Of a stretch of 64,000 bases of DNA, positions 1-64,000 are shown piece by piece. Below the pieces are notes generated by a model. The model was not told the origin of the DNA. It saw nothing but the letters and a program-made list of their open reading frames with translations, and did not search any database. How positions within the stretch are numbered: the stretch's first letter is position 1; the number at the start of each line of letters is the position of its first letter. The stretch is from the IMG/VR virus record IMGVR_UViG_3300046460_000097. The stretch is one strand, 5' to 3'. Position numbers and translations under genes: made by a program. The DNA is from a virus (Duplodnaviria > Caudoviricetes).

Positions 1-1851
1 GACATCGAAGTGTCGTATGAGATCGATCCAAACACCAACATCATGACCAAACTGAGTCAGATCAATCTCCCAACGATCGACTTCAACAACCCTGCATCAC
101 TCCCAGGCTACAGTGGGATCTGGTCGCAGATGGTGACGAGTCAGGACCGGGTGGGTAGTGTGGTGCTAGACGACCTCACGCTTATCAGTTCTGGCGCGTT
201 AAAGTACGGCGGGTTCCCTTGGTTTGCGAAACTCATCAAACCACTCGGGGTGATCAACAAGTACGACATGTTGTCGAAAGTCTGGCATGACCTTCCGGTG
301 GCGATGTACACCAACTCGATTGAAGGGGTCGTTCCGCCAACCGCCAACAGCGTGGCTCCACGTCCACCACTGCAGTTCCCGGGTGCCGAAGTCTTCATGT
401 CGTTGCGTGGGGATGCTTCTGATGCGTTGGGGCTGTACATCAAACGCATCTCTGGCAAGTATGCTTGGCGCGCTAACGTACAGAACCTTACCGTTCCCAA
501 CATCGTGTCTCGGCCACTGACTAACAACATTCGCCGTATCAATGCATTACCAGGCACCGGCGGTGCTACGGTGAGCGTACCGTCTGCTAACCTCGACGCT
601 TACGGTATCGAGATTGCAGCTTCTTCGTTCTGTATGAATGTTCAACGGCGTTACTTTGATCGTGATACTCAGGGCGCTGCGTGGACTCCTGCGGTTGGGT
701 TGGATGACATCTTGGTGATGTCTACCCACGCCTTCAGGGATGAGGCTGACGGCACAACCAGTATCCTGCCGGGCACAGAGGTGCTCTACTCAGCAGCAAT
801 TGTTGAGGCGCTTAAACAGCAGGTTGAAGTACCGGGCCTGGTTAATGGCGGACAGAAGTGCATCGTATCCGTTTGCGACCCTAACGGTCAGTTGGCTCCC
901 CAGTTCGGTTGGTTGCCAGTAATTGTAACCATCCACTATGCCGAACCGGTTGACTTCTCTCGTCGTATTACCGTGCTGACGATCACCCCGTCGTACGTGG
1001 GATCGGGCAACCGTGCGGTGGTAACTGGGTTCACAGTGCTGGATAAGCTTCACTGGATGTACCGAGGGGCTTCGTCTGAGCAGCGCCCAGGCTATTGGGA
1101 CGCGTGGTTGACAGGTGGTCACATTGCAAGTAGCGGTGCCGACCAACGATACAACCAGCCAGGCCAGCACGTCCTGTATTACTTGGACGGTAACAAGCTG
1201 GATGTTTATGTCGACCCTGCAGTTCAAACTGCGGCCTACAGTAACGTGGTTGGTGTTGGTGCTCAGTTGCATTACGAGAACCGTAACACCCAGCGTTGGA
1301 CGTCGGCTAACCCTGCTGCTACTCAGGTAAACGTTATGCCGTATGCAGTGACACCTGATAATGGGATCACTCCTACTTGGCTCTACCAAGAGTCTACGGG
1401 TGCTGCCGGTATCATTGCCAAGGGTGCGGTAAACAACCCGTTGCTGGCGTCGGTGTATCCGGAAATCGGTTGGGTGATCTTCTTCCAGGCACCTACGGAT
1501 GCCGTGTTCCAAGGGAAGCCTTACACCTTCCCGGCCGGGCTGATCGATCTGCGGGATATTGACGCGGCTCCAGGCAACAAGACGTTCTACGTTTACGCCA
1601 CTTTGGTAAGCGGGAAGCCAACGTATCAAGTGACCACTCAGAAGCGTTTGGAAACTCTTACCCAGTTGTGGGCTGCTACGGTGAAAACCAACGGTAGCCA
1701 GATTATCTCGGTAGAGCGACTGAACGTCTTTGCACTGAACGGTCATCGTATCACAGAAGTAAAACGCGGTAACTCCATCCCGGGTGCATCGGGCTTGGTC
1801 AACGAGGAAGGTCAAATCCCTTGGTTCTACCCAAGCGAGATCCTTCCTTAA
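1..1851 (+). CDS. Tail fibre/baseplate-associated virion protein, probably 5'-truncated by the window edge
   Basis: Frame is open from base 1. C-terminal ~125 aa (GWVIFFQ...IDLRDIDAAPGNKTFYVY...RGNSIPGASG) is clearly paralogous to the C-terminus of the next gene. Confidence 0.7.
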   Translation, partial: DIEVSYEIDPNTNIMTKLSQINLPTIDFNNPASLPGYSGIWSQMVTSQDRVGSVVLDDLTLISSGALKYGGFPWFAKLIKPLGVINKYDMLSKVWHDLPVAMYTNSIEGVVPPTANSVAPRPPLQFPGAEVFMSLRGDASDALGLYIKRISGKYAWRANVQNLTVPNIVSRPLTNNIRRINALPGTGGATVSVPSANLDAYGIEIAASSFCMNVQRRYFDRDTQGAAWTPAVGLDDILVMSTHAFRDEADGTTSILPGTEVLYSAAIVEALKQQVEVPGLVNGGQKCIVSVCDPNGQLAPQFGWLPVIVTIHYAEPVDFSRRITVLTITPSYVGSGNRAVVTGFTVLDKLHWMYRGASSEQRPGYWDAWLTGGHIASSGADQRYNQPGQHVLYYLDGNKLDVYVDPAVQTAAYSNVVGVGAQLHYENRNTQRWTSANPAATQVNVMPYAVTPDNGITPTWLYQESTGAAGIIAKGAVNNPLLASVYPEIGWVIFFQAPTDAVFQGKPYTFPAGLIDLRDIDAAPGNKTFYVYATLVSGKPTYQVTTQKRLETLTQLWAATVKTNGSQIISVERLNVFALNGHRITEVKRGNSIPGASGLVNEEGQIPWFYPSEILP

Positions 1852-1863
1852 CACTAGGTATAA

Positions 1864-1895
1864 AGGGGAGTGGGTCTAACCCTCCCCTCCTCTTT
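1864..1895 (+). terminator. Intergenic stem-loop, terminator or attenuator
   Basis: AGGGGAGTGGG/CCCTCCCCT inverted repeat just after the stop codon, followed by CTCTTT. Confidence 0.5.
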
Positions 1896-1910
1896 AATAA
1901 GGCTATCGCA

Positions 1911-4900
1911 ATGGATTCCATTCCTCTCGTAAAGTTTGATATTCGGGGCACTGAGCCCGTGAACACCATTACTGGAGAAAAGTGGAAACTGACAGACAAA
2001 ACCCTTAACTGGTATTTGCCTGACGGTTCTCCTTTCTTCGGGGAAGCTGGCCTGGTCGTAATGCGTGACCAGCGCGGCGCACTCATGCGGCGTGATCGTG
2101 ACTACTACGTAGAAGGTGAGTTTGTACCCTTCTGCAACATCACCGGTCGTTCTATCTGTTCTTACATCCGGTTGTCTGACGCCATCGTTCTGAACAACGA
2201 CTTCGTGACCATTGACTATCAAAGTCTCGGAGCCTACTTCGTTCCTCGCAGTAACTTGGAGGAATGGATTTACATGATGAACGCGGGTAAGATTCCTATC
2301 CCGTGGAGTAAGGTGTTTGGCGTACCTCCGACGTTGCCGCCGGAGTATCACACGCACAACATCAAGACGGAGATCAGTGATTGGTTTGACTTCACTCAGT
2401 TCTTCATCCAGTTGAAAGGCATCCGTATGTCTCGCGACTACACGTTCAACGACAAGTTGACTGTAGTGGTGGACGACGCCTACGACAAGCTGTATGACGC
2501 ACGTGATGACCAGCTGAACCGTTTGCAGCTGCACGACGGCAACTACCACAACCCGCACATCATCGGCGCGCCACATCTCCTGTTGGGTAACGTGGACAAC
2601 TTCGCGACCGCGACCCCTGCTGAAGACTTGGCGGGTGTGGCTGCTGATAAGTTCAGCACGCCTTACGGTGTAGTGCAGTTGGCGAAGACGTACGTTCCAG
2701 ATACTGACAAGGCGATGCTCTCAGGTATCATGCCTATCAGTTCGTTCGGTGGTGAGAGTTTTATCCCTCCCAACATCAGTGGTTCGTTTGAAGGTCTGGG
2801 ATCTGTGTCTGATTGCTCGGCAATCTGTTTGGAAGACAACGGTCTGTTGATGATCCTGACCAACCACAACGATGGGCGATCGGAAGGTCTATACTTCTCC
2901 TACGTCGAGAACTACAACAAGGCAGATGCCAAGTACGTGTATTCTGCGTTCAAGTATTCCCCTGCTTCGTTGACAGCTATTGGCATCAACCCGACCGCTA
3001 TCGTGGCCGGTAGTAACCACAAAGTTATTATGGTTGGCCTTCCTGGAACTAATAACTGGTATGTGGCGATTACCAACGGTACACTGAACCCAGCGTCTCA
3101 TGCGTATGTTAAATGCGACATGACCAACGTGATTGCCTTGTACGGTGGCACGACCTTCAGCAGCCACGACAAGTCGACCGTTCACTTCATGGGTGACTGG
3201 CTGTTGCTGGTTCAGAGCACCGGTATCGGCAGCGATGAGAAGCACACGTTCTTCCGTGCTCCAGTGGCCAGCATTATTGCCGGTACTCCAGTTACTTGGA
3301 CTCGGTTGGATCTGACCTTCGCGGACTACGACGGTGTAGCCTACACCAACTCCACCTTCTGGAAACCAATGGTTCCGGCGCAAGTGGGCGGGAAGTGGAC
3401 TCGTAACGGGCCTTGGACTTATCGTCAACCTGTTACCACGTTGAACAAGAGTGGACGGACTGCGTCTCTTTCCTGTGCCAACCCGAATGCTTCAGGCTCT
3501 TATCTGTTGCAGATTCTTCTGGGTAGCGCGGGCGTCTACAACGACGGTGCCGGTACGATCATCAACATCACGGTGATCATGTCGATGGGCTATTCGATTA
3601 ACCCAGCTACCGGTGTTATGACGTTGCTCAACAAGACACCGGCGTACGAGATGGGTTTCACGGACTCCACTCAGGCAGAGAAGAACGCCTACCTCAACGA
3701 TTACTACGCTGGCTGGTACAACCCGACCATTCAAAGTAACTCGGCGTCTATCGTTGTGCTGCCAAGCGGCGAGACAGTGTGCGCGACAATTGAGGACGGT
3801 AACGACTTCCCCGCCATTATCGAGGTCTATGGTCATACAGGCAAAACCACTGACGCGGCACTGCTGGCTGGTGGATTGTGGAATGCGGTAGCTCCCCCGG
3901 TAAACCGCAAGTACCTGTTGCCTCAACTGCGGTCTCCGTTGTTGAGTGGTACGTTCCCTGGGACGATGACGTTTGAACCAGATGGCGAGCTGTATGGCGC
4001 CATGGAGCAAGCAACCAACAACCGTAAAACGTATCTTCGTTTGGTGACAGGCGGCTATCAAGCACGGGCTGGTATCACCAACCTGAAGTTGCCTAACCTG
4101 CAAGCACGTCCTCTGTCGAACGCGGTGTTTGAAACCAACCTGACATACACCGACGGTGTTATCGGGATGACCGGTTCTGCTGCTGATTTGGTAGCCGGTG
4201 GGGTGGAGATGGGTAGTACCAGTTTCAGCACTTGTGGTTGGAGCTCGTACCAGACGACCAGCAACTTCTATCCGCGTAACAACGCGCTCAAGGCACCAGC
4301 TGGGAACAACGTGTTGCAAACGTTCCCTCGGACTACCCAGCGCGTATTGGACAACGTCGGTAAGAAAGCGACCTACACGGGGGTAACCTTCTACGGGTTC
4401 CGTCAAGCATTTGTCGACAAGCTGAAGACGTTTATCCCGGCTGAGTTCCAGAACACCAAGTACTGGGCATTCTCCTTGCACATGCTAGGGGCTGAGAACG
4501 GCGGAATGTTTACTGGAATGAACGTTGCGATGGCGGTGATTCATTTCATTGATGCCGCTAACACGACGATCCGTACACAATTGGTGTTGTTCCGTCCAGT
4601 GGTAGAAGCACCCAATGCCGACCACCCTGGGGTTTACCTGATCAGTGATGTTACTGTTCTGGATACACCACCGCACTTCCGTAATGGTGTCAACGTCAAG
4701 ATCAACGACGTTAACTTCATTCTGAGTACGCAGGCGCACAAACCACGTGGGTTCTTCAACGTCTATCGTGATAACGGTAAACTGAAGGTGTTCTTTGTAT
4801 CGCCTTACAGTACCGTGACGAGCGCCACGGTCTACACCAAGTTGTTCTCCACGTTCGACATAGATCTTGCCACCAACAAGGTCACGGGTACGTATGGTCA

Positions 4901-5498
4901 GTCGTCTAGCTGGTCGCAGAACGATCCTGTCATGATGGTGCCTAAGGTGGGGATGACCGATCTCGTCTTGACCGGAACTGTCCCTGATACTGGCGGCCTT
5001 CAATATCCGGTTAACATCTATGCGGAAACCGGTGGTGCGGCGAGTATCTTCAGGAAGACTAATCCAGACACCAGCTTCACGTATTACTTGGGTGGGTCTG
5101 CTTATCCTGAGACTGGTTGGTCGTTGTTTTTCCAAGACAACATCGCGGTGATGATCAACGGCGCTGCTTATCGTGTACCAGGTGGTTCTATTGACCTGCG
5201 TGACATCGATGCGGCTCCACAGAACAAAACGTACTACGTGTATGTGACGATCGAAGATGATTTACCCCGTTACTTGCTGTCGATCCTCCCTCTACGTAAG
5301 AGCGGTTCGATGATGCGAGTAGCTACGGTAGTCACCAACGCGAGTTCTATCGTTACCATCACGCGGGAACAACCGTTCATGGTCGGTGATCTGCTCCTGA
5401 GCTACACTCGTGAGGGTGGTATCATCCCTATGAGCTCCGGCTTCCCTCAAGATGAAGGTTCGTTTGTATTCGTACACAACGGCGAGCTGCTGGCTTAA
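1911..5498 (+). CDS. Large tail fibre/baseplate virion protein (~1195 aa)
   Basis: ATG at 1911 after AAGG; the track start at 1821 overlaps the upstream gene. Carries NPH..LGNVDNFATAT fibre motif and the shared IDLRDIDAAP C-terminal domain. Confidence 0.75.
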   Translation: MDSIPLVKFDIRGTEPVNTITGEKWKLTDKTLNWYLPDGSPFFGEAGLVVMRDQRGALMRRDRDYYVEGEFVPFCNITGRSICSYIRLSDAIVLNNDFVTIDYQSLGAYFVPRSNLEEWIYMMNAGKIPIPWSKVFGVPPTLPPEYHTHNIKTEISDWFDFTQFFIQLKGIRMSRDYTFNDKLTVVVDDAYDKLYDARDDQLNRLQLHDGNYHNPHIIGAPHLLLGNVDNFATATPAEDLAGVAADKFSTPYGVVQLAKTYVPDTDKAMLSGIMPISSFGGESFIPPNISGSFEGLGSVSDCSAICLEDNGLLMILTNHNDGRSEGLYFSYVENYNKADAKYVYSAFKYSPASLTAIGINPTAIVAGSNHKVIMVGLPGTNNWYVAITNGTLNPASHAYVKCDMTNVIALYGGTTFSSHDKSTVHFMGDWLLLVQSTGIGSDEKHTFFRAPVASIIAGTPVTWTRLDLTFADYDGVAYTNSTFWKPMVPAQVGGKWTRNGPWTYRQPVTTLNKSGRTASLSCANPNASGSYLLQILLGSAGVYNDGAGTIINITVIMSMGYSINPATGVMTLLNKTPAYEMGFTDSTQAEKNAYLNDYYAGWYNPTIQSNSASIVVLPSGETVCATIEDGNDFPAIIEVYGHTGKTTDAALLAGGLWNAVAPPVNRKYLLPQLRSPLLSGTFPGTMTFEPDGELYGAMEQATNNRKTYLRLVTGGYQARAGITNLKLPNLQARPLSNAVFETNLTYTDGVIGMTGSAADLVAGGVEMGSTSFSTCGWSSYQTTSNFYPRNNALKAPAGNNVLQTFPRTTQRVLDNVGKKATYTGVTFYGFRQAFVDKLKTFIPAEFQNTKYWAFSLHMLGAENGGMFTGMNVAMAVIHFIDAANTTIRTQLVLFRPVVEAPNADHPGVYLISDVTVLDTPPHFRNGVNVKINDVNFILSTQAHKPRGFFNVYRDNGKLKVFFVSPYSTVTSATVYTKLFSTFDIDLATNKVTGTYGQSSSWSQNDPVMMVPKVGMTDLVLTGTVPDTGGLQYPVNIYAETGGAASIFRKTNPDTSFTYYLGGSAYPETGWSLFFQDNIAVMINGAAYRVPGGSIDLRDIDAAPQNKTYYVYVTIEDDLPRYLLSILPLRKSGSMMRVATVVTNASSIVTITREQPFMVGDLLLSYTREGGIIPMSSGFPQDEGSFVFVHNGELLA

Positions 5499-5504
5499 CA
5501 CTTC

Positions 5505-5530
5505 GGGGGAGGCAACTCCCCCATTCCTTT
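5505..5530 (+). terminator. Intrinsic terminator-like hairpin
   Basis: GGGGGAG-GCAA-CTCCCCC with a GNRA loop, followed by ATTCCTTT. Confidence 0.65.
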
Positions 5531-5555
5531 CCTGCTCGACCAATGGAGAACGTCT

Positions 5556-8435
5556 ATGATTATTCTGGGCGGGGAACCACCCTTTGTAGATACCCCCGAG
5601 CCACGGTTCGGAGAAGTCATCAAAAAGATGAACGCGTTTGTCGAAGCCATTCACGTGGCAACAGACAACTTCAACAACAACAACGCAGATAAACTGGAGA
5701 CCATCAAAGAGGACGTACAAGAGTTCGTTGACACGGTAGCCATTCCTGTCGATACTCACTTGGCTGCTCGGGGCCCTCAGCACGGTGAAACCAAAGCGTC
5801 TGTGGGCCTGGAGAAGAAGGATAACTTCCGAACCGCTACATTGGCTGAGCAGATTGCTTTCGCACCTGTACAAGCCTTTGTAACGCCCCAGGGAGCCAAG
5901 GCTGCACTGGCTGCCAGCAACGGTTCGTTCAAACTGTCAGATTACCAGAACAACGACATGTTCCAATTCGCGTCGTTCTTCTATCCGGACTATTATCCGG
6001 TGGTAACCCCGACTGTTAACGACCCTGTTCGTTACTTCGGCCCAAGCAAGAAGACTGGTCTCCTATTGAACGGAGATAAACTGGTGTTCTCCCCGCTGTC
6101 TGACAGTGTGCGGTACACCTACCAGTCAATCTTTACCTCGATGCCGACAGGTATCTCCAAGGGCACTCGCCTAGGCGAGATCACCAATCTGAACGCCAGC
6201 TACTTGACAGCCAGTTGGAACACGGTGGGCTGCGACACGACTGATGGATTGACTGCTTTCTTTAAGCCATTGGCTGACAAGAAGATCTACCAGTACAAGA
6301 ACAACCTTGCCATGGCGGGCACCAACAAGAACTACCTGTTGTACAGCATGTCGACTAACGCGGCCTACAAAGGTATTGCGGTGTCGTCGTCGTTTGTTGG
6401 CACTGCGATTACACTGTATCACAAGTTCTTCTCGACAGCTAACCCGGGTACCGATCCTGCATTGGGTGACCAAGTTGCTGGTTCTTATCTGGGGTTGTTT
6501 GATCGTTTCGACACACCTCAGTACTCAGGCCCTGCCAACGGCAGTCAGACATTCGATCTGAAAGACTACGTCGACCTGCCACCCCAAGCTACTATCGACA
6601 TCTCCGGCGGCAGCCATGGGATCGTTACCACGTTGTTGTGGAACATTCCTAATGGTGAGGCGTATCTGCATGTCGCAGTGCCTTGTACGGCTCGTTTAGC
6701 GGGTAAGACCCAGAAGCTGGTGTTTGGGTTCATCCTGTCGATCGTTCCGGGAACCCTGTCACCCGGCGGTAGCGCTGTGTTCCGGCAACTGGGTACTCGT
6801 GCTAAAGACACGTTGGGCGCGAACCTGTTACCTGCGGGTCAGTCTAACTGGTTCAAAGACGGTAATCTGTTTGACTTCTTCAACCTCACGCAATATCCGG
6901 GGGTCATGTTGAACTCGGGTGAGTTGGTTAAGGCGGCTTCCACCAAGCTGGGTACTCGGGTCAAACGGTTCGGTACAGACTACGCAGGAATGAAAGATTT
7001 CCTGTTGGCTGAACGTCCTGTTATTGATGCGCGCTTGGCGTCTACAGAAATGTATGCCCCAATGCGCCATGCTTGCTTCGGTTTGATTCCTGAACGAATC
7101 ATTCCTTACAGTCAAGACAGCATCAACGCCCTTTATCTGGTATACGGTGCAGACGAAATCACCGGTCGTTTCGGTTGGCGCGACTACAGCTGGGCTACTG
7201 CCAGCATTGTGAGCACTCAATCAGGTGACGGCACGTTCGGTATCGCCCTCCCGGGCAGCACCAAGGCTGTTGAGACTATCTCGGACGTACCTCCTGGGTT
7301 GTCGATCTATGTCAACAAGGCAGGTCTCGGCGTGGCTGTCAGTGCGTTGGCGTTCAACGAGGCAAACGGCTACGTGGGCAAGGCTAGCTTTCAGTACCTT
7401 AACGGGACACTGACAGTTGGTGCTGACGTCTCCCTCGCTATCCCAAGCCTGATCGCCATTCGGGCCGCCAGCGGTAGTGTGATGCTACGCGCAGCCGCCG
7501 CCAACCCATTGGTGAACGCAGCTCTGCGTACTCCGTCGATCCAAGTGTTTAAGCTGAACGCTACTAAGGTTATCGTGTTGATCAGTGATGGTCTGAACTA
7601 TGCTGAAGTGGGCGTAGCCGACTACACTGTGACGGGTAGCAAATGCACCCTGACGTTCCAGACCACCAACGGGCTCAAGTTGTACCCGGCAACCAACGGC
7701 GGGCAACCTGCAATCGCGGGCAACCGTTATTCGCAGTCGGGTGATGATCCTTGGATGAATTACTCGGACATGCTGGCAGTGATGGTGGACGCTAACACGT
7801 ACAACATCGTCTTCCCACGTGCGTTCGGTAACATCTACGGTGACGTGAGCTGTTCCATCGCTGGTGTGAACGGAGCTACTCAGACAGTCACTAAAGGCAA
7901 GGTCAACTACGCCCGTCTGTACCAAGGCGTGGATGCGTTCGATACGGTCGAAGAAGTCTATCCGGCTCTCCTTATCCCTAACAAGGGTGTGTACCAATAC
8001 GAACCGACCAACTCCCGGGCTGCAACTCTGATGAATGAAGTTGGCGGGACTACGAAAGTGGATCCTTACAACATCAACGAATCGGGTTGGGTGCGGTTGC
8101 CTGCTGGCGCTCGCTTTGTAGTGAACGGCCGCACAGTTATCTTGGATCGGGATTACTCGGTTAAGGTGGCGACCTCTGGTGTGACCTACTGCTACTTGCG
8201 ACGTTCCGGTACTAACTTGTCGACCATCGCTTCGAGCATTCAGCGCGAGCCGGTTAACAACGAAGTATTGTTCGGCATCTCCACCAACGGAGTGCTGGCA
8301 TTGCAGAAGAGTTACATCGTGATGGACAGTCGTTCTATCAGTGCGACTCGACACGGCTCTGCTATCCCATGCTTTATCGATGATGGCGGACAAGGTGTGA
8401 ACCAGTTCTTTACTCGTCGAGATGTGAAGTCGTAA
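5556..8435 (+). CDS. Tail fibre-like virion protein (959 aa), third paralog
   Basis: HGETKASVGLEKKDNFRTAT resembles the NPH..LGNVDN motif; C-terminus (GWV...TYCYL...RHGSAIP) is a diverged copy of the shared domain. Confidence 0.7.
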   Translation: MIILGGEPPFVDTPEPRFGEVIKKMNAFVEAIHVATDNFNNNNADKLETIKEDVQEFVDTVAIPVDTHLAARGPQHGETKASVGLEKKDNFRTATLAEQIAFAPVQAFVTPQGAKAALAASNGSFKLSDYQNNDMFQFASFFYPDYYPVVTPTVNDPVRYFGPSKKTGLLLNGDKLVFSPLSDSVRYTYQSIFTSMPTGISKGTRLGEITNLNASYLTASWNTVGCDTTDGLTAFFKPLADKKIYQYKNNLAMAGTNKNYLLYSMSTNAAYKGIAVSSSFVGTAITLYHKFFSTANPGTDPALGDQVAGSYLGLFDRFDTPQYSGPANGSQTFDLKDYVDLPPQATIDISGGSHGIVTTLLWNIPNGEAYLHVAVPCTARLAGKTQKLVFGFILSIVPGTLSPGGSAVFRQLGTRAKDTLGANLLPAGQSNWFKDGNLFDFFNLTQYPGVMLNSGELVKAASTKLGTRVKRFGTDYAGMKDFLLAERPVIDARLASTEMYAPMRHACFGLIPERIIPYSQDSINALYLVYGADEITGRFGWRDYSWATASIVSTQSGDGTFGIALPGSTKAVETISDVPPGLSIYVNKAGLGVAVSALAFNEANGYVGKASFQYLNGTLTVGADVSLAIPSLIAIRAASGSVMLRAAAANPLVNAALRTPSIQVFKLNATKVIVLISDGLNYAEVGVADYTVTGSKCTLTFQTTNGLKLYPATNGGQPAIAGNRYSQSGDDPWMNYSDMLAVMVDANTYNIVFPRAFGNIYGDVSCSIAGVNGATQTVTKGKVNYARLYQGVDAFDTVEEVYPALLIPNKGVYQYEPTNSRAATLMNEVGGTTKVDPYNINESGWVRLPAGARFVVNGRTVILDRDYSVKVATSGVTYCYLRRSGTNLSTIASSIQREPVNNEVLFGISTNGVLALQKSYIVMDSRSISATRHGSAIPCFIDDGGQGVNQFFTRRDVKS

Positions 8436-8444
8436 ATATAACCC

Positions 8445-8477
8445 CTACCCTACAGCCCCATAAAGGCTGTAGGGTAG
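8445..8477. terminator. Bidirectional terminator hairpin between convergent genes
   Basis: Perfect 13-bp stem CTACCCTACAGCC/GGCTGTAGGGTAG. Confidence 0.8.
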
Positions 8478-8485
8478 TAAGGTTG

Positions 8486-9487
8486 TTAACCGCCAGTTGG
8501 TACAGGAGGACCGGATGTATCGCTACCGCCTCTGACCCCAGTCTGAACGTGGTAGTTGAGGGAAGTAAGGGAAGTAACGTCAACGTCAGCATGGATAGTG
8601 CCGCTGCTGTCGATGTTACCATCTTGAGTCATATCACCTTCCTGATCAATATCACCACTAAGGTTGTAATTGCCTTCTTGGGTGTAGTCGCCGACTTGCT
8701 CGGTATCACCCGTGTGTTCGATGCGACCTTTCCAACGAGTCAGACCCACGTCAATATTCATCTCTTCAGCTTGAATGTTGATCGTCTTGGTCTTGATGTT
8801 GATGTCCACGTCTGTAAACAGGTTTAACTGTTCCGGCATGTAGACCGTCATCTTCTTCTTTTCGATGCGAAGGAATGACTTATCCGCGTTGGTATAAGTG
8901 AAAGCGCGTTCCATGTCGTTCATGACCATGAAACTACCTTCATTACCACCGATCTGGATGATCCCTTCCATCCCGTTGATCTGGATGTCCCACATCGACT
9001 TCTCGCCGTTGGCCATAGCAGTACGAACCGCCATTAACCCTGTGCGAGTATCGACCTTGGCCATGTAGAACTTGTCAACATCGAAGTCAGCGTTCTCACT
9101 GACATCAGGACTACCACTCCAGCCCCACATCACCGATTCCAAACGGAAGGTGCTGGCGTTAACCCCGTCGGTGGTCCAGTAGTACTTGTTCTGACCGGAT
9201 ACCTGATAGATGGCTACCTGAGAACCTTCCCGTACGTCAGGTGACGTCAGGCGGTTAGTGTTGCCCATGTTCTTCCACACGGCAGGAACCGCGTTACTGT
9301 GCATCAAGGTGCTTTTGATTTCTTCGCCAGCGGCGTTAACACTAGAGCGGTCTACTTGTTTTACGCTAGCAGATACACGTCCATCAGCCTGTGGGAATAG
9401 GCTGGGCAAGTACACCATGATCTGATCGGTGTTCGTGTCTTTGGTGGCGGCGACCGTACCGACCCCTAGACAATTCAATAAGTTCAT
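8486..9487 (-). CDS. Baseplate central spike (gpV/gp5-like, phiKZ gp164-type)
   Basis: OB-fold-like N-terminus, then ~6-residue GDxxQxGN beta-helix repeats and a HVQTGVRGGSDTSGPP apex; divergent from an SbcC gene as in phiKZ-like phages. Confidence 0.75.
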   Translation of the reverse strand: MNLLNCLGVGTVAATKDTNTDQIMVYLPSLFPQADGRVSASVKQVDRSSVNAAGEEIKSTLMHSNAVPAVWKNMGNTNRLTSPDVREGSQVAIYQVSGQNKYYWTTDGVNASTFRLESVMWGWSGSPDVSENADFDVDKFYMAKVDTRTGLMAVRTAMANGEKSMWDIQINGMEGIIQIGGNEGSFMVMNDMERAFTYTNADKSFLRIEKKKMTVYMPEQLNLFTDVDINIKTKTINIQAEEMNIDVGLTRWKGRIEHTGDTEQVGDYTQEGNYNLSGDIDQEGDMTQDGNIDSSGTIHADVDVTSLTSLNYHVQTGVRGGSDTSGPPVPTGG

Positions 9488-9541
9488 ACTAATCGTCCTA
9501 TTCTGTAGGCTTCCACGAATTTTTCATAAAGAATCTTAACT

Positions 9542-12007
9542 ATGCTACTTGAATTGGTACTTGAGAATTATGTCCCACTGTTGAGCAGCAACATTCATAA
9601 AGTGGAACTGAATACTGAACATATGATCAACCTGCTTATTTCTCAGAACGGTACTGGTAAGACCAGCATTCTGAAAGAAGCGAATCCGAACCCTCCGGAG
9701 AACGGTAACTATAAAAATGGTCGTAAGTATTCCAAGTGGCGTTTTGGTTCTAACACTTATGAGTTAGACGGCTACACAGGGATTGGTAACGGCCATAGCT
9801 TCAAGGTAAATGGGGGTCCGGAACTCAACACCGGTGGCACCTTTTCCGTACAGAAGGAGTTGGTAGACGCTCACTTCCAAATGGACTCGGGCATGACCAA
9901 GGTGTTGAGTGGGTTGCGCATTGTTGACAGACTGTCCGCTATGTCGCCTGCTCGCCGTAAAGATGTGTTGATGCAGATCTACCCTAACGACACCGATTAT
10001 GCGTTGGGGGTTTACAACAGGCTTAAATCAGAACGGAATGAACTCAAGGCTGCGATCAAGAATCAGATTGGTCGTTATACCGAAGAGAACCGTAAGCTGT
10101 CCTACATCAACGAGGCCGGCATTGATCAGCTAGAAATCCGCATTAAAGGAATCGAGGAAGAGCTTAAGCAGTCTCTCTTGATTCGTGGTGGTTTGGAGAA
10201 CGTTGATATCGATCCTGCACTCCAGTCCAAGGTCGATACTTTCAACCGCCTGACCGACCAACTGTTGGCCAACAAGTTGAGCGGGATCATCTGGACTGAG
10301 AACGAATACCTCGACGCCATTGAGACGGCTACGCGTATTCTGAATCGCCATCAGGAACAGGCGGCTATCCTGCAAGGCATCATCAGTGAGCACGCCAGTT
10401 ATCTCGACGGGCTAGAAGAGTTCCTCAAGGACCCTGATAGCTTTAAGGAACAAGCGGGTCACATTAAGGATGACATCGCTTCTACTCTGGCTCAGATTGA
10501 AGTGATTAACTTGGGGATGCAGCAATACCCTGTGTTCAACGATCCTGAGAGCCCGCTGGAGCGACTGGAAGAAGTAGTTATCCAGTTTATCGGCTACGTT
10601 GATCGCGTAACTGTAGCGAGCACTCAGGAGCTTACAGGTAACCAGTATAAAGGTTATCTGCAGCAACAAGAACAGGCGGCGGTAAAGATCAGAGCTTTAG
10701 CATCTGACATCACTGACCTGACGCATGAGCTGAAGCATTATGACAGTGCAGCGTTAATCGACTGTCCCGATTGCAACAGCCAGTTCAAGATCGGTGTGAC
10801 TAAAGCCGACGTAGATAAGAAACGTATGATCCTAGAAGCTCATCAGGGTCAGCTGAGCAAATTAGAAGCAGCTCAGGAAAAGCTGCAGGTCCTCATCGAG
10901 AATGATGCGGATTGGTATGTGAGCATGAACCAACTGTTTACCTTCGTTCGGGATAACAGCCACGTTCGTATCCTGCCAGATTTGATCAAGCAGTTTGAAG
11001 TGGGTAAGGTGCACAGTCGTAGGCTCCACAACGCACTGGAGTTGTTCCAGAAGCGTTTCGACCTGCAACAGCACCGAGACACGCTGGGTAAAGAAGAGTC
11101 TCTCCTAGACGCTCGTATCGCCCTTCTAGACCGTAATAACGTTCTGGATGTGGCGATCTATGTTAGCAGCACTGAACAAGAGCTGCGTAAGGAGAACGAG
11201 AAGATCTCGTTTTATCGGGCTAAACTCGATAAGCTCAACAACACTTTGCGTTCCATTCAAACTTATGGGAGCGATGTAAAACGGTTAGACGTACTTCGGC
11301 ATGAAATCCTTGTTGGTTTAGAGAGTCAGGGTAAGTTCAATTTGCGCGGTGTGGTTGATCAGCGCATCAGTGAATTGACTACCGATAAAGAGAACTATCT
11401 GACCTCGATCATCAAGAGCAAATCATTGACGGCGGTGGTTCAGTCTATTTCGGCGGACATTGAGCGTATGAAACGACGCTTGAAGATTGTCGATATTCTG
11501 ATGAATGGCTTGTGCCCGAATAAAGGTCTGATTGGTAAGTTGATGTCTGACTTCATCACCAGTATCTGCGGTAACATGAATGCCGTCATCAGCCAGATCT
11601 GGAACACCCCACTGTACATCAAGCCGTGTGCGAAAGAGAATGGGGACTTGACGTATAAGTTCCCAGTCGTCAAAGGGGAGAAAGACGGAGCACCAGACGT
11701 GTCAGATTGCAGTGCAGGGGAAGCAGACATCTTGGACTGGGTATTCCGGTTCGTACTGCTGGGATACCACAAGTTCCCGTTCCCACTTGTAATGGACGAA
11801 GTAGGACCTTTCTTGGATGAGATCAAACGAGGACGGTTCTTCAACTTTGTTCAGGAGTACACGCAAGGCAAAGACGCACGTCAGTTGTTCCTAGTGTCAC
11901 ATTACTTCGGTCAGTTGGGTGTTTTCAAAGACGCCAACATCATTGCACTGCGGTACGAAGGTCTCACTCTTCCGGGTGAGGTTAATCAGCACTCAACAGT
12001 AATGTAA
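9542..12007 (+). CDS. sbcC: SbcC/Rad50-like SMC ATPase
   Basis: Walker A SQNGTGKTS, coiled coils, CPDC zinc hook, CSAGE signature, Walker B LVMDE, H-loop LVSH. Confidence 0.88.
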   Translation: MLLELVLENYVPLLSSNIHKVELNTEHMINLLISQNGTGKTSILKEANPNPPENGNYKNGRKYSKWRFGSNTYELDGYTGIGNGHSFKVNGGPELNTGGTFSVQKELVDAHFQMDSGMTKVLSGLRIVDRLSAMSPARRKDVLMQIYPNDTDYALGVYNRLKSERNELKAAIKNQIGRYTEENRKLSYINEAGIDQLEIRIKGIEEELKQSLLIRGGLENVDIDPALQSKVDTFNRLTDQLLANKLSGIIWTENEYLDAIETATRILNRHQEQAAILQGIISEHASYLDGLEEFLKDPDSFKEQAGHIKDDIASTLAQIEVINLGMQQYPVFNDPESPLERLEEVVIQFIGYVDRVTVASTQELTGNQYKGYLQQQEQAAVKIRALASDITDLTHELKHYDSAALIDCPDCNSQFKIGVTKADVDKKRMILEAHQGQLSKLEAAQEKLQVLIENDADWYVSMNQLFTFVRDNSHVRILPDLIKQFEVGKVHSRRLHNALELFQKRFDLQQHRDTLGKEESLLDARIALLDRNNVLDVAIYVSSTEQELRKENEKISFYRAKLDKLNNTLRSIQTYGSDVKRLDVLRHEILVGLESQGKFNLRGVVDQRISELTTDKENYLTSIIKSKSLTAVVQSISADIERMKRRLKIVDILMNGLCPNKGLIGKLMSDFITSICGNMNAVISQIWNTPLYIKPCAKENGDLTYKFPVVKGEKDGAPDVSDCSAGEADILDWVFRFVLLGYHKFPFPLVMDEVGPFLDEIKRGRFFNFVQEYTQGKDARQLFLVSHYFGQLGVFKDANIIALRYEGLTLPGEVNQHSTVM

Positions 12008-12016
12008 TTTTAAACC

Positions 12017-12024
12017 TATATTAC
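12017..12024 (+). promoter_or_regulatory. Phage early (virion RNAP) promoter core
   Basis: TATATTAC, the established phiKZ early-promoter motif, intergenic and preceded by a T-tract. Confidence 0.75.
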
Positions 12025-12133
12025 TAGTGTGAGATGGAGTGGAGGTGAATTGTTCGCCTCTTATCTCTTTGGTTGTATTCGTACTGCATACCCTTGTTTA
12101 TGACGACCTACATACTTCAGAAGAGATAAGACT

Positions 12134-12406
12134 ATGCAAACAGTTCAGATCCCAATAGCGAATGCAGCGGATGGTTCGCTTGTTCCACATCCACAAGGCC
12201 AAGGGCTTGCCACGGTGACGTTTAACTACGACATGAATGGCAAAACCGCAATCATCAACTTCATGGGTAACAACCAAGCCCTGATCACGTTCGATGAAAC
12301 CGGTAACCAGCCTGTCAGCTACATGCCGTACAGCCCAATGGCCACCCAGCAAGATCTGGCCAGCATCGAAAACATCATGCGTTACATCCCCCAACTCTTC
12401 CATTGA
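12134..12406 (+). CDS. Hypothetical protein (90 aa)
   Basis: First ORF after the early promoter; AAGAG upstream; phage-like codon use. Confidence 0.7.
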   Translation: MQTVQIPIANAADGSLVPHPQGQGLATVTFNYDMNGKTAIINFMGNNQALITFDETGNQPVSYMPYSPMATQQDLASIENIMRYIPQLFH

Positions 12407-12419
12407 GTAATTGCCCGAC

Positions 12420-12887
12420 ATGAATGTACAGAAGTACTTTAACCAGGACCCTGATGAATTCATAGGGTCCTTTGAGCCTATTACAGTTTCCATGCAGAGC
12501 CGCAACAATAAGGCCACCATCGAACTGGGGTTGGTTAAGGATAATAACAAGTTGTGTTTTGTTATCGGAAAGCGGTTACAGAGTGAAGGATCACTCCTAA
12601 TTCTTGATCAAGTGCGTCTGTCACTTGCATCCCAGCGAACGTTCGAAGATCGCCCATCTCATTGGTCTACTTGTAGTTTCTACCGCCATGAGTTCCTGCG
12701 TAGAGCGTTCGAAGATTTTGTTAATGCTTCACCCTTTGTATCTTTTATAAGAGCCAACGTCAACCCATTGGCCGTATCACAACTGTTTGCCAATCTAAGG
12801 GACATTAGTCCTAAACTAATAAGCTTTCAGCTAGGGAATCATCATGAGAAAGGAAGAAGTCATTGCGAGGTACCAAGAGCTGGTTAA
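12420..12887 (+). CDS. Hypothetical protein (~155 aa)
   Basis: Fills the gap in a co-oriented operon; start uncertain (TTG 12411 or ATG 12420). Confidence 0.55.
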   Translation: MNVQKYFNQDPDEFIGSFEPITVSMQSRNNKATIELGLVKDNNKLCFVIGKRLQSEGSLLILDQVRLSLASQRTFEDRPSHWSTCSFYRHEFLRRAFEDFVNASPFVSFIRANVNPLAVSQLFANLRDISPKLISFQLGNHHEKGRSHCEVPRAG

Positions 12888-13287
12888 GGAGCTTGTTGAG
12901 CCCGCACACAACGTAGTACTGAGCGCCGGATCTGCTTCGGTGATGATGGGTCTCCGCGATGAGACTGACGACTTGGATGCAGATGTACTGCCCGGTGTAT
13001 TCAAATGGGCCTGCGCCGTCAAGAAAGCAACCGTCATCGTTGAAGAGAATGTAAACGATCGGATCAAGTATTCCGATAAGGTTGATTTGCACATCCTCGA
13101 TGAAGATCGTGGGCGTGTTTGTATCGAGGGGGTCTGGGTCTACAGTCCCCAAGAGCTGTTGAATCAAAAGCGTTATCTGATGCGCATGCCTAACCGCCGT
13201 GCAGAGAAGATGCTACGTGACCAGTTGGAAGTATCTCAGCTGGAAGAACTTATCCGTAAACCTAAATTTACTGCGAAGGCCGTTTAA
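12844..13287 (+). CDS. Putative nucleotidyltransferase (Pol-beta superfamily, DUF6036-like), paralog 1
   Basis: hGS...DhD motif in LSAGSASVMMGLRDETDDLDADV; C-terminal R..K..RD. Confidence 0.6.
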   Translation: MRKEEVIARYQELVKELVEPAHNVVLSAGSASVMMGLRDETDDLDADVLPGVFKWACAVKKATVIVEENVNDRIKYSDKVDLHILDEDRGRVCIEGVWVYSPQELLNQKRYLMRMPNRRAEKMLRDQLEVSQLEELIRKPKFTAKAV

Positions 13288-13758
13288 ATGGAAGACCTCG
13301 TTGAACTCCGTAAGCGAGTTATGTTTAAAGGCAAAGAAAAAGTAGCTGACGCTATTCGTATCTTCGCTGACAACTGGAACATCCCCCTCGATCAAGTCTG
13401 TGTCGGTGGTGGTGCTGCGTTGGTGCTCATGGGTATCCGTGAAGAAACTCACGATCTGAACCTGTGGGTCGATTCGCCGTACTTCGAGAAGCTAGCGGAA
13501 GAAATGAAGACCATCAACCACCCAATGGTTGACACTGTCATCATGATGCCGAACGTATTCACCTACGTGCGCCAGCGCAATCGCTACTTCGGTCACGACG
13601 TGATCGGCGGTATTCAGGTCTTCAACGTTCTGGCACTGATTGTCCAGAAGCGCGGTGGCTATGCTGAACCTGCCCGTCCGGTAGCGAAGCGTAAACAAGA
13701 TCGAATGGACTTGCGCATCCTCGCCGAGATCCATGCAACACGTAACAAAGTGGCTTAG
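13288..13758 (+). CDS. Nucleotidyltransferase-like protein, paralog 2, second catalytic Asp replaced by Asn
   Basis: VGGGAALVLMGIREETHDLNLWV; starts immediately after the paralog 1 stop (TAAATG). Confidence 0.55.
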   Translation: MEDLVELRKRVMFKGKEKVADAIRIFADNWNIPLDQVCVGGGAALVLMGIREETHDLNLWVDSPYFEKLAEEMKTINHPMVDTVIMMPNVFTYVRQRNRYFGHDVIGGIQVFNVLALIVQKRGGYAEPARPVAKRKQDRMDLRILAEIHATRNKVA

Positions 13759-13764
13759 TAAGAC

Positions 13765-13803
13765 CCTTAAGTACCGGTGGGTAACTCCACTTGGTACTTA
13801 AGG
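13765..13803 (+). terminator. Long-stem terminator hairpin
   Basis: CCTTAAGTACCGGTGG...CCACTTGGTACTTAAGG followed by CCTTTATT. Confidence 0.7.
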
Positions 13804-13838
13804 CCTTTATTACGCATTTTGATTTTTAAGAGGCTGTT

Positions 13839-15854
13839 ATGGAAATCCATTCGAATCCTACCGTTTATGCTGAAATGAAAAAGCTAAACGATGACATCCT
13901 GTATCACAATGATCTTTACCACAACAAAGACACTCACGTTATTCCCCACAGTGAGTTCGATGCCATGGTAGAACGCTTTGATGAACTGGCTGAGATCTAT
14001 CCGGATATCGCCAAGTTGTTTGTTCATCAACAGAAGGCGGTTCCACTGCACGACCTGACTAACGAAGGGCTGGAGATCGTTGTATTCGATTCTCCCATGC
14101 TCAGTCTGAAGAAGGCTTTAACGTGGCCGCAGTTTGATGCTTGGCTCAACAAGTTTCCTAGCGCCGTCTATCTCGCTATTGTTTACGAGAAGAAGATTGA
14201 CGGGTTGGCGCTTGAGATCCGTTACCTCGACTGGAAACTGCACAAGATCTTTACCCGGGGTGATGGCCTAAAGGGCGAGGACGTTACCCATTCATTCCGT
14301 CTGTTCGGTAACATTCCTGCCGAGATCCCAAAGGTAGTTGGTGGTGGGTTACTGGTTCCGGGAGATCTGGTGGTTCGTGGTGAAGGGTGCATTACTATCC
14401 ATGATTTCCTGCGTTACAACGAGACTGCGGTTAAACCTGCAGCTAATCCTCGTAATGCGGTAAGTGGCTGGGTGCGTGCGCTAGAGAAGAACCAGAACAA
14501 AGACGTGGTCGGCATCCTGCAGTTCTACACCTATTGGTCTAACACCAGTATGGGAGCTGAAGATTACAACGACCTGCGTAGTTGCTGGGAGGCTATTGGC
14601 TTCTACCCTGCGCCGTTATCTTGTCTTGAAGACATCCGTAACGACTACCAAGACACTATCCTGCCAACTGATGGGATTGTGGGCAAGGTGCGTAGCTTCA
14701 CCGTGCAGGAAGCGCTCGGCTACACTAACAAGCACCCTAACTGGGCGATTGCGTACAAGTTCCCAGATGAAGAGAAGGAATCCCCTCTCGAACGTGTTAT
14801 CTGGCAAACCTCTATGACGGGCCGTGTTGTACCCGTCGTGGAATACACCCCTATTGAGTTAGGTGGTGTAACTTGTCGTCGGGCCAATCTGGATAACTAC
14901 CACCAATTCATGGCGTTGGAACTTCATGAAGATTCTGTACTGGGTATTACGCGTAACGGGAATGTTATTCCTCGTGTTAGCCGTGTTGTCGATCGTGGGT
15001 TTGGTAGTCGCCTTAAAGCTCCTGTGGAATGCCCTAGCTGCAATTCCAAGCTGGAGCTGAAGACAGGGAAGACTAGCACTGACCTCGTCTGTAAGAACGT
15101 CATAGGCTGTTCTAGCCAGCTTCTTAACCGCTGTGTATCGTTGGTTAACAAACGTTGCCTCGATATCGACGGGTTAGGACCGGTGCAGTTGGGTGAACTG
15201 ATTACCCACAAGAAGATCAGCAGTACCGCAGACCTCTTCATGATGACTCCTCAGCATGTGGGGGATAAACTGTACGCAGAGATTCAAGGCAGTCGTATTC
15301 AGTTCCTGCATCGTGCTATCAAGGCGCTGGGGCTTCCTGGGATCGACCTGATCCGTGCGAAGAAGATTGCCAAGGCCATGAGTCATATCAAGGTTGATGG
15401 TGACGTGGACAGCCGCGGGGACATGTTGCACTTCATCGGTAATGTAGACAACCTCGTAAAGATCCCGGGTATCTCTACCGGTATCGCACTTCCTATCGCG
15501 AAAACGTTGGAAGACAATGCTTTCTGGAAGAACGCCCTTAACGTATTGATGTACTTGGACATTCTGCCGGAAGGTGACACCGATAACGATCTCAAGGTTT
15601 GTATAACGGGGGAGCTGGGACTATCTCGTGACGAACTGATTGATTACTTTGCCGATCAAGGTATCGAATTGGTGGACAACCTCACCAAGAGCTGTGTCGC
15701 TTTGATCGTGGGTGAGAAGCCCGGAAACGTCAAGCTGTTAAAGGCAACTGAGCTAGGTATCTTTATGGTGAATTCTGATAAAGCATCTAGCATCGATAAC
15801 CTGATCGAACAGATCAAGAACCACAACCAAGGGGACGTGCATGACAACCGCTAA
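13839..15854 (+). CDS. ligA: NAD-dependent DNA ligase
   Basis: YEKKIDGLA adenylation motif, TRGDG, DGIVGK, WAIAYKF, OB domain, Zn finger CPSC...C...C, HhH motifs, BRCT (VCITGEL). Confidence 0.95.
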   Translation: MEIHSNPTVYAEMKKLNDDILYHNDLYHNKDTHVIPHSEFDAMVERFDELAEIYPDIAKLFVHQQKAVPLHDLTNEGLEIVVFDSPMLSLKKALTWPQFDAWLNKFPSAVYLAIVYEKKIDGLALEIRYLDWKLHKIFTRGDGLKGEDVTHSFRLFGNIPAEIPKVVGGGLLVPGDLVVRGEGCITIHDFLRYNETAVKPAANPRNAVSGWVRALEKNQNKDVVGILQFYTYWSNTSMGAEDYNDLRSCWEAIGFYPAPLSCLEDIRNDYQDTILPTDGIVGKVRSFTVQEALGYTNKHPNWAIAYKFPDEEKESPLERVIWQTSMTGRVVPVVEYTPIELGGVTCRRANLDNYHQFMALELHEDSVLGITRNGNVIPRVSRVVDRGFGSRLKAPVECPSCNSKLELKTGKTSTDLVCKNVIGCSSQLLNRCVSLVNKRCLDIDGLGPVQLGELITHKKISSTADLFMMTPQHVGDKLYAEIQGSRIQFLHRAIKALGLPGIDLIRAKKIAKAMSHIKVDGDVDSRGDMLHFIGNVDNLVKIPGISTGIALPIAKTLEDNAFWKNALNVLMYLDILPEGDTDNDLKVCITGELGLSRDELIDYFADQGIELVDNLTKSCVALIVGEKPGNVKLLKATELGIFMVNSDKASSIDNLIEQIKNHNQGDVHDNR

Positions 15855-17505
15855 GACCAAGAAGCTGGACCATAACGAAGTCCAGAAGCAAACCACCGCC
15901 GCTGTTAAAGCGCTACCGAAAGACGTCAAGGAAGAACTGGATGAACTCGTTACAAAGAACATCGAAGCCAACAAAGGCAAAGCAGTGGCCAAAGCGGTTG
16001 CAGCGGCTGAAGAATCTCTCACACAAAGTGAAGATGTTTCTAAAGGTGGCAGTAAGCTGATCATGGAAACGGGTCTGACTTCGGTCATCCACATTACTCC
16101 GGCACAGGCACGTATGCTGACCGCCAACTCTGGCGACGTACTGCGTGAAATTAACAAGAAGACCGGCGTGTCGTTGGAAGTGGCTGAAGACGGCGAAGTG
16201 AAGATCAAGGGTGACACGGCAAAAGCGATTGATCTGGCGCACTCGTTTATCTTGGACGTGATAACCACTCCTGGTGAACTGGTTGCTACTCTTGATAGCG
16301 GTACCGGTAAGGTCATCGACTACCGTCTGAAGCGCCCGCTGACGTTTGAAGAACGCGAGCTGCTGCCAAAGCCATGGGTGATCATTGACGGTGTCCAGAT
16401 CGAACCCAAGGCGACCGGTCTCAAGTTGTCTGGCGGGCGTATTGTCCCTAACCAAACACCGTTGACCTATGAGCGTGACGTCTACATCAACTACTACGGC
16501 GCTGACTCCAAAGACCTGACATTCACTCAGTTCGCGGTGGTCATCAACGGCCGTACTGTTACCGTCATGCTCGATGAGAAGTCGACTCTGGAAGTCACCA
16601 ACACCTACTTCGGTAGCGAACGGTCTGACTCCGATGCAGCAATCCAGCGTAATGCACTGGTGACCCTCATCAACTCCAGCAGCCGTAACGACAGCTTCTT
16701 CGGCGACAACCTGTTGATCGGTCTCGAGTCGACGTATAGCTCGTACACCGATGCCTGCGTCAGCAAGACCCTCACTGGCAGCTACCGCGCCAAGACACCG
16801 CCGCCGATCGTTGACCTGCCGTGGGACTCTCGTGGTGCCAGCTTTGGCACGGACCGTAATAAGGTCTCTCACACTACTTTCCGCCAAGCGTTGATCGAAG
16901 GCACCATCTTGGCATCTGGTGTGTACAAGAATGTGCAGATCTTTGCGTCGACTATCAAGAGTGAGCATTCCGTTACGTTTGAGAACGTGAGCATGGACGG
17001 TGACACTATCAAGGCGAAGTCTATCGTCATGAAGCACACCACCACCAAGGGCTTCCGTTTGATGACCGATGGGCCGGTGTTGATTGTTAACACTCGCTTT
17101 AAAGATGTTGCTCCGGTTCTCCCTGGGCTGTACATGCCGAACAAGTTCTGTGCGTTGCAGATCGATTTGCCGCTCGGTCAGTTGTCCATGTACCGTGAAA
17201 GCAAAGAAAAGATTTGCCTGACGGTCAACTCGTACATTTCGGTCGTGATGAATCTGGACGATGACTTCGACACGATCGAAGAGAAGGTTGCCGAGCTGAT
17301 GACCAAGTCTGCCGGCGGCTGGGGGAATACTTCCGGCATCGATCCGAAAGACAACGATCCGCTGACCCGCAATCTGATGATATATGTGGTGGCTGCTATC
17401 CGCTCCCGCATCAAGGTCATCAAACTGTTGGACAGTGCTATCAAGGTGGCTGAAACCATCACCGCAACCGGTCGTGACGACTACTACGATCAACAACCGT
17501 TCTGA
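15841..17505 (+). CDS. Hypothetical protein with a PNPase-type KH domain and a C-terminal domain shared with the next gene
   Basis: aa ~79-142 (IHITPAQARMLTANSGDVLREINKKTGVSLEVAEDGEVKIKG) align by eye to the PNPase KH domain; NKFC and SR(I/L)xV motifs are shared with 17573..18559. Confidence 0.65.
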   Translation: MTTAKTKKLDHNEVQKQTTAAVKALPKDVKEELDELVTKNIEANKGKAVAKAVAAAEESLTQSEDVSKGGSKLIMETGLTSVIHITPAQARMLTANSGDVLREINKKTGVSLEVAEDGEVKIKGDTAKAIDLAHSFILDVITTPGELVATLDSGTGKVIDYRLKRPLTFEERELLPKPWVIIDGVQIEPKATGLKLSGGRIVPNQTPLTYERDVYINYYGADSKDLTFTQFAVVINGRTVTVMLDEKSTLEVTNTYFGSERSDSDAAIQRNALVTLINSSSRNDSFFGDNLLIGLESTYSSYTDACVSKTLTGSYRAKTPPPIVDLPWDSRGASFGTDRNKVSHTTFRQALIEGTILASGVYKNVQIFASTIKSEHSVTFENVSMDGDTIKAKSIVMKHTTTKGFRLMTDGPVLIVNTRFKDVAPVLPGLYMPNKFCALQIDLPLGQLSMYRESKEKICLTVNSYISVVMNLDDDFDTIEEKVAELMTKSAGGWGNTSGIDPKDNDPLTRNLMIYVVAAIRSRIKVIKLLDSAIKVAETITATGRDDYYDQQPF

Positions 17506-17521
17506 TCCTTAACCTCTATAT

Positions 17522-17549
17522 GCCTGTCGAGTTTAATTACTCGGCGGGC
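17522..17549 (+). terminator. Intergenic stem-loop
   Basis: GCCTGTCGAGT-TTAATT-ACTCGGCGGGC, with G-U pairs. Confidence 0.5.
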
Positions 17550-17572
17550 TATAGCTATGTGGAGTGTTCTTT

Positions 17573-18559
17573 ATGGCTATTAGCAAAGCAACCGTACTTT
17601 TGGACGGCGTAGAAGTTTCTCCAGTCGATACCGAGCACATGCCTAACCCTGACGGTAACGGTCCTGACTGGGTGCCGATTGGTGGCGTGTTCAGTTTGTT
17701 CGAAGTGGAGCTTAAAGGCTACGTGCTTCGGATGTGTCTGGACAGTGAGTCCTTGGTTGATCTGGACTCTGAACACAAGTTCTTTAAGCGACTGGCTATG
17801 TGCGACGATGATCTTCCGGATGCGCCTTGCATCTTGGCTGATATCGTTTTGATCAACTCGCAAATCGTCGACAGTGCGTTTGCCGGTGTCAGTACGTTTA
17901 CTAACGTCGTTCTTGAAAACTGCTGTGTGGTTAACTCCACTATGCTGTACAACGAGAGGTGGGGCAACCTGCAATTCAGGACGATCAAGAACGCCCTTAT
18001 TGAAACGTGTTATCTCGAAGATAACACGATCCGTAGTTCGTGCCGTGCGCTTACCTTGCGTAACAGCAGCTTGGTCGGCAACGATATCGAAAACCATGGT
18101 GTGGGTATTCTCATTGAGGATAGCACCATCGATAACTCCACCTTTGACGTGGGGAATGTCTTCGATATCTACACCAGCGTTCTGAGCAACGTTGTTCTGA
18201 CGGTGAAGGGCTTCATGCGACTCACCAATCAGCGCTTGGAGAATGTTGAGTTCCACGCCGACAGCTTGGACCTTTACAACAAGTTCTGCTCGTTCTCGTT
18301 GGAACTTGATACCGGGCGGTTGCAGTTCCATATGGCCCGTACTGACAGTGGTGCTCTTTCGATGGAAGGGTACGAAGACGTCATTGATGTGGATGATCCG
18401 GATTACAGGGAGAAATTGATTCGCCTGTTGAAACATTCTGGTCACCCTATCCCTGAAGATGTGGCCGAGTATATTGATGCGTGTGTTAAATCACGTCTCA
18501 GTGTACTGAAGAAGATTGATGACGCTAAACAGGCGGAGTTCATGCGAGCATTGGAATAA
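17573..18559 (+). CDS. Hypothetical beta-helix-like repeat protein, paralog of the upstream C-terminus
   Basis: Short [IL]xNSx[IL]-type repeats; LYNKFCSF and KSRLSVLKKIDDA match MPNKFCAL and RSRIKVIKLLDSA; ATG 17573 follows GGAG. Confidence 0.6.
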   Translation: MAISKATVLLDGVEVSPVDTEHMPNPDGNGPDWVPIGGVFSLFEVELKGYVLRMCLDSESLVDLDSEHKFFKRLAMCDDDLPDAPCILADIVLINSQIVDSAFAGVSTFTNVVLENCCVVNSTMLYNERWGNLQFRTIKNALIETCYLEDNTIRSSCRALTLRNSSLVGNDIENHGVGILIEDSTIDNSTFDVGNVFDIYTSVLSNVVLTVKGFMRLTNQRLENVEFHADSLDLYNKFCSFSLELDTGRLQFHMARTDSGALSMEGYEDVIDVDDPDYREKLIRLLKHSGHPIPEDVAEYIDACVKSRLSVLKKIDDAKQAEFMRALE

Positions 18560-18569
18560 GAGAGATGAA

Positions 18570-19058
18570 ATGAGCAAATCAAAACCAGACACTATTGTTT
18601 ACAAGGTGCATACCGATGGCAGTGCCTTGGGCAATCCGGGGCCTGGTGGTTATGCGTTGGTAGTGAGATGCGGAGACGCGGAGGTCGTCACACTCTCGAA
18701 AGGCTACTTCAAAACAACAAACAACCGGATGGAATTGCTGGCCATCATTGTGCTGCTGGAGACTTACGGAGCCCCGGGGAACTTCTTTGACGTATACACG
18801 GATTCGATGTACGTCATTGATGGGGCTACGAAGTGGCACAAGAGTTGGGCTAGAAATAACTGGATCACTTGGCGGACTCAACAGCCCGTCAAGAATGCCG
18901 ACCTGTGGAAGCGCGTAGAACCTCTGTTGAAAGCTAACAAGGTGAAGTTCACGCACGTGCGCGCTCACACAGGTATTCCGGATAACGAAATGGCGGATAA
19001 GCTAGCCAAGGAAGCGGCAGCGGCTCCTACCGAAATCGACGAAGGCTTCATGGGGTGA
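18570..19058 (+). CDS. rnhA: Ribonuclease HI
   Basis: TDGSALGNPGPGGY, TTNNRMEL, YTDSMYV, PVKNADLW, HVRAHTG..DNEMADKLA. Confidence 0.95.
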   Translation: MSKSKPDTIVYKVHTDGSALGNPGPGGYALVVRCGDAEVVTLSKGYFKTTNNRMELLAIIVLLETYGAPGNFFDVYTDSMYVIDGATKWHKSWARNNWITWRTQQPVKNADLWKRVEPLLKANKVKFTHVRAHTGIPDNEMADKLAKEAAAAPTEIDEGFMG

Positions 19059-19061
19059 TGG

Positions 19062-19460
19062 ATGAATCTATTAACCGCAAAGATGGTGGTACAGCGCTTT
19101 CACGGGTTGAGTTACGGGGAAGCGCTGAAGGTAGCCGAACACAGTGAAGGGATCTTGGCACAGATGGATGTGCATGATCCCGCATGGGCGCGTTTTAATA
19201 AGGAACGCTATGACATGTACCGACTGTGTGAGGCACATGACGAGCTGTCTGAGAATAAGCAAAACCACCACTTGGTTGAGTTCTGTTGTATTGTATCGTA
19301 TGATAAAGGTAGCGTAACCAAAGAAGTTACGTACTGGATCAACAAGAACGTCAACCCCCGCGACTACGTTAAAGCCGCCCAGGAACAATGTGTTGAAAAC
19401 TTGCATAAAGCAAAGGTTAAACACGATGTCTGGAAGGACCTCGAAATCGTGCCTGTTTAA
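19062..19460 (+). CDS. Hypothetical protein (132 aa)
   Basis: Tightly packed in the operon. Confidence 0.7.
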   Translation: MNLLTAKMVVQRFHGLSYGEALKVAEHSEGILAQMDVHDPAWARFNKERYDMYRLCEAHDELSENKQNHHLVEFCCIVSYDKGSVTKEVTYWINKNVNPRDYVKAAQEQCVENLHKAKVKHDVWKDLEIVPV

Positions 19461-19471
19461 AAGGACTGCTC

Positions 19472-20359
19472 GTGACTTCACCTAATAATCACGTTGTATG
19501 TATTTACCACGATCACTGCTTGGATGGTATCGCAGCTGCGTGGGTGGTTTGGCGACATTTCAAAAACCTCGGGTTGGAGATCACTCTGATTCCCGGGGTT
19601 TACAATAAGCCGCTGCCAGAAGGTTTGGCAGGCAAGACTGTTTTCGTTGTCGACTTCAGCTTTGACCGTGAGAAGACGGAGTGGTTGATTGAAAACACCA
19701 ACCTGGTTCTGCTCGATCACCACAAGTCGGCTAAGAAGGCGCTCCAAGGCTTGTGTGAGGTCGATCTGACTTATTCTGGTGCGATGCTAGCTTGGCGGTA
19801 CTTCAACCCCAACACGCCGGCTCCAGAAGCTATCCGTTACGTTGAAGATAACGACCTGTGGAAGTTTACCTACCCTAGCACCAAAGCGTGGGTAACTGCG
19901 GCGTTCTCTTATCCGCTGACCGTAGAGATCTTCGACTCGTTGGTTAACCGTGATCCACTGGACATGGTAGCCGAGGGCGAAACCCTTCTGCGTAAACAGC
20001 GGCAGGACATTAAGCGTATCTTGCACAATACCCGGACCATGATTGTTTTCGGTATGGAAGTTCCGGTGATTAACGCCAACATCATGTTCACATCTGATCT
20101 TGGCGATGCCTTGTACCACGTCTATCCGCTGGTTGTGATTTACTCCGACCAAGCCGACGGACGTAAGTTCTCGTTCCGCAGTAAAAAGGTTACAGGTTAT
20201 CCGGTAAACGAGATTGCTGAATATTTCGGTGGCGGCGGCCATGGTGAAGCAGCAAGTTTCACGCTTCCATTCTCTGATAAGCGTTTCGCCAAATCGCACA
20301 TGATGTTGAACCGGTCTATCTGGGACTGCGTCAAGTTGTACTTCAAGAACTTGTTCTAA
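19472..20359 (+). CDS. DHH/DHHA1 phosphoesterase (NrnB/oligoribonuclease-like)
   Basis: YHDHCLDG, VDFS, LDHHKS, DNDLW, GGGGH motifs. Confidence 0.88.
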   Translation: MTSPNNHVVCIYHDHCLDGIAAAWVVWRHFKNLGLEITLIPGVYNKPLPEGLAGKTVFVVDFSFDREKTEWLIENTNLVLLDHHKSAKKALQGLCEVDLTYSGAMLAWRYFNPNTPAPEAIRYVEDNDLWKFTYPSTKAWVTAAFSYPLTVEIFDSLVNRDPLDMVAEGETLLRKQRQDIKRILHNTRTMIVFGMEVPVINANIMFTSDLGDALYHVYPLVVIYSDQADGRKFSFRSKKVTGYPVNEIAEYFGGGGHGEAASFTLPFSDKRFAKSHMMLNRSIWDCVKLYFKNLF

Positions 20360-20371
20360 AGGAAGACAAGA

Positions 20372-20821
20372 ATGGAGCTCAATTATAGCTACGTCAGCGT
20401 CCAACTCAAATCCGAGTTTCAAGCTGATGTAATCGCTCGTTTACTGGAAGCCGGTATTACACCGGAGTCTAAGCACGAGTTGCACTGCACAATGATCTAT
20501 GACGACCGCGACATTGAGAAACCTCTCTGTGCCTTGTTGCCAGAAAAGGAATTCACCGCGAGCATCATTAAGCTGGAACCTTTGGGCGACGGCATCGTTT
20601 TCCATTTGACTGGTAAGGAACTGAACGATGAGTTCCGCCGGTTGAAGGATGCGGGCTACCAGCACTCGTTTGGTACTCCCCTGTTTCACATGTCGTTGAA
20701 GTATGACTTCGACAAATACGACATCATGGCAATCAATGCGGCCTTCTCTGATTGGATGGGGCGCCAACTGGTTTTCAACAACGAATGCTTCGGCTACAAG
20801 AAAGTTAAGAAGGCAGCATGA
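20372..20821 (+). CDS. acb1: 2H phosphoesterase, Acb1 (T4 57B)-like anti-CBASS nuclease candidate
   Basis: Two HxT/S motifs (LHCTMIY, FHMSLKYD); length and flanking blocks track T4 Acb1 (IHSTICY, PHITLSYN). Substrate unverified. Confidence 0.65.
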   Translation: MELNYSYVSVQLKSEFQADVIARLLEAGITPESKHELHCTMIYDDRDIEKPLCALLPEKEFTASIIKLEPLGDGIVFHLTGKELNDEFRRLKDAGYQHSFGTPLFHMSLKYDFDKYDIMAINAAFSDWMGRQLVFNNECFGYKKVKKAA

Positions 20822-21129
20822 TGACCAACAACCCATTCCACAGCAAGTTCATGGCCGGAAGCAAGGCTAACATTGTTAATGCATTCTCCGTTAAAGAGAA
20901 CATTGGCAAAACTGTTGAGTTAATACAGTTCGTACCTCCGGGTACTTCTGCGTTCTACCGCGATGGCTACTTCGATGGTCATGAAGGTGGTTGCTGGATT
21001 GTTAAGGGTGAAGATCTGATCCGTTGTACTGAGGGTGGTAACATCCCAAGCCCTATCTGTGCTGTTGATCCATTGCACCTCGAATTGAACCACGTAGCAA
21101 CCTTGCGCATGCGTACCAAGACAGCCTGA
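20818..21129 (+). CDS. Hypothetical protein, paralog of 22624..22995
   Basis: GKTVELIQFV...EGGCWIVKGEDL versus GRMVKLVAYI...EGAWVVTAEDL. Confidence 0.7.
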   Translation: MMTNNPFHSKFMAGSKANIVNAFSVKENIGKTVELIQFVPPGTSAFYRDGYFDGHEGGCWIVKGEDLIRCTEGGNIPSPICAVDPLHLELNHVATLRMRTKTA

Positions 21130-21135
21130 TCTACT

Positions 21136-21171
21136 TATACCCCTACCAGCCTCCGGGTTGGTAGGGGTATA
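21136..21171 (+). terminator. Long-stem terminator hairpin
   Basis: TATACCCCTACCAGCC-TCCG-GGTTGGTAGGGGTATA. Confidence 0.8.
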
Positions 21172-21220
21172 GGGTTATAATTGCTTTTCGTTATTTTTAA
21201 GTTACAGTTAATCTCACGTC

Positions 21221-21228
21221 TATATTAC
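21221..21228 (+). promoter_or_regulatory. Phage early promoter core
   Basis: TATATTAC after a terminator, upstream of the 21297 gene. Confidence 0.75.
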
Positions 21229-21296
21229 TTGTGGGATAAGTCATAAAGATTAATTGCATTGACAGTTAATCGAATTCACTCGATAGGAGTCGCACC

Positions 21297-22523
21297 ATGA
21301 ACGATCGTAACTCGGCTGTTGACCACATGGTTAAAAACATTGTGGGCGTTATTACTGAACTTCGCTCTAAAGGTTCTGCCCAGGATGTACAGCTGGGTTA
21401 CCTGAAAGGCAAGTTGTTCGATGCTGAATTCGTTGACCCTGCACAGCGGCCACATCTGCTGAAGCTGGTTAACAAAGGTCTCGGCACCAACTGGTCGATG
21501 AACAACGTCAAACGTGCAGACCTCAGTCTGTCCGAACAAGGCGATGCTGTTCTGATCCAAGTCGATACCAAACACGTAATCGTGGATGAACTTCACGGTT
21601 CCGTAAACCTCGGTGGTACTGGCCCTCAAGAAGCCAGCTTCATCGAGAAAGCTCCTGCTATCACCGGCGATGCTCAAGCAGCCATTGAGCAAAGCCAAGC
21701 AACTGCAGCACCGGCTGACACCGCTTCACAAGCAGCGCCTGCTGCAGCTGTTCAACAACAAACTCAAACCACTTCTGCTGACAAGGATAACACCATGAAA
21801 AATTCCAACGCTAACACCGCTACCAACAACACCAACGAAAACCTGGCTCAAGGCACCACTGAACAAGTGGAGTTCCTGATGGGCTGCCAGATGGTCGGTC
21901 GCAATACCGCTGAACTGCGCTGCATCGCATGGCAGGGTTTCCTGGGTAACGTGGTAGGTCAACCACACGCTGAAGCTTTCAACGAGTTCAGCAAGGCATC
22001 CGACTCCCAGGACACCGACACCATCATCTTCAACTTCTGCGACCAGAACTCCGAAGTCGGCAAGCAGTTCATGGGCTGGATGATGATCAACCCTGTGACC
22101 GCAGCCACCGACGCCGAAGTTGCAGCAATGTCGAAATCGCGCTTCAGCATCATGGGCGATCGTGACGAAGGCATCCGCACCTCCTGGGTCGCTGCCGGTG
22201 CAGCAGTAGTCGGCGGTGGTCTGGAAATGACTGCACGCGGCGGTCTGACTCTGGGCGCCGGTTTGGGCACTGTAGTCGGTGGCGTTGCAGCATTCTTCGC
22301 TGGCGAGCAAGTTGATCAGCACGTTGAAGGCCAGTTCGGTCGTTACGTTGCTGGTGGCGTGATCGGCATGGGTCTGGGCGCTCTGGGTGCGGCCGCTGGT
22401 CGTGCAATGCTGCCGGGTAAAGCTGTCAGCGGTTTCGGCGGTGGTGACACAGTTCCTGAGATCGGTGGCCAACCAGTACCGGCTCTGCCAGCTGGCGCGG
22501 TGAACTTCTCAGTCCAACTGTAA
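21297..22523 (+). CDS. Glycine-zipper membrane protein (408 aa)
   Basis: AGGAG RBS; C-terminal hydrophobic GxxxG-rich helices; Ala/Gln/Thr linker; strongly biased codon use. Confidence 0.75.
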   Translation: MNDRNSAVDHMVKNIVGVITELRSKGSAQDVQLGYLKGKLFDAEFVDPAQRPHLLKLVNKGLGTNWSMNNVKRADLSLSEQGDAVLIQVDTKHVIVDELHGSVNLGGTGPQEASFIEKAPAITGDAQAAIEQSQATAAPADTASQAAPAAAVQQQTQTTSADKDNTMKNSNANTATNNTNENLAQGTTEQVEFLMGCQMVGRNTAELRCIAWQGFLGNVVGQPHAEAFNEFSKASDSQDTDTIIFNFCDQNSEVGKQFMGWMMINPVTAATDAEVAAMSKSRFSIMGDRDEGIRTSWVAAGAAVVGGGLEMTARGGLTLGAGLGTVVGGVAAFFAGEQVDQHVEGQFGRYVAGGVIGMGLGALGAAAGRAMLPGKAVSGFGGGDTVPEIGGQPVPALPAGAVNFSVQL

Positions 22524-22540
22524 TCCGGACTGATGTAAAA

Positions 22541-22570
22541 GGGGGATCTTCGGATCCCCTTATTTTTTCT
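22541..22570 (+). terminator. Intrinsic terminator
   Basis: GGGGGATC-TTCG-GATCCCCT plus TATTTTTTCT. Confidence 0.85.
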
Positions 22571-22623
22571 TTGTACCAAACAACTTTGTAATAATCCATT
22601 AATCCATTTTGAGGGACCAAAAT

Positions 22624-22995
22624 ATGAACATGAATGCACTTAAAGTTCACGACCACGTCGTCATCGAAGGTGACGAAGCTCTGAACCCAAACGTAGGCCG
22701 CATGGTTAAACTTGTGGCTTACATCCATCCGCTGGACACCATCTATTATGAAGATGGTTTCTGGCGTGCAGGCCCCGAAGGCGCTTGGGTAGTAACCGCT
22801 GAAGATCTGGTTCGTAAAAAGAACTACAGCGATGTAGAGTTGATCAGCCACCTTACTCTGACCAAACCTACTGAGTTGCGTCTCCTCGGTGCCGAGGAGG
22901 TTGCCGCTATGCTCCCAAAGTCTGATGAGCCGCATATGGTGTTTCACTTGCCTATGCCTCATCGCCCGTACCGCTTCTCTCACACCGCTCACTAA
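22624..22995 (+). CDS. Hypothetical protein, paralog of 20818..21129
   Basis: ATG 22624 after GAGGGA; shared motifs as above. Confidence 0.7.
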   Translation: MNMNALKVHDHVVIEGDEALNPNVGRMVKLVAYIHPLDTIYYEDGFWRAGPEGAWVVTAEDLVRKKNYSDVELISHLTLTKPTELRLLGAEEVAAMLPKSDEPHMVFHLPMPHRPYRFSHTAH

Positions 22996-23016
22996 TCTGT
23001 CTAACAAGGAACGTAC

Positions 23017-23181
23017 ATGAACGCAATGCAAACTCGCCGTACCATCTCTCCACTGCCTCTGCGTTATTACTCTCGTGACGGGAGTGCTGACTATCAGAAG
23101 TTTATTAAAGGAGCTGGCCGCGTGGTTGTAACATCCAGGATGGATAAGCTAAAGACTATTCTTAAGCGGATCTTTAACTGA
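23017..23181 (+). CDS. Small basic hypothetical protein (54 aa, below the ORF-track cutoff)
   Basis: AAGGA RBS, MNAMQTRR...KRIFN, ends right before a terminator. Confidence 0.55.
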   Translation: MNAMQTRRTISPLPLRYYSRDGSADYQKFIKGAGRVVVTSRMDKLKTILKRIFN

Positions 23182-23183
23182 CG

Positions 23184-23223
23184 GAATACTCCCCTCTGGC
23201 TAACCACCAGAGGGGAGTTATTC
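23184..23223 (+). terminator. Long-stem terminator hairpin
   Basis: GAATACTCCCCTCTGG/CCAGAGGGGAGTTATTC. Confidence 0.75.
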
Positions 23224-23254
23224 TATCACCTTGTTCTTCATTTTTTTACAGACC

Positions 23255-23262
23255 TACATTAT
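23255..23262 (+). promoter_or_regulatory. Variant phage promoter core (TACATTAT)
   Basis: GACCTACATTAT after a T-tract, in the same terminator-promoter-gene position as the TATATTAC sites. Confidence 0.5.
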
Positions 23263-23299
23263 TTACCCAGTAAACATTAGGTGATACGAGGAAATTGTC

Positions 23300-23815
23300 A
23301 TGAGTAAAGATAGTGGTCTCGATTCATTGCAGAGGGTCCTTGACAAGGCTCTCGGTGCAGGAGCAACCGAAAAGTTGTTCCCGTGGATGTATGACAAGAA
23401 GACTACCCCTCCTCCTAAGGAAGAAGTTCCCAAGGAACCGGAAGTAGTTACTCACCGTGAACCCTACTTCCCTGGCTGTACTCCACACGAGCCGTCTATT
23501 TACGACACGAGTGGGAATGGTAGCCTCAATCCTGCTTGGGTTGAGTGGTACATGGCCGAATATAAATGTGGTCACCGTGACGCTGTGGTATATGGTGCGG
23601 TGACTGCAGAGCAATTGCTCAAAGGGATTATTCCCCCACACCCAAAGATGTATCGTGGGTTGGGTCCAGCAACACCGCCTGACCTCACCAACCGCAAAGG
23701 ACAAGTTACCATGCGTTGGGTGGTCTACTTCAAAACCAACTTCAAGACCGACCTCAACTATGCCGAGATCACCGTGGAAGGGTACAAACTGTATGAGGAA
23801 CTCTCGAAGCAATAG
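23300..23815 (+). CDS. Hypothetical Pro-rich protein (171 aa)
   Basis: GAGG RBS; first gene after the promoter. Confidence 0.7.
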   Translation: MSKDSGLDSLQRVLDKALGAGATEKLFPWMYDKKTTPPPKEEVPKEPEVVTHREPYFPGCTPHEPSIYDTSGNGSLNPAWVEWYMAEYKCGHRDAVVYGAVTAEQLLKGIIPPHPKMYRGLGPATPPDLTNRKGQVTMRWVVYFKTNFKTDLNYAEITVEGYKLYEELSKQ

Positions 23816-23966
23816 CGAACTGGCTAAGCTCACTAACAAAGAGCTGTTGGCGCTGTTGCCGCATTACCATTTGTACGCAACCTCTGGGGCTAATAATCCC
23901 AAGGTTGCTTCTGGTCCAGAAATGCTGGAAGAACTTAAACGTCGTCTTAAAGAACAATCGGAGTAA
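23793..23966 (+). CDS. Small hypothetical protein (~57 aa)
   Basis: 3' part of track ORF 23655..23966; ATG 23793 after GAAGGG fills the gap between genes. Confidence 0.45.
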   Translation: MRNSRSNSELAKLTNKELLALLPHYHLYATSGANNPKVASGPEMLEELKRRLKEQSE

Positions 23967-23970
23967 TACC

Positions 23971-25857
23971 ATGATCAAACTTAACCTGAACCAGTTTTAC
24001 AATGAAGGCGTTCTGAATCTTTCTGCCTTCACTGACGCACTCACCGAAGCACAGGCCGGTGACACTGAAGGTGCTCTGACCTACCTCGGCGGTTTCCTCG
24101 ACCATTACAAAGCTGCTTCGAGTGATACCGTGGTTGAACGCATCGGCAAAGATCTGTTGGCGGAAGTGTTCATCGTTACCCCGACGTCGTCGATCGACTG
24201 GCCAACTGGTAACGTCGAATCCGTCCTGCACGGCGAAGGCTACATGGTGGTCTTCCAATTCAAACCCGTCACCCAGGAATCCGCGGCCATGCCTCCAGAC
24301 ATACTCCGTATCAATCTGACTGCATTGTTCGTCGACGATCTGGTCGGACCACAAACCATGCTGGAATCCATTCTCGAGAAAGCCCAGAAAGACGGCAGGT
24401 GGGCTGTATCTGTTGAAACGATGCAACAGACCCGGGATGCCTTGTTTCTTAACATCGACCTGTTCCGGGAAATCGTGATGCGGTACGACGACGCCGTGCT
24501 GGATATCTTCGTTCCTGATGGAGACCGGGTAGCCTCGTGGACAACTCATTCCCAGAAGGCTTCCTTCGAGCAGCAGAGAGCGGACGACAACATCATTCGC
24601 CCTCGCTTCAGTCATGACGTGCCTGAAAACCTTCGTCGCCCACAGTTCCGCTTTCAGCAGTACGTGCGGCCTAACTTTAACGAACAGCAATACAACCCAC
24701 ACCCGCAAGATCGCTGGCCAGGGCTGACTAACGAAGGCATCATTGAACTGCTCAACTGCTACTCGCTGACGCAGATCAAGGACTTTCCGCCAGGCATCCC
24801 AACCACTCAACTGCCACAAGGTCTCGACCTGCTGCATTTGATCCAGCTCCGTTTGGGTGCTGACCGTATGCATCGTGGTATGCCAAACATGTTCGGTGGT
24901 ATGCCAAACATGTTCCCCGGCGGCGTGTTCCAAGCCAACATGTTCAATGACGCGCGGTTCAACAAACCTCAGGGTGTATTCGATGCTGCCCGTGAAGCAA
25001 TGCGTGGTGCGTATCGTCCAACGGGTTCTGCTGGCCAGCCTGGCGGTTGTGAAGTGAAGTTCGTCCCGAGACTGAAGTTGCATTTTGTTCCGGCTGAAGC
25101 TGATTCACTGATCGACCTCATGAACAACATTCGCCGGTCGGTTATCAAGCAAATTGGTTTGACCATGGCAACTACAGATCGTGACGTGTTTGTAGAAACC
25201 TTGATCGAGCAAATTCACGTTGTGTTGATGCGCAACCCATTCCCTGACGGCGTAGTTCAGAACAAGGATCAACAGATAACACTGGAAACAGGTTACCCTG
25301 TGCAGTTGACCCGCGGGTTGATGGTGGACTACCGGTTCACCAACTGGATTTTGTATCCGCGTACTGATGCCAACAAAGACGGCGCTATTACCGGGCCTCT
25401 CGATTGGCTGCGTTGGGGTGGTAGCATGATGGACGATTACGATATTGGTCGTCCTATGCACAGCACCACTCTACCGTTTACTGTTACCGATTCGTTCTCG
25501 TTCGTGTTGAACATGAGCCTGTCGATTACCATGGAACGTTTTGAGGCTGGACTGTACGCCATGTCTGGCCTTCCAAAGCCACAGCTGGATGATCATGTAC
25601 GTAAGGTTACCAAGGCGTTGCAAGGTCGTGCCAGAGACCTGGCGCTGTTGCTGGCTGTTGAGACTGGTAAAGAAGTACGCCTGCATTACACTGTCGGTCG
25701 TATCGAAACGCTGGCTGAAGGTCTGCAGAAAATGCTGTGGAGTGATTACAGCGGCTGGTGTGTCCACAGTGATCTGGTGCACAGCGAGCAATACGACATG
25801 AAGGTGCCGGCGTTCATCGTCACCGGTAGCGGAATGTACAACGGGCATGTGCTGTAA
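23971..25857 (+). CDS. Hypothetical protein (~628 aa) with a central low-complexity segment
   Basis: ATG 23971 after GGAG; Q/P/N/F-rich stretch and GMPNMF repeats. Confidence 0.75.
   Translation: MIKLNLNQFYNEGVLNLSAFTDALTEAQAGDTEGALTYLGGFLDHYKAASSDTVVERIGKDLLAEVFIVTPTSSIDWPTGNVESVLHGEGYMVVFQFKPVTQESAAMPPDILRINLTALFVDDLVGPQTMLESILEKAQKDGRWAVSVETMQQTRDALFLNIDLFREIVMRYDDAVLDIFVPDGDRVASWTTHSQKASFEQQRADDNIIRPRFSHDVPENLRRPQFRFQQYVRPNFNEQQYNPHPQDRWPGLTNEGIIELLNCYSLTQIKDFPPGIPTTQLPQGLDLLHLIQLRLGADRMHRGMPNMFGGMPNMFPGGVFQANMFNDARFNKPQGVFDAAREAMRGAYRPTGSAGQPGGCEVKFVPRLKLHFVPAEADSLIDLMNNIRRSVIKQIGLTMATTDRDVFVETLIEQIHVVLMRNPFPDGVVQNKDQQITLETGYPVQLTRGLMVDYRFTNWILYPRTDANKDGAITGPLDWLRWGGSMMDDYDIGRPMHSTTLPFTVTDSFSFVLNMSLSITMERFEAGLYAMSGLPKPQLDDHVRKVTKALQGRARDLALLLAVETGKEVRLHYTVGRIETLAEGLQKMLWSDYSGWCVHSDLVHSEQYDMKVPAFIVTGSGMYNGHVL
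24877..24915 (+). repeat. In-frame 21-nt-period tandem duplication (GMPNMF x2)
   Basis: GGTATGCCAAACATGTTC at 24877 and 24898; degenerate third copy near 24931. Confidence 0.85.
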
Positions 25858-25870
25858 GTAATACATGAAT

Positions 25871-25897
25871 AGCCGTGGGGAATATCTCCCCACGGTT
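25871..25897 (+). terminator. Terminator hairpin
   Basis: AGCCGTGGGGA-ATATC-TCCCCACGGTT. Confidence 0.7.
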
Positions 25898-25921
25898 TAA
25901 CCTAGCTGTTAAGAGGCTGTT

Positions 25922-26449
25922 ATGGACGAACATAATCACACCGTTACCGCTGGACTGTCTTACCGTCAACAGGAAGACGCCGTCCTTCAGTATTTCGCAG
26001 ATAACTGGACAACCAATCCTAAGAAGCTGAAAAAGATGGCACTTAAGATTTGGGCTGACCAACCAGATTGGATTCAACGTGGTCTGCTGCAAAACATCAT
26101 CGAAGACGATAAACCTGCTCAGCTGTTGGAGATGTTCTTTACCATCATGGCCGAGTGGAAGGATGTCGTGCCTAAACTGATTGCCGACGGTAATCACGGT
26201 ATGATCATCAAAGGCAGTAACGAAATTCACGGGTTCGACCTCAAGGCTAACCCTAAGTGGTTAACTGAAGACGATCTCTGGAACCATGAACAAGAGATCG
26301 AGATTCAAGACACCGTTATCAGGCAGTGGATGGCCCAGGAAGGTCTCACCAAGTTCCACGGCAAGATCGTGTTGTTCGACGAGTTCGGCTTCTCCGGTAT
26401 GCTTCGCGAAATTATTGAACCGAGACCAAAAGCGAGGCAAGCAAAATGA
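25922..26449 (+). CDS. Hypothetical protein, TTNPKKL family member 1
   Basis: NWTTNPKKL...GNHGMI...FGFSG motifs shared with 27229 and 29229. Confidence 0.8.
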   Translation: MDEHNHTVTAGLSYRQQEDAVLQYFADNWTTNPKKLKKMALKIWADQPDWIQRGLLQNIIEDDKPAQLLEMFFTIMAEWKDVVPKLIADGNHGMIIKGSNEIHGFDLKANPKWLTEDDLWNHEQEIEIQDTVIRQWMAQEGLTKFHGKIVLFDEFGFSGMLREIIEPRPKARQAK

Positions 26450-26802
26450 CTGACAAGCCACGGTTTAATTACGACACAGCAGAGATTGTTGGTGAGCGTT
26501 TGGGTAAGCTCTTTGAGGGGTTGCACAAAGAGCATGCCATGGCAGCAATCGAAGAATTCATCGACGACTATACACACAGTGTATTTGGTGTCGGCGTCAT
26601 CGATGCTTTGCGTCGTGTCAGTTTGCCAGAACGAGGACGGTCACAGTGTATTCAACCACTGGCTGAAGGTCGTGCTGTACTGGTGTCCGCTTATGGGTTT
26701 AACGTTAAGACCAACACCAAGTGCAAGTGCGGGCGTGCTTTCTTGGTACTTGACGAAATGAAGCGCGAAGACCGCGATAAAGAAATGGAAAGTCTGGGGT
26801 AG
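26446..26802 (+). CDS. Hypothetical protein (118 aa)
   Basis: ATGA overlap with the upstream stop. Confidence 0.7.
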   Translation: MTDKPRFNYDTAEIVGERLGKLFEGLHKEHAMAAIEEFIDDYTHSVFGVGVIDALRRVSLPERGRSQCIQPLAEGRAVLVSAYGFNVKTNTKCKCGRAFLVLDEMKREDRDKEMESLG

Positions 26803-26809
26803 CCACTTC

Positions 26810-27232
26810 ATGAAAAAGAAATCGAAGTTAGGAGTAAGTCCTAAGGGCGCTGTTGTTCTGCGTGCTCGTGAGGAGGAACGCCGTCGTAATCTTCCTCGTC
26901 CGGTGATCATCACACCTAGCGCTGTTCATCGTGAGCCCAATCCCATTGTGGGGTTGATGCGAGAGTTCCCTGTCCTTGGTATCTTGAACAGGGATCTGGT
27001 TGTTAACAAGGAACTGATCGACATCATTGATGGCGAGTTCCACGTCGTGTTTACCGGACACCCATTCCCGGATGAAAAGAAATACGACATCGTAATCCCC
27101 AAGGTACGTGGACTCGATCCTCCTTCGGCCCACTACCACACCATCGAAGAAATTGACCACACTAATTCCGTAATTAATCGGTTTTTTGAAACGTGGGTTA
27201 AACCTGTTATTGTTGGAAGTGAAGATAAATGA
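26810..27232 (+). CDS. Hypothetical protein (140 aa)
   Basis: Operonic packing. Confidence 0.7.
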   Translation: MKKKSKLGVSPKGAVVLRAREEERRRNLPRPVIITPSAVHREPNPIVGLMREFPVLGILNRDLVVNKELIDIIDGEFHVVFTGHPFPDEKKYDIVIPKVRGLDPPSAHYHTIEEIDHTNSVINRFFETWVKPVIVGSEDK

Positions 27233-27882
27233 GCGAATACGTATTCCCTGTAGACCTGCCAGCATTCCAACAGGAGTTGCACATCCTGAGCTGGTTTCAG
27301 GAGAACTTCACCACTAACCCCAAGAAGCTCAAGAAAATGGCTGCTCGGGTTCGCCCTCTGTTGCCTGAGTGGATCCAGAAAAGCCTGTGCGATACCTTGA
27401 TCCTTTCGAACGATCCAGTTCGGTTCATGAAGCGTGCCTTCACGGATCTCGCTGCTTACCCGGCCATCATGGCGGGTCTGATCGCTGATGGCAACCACGG
27501 CATGATCATGCTAGGTGCTGAGATCTACGGTATCTCGCTGGAAACTAATGAGAAGTGGCTCAATCCAAATAAGGACGGTCGGTGGTCGTTAGAAGATGAA
27601 AGCGACATCATTGATAAGGCCTTGCTGCACTGGATGGCCAAGAACCGCATGCGTACGTTCAATGGCCGTCTTACTCTGTTCACTGAGTTTGGCTTCTCTG
27701 GTATTCCGTACGAAGCACCCCATCGTTTCGATGACACCACCTGGGCCAAGCTGACAGAAATCTGGGCAAAGGAAGACAACGAACGCACCAACTTGGAACT
27801 CCAGTATCTGCTTAATCCAGAATTGATGGAAGAAAGCAATGAAACCTCACAACAAACATCCGTACAAGGGACACCACTATAA
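27229..27882 (+). CDS. Hypothetical protein, TTNPKKL family member 2
   Basis: NFTTNPKKL, DGNHGMI, EFGFSG. Confidence 0.8.
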   Translation: MSEYVFPVDLPAFQQELHILSWFQENFTTNPKKLKKMAARVRPLLPEWIQKSLCDTLILSNDPVRFMKRAFTDLAAYPAIMAGLIADGNHGMIMLGAEIYGISLETNEKWLNPNKDGRWSLEDESDIIDKALLHWMAKNRMRTFNGRLTLFTEFGFSGIPYEAPHRFDDTTWAKLTEIWAKEDNERTNLELQYLLNPELMEESNETSQQTSVQGTPL

Positions 27883-27961
27883 CCGTCACACCCTGCGTGT
27901 ATTCGCACTTTGTATTATCGTGGGTGTGTTGTTTGCAGTGGCGTCTTTCTTTGTTAATTAG
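27839..27961 (+). CDS. Small single-pass membrane protein (40 aa, not in ORF track)
   Basis: MKPHNKHPYKGHHYNRHTLRVFALCIIVGVLFAVASFFVN; fills the gap before 27971. Confidence 0.5.
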   Translation: MKPHNKHPYKGHHYNRHTLRVFALCIIVGVLFAVASFFVN

Positions 27962-27970
27962 GGGAAGATC

Positions 27971-28696
27971 ATGGAACTTGAAGTAGCAGAGTACTACATT
28001 CCTGCTGAAGACGAACCCAGTGTGTTCCGTTCCGATAACAATTATTGGGCGTGGCCACTGTGGTTTGATGCGAGGCAAAGGGGTGCGTACTACGCCGATT
28101 GGAAAGAAAAGAATCCTGATAAACCGATGTACCATTGCCCTCCGGCTTGGTTTGCTTTGCAAGATCCGATAATGGAAAGCGTCAAGCTGATCAAGCGGCT
28201 GCGTAACGAGTTGCAACCAAACTGGTTACCAGATCCTCCTGTCTTCGATCCAGCACCCACCATGTTTATCGGCGATACCCGCAAGATCAGTTTGCGCTGG
28301 GTGTTGCAATACGCTCGTGACAACAACATGTCTCCGGAGTCTGCGGTGTTGGTCGCCGAGCACGAGCGCGATCTCAGCGGACTGACGCTGGATAACCAGG
28401 AATATTGGCAAGACCGTTGGTGGAAGGACATCATGGCTCTTCCTGGGATTGGTTATCCCATCTGGCGCTACAAAGTCGGTCCAGAAACTGTGGCGGTTCC
28501 GTATCTACTACTACCCGGCCCAATAAGCGAGTCCATCGTTATTGTCCAGGTACACGAGAAGAACCCCAAGTTAACCTACAAGTTGGTTACCATCAAGCAG
28601 AAGGGTGGTGAATTTGTGGGTGAGTTCACTGGTTATGAAGGGTTTGGTCAAGAACAACTGACTGCGCTTCTCCATACGTTCTGGGCTGGTTTCTAA
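27971..28696 (+). CDS. Hypothetical Trp/Pro-rich protein (241 aa)
   Basis: GGGGAAG RBS; operonic. Confidence 0.75.
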   Translation: MELEVAEYYIPAEDEPSVFRSDNNYWAWPLWFDARQRGAYYADWKEKNPDKPMYHCPPAWFALQDPIMESVKLIKRLRNELQPNWLPDPPVFDPAPTMFIGDTRKISLRWVLQYARDNNMSPESAVLVAEHERDLSGLTLDNQEYWQDRWWKDIMALPGIGYPIWRYKVGPETVAVPYLLLPGPISESIVIVQVHEKNPKLTYKLVTIKQKGGEFVGEFTGYEGFGQEQLTALLHTFWAGF

Positions 28697-28710
28697 TCAG
28701 GAGTCTTGTA

Positions 28711-29223
28711 ATGGCAAAAGAGTTTAAACCAAAGGTGGGCGTGACTCCGACGGGTGCTTTGGTGCGTCTGCCTAAAGAGTACATCGATGTAAAGTGCGGT
28801 GGTCTCACTACACACGAGATGAACGCCAACGGTCGTCTGTATGCACCTGGGTCCATGGACAAACTCGTGCACGACTGGAAACCATCGAAGGAGTTACAGG
28901 ACCTGCTGGATAATCCACCTAAGTACACCTTGGGTGTGTTGGACGGTAAGGCGTGCATCTACGAGGAAGGTAAATGGCCTCGTGGGTTCTCTCCTGTGGT
29001 AACCACCGATACTCCAGGACGTACTGGTGTGGTATACACCAAGGAGGCTTTGGAGAAGTTAGTCGGTCAACAACTGCGTCTCAGCAAGAACGATCTTGTT
29101 GTACTGAGTGCGCTGACTAAACCGGAATCGTTTAACGTTAGCGTGCGCTCTTTCAGTGTGCCGCCAGAAGAACCTCACGAGTGCTACTTTCGCACTGTCA
29201 CTGTTGATTTCCCAAAAGACTGA
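28711..29223 (+). CDS. Hypothetical protein with two NxxGRxY-like motifs
   Basis: AGGAG RBS; NANGRLY...MDKLV and GRTGVVYTKEALEKLV. Confidence 0.7.
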   Translation: MAKEFKPKVGVTPTGALVRLPKEYIDVKCGGLTTHEMNANGRLYAPGSMDKLVHDWKPSKELQDLLDNPPKYTLGVLDGKACIYEEGKWPRGFSPVVTTDTPGRTGVVYTKEALEKLVGQQLRLSKNDLVVLSALTKPESFNVSVRSFSVPPEEPHECYFRTVTVDFPKD

Positions 29224-29228
29224 GCACT

Positions 29229-29747
29229 ATGGCAATTCTGTCACAGCTGGAAGATTACAAAGACCCCTTCAAAGAAGAGAAGGCGGTGTTCGACCACTTC
29301 ACCAGCAACTGGACTACTAACCCCAAGAAGTTGCAGAAGCTGGCTACCCGTATGATTCACTCTGGTGACTATTCGGAATACCTAGTAGAGGGTGTTCTAA
29401 AATCTGTTTTGCGAACCAGAGACCCGCTTGGGTATCTGAAGGAATGTATTAACCAGCACGCTGATTATGCTGTGATCATCCCTGATTTCATCGAGCAAGG
29501 GTTCCACGGGATTATCAAGGATAAGTGGACTGACACTCTTTATCCGCTTGAAGTTAAGGCGTTGGCTAAATGGCTGAAGCTTGAAGACCGTTGGTCAGAA
29601 GAGCAAGAGATCGAAATCATGGAGACAGCAGTTTCTTCATGGATGGAAGCGAACGGTTCCACCAAGTTTGACGGTAAGGTATTGCTGTTTCCCATCTTTG
29701 GGTTCAGTGGTTACTTCCGTGTAATGAAATTCCCTCGCAAGGAGTAA
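29229..29747 (+). CDS. Hypothetical protein, TTNPKKL family member 3
   Basis: NWTTNPKKL, GFHGII, IFGFSG. Confidence 0.8.
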   Translation: MAILSQLEDYKDPFKEEKAVFDHFTSNWTTNPKKLQKLATRMIHSGDYSEYLVEGVLKSVLRTRDPLGYLKECINQHADYAVIIPDFIEQGFHGIIKDKWTDTLYPLEVKALAKWLKLEDRWSEEQEIEIMETAVSSWMEANGSTKFDGKVLLFPIFGFSGYFRVMKFPRKE

Positions 29748-29750
29748 CGT

Positions 29751-29909
29751 ATGAACGCAGTAGAGAAAGATGCAATCCCTATGCCTACCGACCCTATGTG
29801 GCACCTGGCACGTAAACCACCGGGTATCCGTAGCAAACCTCGCCCTCGTCGCGTAGTGCCGCTGGACGATCCTGCAAAGGCTCAGGAAGACAAAGGTTTT
29901 TACCTGTAG
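29751..29909 (+). CDS. Small hypothetical protein (52 aa, not in ORF track)
   Basis: AAGGAG RBS; MNAVEKDAIPMP...GFYL. Confidence 0.55.
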   Translation: MNAVEKDAIPMPTDPMWHLARKPPGIRSKPRPRRVVPLDDPAKAQEDKGFYL

Positions 29910-29917
29910 GGGGTTTT

Positions 29918-30082
29918 GTGGACGAGAAACCCAAAAAGAAGATCTTGATAATAGGCATCGGGACTACTCTCGGGACCGATGCTCTGAAAGAAGCGCTACT
30001 GGATAAAGCCGTAAAGGAAATTGCTCCAAATCACGGCTATAAACAGCGGGCCAAGAAAGGTCGCCCTCAAAGGCCGTATTAA
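29918..30082 (+). CDS. Small basic hypothetical protein (~54 aa, GTG start, not in ORF track)
   Basis: AGGGGG upstream; MDEKPKKKILIIGIGTT...RPQRPY fills the gap before 30097. Confidence 0.45.
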   Translation: MDEKPKKKILIIGIGTTLGTDALKEALLDKAVKEIAPNHGYKQRAKKGRPQRPY

Positions 30083-30096
30083 GTAAGGACCGAGAC

Positions 30097-30393
30097 ATGA
30101 AAAGTAACCGTATTGGTCGCGCCTTAGTTGGCGGGGTTCCGGTCATTGCCGATCAAGACACACTTATTAAGCTGAAGGTTAAGTTTACACCTTTAGGGGA
30201 ACGTGACCTCGCTAAGTACCTTGAGTGCCAAGAGGGTGTTCTGTACGGTAACACCAGTCTTCCCGGCATGCGTATTCTTAAGGCGTACGTTGAAGAAAAC
30301 AATCTTGATGTAGAGGTGGCTCGTGATATGAAGATGGGTCGTCGCGAGAACCGTAATAATCGACGTAATAAAGCTAAGGCTAACGAGGAGTAA
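30097..30393 (+). CDS. Hypothetical protein with a basic C-terminal tail (98 aa)
   Basis: AAGGA RBS. Confidence 0.7.
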   Translation: MKSNRIGRALVGGVPVIADQDTLIKLKVKFTPLGERDLAKYLECQEGVLYGNTSLPGMRILKAYVEENNLDVEVARDMKMGRRENRNNRRNKAKANEE

Positions 30394-30396
30394 AAC

Positions 30397-30936
30397 ATGG
30401 GTTGGATTACAAACATTAACTTCTTGGATGGTGTTGAACTTAACGGCACCAAGGTTGCTCGTGGTGTGGGTACTCAGGTTCGCTGGGATCTCGGTATCGG
30501 TGGGTTCAACATCGACAAGAACGGCAAGATCTTGCCTGATGTTTGGCACGGTCATCCGTTTGCTGGTAAGGCGAAGGACGACTACGAGAAAGAACTGGCT
30601 AACTGGACGGGTCCTATGGATACCACCATGGGTGTTCTGTTCTTCAAGGAAGGTCAGCTCTGCCATCTCGATCTGTGTCTGGACGACGTGGGTAGTTATC
30701 TCCTCAACCACACCGGCATCGACTGGGCCTGTCAGCGCGATCAGATCTACCGGTCCATGACGCTGGAAGCTTTCGAAGGTTTCGAAAAGGAGATCAACGA
30801 GTTCCGGGAGAAGTTGTTGTCGGATTCTCCTCTTGATGAAGAAGATCCTGACGAATACGCTTTCTCTGTTGCACGCAAGATCTACAAAGAACGTACCGGT
30901 GAAATCACCGATCCGTACTACGCAAGGGCAGGTTAA
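30397..30936 (+). CDS. Hypothetical acidic protein (179 aa)
   Basis: GAGGAG RBS. Confidence 0.75.
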   Translation: MGWITNINFLDGVELNGTKVARGVGTQVRWDLGIGGFNIDKNGKILPDVWHGHPFAGKAKDDYEKELANWTGPMDTTMGVLFFKEGQLCHLDLCLDDVGSYLLNHTGIDWACQRDQIYRSMTLEAFEGFEKEINEFREKLLSDSPLDEEDPDEYAFSVARKIYKERTGEITDPYYARAG

Positions 30937-30946
30937 GGAGAAAACA

Positions 30947-31204
30947 ATGTCCGCTAACAAAGAAGAAATAGACCGCCGAAACAAAGTAAGGGCGTGGTTA
31001 GAGACCCGCGGGAATACTTGTCTGGCGGGGATTGCCTCGGCACTGTTTACGACTGTTCACGATACCAAAGGTGGCATCACCATGCTTGCGCACGGTTATC
31101 TTGATGCTGCCGGCAATCAGAGCTGGTTCGAGCTCAATGTGCTCGACCATGATTTGGTAGTTCTTGAGTTGCTCAGCCGGACCAGCTCTGAAGATCCAGA
31201 TTAA
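30947..31204 (+). CDS. Hypothetical protein (85 aa)
   Basis: ATG 30947 after AAGGAG; the track start at 30833 overlaps the upstream gene. Confidence 0.7.
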   Translation: MSANKEEIDRRNKVRAWLETRGNTCLAGIASALFTTVHDTKGGITMLAHGYLDAAGNQSWFELNVLDHDLVVLELLSRTSSEDPD

Positions 31205-31224
31205 GTTGTAGTTTGCTTCACATC

Positions 31225-31232
31225 TATATTAC
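31225..31232 (+). promoter_or_regulatory. Phage early promoter core
   Basis: CTATATTACCCGGGTAG, intergenic. Confidence 0.75.
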
Positions 31233-31284
31233 CCGGGTAGTTGTAACAACACTCTTTCTTACACGTTTCTAAAAGGATACAACT

Positions 31285-32079
31285 GTGGACCAGGTCAAGA
31301 ATCCAGTTAAGCTTTACATTACCGCAACCGAAGCTCGTGGTCTTGCAGCCATGGAGCATTACCAGTCGCGTGAACTGACCGACGTTGAGAAGGTCATCAA
31401 ACACATCTGGACTGTTTCCCGTATGGCGAACAGCACGGTTGCAGAACGTGGCGAGAAGAAGAAGGAAGTTGACTTCACTGTCAAGACCCTGCTCGACTTC
31501 TGCGGTGACGATCGTCTGGCTAGCCGTATTGAGCTGGCCGCCTACAGTCCTGAGATCATGAAGGACTTGCTGGCGGTTTACCCGATGGTCGAGTTCGAAG
31601 ATCTCATCTGCCAGAGAGTTACTTTGGCACCGTTGGCCTTTGCACACGCCGCTGGTTATTCCTTCGCGCAGGTTAAAGGTTTCGCTGAGTGGTTGTTGTC
31701 GTTCTATGCCGTGTTGGAGAAGCTTCCTAAGGGCGTAGAAACGTACATCGGTACACCACAGACCGACTACATCGGTTTGAAGGGTGTGTGGCTCAGAACG
31801 CAAGACAAGAAGTTCCTGGGCTATGTGCTGAACCCGGTCACCCAAACACAAATCAATGGGCTGTTCGGGCTGCAACGTATCCCGGGTGGGATGATCTCTC
31901 CGATCGATACCATCCAGCGGCTGGAGCTGTACAAGGAACCGGATCTGTACCGCCGGGTTCAAGTAGAGGCACCAGTTACCAAGTTCAAACTGACGTTTCC
32001 ACTGACCATGGATTACTCTGGCAAGTTGTTGAAAGCGGTCAACGAAGAAACCAATAGCACTTACTACTTCTGCTTGTAA
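31285..32079 (+). CDS. Hypothetical protein (264 aa)
   Basis: GTG start after AAGGA; first gene after the promoter. Confidence 0.75.
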   Translation: MDQVKNPVKLYITATEARGLAAMEHYQSRELTDVEKVIKHIWTVSRMANSTVAERGEKKKEVDFTVKTLLDFCGDDRLASRIELAAYSPEIMKDLLAVYPMVEFEDLICQRVTLAPLAFAHAAGYSFAQVKGFAEWLLSFYAVLEKLPKGVETYIGTPQTDYIGLKGVWLRTQDKKFLGYVLNPVTQTQINGLFGLQRIPGGMISPIDTIQRLELYKEPDLYRRVQVEAPVTKFKLTFPLTMDYSGKLLKAVNEETNSTYYFCL

Positions 32080-32134
32080 GCGCTATTGGCGGCATGTTAC
32101 GGACAAAACACAAAACAACATTAGGAGTTTGTAG

Positions 32135-32611
32135 ATGAATATCAAGAAGATTGGTTTTGGTCTGATCACAATGATTGTGATCTTGTTTGTTGTTTCTCCG
32201 ATGTTCGCAGCCGCGAATACAAATGTAACCAGTCCCAACTATGACGTCAACTCGAAAGAGCGGACGTACAAGTGCGAGGCTTTCACCAAGAATTCCGTGC
32301 AGTCTGATGGTAAACTCACGGATAACAAACCGAAGTACTCAATTACTACGGTGCGGGAAGATAGCAAAGGTTTCACGATTGAAGCCGGGGGTGCCTTCAA
32401 AGAGAAGATGTTCCTCAGTAGCGAGCTGACAGGTCCGTTCAACAACTTCGGCTCTGATAGCAGAACTATCCTGTCTCTGCGTAACGATGTACCGGGTGCG
32501 CTCTATTTCACGATCTACACTTTTGCTGATGAGCAAGACCCGGAAGACCGTCCGCGTAATGCGCCTATCGAGAACCTCACCGTTCTGGGTCAGTGCCGCC
32601 GTACGCAATAA
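32135..32611 (+). CDS. Secreted/periplasmic protein with a Sec signal peptide
   Basis: Basic N-terminus, hydrophobic core, MFAA cleavage-like site; two Cys near the ends of the mature domain; AGGAG RBS. Confidence 0.7.
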   Translation: MNIKKIGFGLITMIVILFVVSPMFAAANTNVTSPNYDVNSKERTYKCEAFTKNSVQSDGKLTDNKPKYSITTVREDSKGFTIEAGGAFKEKMFLSSELTGPFNNFGSDSRTILSLRNDVPGALYFTIYTFADEQDPEDRPRNAPIENLTVLGQCRRTQ

Positions 32612-32624
32612 CTGCAAGTAGATT

Positions 32625-32662
32625 CCTAACCCACAGGAGCCTTAGGGTTCTTGTGGGTTAGG
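32625..32662 (+). terminator. Long-stem terminator hairpin
   Basis: CCTAACCCACAGGAGCC-TTAG-GGTTCTTGTGGGTTAGG. Confidence 0.75.
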
Positions 32663-32771
32663 GTCTATTATGCTTTCTAATTTGTAACTGCACCGCCTAT
32701 TTATTACTAACAGCCCGGACGTTTATGCATCTGGGCTGTTATGTTCGGCTGACAGGTTAATGGAGTTGTAC

Positions 32772-33254
32772 ATGAAACTGAAGACACCTGTTATAATGCG
32801 GAAGTTTAAAGCGGACACGATGGTAGATCCTGAACGAGCTATCGTCGCTAACCTGTACGAAAGTCTGATTCGTTTTGAAGCAGACCTTGCCAAAGAACAT
32901 GTCAATCTCACTGACACTCAAATGAAGGGGTTGGTGGAAGAGTTTGTTAACACAACACTAGACTACGGGCTGGTAGCTTTTAATGCCTTCAAGGAGCCGG
33001 TTGGGCTGTTGTTTGTAGACAAGGGCCAGCCTTACGAGATAGCGGGGTTGTACGTGTCTCCTGAGGTCCGCTCAAGTGGCGTGGGAGAAAGACTCATCAG
33101 GGTGTTCCAAGTTAACCTTGGTAACATACCTGTTCAAGTTCAGTGCTTTGTCGGTAACCTTCGAGCTATGGAGTTCTACAAACGAGTAGGCTTCGAGTTT
33201 GAACTCGGCAGTATGTTCAATAAAGGTACGCTGCCTAGCCGCACTGCGATTTAA
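32772..33254 (+). CDS. GNAT-family acetyltransferase
   Basis: IAGLYVSPEVRSSGVGERL (acetyl-CoA motif A) and NLRAMEFYKRVGF; start 32772 after GGAG, or 32760. Confidence 0.85.
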   Translation: MKLKTPVIMRKFKADTMVDPERAIVANLYESLIRFEADLAKEHVNLTDTQMKGLVEEFVNTTLDYGLVAFNAFKEPVGLLFVDKGQPYEIAGLYVSPEVRSSGVGERLIRVFQVNLGNIPVQVQCFVGNLRAMEFYKRVGFEFELGSMFNKGTLPSRTAI

Positions 33255-33274
33255 GATACATTGGATCTTAGACC

Positions 33275-33282
33275 TATATTAC
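33275..33282 (+). promoter_or_regulatory. Phage early promoter core
   Basis: AGACCTATATTACTTGGGTAG, intergenic. Confidence 0.8.
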
Positions 33283-33316
33283 TTGGGTAGAATAGTAATA
33301 GCACTAATTCATAAGG

Positions 33317-33559
33317 ATGAAATTTGACATGTGGGCAGCAATAAGCGCTTTACCGATGATTTTCGCAGTTCTTGGATTGGGTGTGTTTGCAAACGCCCCT
33401 TACAGTTTTGCCAAGGGCTGGGTTAAATCTCAAGCAGTTTGGGAATGGGTACTCTTGCTGGCTGTACTGTTGAACGTAGGTTTGTTCATCAAGCAAGTTC
33501 CAACAATTGTTTTCGTCGATTCTACTCTCGTTTCACTACACAAGGAAGCACGTCAATGA
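33317..33559 (+). CDS. Small two-TM membrane protein (80 aa)
   Basis: Two hydrophobic helices; first gene after the early promoter. Confidence 0.7.
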   Translation: MKFDMWAAISALPMIFAVLGLGVFANAPYSFAKGWVKSQAVWEWVLLLAVLLNVGLFIKQVPTIVFVDSTLVSLHKEARQ

Positions 33560-35238
33560 GTAACGATAAGAAGTTTGTAGCAGCACCGTCCATGGAGTGG
33601 CTGGTTAAAGGTGAGAAGGATTCCTTCGCTCACTACCTGCAACGGCCGCGTGAAGATTTGCCTTGCTCCGACATGAGCGATGACACGCTGGCCAACTATG
33701 CGTTCATGTACTACAACCGTCCCCTCGGTGAAGAACACGACATTCTGCTGGGCAGGGCTGAAGGTCACCATCCAAAGATTGCTTTCATGACTGCAACCAA
33801 AGAACGTATGCGCTGGTTGGCTCGTCGTGTGGCGGTGCTGGAAGGCAACTATCCTGAGGTCGACATTCCTTACGACATCGCTGCCAAGGTCGCCAAGCAG
33901 GAACGTCGTCTGATGACCGAGTACGAAAACCTGTTCAGCGGGTTGTGCACTGCGATGGGTACTGACAAAGGCTTTACCAGCAACGTCGGGGCTCGCAAAG
34001 CCGGCAAGGAACTGGCAAAGCTGGGTGTTGATGAGCGTCTGATCCACAAGGGTCTGTGTGTTTACATGCATCTGGGTAACTACACACTTACCGAGTGGTC
34101 CCAGACTTACACGGAAGCGATGAGTAATCTGCGTGAGCTCGTAGCAGCTTACGAGAAGTTGTCGGGGGTGACAGTTGTTCCTACTCAACGCTACATCCTG
34201 ACCGACATGCACGGTGCCCGCGGTGTGGTCTGTGAAGTCATTCCTGATGACCAAATGCCAGAACCGGGTGCTTACGACAAACCGGTGGCGGAAATCATTC
34301 ACCTCGGTCGTCGTGCTGCTGAAGTGACGTACACCGACACTGGTGGCAATAAAGTCTCGTCCCATCCGTTCGTGGTGGAAGCAAACCGTTCACTCGACGC
34401 GGCCAAGGCGACATTCGATAAGGCGGGGATTTCAATTCCTTTCCATGTTTCGAAAGAAGAAGGTCTGGTGTTCTTCAACGTCAACGGTCACCTGACTGCT
34501 GAAGAACTCGAAGCACTGGTGTACTTGGCCAGAAACTCCGAGTTGAAAGGTGACTCAGGTTCGCTGTGGACTTCGGATCACGTGATTGTTCCGAATGAAC
34601 GACGTGCCCTGAGTCGTCTGAACCAGTTTGCTACTGGGGACGAGTATGAACAGCGCAGAGCTCATTTGCGTTGGTCGCAAGACGTATTGGGTATCTACAT
34701 GGCACTCGGTCTGGAACACGCCAAGGTTACTCAACGTTTCGTGGTCGACAAGATCGCCTGCATTGTTAAAGTGCCTGAAGATGATATTCGTACGGCACTG
34801 GGTTTCGACAACGGGACAGATATGGTTAAACGACTGGCTGTGTTTACCGAACTCTGTAAGCACCTGACTGCGGCTGGCAAAGTTATTCCGACTCGTGAGC
34901 ATTACGACATCGGTGTACCATTCTTCGCCACTGGTGGGCGTAGCAAGGTAACCCCGTCGTCGCCCTCTCCATTCCTTCAGGAAGGTATGTTCAACAGTAC
35001 GCACGACATTCTCGGCAATCCGTTGCCGGTGTTCCTTGCTTCCGAACAAAATGGTGCTGGTGGCGTTGCACAGAAGAACCTTTCTGTGCTGCGTGATCTG
35101 AATGACCGCGAGTTCAGTGAGTTGTTTACTCGTGTCATGCAGCGCAATATCACCGGTGAAGAAGCAAAGCTGTACGGTCACTTCTCTACCGCTGATTTCT
35201 GTAACGTTGCAAGCGATCGCCTTAACCGCGAATCGTAA
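33556..35238 (+). CDS. Hypothetical multi-domain protein (~560 aa)
   Basis: ATGA overlap with the upstream stop; AAGGAAG RBS. Confidence 0.75.
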   Translation: MSNDKKFVAAPSMEWLVKGEKDSFAHYLQRPREDLPCSDMSDDTLANYAFMYYNRPLGEEHDILLGRAEGHHPKIAFMTATKERMRWLARRVAVLEGNYPEVDIPYDIAAKVAKQERRLMTEYENLFSGLCTAMGTDKGFTSNVGARKAGKELAKLGVDERLIHKGLCVYMHLGNYTLTEWSQTYTEAMSNLRELVAAYEKLSGVTVVPTQRYILTDMHGARGVVCEVIPDDQMPEPGAYDKPVAEIIHLGRRAAEVTYTDTGGNKVSSHPFVVEANRSLDAAKATFDKAGISIPFHVSKEEGLVFFNVNGHLTAEELEALVYLARNSELKGDSGSLWTSDHVIVPNERRALSRLNQFATGDEYEQRRAHLRWSQDVLGIYMALGLEHAKVTQRFVVDKIACIVKVPEDDIRTALGFDNGTDMVKRLAVFTELCKHLTAAGKVIPTREHYDIGVPFFATGGRSKVTPSSPSPFLQEGMFNSTHDILGNPLPVFLASEQNGAGGVAQKNLSVLRDLNDREFSELFTRVMQRNITGEEAKLYGHFSTADFCNVASDRLNRES

Positions 35239-35272
35239 CACTTTCAACCGCTTCAATTAGAGGAGTTTCGGC

Positions 35273-35581
35273 ATGCCTTCAAAAGAACACGGTCCGGTGA
35301 TTACTATTACTGGACTTGATAAAGAGCTTGGACAACACATCTTCAAGTTGGTTGCTAACGCTCTTGCAGATAACAATGTTCGAGGTCTGGTTCGTGTTGA
35401 ACATGCTGAACGTCCTCACTTCCTGTTTGCTTCGGCATCGCAGGTAGATGAAGCGGTTGGCATCCGGGTTGGTATTGGTGGGGAACATTCTGTCGTACTC
35501 AACCCGGGCATCATGCTTGACGGGCACTTCACTCTCGAAGAGCTCGATGGTATCTCGTACAAGTTGCGCGGCGGGGTCTAA
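35273..35581 (+). CDS. Hypothetical protein (102 aa)
   Basis: GAGGAG RBS. Confidence 0.7.
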   Translation: MPSKEHGPVITITGLDKELGQHIFKLVANALADNNVRGLVRVEHAERPHFLFASASQVDEAVGIRVGIGGEHSVVLNPGIMLDGHFTLEELDGISYKLRGGV

Positions 35582-35643
35582 CTTCGCCTTCTTGTTGTAA
35601 ACCACTTACCGGGGAACACTCGATTCCCCGAATTACTGGAGTA

Positions 35644-36204
35644 ATGATCATGGCTAGTCTTTTTCGTAATCGTACACTGTCCAATGCCTTTCCTCAACGT
35701 AACGTAGTTATTGAGTCGACTGGTGTCCGCAGTAAGAATGATGACATCCTCTTCCGCTGCTCGATTGACTTCGGCTACAGCGGTAAGTTGCTGCGCGGTA
35801 TCAGCATCAAGGCTGTTGGCAACACGTTCAAGAACATTACCAAGGATCTGCGTGAATACCAAGAAAGTATTGGTGAGATCGTTTCGATCATGACTGCCTT
35901 GAAAACTTGGGCAGCCGATGTGCGTCACAGTAATGGTGACCTTGCAGCACCTGACGATATCTTCAATCAGGTACTGTGCGAAGAACACCCGCTGATGTTT
36001 CATGCGGTGCGTAACAGTAAGGGTATTTCCTTCAAGATCTTTGGTGAAGGCCTGCACGACTTGGAAATTGCAATGGACTACAAACAGGCCGTCGCATTCC
36101 GTTCGTTTAACATCAAGATTGATTCCATCATCAATGCGTTTAACGCGCACCTGGCGGACATCAAGAACACCTCTCTCGCCACCATTCTGCAAGGAGCAGC
36201 TTAA
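35644..36204 (+). CDS. Hypothetical protein (186 aa)
   Basis: GGAG RBS. Confidence 0.7.
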   Translation: MIMASLFRNRTLSNAFPQRNVVIESTGVRSKNDDILFRCSIDFGYSGKLLRGISIKAVGNTFKNITKDLREYQESIGEIVSIMTALKTWAADVRHSNGDLAAPDDIFNQVLCEEHPLMFHAVRNSKGISFKIFGEGLHDLEIAMDYKQAVAFRSFNIKIDSIINAFNAHLADIKNTSLATILQGAA

Positions 36205-36672
36205 ATGCGTAAGTTTGTGATGTTGTTGCTGTTGTCTCTGGTATCGTTGTCTGCTATGGCTAAAACCATGCAGTGTACCGAGTTCGGTCATACCGATCTT
36301 AGCGCAGACGGTCAGCCAATGAAGATGACCAAACGTGTAACCTCGTTTAACATCGAAGATGATAAAGTCATTGTCGGTGCTGATGTTTACGTCATGGGTG
36401 ATCCTAGTAAGGTTGACCTAGAAGGTTTGGCGATCACTTACTTCCAGCAAGATGATGACAAGGTCCTGTACCTCTACATCAACGAGCAGGATCAGGAAGA
36501 GATCGGTATCAGTCGTCTGCGCCACGACAGTGACGACATGTTCGAAGATAAGTCTGTTTTCTCTGGGTGTTCTTTTGAAGTACCCGCCACGAAACAGATG
36601 AAGGTACGTGATACAAGCCGAGCTGTAGATGTCAGAAGGGTGAACAACACTCTTCCAGTTTACAGCTTCTAA
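36205..36672 (+). CDS. Secreted/periplasmic protein with a Sec signal peptide
   Basis: MRKFVMLLLLSLVSLSAMA|KT; two Cys; AAGGAG RBS. Confidence 0.75.
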   Translation: MRKFVMLLLLSLVSLSAMAKTMQCTEFGHTDLSADGQPMKMTKRVTSFNIEDDKVIVGADVYVMGDPSKVDLEGLAITYFQQDDDKVLYLYINEQDQEEIGISRLRHDSDDMFEDKSVFSGCSFEVPATKQMKVRDTSRAVDVRRVNNTLPVYSF

Positions 36673-36700
36673 CTACGTTATTGTCTTTGAGGAAACTGTT

Positions 36701-37153
36701 ATGCAGAAGTCACCCGCTGAAATGCAAGAAGCTGTTGATGCAGAGATTGCCGCTGTACTGAAAGAAATCGATGCACTGGGCAAGTTGATTCTGGAGCCCA
36801 TCCTCGCTAACCATCGCACTGACCACGCACTGTGCATGGAGATTATCAAAGCGGTGCGTGAGCAGAAGCCATTCCAGCGAGAAGAAGTAGATAACCCCAT
36901 TGGTGTGTTCATAATGGGTGCTTTGGGTGATGCGCTTGAACGTCACCCAGAACGCAGAGGCGATATTCTGCAGGCGCTGATGGAAGAGACCCCTGTTGCG
37001 AAGACCTACCCTACCGGTGTGTCTTTGTCTACCACCATGCACCCAATGCGACGGCGGAGTGTTGATGACATCGGTTCCCTCGGTGTCATCAGTCCAATGA
37101 GCAGTGCCCCTGTCAAGAAGCCAACTCACCCTGCGCCGGAGCGTCTGCAATGA
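36701..37153 (+). CDS. Hypothetical protein (150 aa)
   Basis: GAGG RBS. Confidence 0.7.
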   Translation: MQKSPAEMQEAVDAEIAAVLKEIDALGKLILEPILANHRTDHALCMEIIKAVREQKPFQREEVDNPIGVFIMGALGDALERHPERRGDILQALMEETPVAKTYPTGVSLSTTMHPMRRRSVDDIGSLGVISPMSSAPVKKPTHPAPERLQ

Positions 37154-37572
37154 GCCAACAAACTGTGTTCTTGTTTCTCCAGAAGCTGCAACTGGAAGAA
37201 CGCCTTGTACCTGGCATCATCATGGTCAAGAACAGCAATGGGTTCGGTGACAGTCTTGCCAGTAAGTTTGTTTCGGTGGACGACGAGACTGAAGCAGAGA
37301 TCAATGCTTACTCTAAAACCCTGAATGACGATGAGCAGAAGTTTCTGGTTCGTGTGGTGGGTAAGCGAGCTGATCTGTTTAAGCCTTCGCCTGAAGATTT
37401 GATTCCTCAGGTGCCGGAGATGGAGGTGGGTGGTTATAAGAACAACCCGCTTAAGTCGTCGAGTGATGTTACTAGTCACCCGTCTGGTACAGTTACACGG
37501 GCGTGGGCGCGGTTGTTTGGAAGGACCAAGGCTTACTTCGGTAAAACTCCAAAGGGTAAAGGGGGTGCGTGA
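37150..37572 (+). CDS. Hypothetical protein (140 aa)
   Basis: ATGA overlap; GGAG RBS. Confidence 0.7.
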   Translation: MSQQTVFLFLQKLQLEERLVPGIIMVKNSNGFGDSLASKFVSVDDETEAEINAYSKTLNDDEQKFLVRVVGKRADLFKPSPEDLIPQVPEMEVGGYKNNPLKSSSDVTSHPSGTVTRAWARLFGRTKAYFGKTPKGKGGA

Positions 37573-37757
37573 TGGGATGGCTTCGTACTGTTAATGTGCA
37601 TGGGGATCACAAGGTCAAGATTGTGCCTCAGTGTGTTTACCAGCGTGGCAACTACGATCTGCAAGAGTTTGGTTTCGTCGATCGTTATTCCAAGACCATT
37701 CAAATGATTTGCGTACATGGTCGTAACGACCCTCTTTTATCGCACCGGGGTAAGTAA
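37569..37757 (+). CDS. Small hypothetical protein (62 aa)
   Basis: Overlaps the upstream stop; fills the gap. Confidence 0.5.
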   Translation: MMGWLRTVNVHGDHKVKIVPQCVYQRGNYDLQEFGFVDRYSKTIQMICVHGRNDPLLSHRGK

Positions 37758-37758
37758 T

Positions 37759-38406
37759 ATGAATTGGTTTGTGCATGGTACAACTTCTAAGCACGTCGGC
37801 TTTATTCGCGATGGTAATGCTTGTGAAGGCGGTAACTGCGAACACTTGACGGATGGTGACCAAGCTTACGGTCAGTCGTCTGAGTGCGATAGCTTCGGTA
37901 GCGAAGTTTATCTGATGTGCAAAGAGTGCTACGAGAAGTTCCTCGTAGATCGTGTAACTGAGCTGGTCGATTGCGATGACTGCGGGATGGACTTACCCCG
38001 CAATGAAACGAGAAGTTATATTCCTTATTCGGTGGACGAACTCCCTCGGATAAAGTTTCAAAAGACCATCTGCAACACGTGCTGGGAAATGCCTCAGCAT
38101 CAAAGGAGATTGGAAGTCGACAAGGAAGATCGTGCAGCAGATGAGCGCGAGTTGGCTGAGAACAATGATGAGTTCTGGGACGGCGACGACATCGATGATG
38201 ATGACTTCGACGATCTGGAAGATGAAGATCGTATCCCGGACGATCAGGACATGGATTCTTTACTGTGTGTGTACGATACAGGACACCCAGTGAAGCGTGA
38301 GATCTTTAACCGGGAATTTAACGGGGACGTTCATTTATTGCACGTCTACTCGAAAACCATTCAACGTATCGTTGTCGGTCCTAAGGGGGAAGTGAATCAT
38401 GGCTAA
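37759..38406 (+). CDS. Cys-rich putative zinc-finger protein with an acidic tract
   Basis: CEGGNC, CD..CKEC, CDDC, CNTC followed by DDIDDDDFDDLEDED. Confidence 0.65.
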   Translation: MNWFVHGTTSKHVGFIRDGNACEGGNCEHLTDGDQAYGQSSECDSFGSEVYLMCKECYEKFLVDRVTELVDCDDCGMDLPRNETRSYIPYSVDELPRIKFQKTICNTCWEMPQHQRRLEVDKEDRAADERELAENNDEFWDGDDIDDDDFDDLEDEDRIPDDQDMDSLLCVYDTGHPVKREIFNREFNGDVHLLHVYSKTIQRIVVGPKGEVNHG

Positions 38407-39217
38407 TAAACACACTGCTGCAAGTGATGCCGAGTTTCTTAAGCAGATGGAGGCCGACGGTCTTCCCCCTGACTATTACACGGTACGCGCCAAGCCCGGC
38501 ACTATCGAAGCAATCTTCGGAGAGCTTCCGTACTCTACTGCCACTGATCTTCGTCAAGCGGCGATGGACGCTGTTAACTGTACTGGTCGGGATCTGTTTG
38601 ATCCTAACCATGCATTTAACATTCGTCAACGTCGTGAAGCGGCTGTGGCTGCTGGTCACCTCAATGCGGACTTCGATGGTGATGATCCTATCCCGTCACC
38701 TTTCCGCGGTGTAACACTGGCTCGCTGCGAGTTCAAGGGCGAGCCTTATCGTTTGACGCTGGACGTTGGTAAACCGTTGTTGATCTTCTACCGTGGCGAG
38801 TCGGCAGAACTGGATAAACGATTCTCGTCGAATATCCGTTCTATCGTTGTGCGTAAGCGACGGTCTGCACTGGAAGAGTTGATGATTGGCATCTGTCAGC
38901 AACATCTCTGTGGGAAAGTCGAGCAGAGTGTTATCGACGCGATGAGCAAACACTTCATCGATGTTCCTCCGATGTGGGAAGGTGGGATAACGAGGCACCT
39001 TCTTCCACCAGCAGAAGCAAAACGTCGTGTTCCTATCGTCGACGACATCAGCATCAACTTCCTTGATGTGTACGTCGGTCCATCTCGCGGCGGTGTCGGT
39101 GGTCATGTAGATCCTGGGGTGGGTGATATCCACATCAACCTCAAGGACTACACTGTACGACCACTTCGTGTAGAACATCGTTTCAAACCTCTGGCCGAAC
39201 TGCGTAAGGATAAGTGA
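38399..39217 (+). CDS. Hypothetical protein (272 aa)
   Basis: Operonic overlap. Confidence 0.7.
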   Translation: MANKHTAASDAEFLKQMEADGLPPDYYTVRAKPGTIEAIFGELPYSTATDLRQAAMDAVNCTGRDLFDPNHAFNIRQRREAAVAAGHLNADFDGDDPIPSPFRGVTLARCEFKGEPYRLTLDVGKPLLIFYRGESAELDKRFSSNIRSIVVRKRRSALEELMIGICQQHLCGKVEQSVIDAMSKHFIDVPPMWEGGITRHLLPPAEAKRRVPIVDDISINFLDVYVGPSRGGVGGHVDPGVGDIHINLKDYTVRPLRVEHRFKPLAELRKDK

Positions 39218-39218
39218 C

Positions 39219-39446
39219 ATGCCGGCATGGGCTTATGTAATCGAAATACTCATCGCGGTGTTGGCGGGTGGTTATTGTCACATTTATACCGTGGTGTCTA
39301 CTGAAATGAAACCTTCCGGTAAAGAAGCATTCAAAGCGGCCGCTCTCGCGTGGTTCTTCTTTGTTGTTCTCGTTACCATCATTCTGCACATGGGCTGGGT
39401 GTTGAGAACAATCACACTCGGCTTCATCTCCTACGACTTCTATTAA
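39219..39446 (+). CDS. Small two-TM membrane protein (75 aa)
   Basis: Two hydrophobic helices; AAGGA RBS. Confidence 0.7.
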   Translation: MPAWAYVIEILIAVLAGGYCHIYTVVSTEMKPSGKEAFKAAALAWFFFVVLVTIILHMGWVLRTITLGFISYDFY

Positions 39447-39464
39447 CACAGGGAAAAATAACAA

Positions 39465-39740
39465 ATGGCAAAGGTAATGATCCAACAGAAGCTGGGTCTG
39501 GATAGCTTCCGTAAACTCACCGACCAGATCAAGGCGGAAGGTGTTCATGTGGTAATCTCGGATGGTCGAGATATGAGCACTCGCGCAGTACTTCAGCCAG
39601 ACGTTATCTGCAAGGTGCAGAGCGCGTTTAACCTCGGCAAGAAGATCGATGTACTGTTCGACCGCCAAGATGTCTTGACGAAAGGCTACGAATTCCACTT
39701 CACGAAGTTCAACGATGTGTTTTACCTCGTTCGGAAGTAA
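39465..39740 (+). CDS. Hypothetical protein (91 aa)
   Basis: AGGGA RBS; precedes a terminator. Confidence 0.7.
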   Translation: MAKVMIQQKLGLDSFRKLTDQIKAEGVHVVISDGRDMSTRAVLQPDVICKVQSAFNLGKKIDVLFDRQDVLTKGYEFHFTKFNDVFYLVRK

Positions 39741-39751
39741 CTGAGCAACAT

Positions 39752-39790
39752 CCTCTCCCTTAAGTCGGGCCAACAGGCTTGAGGGAGAGG
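39752..39790 (+). terminator. Long-stem terminator hairpin
   Basis: CCTCTCCCTTAAG/CTTGAGGGAGAGG plus TTT. Confidence 0.7.
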
Positions 39791-39832
39791 TTTACTACTT
39801 TAATTTTTTGCTACTGCTAGGAGTAAAAGGGA

Positions 39833-40474
39833 ATGTCTAAATACACAAAGGGAACGGTTAACTTTGATCCACTTATTGTGCTGGGTAAAGACTTCCTGCA
39901 CGGTCCTTACAAGAGTGCTACGACCGCGTTTGAGTACGCGTTCGAAGTCAAGCCATTCCTGTCTAAGGCTAAGCAGAAGAAAGGCGAGCCAGAGAAGTAC
40001 GACTACACGTGGTCCGGTCATTTCAACCTGATCATGAACTCGATCCGCATTCACCTCCATCAGCCGTCTGACGATCACGGTCTGGTGGATCAAGAGCAGA
40101 AGCTCAACATGGCCAAAGAGAAGCTTGACTTCTTCCTCAAGGAGATCAAGACTCGTTACAAGACACCGGCCAAGGGCTCTATGCAAGAACGTCACTGGTT
40201 GAACAAGCTGGACTCCGGTTACACGGGTTACGTGGCGTTGAACATCGATGAGAACGGTGGGGGTACCTTCTCTATTGCTGATTGCCACAAGACCATCATC
40301 TACTGGTGCGATGTGTGGCTGGATCCTCTCGGTAAACCGATGAAGAGTGATGATGCTCGTACCAACACCATCAAGAGCCTCGAAGGTTTGTCCAAAGGTT
40401 TGGGGCGTGCTATCAAGGCCATTCAGGAACTGCGTAAGTTCTTTGAACGTGAGCTGGAAAGTACTTCGGACTAA
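39833..40474 (+). CDS. Hypothetical protein (213 aa)
   Basis: AGGAG/AGGGA RBS. Confidence 0.75.
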   Translation: MSKYTKGTVNFDPLIVLGKDFLHGPYKSATTAFEYAFEVKPFLSKAKQKKGEPEKYDYTWSGHFNLIMNSIRIHLHQPSDDHGLVDQEQKLNMAKEKLDFFLKEIKTRYKTPAKGSMQERHWLNKLDSGYTGYVALNIDENGGGTFSIADCHKTIIYWCDVWLDPLGKPMKSDDARTNTIKSLEGLSKGLGRAIKAIQELRKFFERELESTSD

Positions 40475-40487
40475 AAGAATTCAAGCC

Positions 40488-40495
40488 TACATTAT
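40488..40495 (+). promoter_or_regulatory. Variant phage promoter core (TACATTAT) upstream of GroEL
   Basis: GCCTACATTAT...GTAAACA, the same pattern as at 23255. Confidence 0.5.
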
Positions 40496-40542
40496 TAGAC
40501 TGTAAACACTATTGTTATACGTCCACTCAGGAGATTTATTAC

Positions 40543-42198
40543 ATGCAGCGATTCATGAAAATTACCGATACCCAAGACATGGTAGAAGACGTTATGATGG
40601 ACGTCGCCAAGGCTGTGGTATCCACCATGGGTCCTAATGGCAGGCTGGCACTCATCTCCGTCGGTACCAACAAGAAAGTAACCAAAGATGGTGTAACGGT
40701 TGCTCGGTCTATCAAGTTCGAAGACCCCTTCAAAGAACTGATCAACAAAGTCATCACTGAACCAGCGGTCAAGACTGACGTTGAATGTGGTGATGGTACT
40801 ACCACTACCATCCTGCTGACGGCTGAGCTGTATAGCCTGTTCAGTCAGTTCCCGGGTTACCGTGAGCAGAAGTTCATCGAGCGTCTGGGTGGTCTTCTGA
40901 TCGACGAGCTGCAGCGTATGGCTCGTGTTGTAACGGTCGGTAGCCCAGAGCTGTACCAGATGGCCCTCACGTCCTCTAACGGCGACGTAGAGCTATCCAA
41001 GGTCATCACTGACATCTATGCTCAAGCGAATGGCAAGTTCCCTGAGATCGAACTCAAGGAAGGTGTGACTCGTGCTGACAAGGTTGTACACAGTGACGGC
41101 CTGCCGGTCAAGATGGAATTCTCCAATCCATCGTTCAGCGCAACTGGTAACGGTGCCGATACTGACTTCGAACGTTATGTTCCGTTGGTAATCGACGACA
41201 ACCTGCGTTCCATGCAGCCAGATCAGGCGGTGGAGTTCTTCCGTAAGCTGTTCGACAAGTACAACTTCGGCAAGGACATTGAAGGTGTGGTCATTCCTGT
41301 ACTGCTGATTGCTCGTTCGATCGACAACAGTCTGAACAGTCTGATCATGCAGATCAACAACGTTTCGCCGAAGGTGAAGTTCATCGGCGTTCAAACCAAC
41401 TTCGGCGGTTCGGTTGGTACGTTGCTGATGCAGGACATCGCCATCATGTTGGGTGTTCCGTTCTTCAAGACGCTGGCAGATACACTGCACCAAGATGTTA
41501 AGGCGTGCACTGTTCCTCTGACTGTAGGCTCTCGTCGTTCGGTGATCCGTCCGAATGATCCGGTAACCAAGACACGTATCACTGATCGTGCCAAGGAAAT
41601 CGAAACCGAGCTGGGTACTTATGAAGCGGGCGATCGTTTCAGTATGCGTGCGAAGTTCAACGAACAACGTATGCGTAGTCTGCTTGGCGAACTGGTCACT
41701 GTGTTTGTTGGCGGTGAAACTCAGTCGGAAGTGAAAGAACGTCTGGACCGTTTCGAAGACGTGGGCAAGGCAGTTAAGTCGGCGTTGATTAACGGCATCC
41801 TGCCAGGCGTCGGTTCTGCAATGATTACTGCCGGTCAGTTCGTCTTCGGCGCACTGGATGAGCAGGAGCTGTTGGACTACCCTCCATTTCAGAAGATCGT
41901 TGACGTTATGGAGAAGATCACTTTCGCTCAATTCTTCTTGTTGATGAAGGGGATTGTTTCGGAAGACCAGATGCTCAACATCAAAGCAAATGTCATCGAC
42001 ATGGACTGCCCAGAGCCGATCCGTGTGCTGAACTTGGCAACTGGTGAATGGGGTACTCCGGCGGCGCTGGGTATCTACGATACTGCTTATGCGTCGATCA
42101 CTGCGCTGAAGGGTGGTCTGCAAACGGCCAAGATCTTGGCTAACTTGGATAGTGTTCTGCTTGGCGATAAATCGTCCGCAGTACAAATCCAGGACTAA
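40543..42198 (+). CDS. groEL: Phage-encoded GroEL-like chaperonin
   Basis: TMGPNGR, TKDGVTVA, GDGTTT, catalytic-Asp block RLDRFED, GILPGVG; no GGM tail. Confidence 0.92.
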   Translation: MQRFMKITDTQDMVEDVMMDVAKAVVSTMGPNGRLALISVGTNKKVTKDGVTVARSIKFEDPFKELINKVITEPAVKTDVECGDGTTTTILLTAELYSLFSQFPGYREQKFIERLGGLLIDELQRMARVVTVGSPELYQMALTSSNGDVELSKVITDIYAQANGKFPEIELKEGVTRADKVVHSDGLPVKMEFSNPSFSATGNGADTDFERYVPLVIDDNLRSMQPDQAVEFFRKLFDKYNFGKDIEGVVIPVLLIARSIDNSLNSLIMQINNVSPKVKFIGVQTNFGGSVGTLLMQDIAIMLGVPFFKTLADTLHQDVKACTVPLTVGSRRSVIRPNDPVTKTRITDRAKEIETELGTYEAGDRFSMRAKFNEQRMRSLLGELVTVFVGGETQSEVKERLDRFEDVGKAVKSALINGILPGVGSAMITAGQFVFGALDEQELLDYPPFQKIVDVMEKITFAQFFLLMKGIVSEDQMLNIKANVIDMDCPEPIRVLNLATGEWGTPAALGIYDTAYASITALKGGLQTAKILANLDSVLLGDKSSAVQIQD

Positions 42199-42217
42199 CC
42201 ACGAAACTGTAGTGAAT

Positions 42218-42245
42218 GGGGGTCTTCGGATCCCCTTTCTTTTTT
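42218..42245 (+). terminator. Intrinsic terminator
   Basis: GGGGGTC-TTCG-GATCCCC plus a long T-tract. Confidence 0.85.
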
Positions 42246-42263
42246 GCAATACAAGAGGTTGTT

Positions 42264-42485
42264 ATGACAAAGGAAATGGTTGAACTGCTTAAACCGTTTA
42301 GCTGTCTGTTCATTCTTATTTTGATTGCCGCTGGTGTTGGGTCGGGTAAAGATAGTTATTATCTGGCGGTGGCGTTCTACTGCTGGTACATACTTCGTAG
42401 CGGTAATGGTGTGGGTCCTGCCATTATGCGGACATTGTTGATCGTTGGTGTTGTAGCGTTACTCGAATGGGTCTTTGGTATCTAG
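42264..42485 (+). CDS. Small multi-TM membrane protein (73 aa)
   Basis: ATG 42264 after AAGAGG; hydrophobic helices. Confidence 0.7.
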   Translation: MTKEMVELLKPFSCLFILILIAAGVGSGKDSYYLAVAFYCWYILRSGNGVGPAIMRTLLIVGVVALLEWVFGI

Positions 42486-42546
42486 TCTTTAGGGCGGATT
42501 CTATGCAGGGTTTATTCCAACCTTGTGAATTCCTCGGAGAACTCCA

Positions 42547-43128
42547 ATGGCTGGTAAAACGCACATTGCGCTTTTCGTTGAACGTTTCGTCAAGTTCAAC
42601 TTGAACCGCTACGCCGGAGATCCGGAAATGTTGCCCCTATTTCAGGGACTGACTGAGTCGGATCTTCAAATCAGTGATATTGCGACACAGCCCAACGGCC
42701 GTCGTAGTGCCACGATTGTTTCTGCATCGCGTAACTTTCGCGGTAATCCGCTTCAAACTTGGACGCCTGCGCCTGCGGCGACCACGCTGGGCTTATACTT
42801 GCTCAGAAACAGTACTCCTCTGGTTGACATCAACGCATTAGAAATCCAGACCATGCCAGGTTTGTATTCCTACCTCGACGCTGGTGTGCCAAAGGTAGGT
42901 GTTGTTATTGCTTCCTCTGTTGCTGCTGGCGCTGAGAAAGCTGCGATTGAAAGCGTAGTCCGTGCTAATTTGGCCTACGATATCCCAACCATCGTTACTG
43001 TCGGTAACGACACCTTTACCCAGCTTATCGGCGACACTTTCTACGGTAATCTGGAATGGGTGAAAGGCATCGTACCAATCAAGGTGATTCCACCTACTGA
43101 CTATGGTGTCCTGACCAACCCCACGTAA
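42547..43128 (+). CDS. Putative virion structural protein, paralog of 62685..63263
   Basis: LFVERFVKFNLNRY versus LFLDRFIAYNQERY; a TATG late-promoter-like motif at 42502. Confidence 0.6.
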   Translation: MAGKTHIALFVERFVKFNLNRYAGDPEMLPLFQGLTESDLQISDIATQPNGRRSATIVSASRNFRGNPLQTWTPAPAATTLGLYLLRNSTPLVDINALEIQTMPGLYSYLDAGVPKVGVVIASSVAAGAEKAAIESVVRANLAYDIPTIVTVGNDTFTQLIGDTFYGNLEWVKGIVPIKVIPPTDYGVLTNPT

Positions 43129-43137
43129 CCGCTGTAC

Positions 43138-43175
43138 TAAATCCACCACTGGGGTCAAACCTAGTGGTGGATTTA
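43138..43175 (+). terminator. Long-stem terminator hairpin
   Basis: TAAATCCACCACTGGG/CCTAGTGGTGGATTTA. Confidence 0.75.
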
Positions 43176-43259
43176 TATGGCCGGTACACGAATATTTAAT
43201 GTAACTATGATGACTATTGTTTACACCAGAAAAAAGGTCATCATTAATAAGGAACTACC

Positions 43260-43820
43260 ATGACCGTACAAATAAAAGCAGATTTCACTACCGCGGTTGA
43301 GGTAGAGGACGAGTTCGCGTCGACTATGCGTGCTCTGGATCCAAAGTTCGCAGCATTGTTCTTAGATAAGAAAGTCGCCAAAAATACGCTGCGTGAACTG
43401 GTGTACTGCGTTGACCATCTGTACGAACTGATGGAGATCAAAGGCTGTCCGGTAAGTACGACTCTGATGAGCCCCGACACCGAGACATTCAAGATCGAAG
43501 CCTTCTTCCTGTTTAATGAATTGTTCCGCATGACGAACAACCATTCCTGGAAGATGTCTGTGGTCAACAACGAAGTAAAGGCATCTCTGCGCGATTTCTT
43601 TGCACAGGGTTACCTGACTACCATTGGGTTCTTAATGGACACACTGGGGGTGGATGAGTTCGAGTTCACGATCGACAGACGGCTGTGCTCGTTGGTACTT
43701 AACGAGATTGTCCCCGATTCGAAACTCAACGTCTTGGAGTTCTACGACTTCGAGGAAAAGATAGGGCTCAAGATTCCGTTTGCAAGGAGCCGCGCCGGTC
43801 ACTCTTTAAAGGTGAAATGA
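43260..43820 (+). CDS. Hypothetical protein, paralog of 44090..44644
   Basis: LRELVYCVDHLYE versus LQEFVYAIDVLVE; DFF..GY versus EFF..NY. Confidence 0.7.
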   Translation: MTVQIKADFTTAVEVEDEFASTMRALDPKFAALFLDKKVAKNTLRELVYCVDHLYELMEIKGCPVSTTLMSPDTETFKIEAFFLFNELFRMTNNHSWKMSVVNNEVKASLRDFFAQGYLTTIGFLMDTLGVDEFEFTIDRRLCSLVLNEIVPDSKLNVLEFYDFEEKIGLKIPFARSRAGHSLKVK

Positions 43821-43996
43821 TCATGATAGATCCAAGAGACCTGCTAGACGAAGAAGGTGAATTTAAAACAGGCATCATTGACAAGATTTATCAGCAACAA
43901 CGTAGGCGTCGTATCCGGGTATTTAGTTTGATCGCTGTTTTGTGCGTTATTGCCTTAGTAGTAGGCGCGGTGATCGGCTTTAAGGTTGGTGTTTAA
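43817..43996 (+). CDS. Small single-pass membrane protein (59 aa, not in ORF track)
   Basis: ATGA overlap; RRRRIR followed by a hydrophobic helix. Confidence 0.6.
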   Translation: MIMIDPRDLLDEEGEFKTGIIDKIYQQQRRRRIRVFSLIAVLCVIALVVGAVIGFKVGV

Positions 43997-44016
43997 GATA
44001 AGGACATCTTCAGACC

Positions 44017-44024
44017 TACATTAC
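44017..44024 (+). promoter_or_regulatory. Phage early promoter core (TACATTAC variant)
   Basis: AGACCTACATTACCTAGGGGTAG. Confidence 0.7.
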
Positions 44025-44089
44025 CTAGGGGTAGCAAAGACGCTCGTTTAATTGTGGTATTTTCCACGTTAGGTAAAAAGGGATCGAAT

Positions 44090-44644
44090 ATGTTAGAAGC
44101 ACTGAGAAGGACGGAGGATCACGATGGACTGATAACTAATAATACCGAGAGCAAAAGACTTAAGTATTTCAAGTACGTAATGAACGACGAGTTTGTGAAT
44201 GCTTTCATGGCTTCCATGGGTGACATCCACAAACTGCAAGAGTTCGTCTACGCTATCGATGTCTTGGTAGAAATTAGCAGAAGTCGTGACTTCCCTTCAG
44301 GCCGTTTGCTGAACAACGTCGACATCACTCAGAAGGCAGCATTCACACTCGGACAGCTGGCCCGGTGGACACGCGACAAATCGTTGTTCGGTTGCCAAGT
44401 AACACCCGACACAGCCGAACTCGTCGACGAATTTTTCAGTTATAACTATCCCGAGTTATTCGGTGAGTTTTTCAACAAGACCAAGTTCCCGTTTGCAGCA
44501 TTTACATTAGACGGAGTTTGGTACCAGTTGATGATCGTCAGAGAGTTCTCCGCCCTGCGCGAGTACGCAGCAGTGAAACTCATAAGCAGTCAGTCAGATA
44601 TCGCCGTCTACATTCCGTTCCTTAAATCCCGGCTAGGGCTTTGA
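44090..44644 (+). CDS. Hypothetical protein, paralog of 43260..43820
   Basis: ATG 44090 after AAGGGA. Confidence 0.7.
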   Translation: MLEALRRTEDHDGLITNNTESKRLKYFKYVMNDEFVNAFMASMGDIHKLQEFVYAIDVLVEISRSRDFPSGRLLNNVDITQKAAFTLGQLARWTRDKSLFGCQVTPDTAELVDEFFSYNYPELFGEFFNKTKFPFAAFTLDGVWYQLMIVREFSALREYAAVKLISSQSDIAVYIPFLKSRLGL

Positions 44645-44651
44645 GTGAGAC

Positions 44652-44700
44652 TATTACCCTTACTAGCACGGTGCTAGTAAGGGTAATATATTTCTTTTTT
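44652..44700 (+). terminator. Near-perfect palindromic terminator
   Basis: TATTACCCTTACTAGCAC-G-GTGCTAGTAAGGGTAATA plus a T-tract. Confidence 0.8.
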
Positions 44701-44747
44701 ACACCGCTGTAACTTTGTAACGCACTACCAACAAGGAGTTTTACCCA

Positions 44748-45686
44748 ATGACAATCCAAGAACAGGCGCCACAGGTTATCACCGAAGAGGAAATGCTTAA
44801 GCTTGCTCCGAATGCCAGTAAAGAGACAGTTAATCTTGCCTCAAACGGAGATGCTTACGTCTGGCATGAAGGCAAGGAGGGTTACCAAAACCTTGGGCAC
44901 GTTTCTACCTTGAGACCAACTATTAGCGACGGGGCTCATACCAACGAGATTCCGGTCTCTGACGTTTTGCCTGAAGCATCGTACCATTCAACACCTGCTC
45001 ATATTCCTTCTGCGGAAGAGCAGCGTGAGGCAAAGATCGTTAACAAAGCACATCCTTCACTGGATGATGTGTCTACATTGCTGGAAGGGGCCTTGCAGAA
45101 GCTTGAGGGCGAAGAAAGTGATGCTGCTTTCAAAGCACTCGATGCCTTGAAGAAGGTAAGGGTTGATCTGCGTCGTAAGCGTCGTAATACCTGGCTGCGT
45201 TGGTTGCTCTTCTGGGCGATCGTGGGTGGTGTGGTTTACGGTCTGTATAAGTGGATACCTACTCAGGTGGTGTCCGGTCGTTATACCGTACCAAAGGTAT
45301 GTTCCGCTCCTTTCGGTCCCGGGTTGATTCAAGGTATGCGCTACTACAACTATACCTACAAATCGTTGTTCGGCGTTCACTTTACTCTGGAAAGCACTGT
45401 ACGGGAAGAGACCGACGTCACCAAGAACGGGCAGGAGTTCACTATCTTTGGCTTGTCTCCTCGTAATGAGGCTGCAACCGAGGAAGAGATGGCGCTGGCT
45501 GACAAGGTATTGAAAGCTGCCGAGGTAGAAGTGGAAGGTGTTCCTAAACCACCTAAAGGTAAATGGTGGCGTATAAACGTTTGGTCGAGTGACAAAGGTA
45601 CTCAGTGGATGAAACCAGCCGAGCTGTATTTGTTCGCGTCTGAGAAGTACACCACGTTGGTTGCGTACAAAGACTTCTGCAAATGA
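44748..45686 (+). CDS. Single-pass membrane protein (312 aa)
   Basis: AAGGAG RBS; basic RRKRR then WLRWLLFWAIVGGVVYGLY. Confidence 0.75.
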   Translation: MTIQEQAPQVITEEEMLKLAPNASKETVNLASNGDAYVWHEGKEGYQNLGHVSTLRPTISDGAHTNEIPVSDVLPEASYHSTPAHIPSAEEQREAKIVNKAHPSLDDVSTLLEGALQKLEGEESDAAFKALDALKKVRVDLRRKRRNTWLRWLLFWAIVGGVVYGLYKWIPTQVVSGRYTVPKVCSAPFGPGLIQGMRYYNYTYKSLFGVHFTLESTVREETDVTKNGQEFTIFGLSPRNEAATEEEMALADKVLKAAEVEVEGVPKPPKGKWWRINVWSSDKGTQWMKPAELYLFASEKYTTLVAYKDFCK

Positions 45687-45766
45687 AGGGCATCCAACTT
45701 TACGATGGTAAAAATGTCCGTATGCTGGCGTATACGGGACGGGTTAATTACAAAGAGGCTTATGAG

Positions 45767-46204
45767 ATGAACAATCGTTATCCTAACGTCGGTACGATCG
45801 GTCATGTTGATCACAGTCGTCACACGTATTCGATTCTGCCGGAACTGGTGGACTGGAACAACGGGCTGGTTCGTGTGGGTGGTCGTATCATTCATGATCT
45901 CCGTGTTAAGGAAGAAGTTCAGCCTGAACACATGATCATCAACCCACGCACAGTTTCTGTGATGAACGAGCTCTATATGCAGTCGGCCCACACCGATATC
46001 GGCAAGAGTGTGTTCTTCCAAGACCAACGGTTGCTGGAAGATCGTCGTTCGGTGATTCCTACCAAGCAACAGATCGCCATCGACATCATCTACAACCGTC
46101 GCCTGAAACAAATGCAGGCAATGCGTAACGCGGTCGTTGTGAAGTACGACGAAGAACAAATCCAGGAGCTGTTGAATGGACAAGGTATTAAAGACGGTAC
46201 GTAG
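45767..46204 (+). CDS. Hypothetical protein with an N-terminal EF-Tu-like peptide
   Basis: AAGAGG RBS 8 nt before ATG 45767 (alternative start 45683); contains NVGTIGHVDH. Confidence 0.7.
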   Translation: MNNRYPNVGTIGHVDHSRHTYSILPELVDWNNGLVRVGGRIIHDLRVKEEVQPEHMIINPRTVSVMNELYMQSAHTDIGKSVFFQDQRLLEDRRSVIPTKQQIAIDIIYNRRLKQMQAMRNAVVVKYDEEQIQELLNGQGIKDGT

Positions 46205-46703
46205 TCGACTGCTTACAACGGGCCAACTATTCCACATCAGTTTCAACGGGGCTCTAGCGGGCCTGTGGACACCGGGTACTCAAGCAGGCTTCGATGTACC
46301 GGGTGAACACGAGGACAGCTCCTGGGCTTATCCAGAGCCTCCTATGGCTGCAATTGCGGTAGCGCCTAAGGTGGAAGACTGTTTCCGTGGTGTCTTCCCC
46401 AATGTGGCGAAGTTCTTTGAGGTCGAGAAATATCCTCATATGAACTTCTACGTTTATCGTCCTGTGTTCGAGGGTGATGAACGAGTGGTTACCCCACAAG
46501 TCCTTACTAAGGATCGGTGGGTTTGGGACGCTCATGTTACTCATGAGCATCGCATCATTGATCCCGTGGAGATGGAACTGGTGGGCGAGGTAGAGATTAT
46601 GAACTGTAACTCCTCACCTACCATGCAAACTCATCCCTACGGATACATTGGTTATCCAAAGGAGTCTGTTGGTCCTACGACCATCAAGTACCGTTGGCTT
46701 TAG
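46176..46703 (+). CDS. Hypothetical protein, possible ADP-ribosyltransferase-like fold
   Basis: AGGAG RBS; LFHIS...E...IAVAP.VEDC...YVY...VWDAHVTHE pattern. The confidence value is for the gene; the fold call is weak. Confidence 0.55.
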   Translation: MDKVLKTVRSRLLTTGQLFHISFNGALAGLWTPGTQAGFDVPGEHEDSSWAYPEPPMAAIAVAPKVEDCFRGVFPNVAKFFEVEKYPHMNFYVYRPVFEGDERVVTPQVLTKDRWVWDAHVTHEHRIIDPVEMELVGEVEIMNCNSSPTMQTHPYGYIGYPKESVGPTTIKYRWL

Positions 46704-46711
46704 GAGGTACC

Positions 46712-46960
46712 ATGAGTACAACTGCAGCGATTCTCACAAAGGTAAGCGACAAGTTGGAAGCAGCGTTTAACAAAGGCGCTGATGGTGGTACTTACGCTTC
46801 ATTCGAGGAACTGCGTTCCGCGTTCCTTGCTGAACTCGTCAATGACCTGCCCCAAGACAAAGCACCTACCTTTGTTGACCGTGCACTTATGCACATTGAG
46901 CACATGACTGTTCGGTTCTCCACCGCCCCTAAGCGGAGGGTAACCAATGAAGGACAATAA
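46712..46960 (+). CDS. Hypothetical protein (82 aa)
   Basis: AGGAGG RBS before ATG 46712. Confidence 0.75.
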   Translation: MSTTAAILTKVSDKLEAAFNKGADGGTYASFEELRSAFLAELVNDLPQDKAPTFVDRALMHIEHMTVRFSTAPKRRVTNEGQ

Positions 46961-47480
46961 CAATCCGGATCAGGTCGTCATTGCTCGTGAGTTGTACGAC
47001 GAGCTAACGCGGTACGCTGATAGTTTTGCCTACATGCAGAAGGAAGGTGCGTTAACGGTAGTTGAGGGGAACGCTACACTGAAACGTATGTCGCGTATCA
47101 AGTGGCACGCGCGTAAGTTCAACAAGCAACTCCGAGTTGAGCGCAAGGTAAACCTAGCCTTGGAATTGGATCGGGTTCGTCAGAGCAAGAAGGCGTTGTT
47201 TGCCTTACTGACGGTGTGTACCGGGAAGCAAGTGTGGCTGCAAGTGCATCCGATTCCAACTGGCGAGACCGTTTACATTCCGGTCACGTTACTGGGTCGA
47301 GGGGTGCGGTACAAAGAGTTCGCACTTATAAAGATGAAAGGTGGTGAAAAGGTTGAGAAACCAATTCACATGTTACTCCCCGAATTACCGGAAGGGTTTC
47401 ATTACCACACGTTGGGTCGCTATCACGGTTTGGCCATTAAACAACCACTGTTTAGCGGTGCCGTTGGCGAACTAAAATAA
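46947..47480 (+). CDS. Hypothetical basic protein (177 aa)
   Basis: GGAGG RBS. Confidence 0.75.
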   Translation: MKDNNNPDQVVIARELYDELTRYADSFAYMQKEGALTVVEGNATLKRMSRIKWHARKFNKQLRVERKVNLALELDRVRQSKKALFALLTVCTGKQVWLQVHPIPTGETVYIPVTLLGRGVRYKEFALIKMKGGEKVEKPIHMLLPELPEGFHYHTLGRYHGLAIKQPLFSGAVGELK

Positions 47481-47510
47481 TCTGTCTAACAAGACTAAGC
47501 AGGTAACAGC

Positions 47511-48101
47511 ATGATCTCCAAAGGCATTTGCTTTGATATGGATAGCTTCCCAATGCACACCGCAGGGGAAAGGCAGTTCCGGGTATCAGCTCAAACGGGT
47601 GAACTCTTTAAGGGCAGGATTCCATTTGCCCGCTTTGGTCATCCGGCACCGTTGATTCGTCATGGGCTTAACCACCCTATCGAGTTCTACTGTGTAACTC
47701 TATCGGAACCTGGGATCCTGATAGCACTAAGTGATGACCGGCAAACACGGTATTATTGGATCACTCCAAGCGGTCGTCGTTATCCCTACGTTGTAGATTC
47801 GCCCTCGCACAGCTTTGAACAGGCGTGGGATAGTTTGTTTGTGAATCTCCTGCTGGATGATCGGCAATATGCGATTGGGTTGTACAATCGTATTAGTCAC
47901 ATTTTCATCGAGTACATCAAGGAGAAAGAGAAACCCGTACAAGTGGCTGTTGACGGTCACTGGAATCGTGAGCGTGTTATGGCCGTACTGGAGTGGGATG
48001 AAAGCATGGGGGATCGTGCTGTACAAGTCACCCTGTCTGATCGTGCTCCAGTTCAAGTTCCCTTGGCAGATCACCCTTTGGCTGCCTTGCTTCGCAAATA
48101 A
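47511..48101 (+). CDS. Hypothetical protein (196 aa)
   Basis: Operonic; AGG upstream. Confidence 0.7.
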   Translation: MISKGICFDMDSFPMHTAGERQFRVSAQTGELFKGRIPFARFGHPAPLIRHGLNHPIEFYCVTLSEPGILIALSDDRQTRYYWITPSGRRYPYVVDSPSHSFEQAWDSLFVNLLLDDRQYAIGLYNRISHIFIEYIKEKEKPVQVAVDGHWNRERVMAVLEWDESMGDRAVQVTLSDRAPVQVPLADHPLAALLRK

Positions 48102-48127
48102 ACCATTAGTTACTTGAGGATACTGTT

Positions 48128-48679
48128 ATGAACAATCAATACGCCAACTTCCCTGTTTCCGCTGCTCGCCAAGAAATGTTTGCAGCTCAGTTCGAACAGA
48201 GTAAAAAGGCATTGGCCGCCGCTAGTAATTACTTCGGTGGGCTTACCGGTCGCAAGATGATGATGTCTGGCTGGGAATACGAGCTGCCTAGCGGTCTGCA
48301 GTTGCGCGTTAACCGTCTCCGTGGTCATACCTCCTTTATTGTATCTGAGGGCGGTGGCGGTACCATGTACCTCGTTAACGGCGAGTTCCACTCGTACGAA
48401 GAGGCGGTGTTGGGTCTGTTCAAGAAGCTGATGATTGACGACCGTGAACACGCTGTTAATTACTACGGTCTAGTAAAAGATTTCTTCATCTCCTATTTTA
48501 AGAAGGTGGAGAATAATTCCCTGTCCATGACCCTCACCGGAAAATGGAAGGGGCAGTTTGTACATCTGGATCTCGAAACCGTAACGGGCATGGGCGGGTC
48601 TCTTATCTCCATGCAAGTCGGCGGCAAGGAATTGATGGTGTCTCTCCACACTCACCCGTTGGTAGACCACCTGGGCTAA
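48128..48679 (+). CDS. Hypothetical protein (183 aa)
   Basis: GAGGA RBS. Confidence 0.75.
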   Translation: MNNQYANFPVSAARQEMFAAQFEQSKKALAAASNYFGGLTGRKMMMSGWEYELPSGLQLRVNRLRGHTSFIVSEGGGGTMYLVNGEFHSYEEAVLGLFKKLMIDDREHAVNYYGLVKDFFISYFKKVENNSLSMTLTGKWKGQFVHLDLETVTGMGGSLISMQVGGKELMVSLHTHPLVDHLG

Positions 48680-48694
48680 TTAGCCTGTAATTGG

Positions 48695-49477
48695 ATGATT
48701 GACATAAGGAAGCTGTTGATGAAAAATGCTAAAGCAACAAAAGCGATGACGCCAGCACCGGTTAACAATGTCCTGTCTCTGGTTCTGGACACTGGTGTTG
48801 ATTCGTCAAAACTGTTGGCCGTTGGTTTTACCGAGGAGTTCATCAATAGCTACGATGAACGTGTTATTCAGTTCCATAAGGCTACTCTCGATCCGTCGAC
48901 TATCGCCGGCAAGAACGAGATCCCTTTGACCATCACCGGGCGTTTCATCGGCATGGGTCAACTGAAGAACTCCACGGGTGAGTTGGCAGTGACTGTGGTG
49001 TATGCGACCAATCGCACCTACTACCTGGTCAAGAAGCAGCGTGCGGTATTCACCTTCGTGGTGGACGCTACTTCGCTGGGTATGAAGGACGCTATGCGGG
49101 AGATGTTGCGTTCCAACTTGCTGAAAGGTCCTCGTATCTTCGGCATGTCGGCGAACATTGTTGAAGGGTTCTGGGTAAAGGCCTTCCAGGCTGTCTGTGA
49201 TCGCGCTGAGATCATGGAAATCGAATTGAAGTCCAAGGATGGCTTGCCTGTCCCGTCGCGTCTCTACTTCGATCCTAAGCGCCCTGATAACAGTACGCTG
49301 TCTGTTGGTGGCTGGTGCTATCCGTTCAATCTGGTCGACTTCCCGAAGAAGGCCATTGCGGACGGCACCAAGCTGTGGATCAAGGATCAGGCCAAGAAGG
49401 TAGAACCCCAAGAAGCTCCACGGGGTAACCGCATCGTGCCGAAGCCTACCAACAAACGCATTGCTGAAGCAGCATAA
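48695..49477 (+). CDS. Hypothetical protein (~255 aa)
   Basis: Start either 48695 or 48719 (AAGGA RBS). Confidence 0.7.
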   Translation: MIDIRKLLMKNAKATKAMTPAPVNNVLSLVLDTGVDSSKLLAVGFTEEFINSYDERVIQFHKATLDPSTIAGKNEIPLTITGRFIGMGQLKNSTGELAVTVVYATNRTYYLVKKQRAVFTFVVDATSLGMKDAMREMLRSNLLKGPRIFGMSANIVEGFWVKAFQAVCDRAEIMEIELKSKDGLPVPSRLYFDPKRPDNSTLSVGGWCYPFNLVDFPKKAIADGTKLWIKDQAKKVEPQEAPRGNRIVPKPTNKRIAEAA

Positions 49478-49489
49478 AGGAGTGTTCCC

Positions 49490-49684
49490 ATGCCAGTAGT
49501 TAATCAATCCCTCGAAGATCGTCTCAACGAACTCGCCAAGCGTTGTTCTCTGGACCACACCTCCATCATTCTGGAATTCGATCCAGTGGGTGAGAAGTGG
49601 ATCGGTAGTGTGGACGAAGAGCAAGACTTTGAAGGTGACTTGAACGAAGTCGTGGAAGCACTCGAAGCAGAGCTGGACATTTAG
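49490..49684 (+). CDS. Small highly acidic protein (64 aa)
   Basis: AAGGAG RBS; about 18 D/E versus 4 K/R. Confidence 0.75.
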   Translation: MPVVNQSLEDRLNELAKRCSLDHTSIILEFDPVGEKWIGSVDEEQDFEGDLNEVVEALEAELDI

Positions 49685-49693
49685 TAAATCAGC

Positions 49694-49731
49694 TATAACT
49701 CTCCTACCCCGCAAAGGGTAGGAGAGTTATA
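49694..49731. terminator. Bidirectional terminator between the early block and the minus-strand virion module
   Basis: Perfect 16-bp stem TATAACTCTCCTACCC/GGGTAGGAGAGTTATA plus a T-tract. Confidence 0.85.
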
Positions 49732-49757
49732 TGTTTCTTTCTTTTTTTGCTTCGTGT

Positions 49758-50660
49758 TTATCCGGCGTCAAATACCCACATGTCATTCTGGACGGTGCCG
49801 TTCCAACCACCTGCGACGTAGATCTCGTTAGTCGAAGGTAGAGACGCCATGAAGAGTTCTTGTCGTCCGACACTAGCAAGTGCTAACTGGGTCCATGTTG
49901 CCTCAACTGGGTCGTAGCACCACATCATCCTGCTGTAACCGGCAACAAGTCGACCACCATGAAGGTAGAGTTTCCCATCCAATACAGCCGTCCGGCATCC
50001 AATTAACCCACCAATGGGTTGATCAGGTAACTGAGTCCATGTATCAGTCGCAATGTCATAAACCCAGAAATCCGAAAGATACTGGGCCGTGCTACTGTAA
50101 CCACCGACGAGGTAGAGTTTTCCGTCAATTGCGGCAAGCGTTGTTTTAGTACGACCTGCTCCCGGATAAGGAGACAACGTACTCCATGTATTCGTGGCGA
50201 TGTCGTAGCAACGTAAATCGGCGGCAGCGGTGTTAGTCCAACCACTACTTACATACAACTTACCGTTCCACGATGCCATGGCCCCACTGTAACGTGTGGT
50301 GCCGGCAAGCTTCGACGTCCAAGTATTAGCTGTAGGGTCATAGACCCATAGGTCGCCTATTTGGGCACTAGACGACCTACCAGAGTGCACCCAAATTTTA
50401 CCATCGGCTTCACACATGCATAACTGTGTACGGGCTACCGGCCCAGTGGCTTTAACCGTCCATGACCCGGCGACGGGATCATAATACTTAAAGTCTGCTA
50501 CCGGAGAGTTTACGTTGTTGTTACTACCGCCGAATGCGTAGATCAACCCACCCATCTCGACAAACATGCCGTCCATACGCTGAGCCGACAAGTTGGCTAG
50601 CTTCGTCCATATACCCCGTGGTGCGAGTCCAGCTAGTCCACCTATTAATGCTTCAAGCAT
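49758..50660 (-). CDS. Kelch-repeat beta-propeller protein
   Basis: Six Kelch repeats (GGLIYAFGG, GKIWVHSG, GKLYVSSG, GKLYLVGG, GKLYLHGG, EIYVAGG with YDP..W). Confidence 0.9.
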   Translation of the reverse strand: MLEALIGGLAGLAPRGIWTKLANLSAQRMDGMFVEMGGLIYAFGGSNNNVNSPVADFKYYDPVAGSWTVKATGPVARTQLCMCEADGKIWVHSGRSSSAQIGDLWVYDPTANTWTSKLAGTTRYSGAMASWNGKLYVSSGWTNTAAADLRCYDIATNTWSTLSPYPGAGRTKTTLAAIDGKLYLVGGYSSTAQYLSDFWVYDIATDTWTQLPDQPIGGLIGCRTAVLDGKLYLHGGRLVAGYSRMMWCYDPVEATWTQLALASVGRQELFMASLPSTNEIYVAGGWNGTVQNDMWVFDAG

Positions 50661-50680
50661 GATCAGCTCTCCATAGTCAA

Positions 50681-50700
50681 AAGCCTCCCCGAAGGGAGGC
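50681..50700 (-). terminator. UUCG hairpin between virion genes, copy 1
   Basis: Minus strand GCCTCCC-TTCG-GGGAGGC-TTTT. Confidence 0.7.
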
Positions 50701-50722
50701 TGTTATTATCGACCCATCCTTG

Positions 50723-52927
50723 TTACGGCTTGTACGTCCAGAAGTCAGACAACACACCAACGCCAGGATAATAACCGCCGCCTACGTAAATGCGGCCGTC
50801 GCCTGGAGCTACCATGAACGGAGTAGTCCTGCCATTAGTGGTTAGTATATCCGCCAGTTGAGTCCACGTGTTACCAACAGGATCGTAGGTCCACAGCTTC
50901 TTGACAACCGTCCCACCGACGTTACCGCCGAAGAAGTAGATCTTCCCATCCACTACCGTGGACCTGTGTTGAGCGATGTTACCCATTGGGTGGTCAGCCA
51001 TCTTTGTCCAGACATCAGTAGCAATGTCGTAAGACCAGAATTCGGTACCACCCACGTTACCGCCCGACATATACAGCTTGCCGTTTACAGCGTTGAGGGT
51101 CATGTGTCGACGCCCACCTACAAAACTCGCTTTAACACTCCATGTGTTGGTAGCGATGTCGTAGCAACGCAGGTCGTTCGCGTAGGTGTTGGTATAACCA
51201 CCAACAACGTACAACTTGCCACCGTAAGACGTCATAACACCGTCGTACCGGTCGATACCACTAGCCTTTTGCGCCCACGTGTTAGCCACCGGGTCATAAG
51301 CCCACAGATCACTAAAGACACCACTTGAGCTGTAGCCGGCGTGCACGTAGACTTTACCATCAGTCCCTTCACACATACAGTGCCAGGTTCGAACAGCAGG
51401 CCCTACTGCTTTAGCGGTCCATGTTGCCAGTACAGGATCATAAACACTGAAGGCGCCCGTGGGGTTACTGCCGTCGTTCGCATCACCACCGAAGGTATAA
51501 ATCTTCCCGCTAACCGAGGCCGAACCAATGTTCATCCTTGCAGCAGGAAGGTTGCCCACCCTTGACCAAGCGTTTGACAGATCGGTCAACTCTTCGATCT
51601 GCGGGCGCCACCCTGCGTACTGCTGAGTACCACCGTTAGCGACGTACCAACCCGCCAGTATCTGTCGGTTACCGACGTTGTCAGCATCGTTGTAGCCGCG
51701 CAGTAAGTGGTTATTCCCACCGGTAATGACTTCTTTACACCAGGTCAGTGTACCAAGCCCTCCGGAAGCTGCGGCTTTGTTTGTTGCGAAGCCCAAGTCG
51801 GCGTCCGTAAACGCAGCCCAACGAGGATACGCCAGAACTTCAGGTTGTCCGCTAGCTGCTCCGCCGTAAACCGGGTAAATCAGGTCGTTGAAAGACCCAG
51901 CCGTTGCAATAGACCCGTAGCTAGGAGTAGGATCAACATCAGCACCCGTCGGAAGAGTCAACGCGTAGCGTTTACCACCAAACAGGTAAGGGATATTCCC
52001 TTTAACGACACCAACTGCGTCCATTTGTTCCCAAGTCATTGCGTGTCTCAGGGGTTTCTTCGCGAGGTACGTGGTCTTGCCTTTATAGCGGTACTTCAGC
52101 CAATTGGACGAGGCGTTGGTTACGGTGCCGGCCGCCGCCAAGTTCACCACAGCGGCAAGCGCGCTCGGAGTGATGAAATCCGCGTCGGCAATTTCACCGT
52201 AGTACAGATCTTCAGGAGGAGCCACACCGATGAATTCCAACAGAGGCCGGAAGCCATAGACGTCCAGACTAGCTGTACCGTTACCCTCGTTGACGTTAGC
52301 ATCGTTGATCACGGTGCGCCGGTCGATAGGGTTAACCCCCGTCCCACCAGAGTAGTCCCAACCGCGAGCAGCCAAAGCAGTAGTGATGGTGTTGTGCTGA
52401 TCTTTGGTGACTGTGATCCAGCCCTTCTGTCCATTGAGGCTATCGTTGAGCGCGAGTCCGAGATCAGCCGCCGTGTAATACGACCACACAGCCGCTGTAG
52501 GACGGTTAGCCGCTGCAAAGATCGGGTACAAGTACTGGTTCCACTCTCCGCCGCCGGCAATACCGATGATGGAGTTGAACGGATCAGCAGCCATACCGGA
52601 CATCAAACGAACCTTGTAGATGTCCCCGCGGATGCTGACTTGTTTACCAGCCAACAGTGCGGCTGCTTTATAAGCAGCAACTGTAGTTCCGTAACGAAGC
52701 GGCTTCCTTGCGATGTAGAACGTTTTGCCAGCATCGATGTATTTCAGCCAGCCTGCCTTGTTGTTGATCGAAGTACCCGAAGTCAACGCAAGTAAAGAAG
52801 ACAGAGCAGTACCGTCGATCAGATCGTCAGAACTGACGAATCCTTGAAACGGGTTGCCTGGCTCTACAGCAGGCGGTACGAATGGTATTTCTACCTGACT
52901 CCCTGTCGAGATTAATTGTTCAATCAT
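50723..52927 (-). CDS. Virion protein: two putative CLec-like domains plus a Kelch propeller
   Basis: ATG 52927 after GGGGAAG; two WLKY...KPLR...(G)xRP domains, then six Kelch repeats. Confidence 0.8.
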   Translation of the reverse strand: MIEQLISTGSQVEIPFVPPAVEPGNPFQGFVSSDDLIDGTALSSLLALTSGTSINNKAGWLKYIDAGKTFYIARKPLRYGTTVAAYKAAALLAGKQVSIRGDIYKVRLMSGMAADPFNSIIGIAGGGEWNQYLYPIFAAANRPTAAVWSYYTAADLGLALNDSLNGQKGWITVTKDQHNTITTALAARGWDYSGGTGVNPIDRRTVINDANVNEGNGTASLDVYGFRPLLEFIGVAPPEDLYYGEIADADFITPSALAAVVNLAAAGTVTNASSNWLKYRYKGKTTYLAKKPLRHAMTWEQMDAVGVVKGNIPYLFGGKRYALTLPTGADVDPTPSYGSIATAGSFNDLIYPVYGGAASGQPEVLAYPRWAAFTDADLGFATNKAAASGGLGTLTWCKEVITGGNNHLLRGYNDADNVGNRQILAGWYVANGGTQQYAGWRPQIEELTDLSNAWSRVGNLPAARMNIGSASVSGKIYTFGGDANDGSNPTGAFSVYDPVLATWTAKAVGPAVRTWHCMCEGTDGKVYVHAGYSSSGVFSDLWAYDPVANTWAQKASGIDRYDGVMTSYGGKLYVVGGYTNTYANDLRCYDIATNTWSVKASFVGGRRHMTLNAVNGKLYMSGGNVGGTEFWSYDIATDVWTKMADHPMGNIAQHRSTVVDGKIYFFGGNVGGTVVKKLWTYDPVGNTWTQLADILTTNGRTTPFMVAPGDGRIYVGGGYYPGVGVLSDFWTYKP

Positions 52928-52955
52928 GGTCTTCCCCGTAGAGAAATGGGTAGAG

Positions 52956-52974
52956 AAGCCTCCCCGAAGGGAGG
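52956..52974 (-). repeat. UUCG hairpin, exact 19-nt copy of 50681..50699
   Basis: AAGCCTCCCCGAAGGGAGG on the + strand at both sites. Confidence 0.85.
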
Positions 52975-52987
52975 TCAATCATTTAAC

Positions 52988-54178
52988 TTATACCTTTTCC
53001 AGCAATGGGCGCCAGTTGAAGAACGGGTGTTCTTGGTTGGCGGAGACATACCAAATATCATTGATACCTGGATAACCCGCGCCCGAGTGGGCTCCTGTTT
53101 CGTTAGCAGACGCTTCCTGCAAAATACTAATGTTGATCCCGTCGTTACCCACACCTGCCCAAGCTGCTGTTTGAGAGTCGTACGTCCCATCAGTCAGACC
53201 AACAATGTACTTCTTCCATTCCCGCGCCGCTAAACCACCGCCAGCGATACCTGGGTCTTGTTCACATCCTGTCATGAGGCGAACCTTGAACGTTTGGCCA
53301 CCAATGACAATGGTTCGGTTGCCCGTGATCAAGTTTCTAGCACTCAATTGTTCCCAACTGATGGTGTGTCGAATACCCATGCGTGGGATATAAACTTCTT
53401 TACCCTCTTCGGCGAAGTGCAGCCACTCCACTGTGCCGTTGCTCGGTGTGCCTTCGGTAACCCCCAGCTCTGTAGCCAGTGCTGCAAACGTGATAAAGTT
53501 ATCTTGGTTCACCAGTCCTTTGTAAGCCGATACCGGTAGACTAGACTTCTTAATCAGCAGGGGGCGCCAGCCATGGTACAGTTGAGGAGTGAGGTTGTCT
53601 TGGTACCATACAGACGCAAAATTAGGATAACCACGCGTCAGCCAGCCCCCTCCATATGCTTCCGCACACATGGTTTGAGAACCAGGCTGGGAGTAGTCTG
53701 GTTCGTTGTTACCCATCATGAGTGGTGTGTAGTAACCCCATGTTGGGACCACCGGGTCCGTTGGGTAGGAGTTCCGTTTTGGTGGATCAATCAATGGCAG
53801 CATGTAACGCTGGTAAGCGAACTTAGTGGCGGCTTCATTGCCGTTAATAAATCTGACGATGTAAACTTCGCCACCAATTGTAACTTCTTTGCTGTTACCT
53901 GCTTGTGCCGCGTCAATCGACTGATACGTCAGACCATACCGCAGGGTCTTTTTCGAGATGTAAAGCTCAGTGCCGTCGGCCTCAATGAAATGCAACCAAC
54001 CTGCTGCGTCGTTGTGCTGCATGCCGTCTGTCAGACCGATGGCTTGTGCTAGGGCTCCGCCCGTAATAAAGTTAGCAGATTTGACGATGCCCTTGTAAAT
54101 CGTTCCTCCTGGAAATACCAAATCAGAGTCGTCATCAGCCCCAGCCGGCTTTGTAATAGTTATAAGAGATTCGAACAC
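52988..54178 (-). CDS. Virion protein with two tandem putative CLec-like domains
   Basis: GTG start after GGAGAG; WLHF...LRYG/IRH...GWRPLL and NWRPLLEKV. Confidence 0.7.
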   Translation of the reverse strand: MFESLITITKPAGADDDSDLVFPGGTIYKGIVKSANFITGGALAQAIGLTDGMQHNDAAGWLHFIEADGTELYISKKTLRYGLTYQSIDAAQAGNSKEVTIGGEVYIVRFINGNEAATKFAYQRYMLPLIDPPKRNSYPTDPVVPTWGYYTPLMMGNNEPDYSQPGSQTMCAEAYGGGWLTRGYPNFASVWYQDNLTPQLYHGWRPLLIKKSSLPVSAYKGLVNQDNFITFAALATELGVTEGTPSNGTVEWLHFAEEGKEVYIPRMGIRHTISWEQLSARNLITGNRTIVIGGQTFKVRLMTGCEQDPGIAGGGLAAREWKKYIVGLTDGTYDSQTAAWAGVGNDGINISILQEASANETGAHSGAGYPGINDIWYVSANQEHPFFNWRPLLEKV

Positions 54179-54204
54179 GATGTGCTCTCCCCAAAGGAAT
54201 GTTG

Positions 54205-54663
54205 TTATTCAGCGAGAACGAGTCCTTTGGGTTTAGTGGGATTAGCCACAGCCCGGTAACCTTCAACGCCGCAATTAATCAGGAAGCGTTTCCAAGCCGC
54301 TACCTCGAGCACTTCCATTGCTTCGCGCAAGATCCCGTCAATTTCCTTACGGGTTACAGCTACCTCAGTTTCAACGCCATCGATGAGTTCGATGATCTTG
54401 TAAGTTCTGCACAGGAAATCATGCAGAGTTGTTGCTTGACTGTATTCGTCCAACGGAGGAAGCAACCACCACAAGAAACGTGGAATGGTAGCACCGTCAG
54501 TTAGGAAACCAGTCGGTACGTCAATGTAACGATTAGAACCTTTGAAGCCGATGTAGTAGCGATACCCAGCAGCCACCCTCCAATAGGCTTTGCCATAGAG
54601 CCGACTCGCAGCCTGATCATAGCCCAAAGACTCAACCGCACTGAACCTCGTAAAGTCGCTCAT
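54205..54663 (-). CDS. DUF1353-like protein
   Basis: VPTGFLTDGATIPR and ATTLHDFLC motifs; typical neighbour of tail genes. Confidence 0.8.
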   Translation of the reverse strand: MSDFTRFSAVESLGYDQAASRLYGKAYWRVAAGYRYYIGFKGSNRYIDVPTGFLTDGATIPRFLWWLLPPLDEYSQATTLHDFLCRTYKIIELIDGVETEVAVTRKEIDGILREAMEVLEVAAWKRFLINCGVEGYRAVANPTKPKGLVLAE

Positions 54664-54687
54664 AGTTTAAACTCCATGTGTTTAAAT

Positions 54688-54708
54688 CCTCCCTCCTAAG
54701 AGGGAGGG
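54688..54708 (-). terminator. Intergenic hairpin
   Basis: CCTCCCTC-CTAA-GAGGGAGG. Confidence 0.55.
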
Positions 54709-54715
54709 TCGTTGA

Positions 54716-55372
54716 TTACAGAGTGAAGAATACCCCCGGAGGAGTTGGCAACTCTTCCATGGTGGTGGCGAGATCGATAGCTTTCTTGTAAGCCCAGATC
54801 ACCTTGTAGCCAGCGATTACTTGAACCAAGGCTCGATCTGCCAGCGCAACCATTTCAGCTGCGGTGAGAACGACCTCGACGTTTTCCAGTACGCGGAACT
54901 CGAAGGTCATATCACCGCTGGCAGCGATTACTTCTTTGGCGATGCAGCGCAGGTCGGAGATATTGCCACGGTCGCCGGTACGCACTTGTACGTGGTAAAC
55001 GTTTTCGCCGAACTGGTACGGGAAGCCAGTAGCGAACGCAGCGACGCGCAGATCTTCGGCGCTCGACTGGAGCTCTTCCTTACGACGTGCAAGCTTGTTA
55101 GCGACCTCGATTTCGGTGAAGCTACGGACGGTCCAGGTTTGGTACCATTCGCCCTCACGGAGCTCTGGGGCACCTTCAGTGACGACATCACCTTCTGGCT
55201 GAGCAACGCTGTGTACAACCTCGATACCGAAGTCGATCAGACAGTCAGAATCGACCGTCGCTGGGAATACAGTATTAGGTGCGAAGCGAGCCATATCCGC
55301 CAAGAAGATCGGATAGGTCATGGTGTCGGATTCGATCAAGCGGGTAGTGCGGTCAACAATGGACATAGTCAT
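54716..55372 (-). CDS. Tail fibre assembly/chaperone-like protein (DUF4376-like C-terminus)
   Basis: GEWYQTWTVR and RKEEL..R..A..TGF patterns seen in fibre-assembly proteins. Confidence 0.6.
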   Translation of the reverse strand: MTMSIVDRTTRLIESDTMTYPIFLADMARFAPNTVFPATVDSDCLIDFGIEVVHSVAQPEGDVVTEGAPELREGEWYQTWTVRSFTEIEVANKLARRKEELQSSAEDLRVAAFATGFPYQFGENVYHVQVRTGDRGNISDLRCIAKEVIAASGDMTFEFRVLENVEVVLTAAEMVALADRALVQVIAGYKVIWAYKKAIDLATTMEELPTPPGVFFTL

Positions 55373-55393
55373 TTCCTTAAAGGAAGGGTTGTG

Positions 55394-56290
55394 TTAAAGA
55401 ACGAGTTCGAGGATGAGACGTTGCGAAAGCACGGTGGCTCGCGGTGCAGAACCTCCTGGCGCGAAGATCTGACCGGGCTGACTGCCGTATTGACATGCGG
55501 CGTTAACACCGGTGAATTCAGCAAACACAGCGTTAACACCACCAGACTGAGTGAAATACGTGGAATCCACATAACTCGCAACATCGTTGCAAGGGAACGG
55601 ACTACCTTGGTTAAACATGCTGACGAAGCAGTGGAACCACTCGCTGTCGTAGTCCTTTGCAACACCGGTGTTGTAGACGTAATCAGCAGACGTTTGGCAG
55701 CGGGGCGTCCTGATAATGAAATCATGCTCCCCTTTGCTGAGGATTTTGAGTTGGTCTACCCCCGTCAAACCATGACCAGTTGCAGGACCGTTACCGGCAA
55801 CTCCATACATACACCCAGCGCTGTACAACTGGTTCCAGCTGATACCCAGGATATGGCGAAGAGGGGCAAACAGGATTTTACCCTTCAGGATAAACTTACC
55901 CCATTCACCTTGAGTGGCGTTAACGTTCCCGACACCGATCAACGCGTAGATCTCTTGGGTAAGCGCGACATCGGCGGCCTGCATCATCCCGAAGAACCCA
56001 CGTTCCCATGTACCGGATTGCAAGGTAGACGGGCCGGGGCCGGTGTAAGGCATATTGATCGCCACCTGTTGAGGGGTGTAAACGACCTCAGTACCTTTCT
56101 TCACCGCAATCACGTAGTAGTAGTACTTGTTCTGAATAGCTGTGGTGTCTTCGTATTGAAGCGAGCCGTCGGTGACCGTGCCGATCTTGTTGGTAGGGAT
56201 TTCACCATTAGCCAACTTGGTGTCTGAACGAAAGACTTGAACTTCATCGAACGTAGTGTTCGGATTAGCCCACTTGATTGTGATACTCAT
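55394..56290 (-). CDS. Virion protein: FN3/Ig-like N-domain plus a putative CLec-like domain
   Basis: IKW...VFRSD...YEDTT...YYYVI; YTGPGP linker; ISWNQLY domain. Confidence 0.65.
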   Translation of the reverse strand: MSITIKWANPNTTFDEVQVFRSDTKLANGEIPTNKIGTVTDGSLQYEDTTAIQNKYYYYVIAVKKGTEVVYTPQQVAINMPYTGPGPSTLQSGTWERGFFGMMQAADVALTQEIYALIGVGNVNATQGEWGKFILKGKILFAPLRHILGISWNQLYSAGCMYGVAGNGPATGHGLTGVDQLKILSKGEHDFIIRTPRCQTSADYVYNTGVAKDYDSEWFHCFVSMFNQGSPFPCNDVASYVDSTYFTQSGGVNAVFAEFTGVNAACQYGSQPGQIFAPGGSAPRATVLSQRLILELVL

Positions 56291-57246
56291 ACAACCACCT
56301 CAATACCCTTGTCAGGGATCATTTCCAGTACAGGTAGCCAAGAACAGGTAGTGTTCCACGGTTGAAGAACAAGCTTCTCCATGTCAGCCCCACTGGTTGG
56401 GGCCGTCGATGCCAGCGCACGGGCAAAACCAGTAGTCCCTTGCCTGGTGGAAGACGCAATTTCCCGACCGGAGTTCATTGCACTGTAGCCTATTGCGTGA
56501 GGGAGCTTAGGACACCGTGCACTAGGCGCAACATAGTTACTGATCATCGGGTGAATAAAGTCAGACACCTCACTGAAGCGGCGCAAACTATCCGCTGGTG
56601 AAGCTACGATAGTGTCGGTCGGATTGGCACGGTCATCAGCGCCCGTGGGAAGACGAACAATGAATTGATCGAAGCCCTTGGTAATGATCTTCCGCTGGTT
56701 GACCGGGGTGGTCGTAGTGGTGGGCATCCAAGGACCGTTATCATCCGTACCGAAATGCACGCCCGACTTGTAGAACACATCGTAAAGAACAGCGATGTGG
56801 ATAGGGGCGTTGGGGACGTAACAAATCTTCCCTCTCCGGATCCACTTGTTCCAAGTCGGGAGTGGGTTAGAAGTGTACGGCGACGGGGCGATCGTTAACA
56901 ACGCCATGAGGTCAGCCGGGAAAATGAAGTCTGTCGAGTTAACAGTCCCGAAGAACCCTAACTGGGTATCACCCCAAACCAGATCACGCGGCCCTGGGCC
57001 GTTGTTGTAATCGGCAACTACCTTAATCGGGTTAGAGTAAGCACTCTGTCCGCCGTTGACGGTTTCAAGGGTGTAGTAGTACGTGTTACGACGAACAACA
57101 GTTTCATCGGTCCACGTGGTGATCGCGCCATCGAGGGTTGCCAGTGCCGTCCCGAGCTGGTCGTTAGGCTTTTGTGTATCATTTCGATAAATCTTGGTGG
57201 TCACCGGAATCTGGTTACGGTTCAACCACTTGAGTTTAACGTACAT
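56287..57246 (-). CDS. Virion protein: FN3/Ig-like N-domain plus a putative CLec-like domain (paralog)
   Basis: LKW...IYRND...WTDET...YYYTL; NGPGP linker; SWLPVLE end. Confidence 0.65.
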   Translation of the reverse strand: MYVKLKWLNRNQIPVTTKIYRNDTQKPNDQLGTALATLDGAITTWTDETVVRRNTYYYTLETVNGGQSAYSNPIKVVADYNNGPGPRDLVWGDTQLGFFGTVNSTDFIFPADLMALLTIAPSPYTSNPLPTWNKWIRRGKICYVPNAPIHIAVLYDVFYKSGVHFGTDDNGPWMPTTTTTPVNQRKIITKGFDQFIVRLPTGADDRANPTDTIVASPADSLRRFSEVSDFIHPMISNYVAPSARCPKLPHAIGYSAMNSGREIASSTRQGTTGFARALASTAPTSGADMEKLVLQPWNTTCSWLPVLEMIPDKGIEVVV

Positions 57247-57256
57247 TAGTTATACC

Positions 57257-58228
57257 TCATGTGTACACGATGTCGGTTACCACTAGCTGGTTTAGTAGAC
57301 CAGTTTCTAGCTGTACTTCGGTCCGTTTAATTTTCAGTACCTGACTTGGGTACGTAACGTCAGTAACGACTGCTGGTTCATGAATGACGACCGTTGTAGT
57401 AGTCCCACGGTACTTGGCCAGTCCTACACTCTGGATGACGTCAGTGATTGATGCGGGTTGTAGCGGATCAAGCTGCGCTGCCAAATCGATATACGGCAAC
57501 AGCGGTAGTTCGTTCCCAGGAATCAACTCAAGTGCGGGAAGCCAATAGTTAAGCTCCGTCTTAGGTGAGGAATACGTATACGTGTTATCGACGTGTTGTG
57601 CGTATGACGGGCCGGCGACGTAGGTACGTTGTGTAGGAACCTTTCGGCCACCCCAAGCAAAGGAGCTAGCGGAGAAGATACCCCACTTAGGTCCGCTATA
57701 AGCAGCAGGAGCACCTTGTACCAGCGCGTAGATCAACTGCACGAATTCAGAGCCACTAATGTTAGCCCCAGCACCGGTTAACAATTGCTGCGAGCCTGAA
57801 CTGGTAGGGTCTGGGTTTGAATCGGCGGCAAACAAACGAACTTTTAGAACATCGGTTCCGACGTTCAAGATTTTAAACTGATTCGTCGGAGTAGCGGTTG
57901 GATAATTACCGTTGCTGTCCACACCGTAAACTAGACCGGCGTTGTACAACTGGTTCCAGCTGAGGTTGTAAGCAAGGGTGTTGGTTGGAAAATAAAGGAC
58001 CTTGCCTTTGTAGAACATCTTTACCCAGGTGTACGGTGCACCCTCGTCATTCCCGTTAAAGAAGTTAAACAAACTTCTTAGTTTTCCTAAGGTGACAAGT
58101 TCAGCTGGGGTAAGCGTTCCGAAGTAACCTAATTGTTCGTTGCCGTAAAGAAGGTTCTTCGAGCCAGGTCCGGAGTTAGGAAAATTCGTCTGACCTCTTG
58201 AACCTAACCCTACGAGTGCTTCAAACAT
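57257..58228 (-). CDS. Virion protein with one putative CLec-like domain
   Basis: SGPGS...GYFG...WVKM...LSWNQLY...YWLPALEL. Confidence 0.65.
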   Translation of the reverse strand: MFEALVGLGSRGQTNFPNSGPGSKNLLYGNEQLGYFGTLTPAELVTLGKLRSLFNFFNGNDEGAPYTWVKMFYKGKVLYFPTNTLAYNLSWNQLYNAGLVYGVDSNGNYPTATPTNQFKILNVGTDVLKVRLFAADSNPDPTSSGSQQLLTGAGANISGSEFVQLIYALVQGAPAAYSGPKWGIFSASSFAWGGRKVPTQRTYVAGPSYAQHVDNTYTYSSPKTELNYWLPALELIPGNELPLLPYIDLAAQLDPLQPASITDVIQSVGLAKYRGTTTTVVIHEPAVVTDVTYPSQVLKIKRTEVQLETGLLNQLVVTDIVYT

Positions 58229-58260
58229 GATGCGACTCCTCTAAAATAAACACACGAGAA

Positions 58261-58280
58261 CCTCCCCCGTTAAAGGGAGG
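58261..58280 (-). terminator. Intergenic hairpin after the fibre gene
   Basis: CCTCCC/GGGAGG stem, same arms as the 50681 and 52956 hairpins. Confidence 0.55.
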
Positions 58281-58297
58281 CTCTGTGCGCTAATGGG

Positions 58298-61200
58298 TTA
58301 AGGCACTACTGCGCCTGCTGCACCCACCCACTCAACACCATCCCAGGTGAAGGTAAGGTAAGTGCGGCTACCGGTCAGAGCAGGAGGAGACCCCGTGTTC
58401 CAGACCAGAGCGGTAGCCCCAGTAGGAGCGAAGGTAATGACACCTGCAGCACCGTTGACTTTCACTACCACAACCAACGCACGAGCACCGTTTGGACTAG
58501 CAGTCTTCGGACCGTCCGCCAGCGTGATGGTTTTGGCAGTTGCACCGGAGTTATCGATCCGGCAGAACAGGTTAACGTTCGGGTCGATGCCACCAGTCGC
58601 AGACAGGGCCAGAATCGGCACGTCGTAACGGTCGAAGGAGACCCAGCCAGTGCCTTTGTAGACGTATTGCTTACCGTCGTTCGCAGGCGCTGCGATACCT
58701 TGAGCTGGCAGAACCACCCAAGTCTTGTCGCCCTTACGGACATACAAGTTGCTGTCCGTTGGGACGTCAGCGAAGCCAGGTACGAATGCAGTGATCTGCG
58801 CCTGGATTTTGCCGAAGGCCGTGAGGACCGTGTCAGCAGCAGTGATAGCACCACCAGTACCGAAGGAGACACCAGCCAGCGTAACTGCACGCACACGAGC
58901 AGGGGTGTGGTAGAGGTTAGTCGTACCTTCAGCTACGGCGTCTGTAGTTCCAGGCGAAGCTACCAGTCCAATGTAAACAGAACCAGTCCAGCGGAACTGT
59001 GCGTTGGTTGCGAGGGAGATGTAGATCTTCCCTGTTTCACCCGTTGCAGGGAATGCCGCTTGGTTAGCAAACTCCAGAACGTCATCGACGTAGCTAGGCA
59101 ACTGACCTGCTGGGATCTTGCCAGCAACCAGAGTCGGAACACTAACACCCAACTCAGCAACCGGAACACCACCCAAGCTGGTAATCGTAGGAACGTTATA
59201 CTGCAGCCAAGTGTGGTCACCTTTACGCAGGTAGGTGTTGCTGTCCGTAGGAACGTCAGCGAACCCTGGGAATGGCAGTTCAACCCACTCACCTTCGTTG
59301 TCGGTGTTACCATCCTTGAGAGAACGGACGTACATCTTGCCCGGTTCCATGTCTGGCACTTCGTCAACCGGCAGTACGATCCACTCGTTGCCCAGACGTA
59401 CAGCCTTACCGAAGGACAGCAGCGGCGAGTTAACATCACCCGCAACCAGTTGACCCCAGTACTGCCAGCCGCCTACAGCAGACTTGTAGTAGACCTTGAA
59501 GGTATCCGACACAGCCCAGTCACCGATGTTACCGGTGAAACCTGCACCCGGTTCATCAACACCAGCAGGCAGAGTAATCCAGACGGAGCCTTTATCACCC
59601 TTGTCGCCTTTCTTGCCGATACCGATAGGGCCTTGAACACCTTGAACACCCTGAGGACCACGAACCAGACCGATGTCGATCCACTTGCCGCCTTCAGCAG
59701 TAGTCCAGATAGCCAGGTTGTTACCAACCAGATAGCCATCGCCCAGTGTACCGGTCGGATGAGCAGCAGCCAGATCACCGATGGTGTTGTACGCACCCAA
59801 GATCTGGATGGACGTACCTGGATCGCCCTTCTCACCGTTTTCACCTGGAGGACCCTCTGGACCGGTGATGTCGAATGGACCTTCCCACTCGCCTTCAGTC
59901 AGAACGTAGAGTTCCTTGGTGCTGACGATGAACCAGCCGTCACCATTCTGAGCACCCTGTTGGATGCTAGGCAGGTATTGAGGACCAGCCACGTAACCAC
60001 GCAGGTTGATACCGGTACCTTGGTCACCTTTAGGGCCAGGAGCGCCCACAGGACCACAGTCAACCCACACACCGCCCAAGGAGATGAACAGGATGTTGTT
60101 CAGGTCGACGTAAGCCTTACCTGGGTTGGTCACTGGATCTGGAACTTCTTCGTTACCAGGAGTCAGGATCTTGATGATCGTGATCGAGGAGCCGTTAGCA
60201 CCAGGAGAACCGTTCTCACCGTCAGCGCCTTTGAAGGAACCCAGCGCTACCCAGTTACCGCCGATCTGAGCATACAGGGTGTTGGTGTCACGTACAGCCC
60301 ATACATCTTGTTCCGCTGGAGAAGCCGGCAGTGCGGTGTAAGTAGCAACCGAACCCTTAACGATGATGTTGGTACCGTTGGTACCGTTGGTGCCTTTCAG
60401 CGAAGCCAAGAACTCAGCCGACGAACCGGTGAAGCCCTGAGACAGCCACAGTTGGTAAGTAGACTGCCCGCGGAAAGGACCAACGTCTACCCAGTTACCG
60501 CCGGTGAGAACATGCAGGTGACCGTCGTCATCGGTAACGTAACCATCCTGCTCTACCGGGTTAACGATGTTACCCAGTTGAGGAGCGTTGGCGACAGTGC
60601 CTTTAACGTTCAGGTTCTGACCGCGTGGACCTTCTGGACCCGGAACAACAGAGTGCAACGAAGTCAACCACTGTTGCAGTGTGCCGCCGTAACCGTCAGT
60701 GACAGCGAGATCGTAAGCAGACAGACCGCCTACAGAACCCAAGTCGACATATTCGCCCGGATCAGTTACCCAGACGTACAGGTGGCTACCAACGTACCAA
60801 GCCTCGGTTGGAGTACCCGGAGTTGGCAGAGCTGCTTCGTTAACCTTGGAGCCCTTAACTTCGAACGGGGCACGAGCAGGACCTTCAGGACCTTCAGGAC
60901 CTGGAGTGATCGAAACCAGACTGGCGAGGAATGCGTCTTCGTCACCAACACCACCTCGGTCTTTCCAGATCTGGTAAGCGGACTTACCAATCAGAGTCGC
61001 CAGCCATTGAGGCTTGGTACCCACGAAACCTGTTTCAACAGCCGTGTCATAGGCACTTTGACCTTCAGGGCCTTCCAGACCGATGGAGTTCCAAACTGGA
61101 TCCAGGTCAGGATCGCTGCCGTCACCACCCGGGATCAGCAACCACAGGTCGCTCTTCCAGATGTAGGCATCACCGATGGTCGAAGACTGCCACGCAGGAA

Positions 61201-62674
61201 GCGCAGAGCCATCAGGCCATGTACCCAGCAGGGTAACACCGCGTTGACCCAGCAGAGAACCAGAGCTTGGCCAGTCAGTGCCGTTCCAGATACGCAGAGC
61301 ACCTTGAACGAAGTACGCAGTACCGATAGCCAAGCCCGCAGTTGGGATGGCGTCCAGCGCTGCTTCGTTGTCCAGTGTACCCACGAGGGTAATAGCGCCA
61401 GCATCACCTTTAACACCTTTCAGGCTGGCGATGAACTGTGCTTCGGTACCGCTGTTGCCCAGATCTTTCCAGGACTGGTACGCCGACTTGCCGATCAGGC
61501 TGGTCAGGTACTCAGACTGAGTGCCAGGGAAGCCAGCAGCTTTCGCGAGGTCATACGCGGACAGCCCGTCATCACCTTTAAGACCGATGGTTACCCAACC
61601 TTCAACAGGGATGAGCATCCAGATGTCTTTCTTCCAGTAGTACGCATCGCCAATCTCGTTGGCATCTACGGCAGGAAGAGGAACAGCGTCAGGCCATTGA
61701 CCCAGAACAGTGATACCACGTTTGCCCAACAGCGAGTTGGAATGGATCCACTCGTCGCCGTTCCACACGGACATACCGGCAGCAACGAAGTACGCATCAC
61801 CAACCGACAGACCGGCTGTAGGGATCGCGTCGAGGTCTTCGAAGTTGTTCAGCGTACCCAACAGCAGGATGGAGCCGGATTCGCCATTAGTGCCCTTCAG
61901 GGACTCTAGGAACTCGGCTTCGGTGCCAGCAGGGTGACCGTTGTCTTTCCACGTTTGATACGCGGACTTACCAACGAGGGTCAGGAGCCATTCGGCTTCA
62001 GTGCCGCTGTTGCCTTGACCGAGCCAGATTTGGTAAGCAGTCTTGCCAACCAAGCTGGCAGCGAACTCTGCTTCAGTGCCAGTGTTGCCTTGGTCTTTCC
62101 AAGACTGGTAAGCACTCTTACCTACGAGGCTAACAAGCCACTGTGGTTTGGTGCCAGAGAAGCCACCTGCAACAGCGATGTCGTAAGCACTGTCACCGGT
62201 GTCGCCTTTCAGACCGATAGTGACCCAGTCATCCGGTTCAGGGATAAGGAGCCAGATGTCGCTCTTCCAGATGTAGGCGTCGCCCACTTCGTTGTTGTCG
62301 CGGGTAGGCAGCGCCAAACCATCTGGCCAGCGACCCAGCAGGGTGATACCGCGCGGACCGAGCAGGGAACCGGAGTCTACCCATTCGATCATGTTCCAGA
62401 CGCAGAGAGACGACTCAACAAAGTAAGCATCACCTTTCTTGAGGTCTTCGGTTGGAATGGCGTCCAGATCCGCGTGAGTGTTCAGCGTACCGATGACGTT
62501 GAGGCCACCAACGATCAGCGCAGCGAGCTGGGCTTTCAGGTAGTCGGTACGCGCAGCCAACGCGACGGCCTGTTTGTTAGAAGGAGCGGCCTCGTCGCCG
62601 CCCTTTACGTCTTCTCCCTCCGCCAAAAGCGGTACGGCGGGAAAAGTGTCGGGTTTTTCCGTGATGTCAGTCAT
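58298..62674 (-). CDS. Collagen-like repeat fibre/whisker protein with foldon-like motifs (1458 aa)
   Basis: Gly-X-Y runs (GPEGPEGP, GVQGVQGPIG), GKSAYQxW repeats, three ~170-aa tandem units, foldon-like GFADVPTDSNxYxRK and APANDGKQYVYK. Confidence 0.85.
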   Translation of the reverse strand: MTDITEKPDTFPAVPLLAEGEDVKGGDEAAPSNKQAVALAARTDYLKAQLAALIVGGLNVIGTLNTHADLDAIPTEDLKKGDAYFVESSLCVWNMIEWVDSGSLLGPRGITLLGRWPDGLALPTRDNNEVGDAYIWKSDIWLLIPEPDDWVTIGLKGDTGDSAYDIAVAGGFSGTKPQWLVSLVGKSAYQSWKDQGNTGTEAEFAASLVGKTAYQIWLGQGNSGTEAEWLLTLVGKSAYQTWKDNGHPAGTEAEFLESLKGTNGESGSILLLGTLNNFEDLDAIPTAGLSVGDAYFVAAGMSVWNGDEWIHSNSLLGKRGITVLGQWPDAVPLPAVDANEIGDAYYWKKDIWMLIPVEGWVTIGLKGDDGLSAYDLAKAAGFPGTQSEYLTSLIGKSAYQSWKDLGNSGTEAQFIASLKGVKGDAGAITLVGTLDNEAALDAIPTAGLAIGTAYFVQGALRIWNGTDWPSSGSLLGQRGVTLLGTWPDGSALPAWQSSTIGDAYIWKSDLWLLIPGGDGSDPDLDPVWNSIGLEGPEGQSAYDTAVETGFVGTKPQWLATLIGKSAYQIWKDRGGVGDEDAFLASLVSITPGPEGPEGPARAPFEVKGSKVNEAALPTPGTPTEAWYVGSHLYVWVTDPGEYVDLGSVGGLSAYDLAVTDGYGGTLQQWLTSLHSVVPGPEGPRGQNLNVKGTVANAPQLGNIVNPVEQDGYVTDDDGHLHVLTGGNWVDVGPFRGQSTYQLWLSQGFTGSSAEFLASLKGTNGTNGTNIIVKGSVATYTALPASPAEQDVWAVRDTNTLYAQIGGNWVALGSFKGADGENGSPGANGSSITIIKILTPGNEEVPDPVTNPGKAYVDLNNILFISLGGVWVDCGPVGAPGPKGDQGTGINLRGYVAGPQYLPSIQQGAQNGDGWFIVSTKELYVLTEGEWEGPFDITGPEGPPGENGEKGDPGTSIQILGAYNTIGDLAAAHPTGTLGDGYLVGNNLAIWTTAEGGKWIDIGLVRGPQGVQGVQGPIGIGKKGDKGDKGSVWITLPAGVDEPGAGFTGNIGDWAVSDTFKVYYKSAVGGWQYWGQLVAGDVNSPLLSFGKAVRLGNEWIVLPVDEVPDMEPGKMYVRSLKDGNTDNEGEWVELPFPGFADVPTDSNTYLRKGDHTWLQYNVPTITSLGGVPVAELGVSVPTLVAGKIPAGQLPSYVDDVLEFANQAAFPATGETGKIYISLATNAQFRWTGSVYIGLVASPGTTDAVAEGTTNLYHTPARVRAVTLAGVSFGTGGAITAADTVLTAFGKIQAQITAFVPGFADVPTDSNLYVRKGDKTWVVLPAQGIAAPANDGKQYVYKGTGWVSFDRYDVPILALSATGGIDPNVNLFCRIDNSGATAKTITLADGPKTASPNGARALVVVVKVNGAAGVITFAPTGATALVWNTGSPPALTGSRTYLTFTWDGVEWVGAAGAVVP

Positions 62675-62684
62675 AACTCAACCT

Positions 62685-63263
62685 TTAATAAGTGATAGTA
62701 CCGTCGTGTTTGTAAGTACCGTCGTATTTCTTGGCGCCTGTTGGATTAGCTTCGACGATGGTAAGCGTCCCTACCACGGTATGTGAATCGATGGTCGCCG
62801 TAGTGACATCGAAGTCAACAGTGATTTCCGTATCGAGCAAAGCGTACTGACAACTGTTCTTGATGATCGACTTAACCATCACAGGAGACAGATCCCCATT
62901 GCTAACAAGAATTGCTCCTGTCGTGCTACCGCCCTCTCCTGACAAGAGGTAAAAGCCCTGCATGCCTTTTGTCTTTAGAACCTCGAGGGTGAGAGGTCCC
63001 GGCTCGATCGGGTTTGCAATACCGTCATCGCTATACGTAGCGGGGGTATATTTCTGGTCTACACCAGTGAAAAGATTTGGGGAATCGACGTCCACCAAAT
63101 AACTGATAATGCCTGCATTCACCGCTTTCCGAAAGTTGGTGAACGCTACAGTGCCGAGTGTCAGGGTTGAGAGTGCATTTACGAAGTCGTGTTCATCCTT
63201 ATATCGTTCCTGGTTATAAGCGATGAACCTGTCCAAAAACAGTTGATCATTTGGAAAGGCCAT
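62685..63263 (-). CDS. Putative virion structural/adaptor protein, paralog of 42547..43128
   Basis: First gene of the fibre operon; TATG motif on the minus strand at about 63298-63301. Confidence 0.6.
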   Translation of the reverse strand: MAFPNDQLFLDRFIAYNQERYKDEHDFVNALSTLTLGTVAFTNFRKAVNAGIISYLVDVDSPNLFTGVDQKYTPATYSDDGIANPIEPGPLTLEVLKTKGMQGFYLLSGEGGSTTGAILVSNGDLSPVMVKSIIKNSCQYALLDTEITVDFDVTTATIDSHTVVGTLTIVEANPTGAKKYDGTYKHDGTITY

Positions 63264-63354
63264 ATTAAATTCCACGGTAATGTCAGGGGTGGTAGATCAT
63301 AAAATTGGGAAATAGAATAATGGTGTTAAATTACTTTATAACCGTTTTCACAAC

Positions 63355-63362
63355 TATATTAC
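63355..63362 (+). promoter_or_regulatory. Phage early promoter core
   Basis: CTATATTACTAGGGTAG after a T-tract. Confidence 0.8.
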
Positions 63363-63411
63363 TAGGGTAGATAACAGAAATTCGATTCTCTCCTCAAAAA
63401 GGAATATCTGC

Positions 63412-63915
63412 ATGCTGACTCCATCGCAAGAACTATTGGCTATTCTTCCTTACTACCCAATCGAGATTGACAATCGGGTTTACTTCCCGACTCATGTTGG
63501 TCACCCAGCGGGTACCTTCCGAGTGGGTAAACTCGGCGACGCTGTATGGTACGTGGACATCCGTTCGCGTAAACCTTACTACCGTTCGTTGGCCGAACTG
63601 CAACATCGGGCGTTCCCTGTTGATCGTGAGAAGCTTCAGGAGGAACTGGACTTCCTAGCACGCGACGAGTACAAGGCGGTTCCTATTCACTTCCATGGTG
63701 AGTTGCATCCTGTGGTGTTGGTAACACGGGCTAGTCGTGGTGTGGTTGATGGGTTAACCAATCCTGAGATCACCACCATCGGGGTGACTACCAAGGGTGT
63801 TCCTCTGGACGCTGCTGCGGGGTCTGTCAAGGTAGCTGCTGCATTGGTACAGAACAAGTGGTTCAAGGGATTCCTCCGACTACCACTCATTTTGGAAGAA
63901 ACTATTTATAAATAA
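63412..63915 (+). CDS. Hypothetical protein (167 aa)
   Basis: AAGGA RBS; first gene after the early promoter. Confidence 0.75.
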   Translation: MLTPSQELLAILPYYPIEIDNRVYFPTHVGHPAGTFRVGKLGDAVWYVDIRSRKPYYRSLAELQHRAFPVDREKLQEELDFLARDEYKAVPIHFHGELHPVVLVTRASRGVVDGLTNPEITTIGVTTKGVPLDAAAGSVKVAAALVQNKWFKGFLRLPLILEETIYK

Positions 63916-63924
63916 GGGGGCGTC

Positions 63925-64000
63925 ATGGGCGAAGTAGTTCAATACGCTGAGATGGTTAAACGTCGTGCCAATAAACAAGGTGGGCGTGACTTTACTCCGG
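63925..64000 (+). CDS. Partial ORF running off the window end
   Basis: AAGGGGG RBS, ATG 63925, open to the end. Confidence 0.55.
   Translation, partial: MGEVVQYAEMVKRRANKQGGRDFTP

Follow-up and report, generated by a model that had tools for sequence, protein, structure and literature searches.

A 554-aa protein of a giant phage from soil, a relative of Pseudomonas phage EL, contains a segment that resembles the KH domain of bacterial PNPase. KH domains are classic binders of single-stranded nucleic acid; in this phage protein the GxxG loop of the domain has degenerated. An earlier, sequence-only reading of the window (the whole stretch of DNA analysed, 64,000 nucleotides) had proposed that the segment is a captured host domain with a broken loop, repurposed for contacts with proteins, e.g., PNPase or the degradosome. 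Our analysis partly supports this interpretation.

The KH segment and its affinity to PNPase

The translation of positions 16075-16266 on the + strand is exactly the peptide quoted in the sequence-only reading, and corresponds to residues 79-142 of the protein. Searched in isolation, as that reading had proposed, this segment gives a significant match to Pfam KH_1 (PF00013; 27.0 bits, E=3.9e-6). The whole protein scores 21.9 bits, where the curated cut-off is 21.5 bits, so that it passes only marginally; the KH domain in the copy from the nearest virus record (G001) scores 25.8 bits.

Several comparisons point specifically to PNPase. The eight best sequence matches among solved structures are all PNPase KH domains, and GKGG of E. 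coli PNPase aligns with ANSG of the phage. NCBIfam PNPase models match the segment at their KH positions, 547-609, with E=1e-6, whereas models of Rrp4 or archaeal KH domains reach 5e-4. With a profile made from PNPases alone, the segment scores 36.2 bits, compared with 0.16 +/- 1.66 (maximum 11.8) for 500 shuffled sequences, which is about 10 bits more than with the generic KH_1 profile; scores with the PNPase-specific profile range from 36 to 38 bits, with shuffles near 0. A six-frame search of whole bacterial genomes (E<=0.01) found the segment's counterpart in 260 of 301, almost always as one match per genome. Among the matches listed, the open frames were of about 700-850 aa, i.e., PNPase-sized, and not NusA, Era, KhpA or similar-sized genes. 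Finally, the only match outside the protein's own family among 1.8 billion representative sequences is a PNPase KH fragment.

The predicted structure agrees with these results. An AlphaFold model of residues 77-161 has the element order b1-a1-a2-b2-b'-a' with pLDDT 80-89 (b1 79-84, a1 87-95, a2 97-108, b2 111-114, b' 119-124, a' 127-142), although this model leans to the KH fold because its input alignment was PNPase-based. The full-length model, whose alignment contained one KH sequence, also predicts a KH topology, but without b1. In Foldseek searches of the PDB, the KH model's top matches all belong to KH type I (probability 1.00), and it superposes most tightly on KH domains from bacterial PNPases, e.g., 4nbq and 4am3 (rmsd 1.6 A over 64-65 columns); the whole model had no PDB match at E<=0.001. 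Residues 79-142 are thus confirmed as a type I KH domain, and specifically a PNPase-like one, as had been claimed. With bacterial PNPase KH domains (4am3, 4nbq, 6qh2, 7ogk) the phage domain has in common the type I b-a-a-b-b-a fold and, across about 65 residues, a sequence identity of 25-35%, including the residues R102, E103, I104, K107, T108, G109, D117, G118, K121, A133 and I137.

The likeness to PNPase seems to be limited to the KH module, and on these model matches the 554-aa protein is not itself a PNPase. Full matches to TIGR03591 / PRK11824, which cover two RNase PH domains and have cut-offs of 471-525 bits, are absent; model positions 547-616 alone match, at 20-27 bits. Unlike PNPase, the phage protein lacks both an RNase PH core and any demonstrable S1 domain, and its KH domain belongs to a beta-solenoid protein, whereas that of PNPase lies where an exoribonuclease ring opens. 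Two candidate S1 remnants are not supported. A PNPase-like alignment extends to residue ~160 in both MAFFT and HMMER, but this tail is predicted to be disordered, and the 2.5 bits that it adds were equalled or exceeded by 40 of 500 shuffles. The stretch 'LTFEERELLPKPWVIID' might be taken for the last S1 strand, but we rejected this match because the stretch is conserved as the start of the body in relatives that have no KH domain.

The EL gp123 family and its lineage-specific insertion

Outside the KH domain, the protein is related only to proteins of EL-like jumbo phages and of metagenomic contigs, which bears out the earlier description of it as phage-specific. Its body matches P0003 (BLASTP, 1e-72) and EL gp123 (2e-12; YP_418156, annotated as a hypothetical protein), and an exhaustive phmmer search places 47 other clusters in the family. 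PHROGs has no family for the 554-aa protein, and a literature search on EL gp123 and on KH domains in jumbo phages returned nothing relevant. The phage protein shares with EL gp123 and the metagenomic relatives the homologous body, the Lys-rich N-terminus and the genomic position. A similar Lys-rich start peptide, followed by a stretch rich in K, E, A and P, is present in all 47 relatives of the body, and the full-length model predicts N-terminal helices at residues 11-22, 27-41 and 47-61.

In EL-like jumbo phages, the family's gene always lies between genes for an NAD ligase (immediately 5') and RNase H (3'), as observed in the window, in EL, in an Elvirus isolate and in three metagenomic relatives. 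The 3' end of the ligase gene and the start of the KH-bearing gene overlap by 14 nt, and the location of the ribosome-binding site AAGGGG within the ligase frame suggests that translation of the KH-bearing gene may be coupled to that of the ligase. An SbcC-like gene adjoins this neighbourhood. Residue 6 of the tandem paralog located downstream aligns to residue 175 of the KH-bearing protein (BLASTP), and relatives have similar genes of 344-359 aa at the same position.

Table 1. Positions of the KH-bearing gene, its parts and its neighbours in the window
Feature	Position	Strand	Basis
NAD-dependent DNA ligase	13839..15854	+	Pfam DNA_ligase_aden 2.9e-37, OB 5.6e-13, BRCT 1.2e-6
Ribosome-binding site AAGGGG, 6 nt 5' of ATG, within ligase reading frame	15829..15834	+	read directly
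EL gp123-family protein with KH insertion, whole gene, 554 aa	15841..17505	+	ORF list
N-terminus common to the family (aa 1-61), with the Lys-rich start MTxxKxKK and then predicted helices	15841..16023	+	alignment, model
Pre-KH linker, aa 62-78, predicted disordered	16024..16074	+	full-length model, pLDDT <50 at residues 60-85
PNPase-like type I KH domain, aa 79-142	16075..16266	+	profiles, genome searches, model
Degenerate GxxG loop A95-N96-S97-G98, then D99 (Lys in PNPases)	16123..16134	+	alignments, per-column comparison
Post-KH linker, aa 143-166, predicted disordered	16267..16338	+	pLDDT <50
Family body, aa 167-554	16339..17502	+	homology to EL gp123, P0003, 45 other clusters
Central beta-solenoid of body, about aa 276-434	16666-17142	+	pentapeptide-repeat-like by family profile and structure
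Long C-terminal helices of body, aa 476-541	17266-17463	+	model
Tandem paralog of body, 331 aa, without N-terminal region and KH	17564..18559	+	BLASTP E=8e-10

The body has some resemblance to pentapeptide-repeat proteins (MfpA, Qnr, McbG/AlbG, Rfr), in that its strands similarly recur about every 5-7 residues. With regard to the right-handed quadrilateral beta-helix fold of this class, the family profile matches MfpA (E=1.1e-4), McbG-like proteins (2.7e-3) and QnrB1 (0.025), and VIA-align gives Z of 5-6.5 to several members of the class; the solenoids of autotransporters and pectate lyases match equally well. Scores in this range allow only the claim of a shared solenoid arrangement. Unlike pentapeptide-repeat proteins, the body has additional N-terminal beta and C-terminal helical parts, and neither the protein nor the body, the paralog or P0003 gave a match to the Pfam pentapeptide families (PF00805 clan) at E<=1 to 10. 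Nothing points to DNA mimicry by the phage body or to its binding of topoisomerases. A search of the ESM Atlas by features of the body yielded scores of at most 0.80, which is chance level, and was dominated by the KH domain. A test for self-association with two copies of aa 167-554 scored 0.26 against a mark of 0.42, which is evidence neither way.

The KH domain is absent from all 47 other family clusters, from EL gp123 and from the tandem paralog; because of this module, the phage protein is 70-120 residues longer than its relatives. A tblastn search of 50,697 phage records with the KH segment gave one match, at chance level (E=0.9), a scan of IMG/VR returned only the same phage record, and a word-based search for longer proteins carrying the segment found only a 99% identical copy of the gene, which occurs both on a contig of 218 kb and in the virus record G001. 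From this distribution across family clusters, EL, phage genomes and paralog, we regard the KH domain as a lineage-specific insertion, and alignment with the nearest relatives locates the insertion site in a variable linker. Between the two copies, codon differences number 19 synonymous versus 4 nonsynonymous over the whole gene, and 3 versus 0 within the KH domain, where there are three substitutions in all. These counts indicate that the KH-bearing gene is under purifying selection.

As for the origin of the insertion, the relatives of the protein lack a KH domain, and capture is therefore the parsimonious explanation; to this extent the proposal of a captured host domain holds. However, a narrow origin from the phage's host is unproven. 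The best identity of the segment to any PNPase is about 35%, and its base composition is that of the gene (GC of 0.531 in the KH domain and 0.528 in the whole gene), with no compositional sign of recent transfer. The phylogeny against PNPase KH domains that had been proposed was run on 40 sequences; the phage branch is very long (6.8 changes per column) and its attachment was left unresolved, so no reliable donor clade can be named. The top-scoring PNPases are of the same sequence type as named alphaproteobacterial loci, which we do not treat as a reliable donor call.

Degeneration of the loop and RNA-contacting face

The loop was correctly recognized as broken in the sequence-only reading. 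All 123 PNPases compared (103/103 and 20/20 in two sets) have G-x-G-G, where the phage has A-N-S-G. In alignments to GKGG, GSGG and GTGG loops, the phage keeps only the last Gly of the clasp, and its module thus lacks the GXXG that marks type I KH domains; the Lys that follows the loop in PNPases is replaced by Asp. Among 34 columns conserved in PNPases, 13 are kept and 21 lost, the kept ones lying in a2-b2-b'-a' and the lost ones in b1-a1-loop. Apart from the loop, most losses sit on the RNA-contacting side, in strand 1 and helix 1. The phage domain keeps R102 and K121, two residues that do not vary among PNPases. Since Ala, Asn and Ser have small or polar side chains, the modified loop might still approach a phosphate.

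Published work on KH domains suggests what these changes may entail. The first Gly of GxxG adopts backbone angles available only to Gly, and G622D impairs RNA binding (PMC3351181). In Caulobacter PNPase, residues of the GSGG loop contact the RNA backbone, with the amide of the third Gly touching a phosphate, and a Gly-to-Asp change lowers affinity, partly through charge repulsion (PMC3376730). Base contacts of KH domains come from helix 1, and nucleic-acid binding has yet to be demonstrated for any KH fold without GXXG (PMC12127562); KHNYN KH1 has no GxxG and shows no binding to RNA (PMC11997328). By analogy with these cases, canonical RNA clamping is likely lost in the phage domain, and the claim to this effect in the sequence-only reading agrees with the literature (PMC3351181, PMC3376730, PMC12127562, PMC11997328).

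Like the phage domain, the Rrp4/Rrp40 exosome caps and KH1 of KHNYN/N4BP1 keep the KH fold with the clasp lost, and they are regarded as structural or protein-binding modules (PMC3351181, PMC11997328, PMC12127562). However, these proteins are eukaryotic or archaeal, and have no kinship to the phage domain beyond the fold. Moreover, the phage domain keeps the last Gly and its two helices are predicted to be separate, whereas those of KHNYN KH1 are fused by a proline kink.

To our knowledge, there are few cases in which a KH fold is kept and its clasp lost, and most of these are eukaryotic.

Possible roles of the module

We propose that an EL gp123-family protein acquired a KH-encoding fragment of a bacterial PNPase in its N-terminal linker, which is flexible and variable. 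Proteins of this family begin with a Lys-rich N-terminus, continue with a pentapeptide-repeat-like beta-solenoid and end in C-terminal helices. The copy, in a gene under purifying selection, has retained the KH fold, lost the glycine clasp (GxGG to ANSG), gained an adjacent acid (K99D) and lost most conserved residues of helix 1. Given these changes, clamping of ssRNA in the canonical KH manner is most likely gone. Since both the gripping loop and the helix are altered, a different binding role is probable; the module would most likely act as a tethered binder, whose target would be another protein or some non-canonical ligand, and would provide the conserved protein with an extra contact in this one phage lineage. 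For this reading, i.e., a captured PNPase KH domain that has lost clamping and is reused as a tethered binding module or adaptor, we estimate a probability of roughly one half.

The context of ligase, RNase H and SbcC-like gene would suit a nucleic-acid-binding role equally. It is possible, at clearly less than even odds, that the KH domain still binds ssRNA or ssDNA, weakly or non-canonically, and thereby tethers the protein to nucleic acid; because the neighbours are ligase and RNase H, one candidate target would be RNA primers or flaps in lagging-strand processing. This idea gains from the conserved genomic position, from the retention of R102, K121, the last loop Gly and the a2-b2 core, from the fact that PNPase loops themselves often have no basic residues (GSGG, GTGG), and from the family's Lys-rich N-terminus, which could add affinity for nucleic acid. 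However, the Gly with Gly-only angles has become Ala, the Gly whose amide contacts a phosphate has become Ser, the flanking Lys is now Asp and helix 1 is heavily substituted, and such binding would be a first for a KH fold without GXXG (PMC12127562). A more elaborate proposal, which we consider doubtful, would make the KH domain a non-RNA-binding targeting module on a DNA-mimic-like pentapeptide-repeat solenoid, genetically coupled to ligase and RNase H, that recruits or blocks a host factor as part of a reuse of host fragments, e.g., the EF-Tu peptide. Its target might lie in RNA decay linked to PNPase or Hfq, or might be an enzyme acting on nucleic acids. The theme of host fragments suggested in the sequence-only reading has one other case in the window, the EF-Tu peptide.

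The module is flanked by two disordered linkers, where the family varies most, and this would also fit a decaying passenger that has no function itself and is tolerated in a linker, as would the extremely long branch, the loss of 21 of 34 conserved positions and the known occurrence in a single lineage. This is unlikely, in that the frame is open, the fold-determining residues are intact, the codon differences are skewed to synonymous ones in both KH domain and gene, the fold is predicted with confidence, and the losses cluster on one face instead of spreading evenly. More unlikely still is a decoy against host RNA decay, in which a mimic of PNPase KH engages PNPase, Hfq or the degradosome. 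The specific PNPase ancestry, the contacts between PNPase KH domains around the RNA entry pore (PMC3376730), the titles of PDB entries 7ogk and 7ogm (PNPase-Hfq-RNA complexes) and the EF-Tu peptide as another host-derived peptide in this phage are in its favor, but the KH-KH contacts in PNPase consist of a few weak salt bridges (PMC3376730), and at most about 35% identity on a very long branch is poor for mimicking a specific host surface. RNase E, moreover, docks on the face of the PNPase ring that lies across from the KH/S1 domains (PMC3376730). A copy of the KH domain is therefore no obvious handle on the degradosome, and the earlier suggestion of degradosome contact is not supported. Least likely of all, the domain would come from a non-PNPase KH protein or an old phage KH lineage, with a superficial PNPase likeness. 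The marginal Pfam score, the placement of the phage copy inside no PNPase clade and a similarity that does not demonstrably reach the S1 domain could be read this way; against it stand the mostly single genome matches with PNPase-sized frames among those listed, the higher scores of PNPase-only and NCBIfam PNPase models, and the lone PNPase KH fragment found outside the family.

If the preferred adaptor-like module has no host target, the locus would be a modest case of domain accretion within a single lineage of uncultured phage; if it has one, it would constitute a new phage-host interface. Should the more elaborate targeting proposal be true, it would be the first phage weapon or adaptor made from a disabled host RNA-decay domain. 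The traceable PNPase ancestry, together with 47 KH-less relatives and a KH-less paralog, offers a before-and-after comparison, and the concentration of substitutions on the RNA-contacting face makes this a tidy natural experiment in domain repurposing. The finding also points to an unstudied protein family of EL-like jumbo phages, whose solenoid body resembles DNA-mimicking pentapeptide-repeat proteins.

Identity of the KH module

The sequence-only reading had claimed a KH domain of the PNPase type within a phage-specific protein, and the peptide that it quoted is the exact translation of the KH segment (see table). The generic model Pfam KH_1 matches residues 82-138 of the whole protein with 21.9 bits (cut-off 21.5) and the isolated segment with 27.0 bits (E=3.9e-6). 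Because this match is real but marginal, we tested the identity by several independent routes. With a profile made from PNPases alone (103 KH-S1 regions), the phage KH scores 36.2 bits, about 10 bits above the generic model, as against 0.16 +/- 1.66 bits for shuffled sequences (maximum 11.8, n=500). NCBIfam has two PNPase models, and both match with their KH part (positions 547-609 of 683, E=1e-6). Among all sequences with solved structures, PNPase KH domains take the first eight places (best E=0.004), and the GKGG of E. coli aligns to the phage ANSG.

When 1.8 billion representatives were searched exhaustively with phmmer, one match fell outside the protein's own family: a PNPase-type fragment, 31% identical to the phage protein over 104 residues, that in its KH region shares 73-89% identity with alphaproteobacterial PNPases. 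(P0048, a metagenomic protein of 227 aa, joins a genuine alphaproteobacterial-type PNPase KH region to sigma-70 region 4 [Pfam Sigma70_r4, 1.5e-17], perhaps as a real fusion, perhaps through chimeric assembly.) With residues 69-170 as the query in six-frame searches, the PNPase gene was the sole significant match in each of three named or traceable genomes. Of 301 genomes in a phylum-wide sample, 260 had a match at E<=0.01, almost always exactly one per genome, and the matches listed fall in open frames about 700-850 aa long. KH proteins other than PNPase were not picked in these genome searches, and a six-frame scan of the window found no second KH.

Modelled alone, residues 77-161 form b1 (79-84), a1 (87-95), a2 (97-108), b2 (111-114), b' (119-124) and a' (127-142), with pLDDT 80-89; this model used an alignment of 16 diverse PNPase KH sequences, and so leans on PNPase. 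Its top Foldseek matches are all type I KH domains (probability 1.00), and the model superposes most tightly on PNPase from Coxiella and from Caulobacter (rmsd 1.6 A over 64-65 columns). Only one KH homolog was in the alignment behind the full-length model, which again gives the order a1-a2-b-b-a, with pLDDT about 76-78. Profile searches, including the kind that the sequence-only reading had proposed, genome searches and structure comparison thus bear out its assignment: residues 79-142 are a KH domain of the PNPase type. Since RNase PH domains are absent and an S1 domain cannot be demonstrated, the protein is not a PNPase.

The carrier family and the insertion

Features at the ligase locus (window coordinates)
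Feature	Coordinates	Strand	Extent	Remarks
Two adjoining small phrog_12854 paralogs	12844-13758	+	147 and 156 aa	Upstream of ligase; same place in relatives
NAD-dependent DNA ligase	13839-15854	+		Pfam adenylation, OB and BRCT domains
KH-bearing ORF	15841-17505	+	554 aa	
Lys-rich N-terminus	15841-15870	+		MT/S-x-x-K-x-KK
Antisense open frame	15913-17496	-	527 aa	Covers almost the whole KH-bearing gene
KH segment	16075-16266	+	aa 79-142	
Family body	16339-17502	+		
Tandem paralog of body alone	17564-18559	+	331 aa	E=8e-10

Apart from its KH, the protein belongs to an uncharacterised family. In 50,697 phage records, tblastn matched Elvirus genomes only, at about 22% identity and over the C-terminal two-thirds only; the homolog in phage EL is gp123, a hypothetical protein of 435 aa without a Pfam match. 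An exhaustive search added 47 family clusters, all of whose alignments begin at residue ~166-180. The KH-bearing ORF starts 14 nt before the ligase stop codon, with an AAGGGG ribosome-binding site 6 nt 5' of its ATG, and the surrounding gene order is that of EL, where gp123 directly follows the NAD ligase gp122 and precedes RNase H, DHH phosphoesterase and 2H-type genes. Three relatives checked are all on jumbo-phage contigs (up to 225 kb), in the order SbcC-like, two small paralogs, ligase, family member, sometimes a gene of 344-359 aa, RNase H and Acb1. The family gene, for which there is no Pfam or PHROG model, always lies between NAD ligase and RNase H.

The tandem paralog begins exactly at the body start, and has neither the Lys-rich N-terminus nor the KH. 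Genes of 344-359 aa occupy its slot in two metagenomic relatives, and are absent from EL and from the phage encoding family member P0004. The antisense frame is most likely a shadow of a high-GC3 frame (GC3 0.66), since homology and the pattern of synonymous and nonsynonymous changes favour the plus strand.

Nearly all family members share a similar Lys-rich start (MTxxKxKK) and, after it, a variable, low-complexity K/E/A/P-rich stretch of 40-150 residues; this N-terminus could act as a tail for localisation or nucleic-acid binding. The body model has short strands every 5-7 residues (aa ~340-470), then long helices (476-541). Against the PDB, the family profile matches designed 'beta1' repeats, MfpA (1.1e-4), McbG-like (2.7e-3) and QnrB1 (0.025), and in VIA-align the body scores Z 5-6.5 with solenoids of the pentapeptide-repeat, autotransporter and pectate-lyase types; the protein has no match to a Pfam pentapeptide model. 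We read the predicted body as a pentapeptide-repeat-like beta-solenoid, a statement of fold class that implies no function. A DNA-mimic role would be conceivable for it. A two-copy (dimer) prediction for the body returned no verdict.

In an alignment with the four nearest relatives, the KH module and its flanking linkers, which are predicted to be disordered, fill the family's variable stretch, between the common N-terminal region and the common body start 'LT.EE..LPKPWV'. Pfam KH_1 matches 2 of 49 sequences, namely the window's protein and the PNPase fragment. No KH_1 match was found in the whole EL genome at E<=0.1, nor a similar KH in the 50,697 phage records, and IMG/VR yielded only the near-identical record G001. 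One insertion on the window's lineage explains this far more parsimoniously than repeated loss would.

No PNPase KH is more than about 35% identical to the phage copy, whose terminal branch in the maximum-likelihood tree measures 6.8 changes per column (median 0.19). The phylogeny that the sequence-only reading had proposed places the phage copy outside the well-supported GKGG-type clade, on an unresolved backbone, so that no donor can be named. GC (0.531 in the KH, 0.528 in the gene) and GC3 (0.656 and 0.661) are equal, and thus show no trace of recent transfer. Between the window and G001, the whole gene differs in 19 synonymous and 4 nonsynonymous codons, and is clearly under purifying selection. 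The KH, with 3 synonymous and 0 nonsynonymous differences, probably is too, although three changes are too few for certainty.

The broken loop and the role of the module

All PNPases examined have G-x-G-G (103 of 103 recovered first, and 20 of 20 from lower in the ranking), as GTGG, GSGG, GKGG or rare other types, usually within V-I-G-x-G-G-K. The phage has L-T-A-N-S-G-D, in which the first and third Gly are gone, the following Lys is Asp and the preceding Ile is Thr, so the loop is indeed broken, as had been noticed from the sequence. Of 34 columns conserved at >=95% in the PNPase set, some of them lineage-specific since Alphaproteobacteria abound in the set (the G-x-G-G finding holds generally), the phage keeps 13: R91, G98, R102, E103, I104, K107, T108, G109, D117, G118, K121, A133 and I137, mostly in a2, b2, b' and a'. 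Losses cluster in b1, a1 and the loop (I80T, E81S, D88A, K89Q, I90A, V93L, I94T, G95A, G97S and K99D).

The first loop Gly of human PNPase adopts backbone angles barred to other residues, and G622D impairs RNA binding (PMC3351181). Caulobacter PNPase touches the RNA backbone through the Ser and Gly inside its GSGG, and in E. coli PNPase Gly-to-Asp lowers affinity, partly through charge repulsion (PMC3376730). A 2025 survey states that mutation of the first Gly should abolish binding, that base contacts come from helix 1, and that nucleic-acid binding has not been shown for KH folds without GXXG (PMC12127562); KHNYN KH1, which has no GxxG, shows no RNA binding (PMC11997328). This published work makes it plausible that the module would no longer grip single-stranded nucleic acid in the canonical KH way, a loss that we consider fairly probable.

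The module is thus a PNPase-type KH fold with a degenerate clasp and helix 1, sited in a flexible linker of a conserved, ligase-linked protein, with frame and fold core kept. We favour the reading that it is an adaptor whose clasp is lost and that would now give another contact, to a protein or in a non-canonical mode; its probability is about 0.5, in a set of five readings that are not strictly exclusive. A residual or non-canonical nucleic-acid tether is made attractive by the ligase and RNase H context, and we regard it as a tentative alternative. That the module is a decaying passenger seems unlikely; its losses cluster in b1, a1 and the loop. More unlikely still is that the module acts as a decoy towards host PNPase or the degradosome: on PNPase, the RNase E site is on the face opposite to KH and S1, which weakens the degradosome contact suggested by the sequence-only reading. 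That reading's observation is confirmed, and its interpretation stands in part. The least probable is a KH of non-PNPase origin, Rrp4 and archaeal KH models scoring about 5e-4 on the segment versus 1e-6 for the NCBIfam PNPase models.

Relation to known KH domains

The phage domain has the fold of type I KH domains, but not their signature GXXG. It behaves like the few clasp-less KH folds, those of Rrp4/Rrp40 and KHNYN KH1, although it arose independently of them, within a phage protein. Phages are already known to capture domains, and KH domains to degenerate; what is new here is the combination of the two, the traceable PNPase ancestry and the family that carries the KH. The protein offers a clean, well-delimited example of domain repurposing in one uncultured phage lineage.

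Follow-up and report, generated by a model that had tools for sequence, protein, structure and literature searches.

Few bacterial proteins are as abundant or as conserved as EF-Tu, and the DNA considered here, a 64,000-nucleotide stretch of a viral genome (IMG/VR record IMGVR_UViG_3300046460_000097; hereafter the window), raises the question of why a phage should carry an exact copy of ten of its residues in a small protein that is otherwise unlike it. The codons at 45785-45814 (+) read NVGTIGHVDH and the next two (45815-45820) encode Ser-Arg. The same ten residues, followed by Gly-Lys, are found in EF-Tu chains of the PDB (HVNVGTIGHVDHGK) and in tuf genes from metagenomes and viral contigs, so that the exact match noticed in the initial annotation of this locus stands. 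Over the six frames of the window, and with its own amino-acid frequencies, the chance expectation for this decapeptide is ~7e-9, while any EF-Tu decamer would be expected ~3e-6 times; the match is far above chance, as had been presumed. The descriptive part of the answer can be given with high confidence: the locus very probably encodes a real, clade-specific accessory protein which carries a grafted EF-Tu module, is not a GTPase, and retains the peptide under purifying selection.

The phage and the gene

The window derives from an uncultured, GroEL-carrying soil jumbo phage that is distantly related to Pseudomonas phage EL. Its genes include those for a GroEL-like chaperonin, an NAD-dependent DNA ligase, an SbcC-like protein, and large virion and tail-fibre proteins. 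The chaperonin gene (40543-42198, +) encodes a product that shares ~43% identity with EL gp146 and with its counterparts in Erwinia phages RisingSun and Joad. By this marker, the nearest isolates are EL with its relatives and these two Erwinia phages, and given the level of identity the window belongs to an EL-related but distinct jumbo phage. The tail fibre is ~35% identical to those of EL-like phages. Megablast and tblastn searches with the motif-bearing gene against 50,697 phage records returned no match, and no DNA-level match to any isolate was found; near-identical DNA is present in soil and rhizosphere metagenomes from several studies, with no RNA data set among the sequencing runs listed for it.

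The gene, designated P0001, spans 45683..46204 (+, stop codon included), encodes 173 amino acids, and belongs to a jumbo-phage family without annotation. It had initially been proposed that the protein starts with the EF-Tu peptide, from an ATG at 45767. The true start is the ATG at 45683, because it overlaps the stop codon of the upstream gene in an ATGA junction (45683..45686, +) that is kept in 11 related loci; the coding context of this junction, ...AYKDFCK*/M, is retained in 11 of 11 family loci, and the same junction is seen in L012. The overlap suggests that translation of P0001 is coupled to that of the upstream gene. The ATG at 45767 is then Met29. It has an AAGAGG 8 nt upstream (45753..45769, +, for the two elements together) and is preceded by conserved coding sequence; a role as a minor internal start yielding a shorter isoform is possible. 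With the start at 45683, the motif occupies residues 35-44, and the argument that had been built on its N-terminal placement fails for P0001.

The upstream coupled gene (44748..45686, +) encodes a 312-aa protein with one hydrophobic helix, whose C-terminal half is homologous to EL ORF149. In EL, ORF149 is directly followed by the homolog of the window gene at 47511-48101, and thus EL has no EF-Tu-motif gene. On the strength of this absence, P0001 is a clade-specific accessory gene.

Several other genes of the neighbourhood deserve mention. Two sets of adjacent small genes are paralogous, 47511-48101 with 48128-48679 and 43260-43820 with 44054-44644 (all +; BLASTP E 2e-16 and 5e-7), and the genes of the first pair are homologs of the ORF immediately after ORF149 in EL. 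Residues 166-188 of ORF 44054-44644 (+), with the pattern SALRE..V.L...YIP, were considered as a possible match to ribosomal protein S12/S23 and rejected (sub-threshold in Pfam; E 0.009; 16 bits vs a cut-off of 22.3); the similarity is probably due to chance, and a PDB sequence search did not reproduce it. The downstream gene (46176-46703, +; PHROG 10766) overlaps the end of P0001 by 29 nt. Its homologs, 30-38% identical, occur in Klebsiella, Salmonella, Erwinia, and Yersinia jumbo phages, with none at that position in EL, and the homolog in phiR1-37 (g082) is annotated as a structural protein. Further downstream, a Kelch-repeat beta-propeller protein (49758-50660, -; Pfam Kelch_1 E 1e-50) is syntenic with the 'Kelch-like' ORF153 of EL. 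A scan of the window revealed no tRNA gene, and searches with PADLOC and of the ESM Atlas gave nothing usable.

Extent and conservation of the EF-Tu likeness

The whole EF-Tu-like stretch covers residues 24-50 of P0001 (45752..45832, +). When the window is searched by tblastn with full-length EF-Tu, only EF-Tu residues 3-29 align, with 48% identity to this stretch, and the beta-barrel domains II and III are not found. The phage profiles PHROG 12626 and 27465, which stand for small 'EF-Tu-like' proteins of Machinavirus, match the same residues 24-50 only (hmmscan E 3e-4 and 3.6e-3), and no homology was found over the full length of the 109-aa profile. Within the stretch, the decapeptide (residues 35-44; 45785..45814, +) corresponds to strand beta1 together with the front half of the G1/P-loop. 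Directly after it, Ser45-Arg46 (45815..45820, +) takes the place of EF-Tu Gly23-Lys24, and with it the P-loop lysine is gone. A search of 177,635 PDB sequences with the family profile returned EF-Tu matches only, 14-30 residues long and with E-values from 3e-5, and hhalign against an EF-Tu alignment covers 13 columns for a typical family member and 18 for P0001. That the peptide is grafted onto an unrelated protein, as had been suggested, is supported by an EF-Tu homology of only these 13-18 profile columns. The module is thus a 13-18-residue piece taken from the 5' end of a bacterial tuf gene. Besides traces of the N-terminal arm of EF-Tu, it comprises strand beta1 and the P-loop up to its midpoint (HVNVGT[IV]GHVDH).

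Compared with EF-Tu itself, the likeness is confined to tuf residues ~3-23, where NVGTIGHVDH is identical in P0001 and the family consensus reads KHVNVGT[IV]GHVDHG. The match spans 13-27 residues, Gly23-Lys24-Thr25 is replaced (by SR in P0001), and P0001 lacks the switch regions, the G3-G5 motifs, and domains II/III, the remainder of the protein being unrelated. A regular-expression search finds no G1 motif GxxxxGK[ST] in P0001, the sequence at that place being GHVDHSRH, and motif searches find no G3 (DxxG), G4 ([NT]KxD), or G5 (SA[KL]). Pfam yields no match to P0001 at E<=10, GTP_EFTU (PF00009) included, which bears out the earlier remark that the rest of the protein is free of GTPase motifs; in the family, PF00009 gives sub-threshold matches in 7 of 18 members, with a best E-value of 0.12. 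As the module has lost the Gly-Lys-Thr needed for GTP binding, P0001 is, to judge from its sequence, not a GTPase. A split GTPase, in which the module would complement a phage G domain lacking beta1, was also considered and rejected, as no GTP_EFTU domain was found in G001 or in either of two complete genomes of the family.

A word-indexed search with P0001 retrieved only a 99% identical variant, which differs by five synonymous changes and one non-synonymous change. An exhaustive phmmer search followed by a profile search delineated a family of 18 clusters, 159-268 aa long and 28-41% identical to P0001, none of them annotated, with E-values against the profile of 1e-39 to 1e-82. Two further candidates, P0006 and P0010, are long repetitive proteins and were discarded as artefacts of summed weak repeat matches. 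The members sit on metagenomic contigs of 214-232 kb from phages with a distant relationship to EL. The position of the gene is conserved in the family: the GroEL gene of the phage lies upstream of it, and its start codon shares an ATGA with the stop of the ...AYKDFCK gene; P0001 shows this arrangement, and the same layout is found in L012.

Four conserved blocks characterize the family, and all are present in P0001: HVNVGT[IV]GHVDH, [LM]L[QA]YTG, PE[WL][IV]xWxxGLxxVGGR[IV][IV]H, and DRRx[VI][IV]P[ST]. The second is represented by RMLAYTGRVNY (residues 13-23; 45719..45751, +), delimited by the alignments and by a split of the HMM domains, which precedes the EF-Tu block in P0001 while the corresponding block follows it in most relatives. 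The third, PELVDWNNGLVRVGGRIIH (residues 53-71; 45839..45895, +), is not EF-Tu-like and contains the invariant residues P53, E54, W58, G61, V65, G67, and R68. Low-confidence models predict a small beta-meander there, with strands at 56-72, and no EF-Tu match was found; the idea that this beta-hairpin block is the equivalent of EF-Tu beta2-beta3/G3 found no hhalign support and was dropped. The fourth, DRRSVIPT (residues 120-127; 46040..46063, +), with D120, R121, and P126 invariant, ends one predicted helix (residues 106-124) and just precedes another (residues 128-152), likewise in low-confidence models.

Seven residues of the EF-Tu block (N35, V36, G37, T38, G40, H41, and D43) do not vary across the 18 members, and V39 and H44 are almost constant. 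The next two positions are variable (GR in 12, GT in two, and SR, ER, GL, and a deletion in one each), and GK[ST] occurs in none of the 18, so that the missing P-loop lysine first seen in P0001 is a property of the family. Arginine occupies the lysine position in 14 of 18. Among 11 distinct DNA sequences, the motif codons show a pairwise identity of 0.94/1.00/0.55 at positions 1/2/3, with synonymous variation at 10 of 10 codons. Homologs had been suggested as a test of whether the peptide is kept with synonymous divergence, and this is the pattern observed. Because all ten codons vary synonymously, it is the peptide, and not the RNA or DNA, that is under purifying selection.

The place of the module in the protein is less constant. 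It begins at about residue 8, directly after MKSIKHV, in 12 members and at residues 35-63 in the other six; the assumption of a motif close to the N-terminus is therefore correct for two thirds of the family and incorrect for P0001. Relative to the LQYTG block, the EF-Tu block comes first in most members and second in P0001 and P0007; in the P0009 group it is preceded by a long insert. A sequence that is kept while its position changes is more readily understood as a self-contained peptide than as a fixed element of the core. AlphaFold2 models built from the 18-row family alignment have a mean pLDDT of 50 with P0001 as first sequence and 48 with P0014 first; the module is unstructured in both (pLDDT <50), which at such low model confidence is weak evidence.

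The same module on other phage proteins

A tblastn search with residues 20-56 of P0001 retrieved proteins of 109-110 aa from Machinavirus, which are named 'putative elongation factor Tu' or 'putative GTPase' in GenBank and read KHVNVGTIGHVDHSR, with the same Ser-Arg, as well as a 195-aa protein of Vibrio phage Va2 that reads ...HGR. The Machinavirus proteins (Erwinia phage ChrisDB gp215, Salmonella phage pSal-SNUABM-04_195; PHROG 12626) resemble P0001 in the module KHVNVGTIGHVDH with Ser-Arg, in a similar distance of the motif from the N-terminus (residue 37), and in being products of jumbo-phage accessory genes. They differ in that they keep an EF-Tu helix-alpha1-like stretch and possess neither WxxGLxxVGGRIIH nor DRRSVIPT. 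With only 21 columns aligned by hhalign between them and the family, they appear to represent a separate scaffold or a very old split. Their GenBank names are misleading, as these proteins are neither elongation factors nor GTPases. In both phages (L002 1878-4101 in ChrisDB; L003 in pSal-SNUABM-04), the motif gene lies directly after a gene for a GNAT ('ribosomal-protein-alanine') acetyltransferase, and a macrodomain (Appr-1-p processing) gene follows three or four genes later. This neighbourhood is possibly one of host modification or counter-defence.

The Va2 protein, annotated as 'elongation factor Tu', shares the N-terminal decapeptide and the replacement of Lys by Arg (HGR), but retains an EF-Tu switch-I-like EEKERGIT. 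Other short viral fragments of the EF-Tu N-terminus resemble P0001 in having the decapeptide and a broken G1 within small non-GTPase ORFs. Once the motif is masked, however, the scaffolds of Va2 and of these fragments are unrelated to the P0001 family.

A degenerate DNA scan of IMG/VR for the decapeptide returned 88 loci of three kinds. Some are full-length EF-Tu genes of very large phage contigs, others are host tuf sequences located where a contig ends, and the third kind comprises 42 complete ORFs of <300 aa. With the motif masked, the 42 short ORFs form 19 clusters, 12 of which lack GK[ST]; arginine stands at the lysine position in six of these 12. Outside the P0001 family, Arg replaces the lysine in Machinavirus, Va2, L087, L090, and L101. 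The G3 decapeptide VDCPGHADYV, which is equally conserved in EF-Tu, served as a control: each of its 22 viral occurrences lies at the native position within an EF-Tu gene, either genuine or truncated. Because this second peptide is confined to EF-Tu genes, grafting appears to be specific to the N-terminal EF-Tu segment. The full-length EF-Tu-like genes encode 387-430 aa with GKTT intact and an N-terminus reading K[TI]HVNVGTIGH[VI]DHGKTTLTAAILAV, and are located on contigs of 370-620 kb (L045, L047, L062, L080, L085, L095, L103, L104, L106, and others).

A possible origin of such fragments is indicated by neighbouring tRNA genes. In three of the viral loci (L056 577-735, L096 1956-2206, L099 4013-4176), a tRNA gene (Ser, Leu, and Thr-GGT) is immediately followed by a short EF-Tu N-terminal ORF of 87-108 aa in which GKTT is intact. 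The case with tRNA-Thr(GGT) resembles the bacterial thrT-tufB arrangement of E. coli, in which tufB follows a tRNA-Thr gene. These loci look like captured tRNA-tuf junctions, and it is likely that 5' pieces of tuf reach phage genomes in this way; since the GKTT-intact fragments adjoin tRNA genes, part of the N-terminal bias of EF-Tu fragments in phages may stem from capture and not from selection. None of the scanned Lys-less ORFs has a tRNA gene nearby. Such a capture was considered for the P0001 locus and discarded, the window having no tRNA gene.

Possible functions of the module

What the module does can be answered only tentatively. The explanation we favour is that it acts as a mimic or decoy, a proposal built on the sequence comparisons above. 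Presented on a flexible part of the protein, it would be a portable peptide mimic of EF-Tu and would occupy the factor by which this segment, in EF-Tu or in translational GTPases, is normally recognised, so that the activity of that factor would be diverted or blocked during infection. The target could be a host component that acts on EF-Tu, such as an enzyme, sensor, chaperone, or toxin, or else the ribosomal factor-binding site. An arginine where the P-loop has lysine would preserve shape and charge but would allow neither nucleotide binding nor lysine-directed modification. In EF-Tu, Asp21 of the GHVDH loop is specific to translational GTPases, with a suggested role in their activation by the sarcin-ricin loop, and the phosphates are held by Lys24 (PMC5084732). 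Owing to these roles, the ribosomal factor site or a P-loop-directed enzyme are conceivable targets.

Some features sit less well with mimicry, among them the possible capture bias noted above. Nine to ten consecutive residues are near-invariant, hydrophobic ones too, which is stricter than is typical of linear motifs. Moreover, folded EF-Tu has strand beta1 buried in the middle of its G-domain sheet, and therefore a mimic could imitate only unfolded or nascent EF-Tu or the exposed half of the P-loop. A complex prediction of P0001 with Pseudomonas aeruginosa EF-Ts, run with no controls, returned no answer (score 0.00) and speaks neither for nor against binding.

As regards precedents, few phage-related activities that target EF-Tu are known to us, namely Lit and Doc. 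Lit acts on EF-Tu at Gly59-Ile60 and Doc at Thr382, both outside the copied segment, a point that weighs against the mimic reading. The Gol peptide of phage T4, through its connection with the Lit protease, is likewise a short phage peptide whose meaning is tied to host EF-Tu; the analogy is functional only, because Gol binds EF-Tu and does not copy it, and the Lit cleavage site at Gly59-Ile60 is not part of the module. Viral mimicry of host short linear motifs, or decoy peptides, offers a general principle, again as a functional analogy only. A literature search on the peptide and on phage EF-Tu mimics returned only plant elf18/EFR and unrelated papers, and no description of the module in phages was found in the searchable literature.

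The foremost alternative, which we regard as unlikely though worth serious attention, is that the module is an intrinsic ligand-binding element, kept for its chemistry and without reference to partners of EF-Tu. It could be a minimal P-loop-like nest, with Arg for Lys, whose ligand would be phosphate, a nucleotide, an alarmone, or nucleic acid; or its His-x-Asp-His could form a metal site which, together with the invariant E54, H71, and D120 and R121, makes up an active centre. The frequency of Gly-Arg after the block (12 of 18) and of arginine at the lysine position (14 of 18, and again in Machinavirus, Va2, L087, L090, and L101) speaks for such a role, as do hydrophobic strand residues that are as invariant as the polar ones, which is expected of a folded element, and other invariant polar residues of the family that could complete a site. 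However, the helix that completes the P-loop anion hole in EF-Tu (GKTTLTAAI) is absent in the family, and none is predicted at that place. In several members or on other scaffolds the block is followed by GL, GT, GI, GV, GE, GP, SI, or PF, and its order with respect to the remaining conserved blocks changes. In addition, an exact 13-residue EF-Tu sequence would not be needed to bind phosphate or metal in a generic way.

A further reading, improbable in our view, has EF-Tu itself as the target: in the nascent or partly unfolded factor, the module would pair with the strand identical to it or take the place of that strand, and would thereby poison or tune EF-Tu through co-folding or co-aggregation. 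Such an action would account for the near-perfect identity over a hydrophobic beta-strand, which exceeds the usual strictness of linear motifs, for I/V and V/I variation that mirrors the natural variation of EF-Tu, and for the consistent removal of the lysine needed for activity. To judge from two complete genomes, though, the phages of the family have no EF-Tu of their own and so depend on the host factor, and literature searches found no paper on the subject and no experimental precedent in phages.

A neutral relic, that is, a functionless tuf 5' fragment picked up with or beside host tRNA genes, is very improbable. The GKTT-intact fragments directly downstream of tRNA genes in L056, L096, and L099 do provide a capture route, but the peptide is near-invariant over 18 clusters that are 28-41% identical elsewhere while its synonymous sites are saturated, and the window is devoid of tRNA genes. 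Finally, a divergent working GTPase or EF-Tu homolog, as implied by the GenBank names of the Machinavirus proteins and by the EF-Tu-specific profile match, has a negligible probability, given that GK[ST], DxxG, NKxD, and SAK are all absent, that Pfam GTP_EFTU stays below threshold in all members (best E-value 0.12), and that homology is confined to 13-18 columns.

The mimic or decoy reading could be taken further. In its broadest form, which is speculative and on balance quite unlikely, the peptide would be a portable anti-host module recruited independently onto at least a dozen scaffolds, serving as a pseudosubstrate or decoy, with Lys24 replaced, for a bacterial activity that recognises this segment. 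The decoyed activity might belong to an immune sensor, to a toxin, or to an enzyme that modifies lysine; the sarcin-ricin/factor-binding site of the ribosome is another candidate.

The module would extend the known kind of host-derived peptides that phages have co-opted. A single, precise segment of EF-Tu, in contrast to a second one of equal conservation, appears to have been grafted repeatedly onto unrelated small phage proteins, with loss of the GTP-binding lysine and near-invariance thereafter, and this pattern points to an interaction that involves the EF-Tu N-terminal strand and the P-loop. Being short, sharply defined, and present in cultivable Erwinia and Salmonella jumbo phages, the module is experimentally tractable. 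If the decoy proposal is true, the partner of the module would reveal a new EF-Tu-centred layer of the conflict between phages and their hosts.
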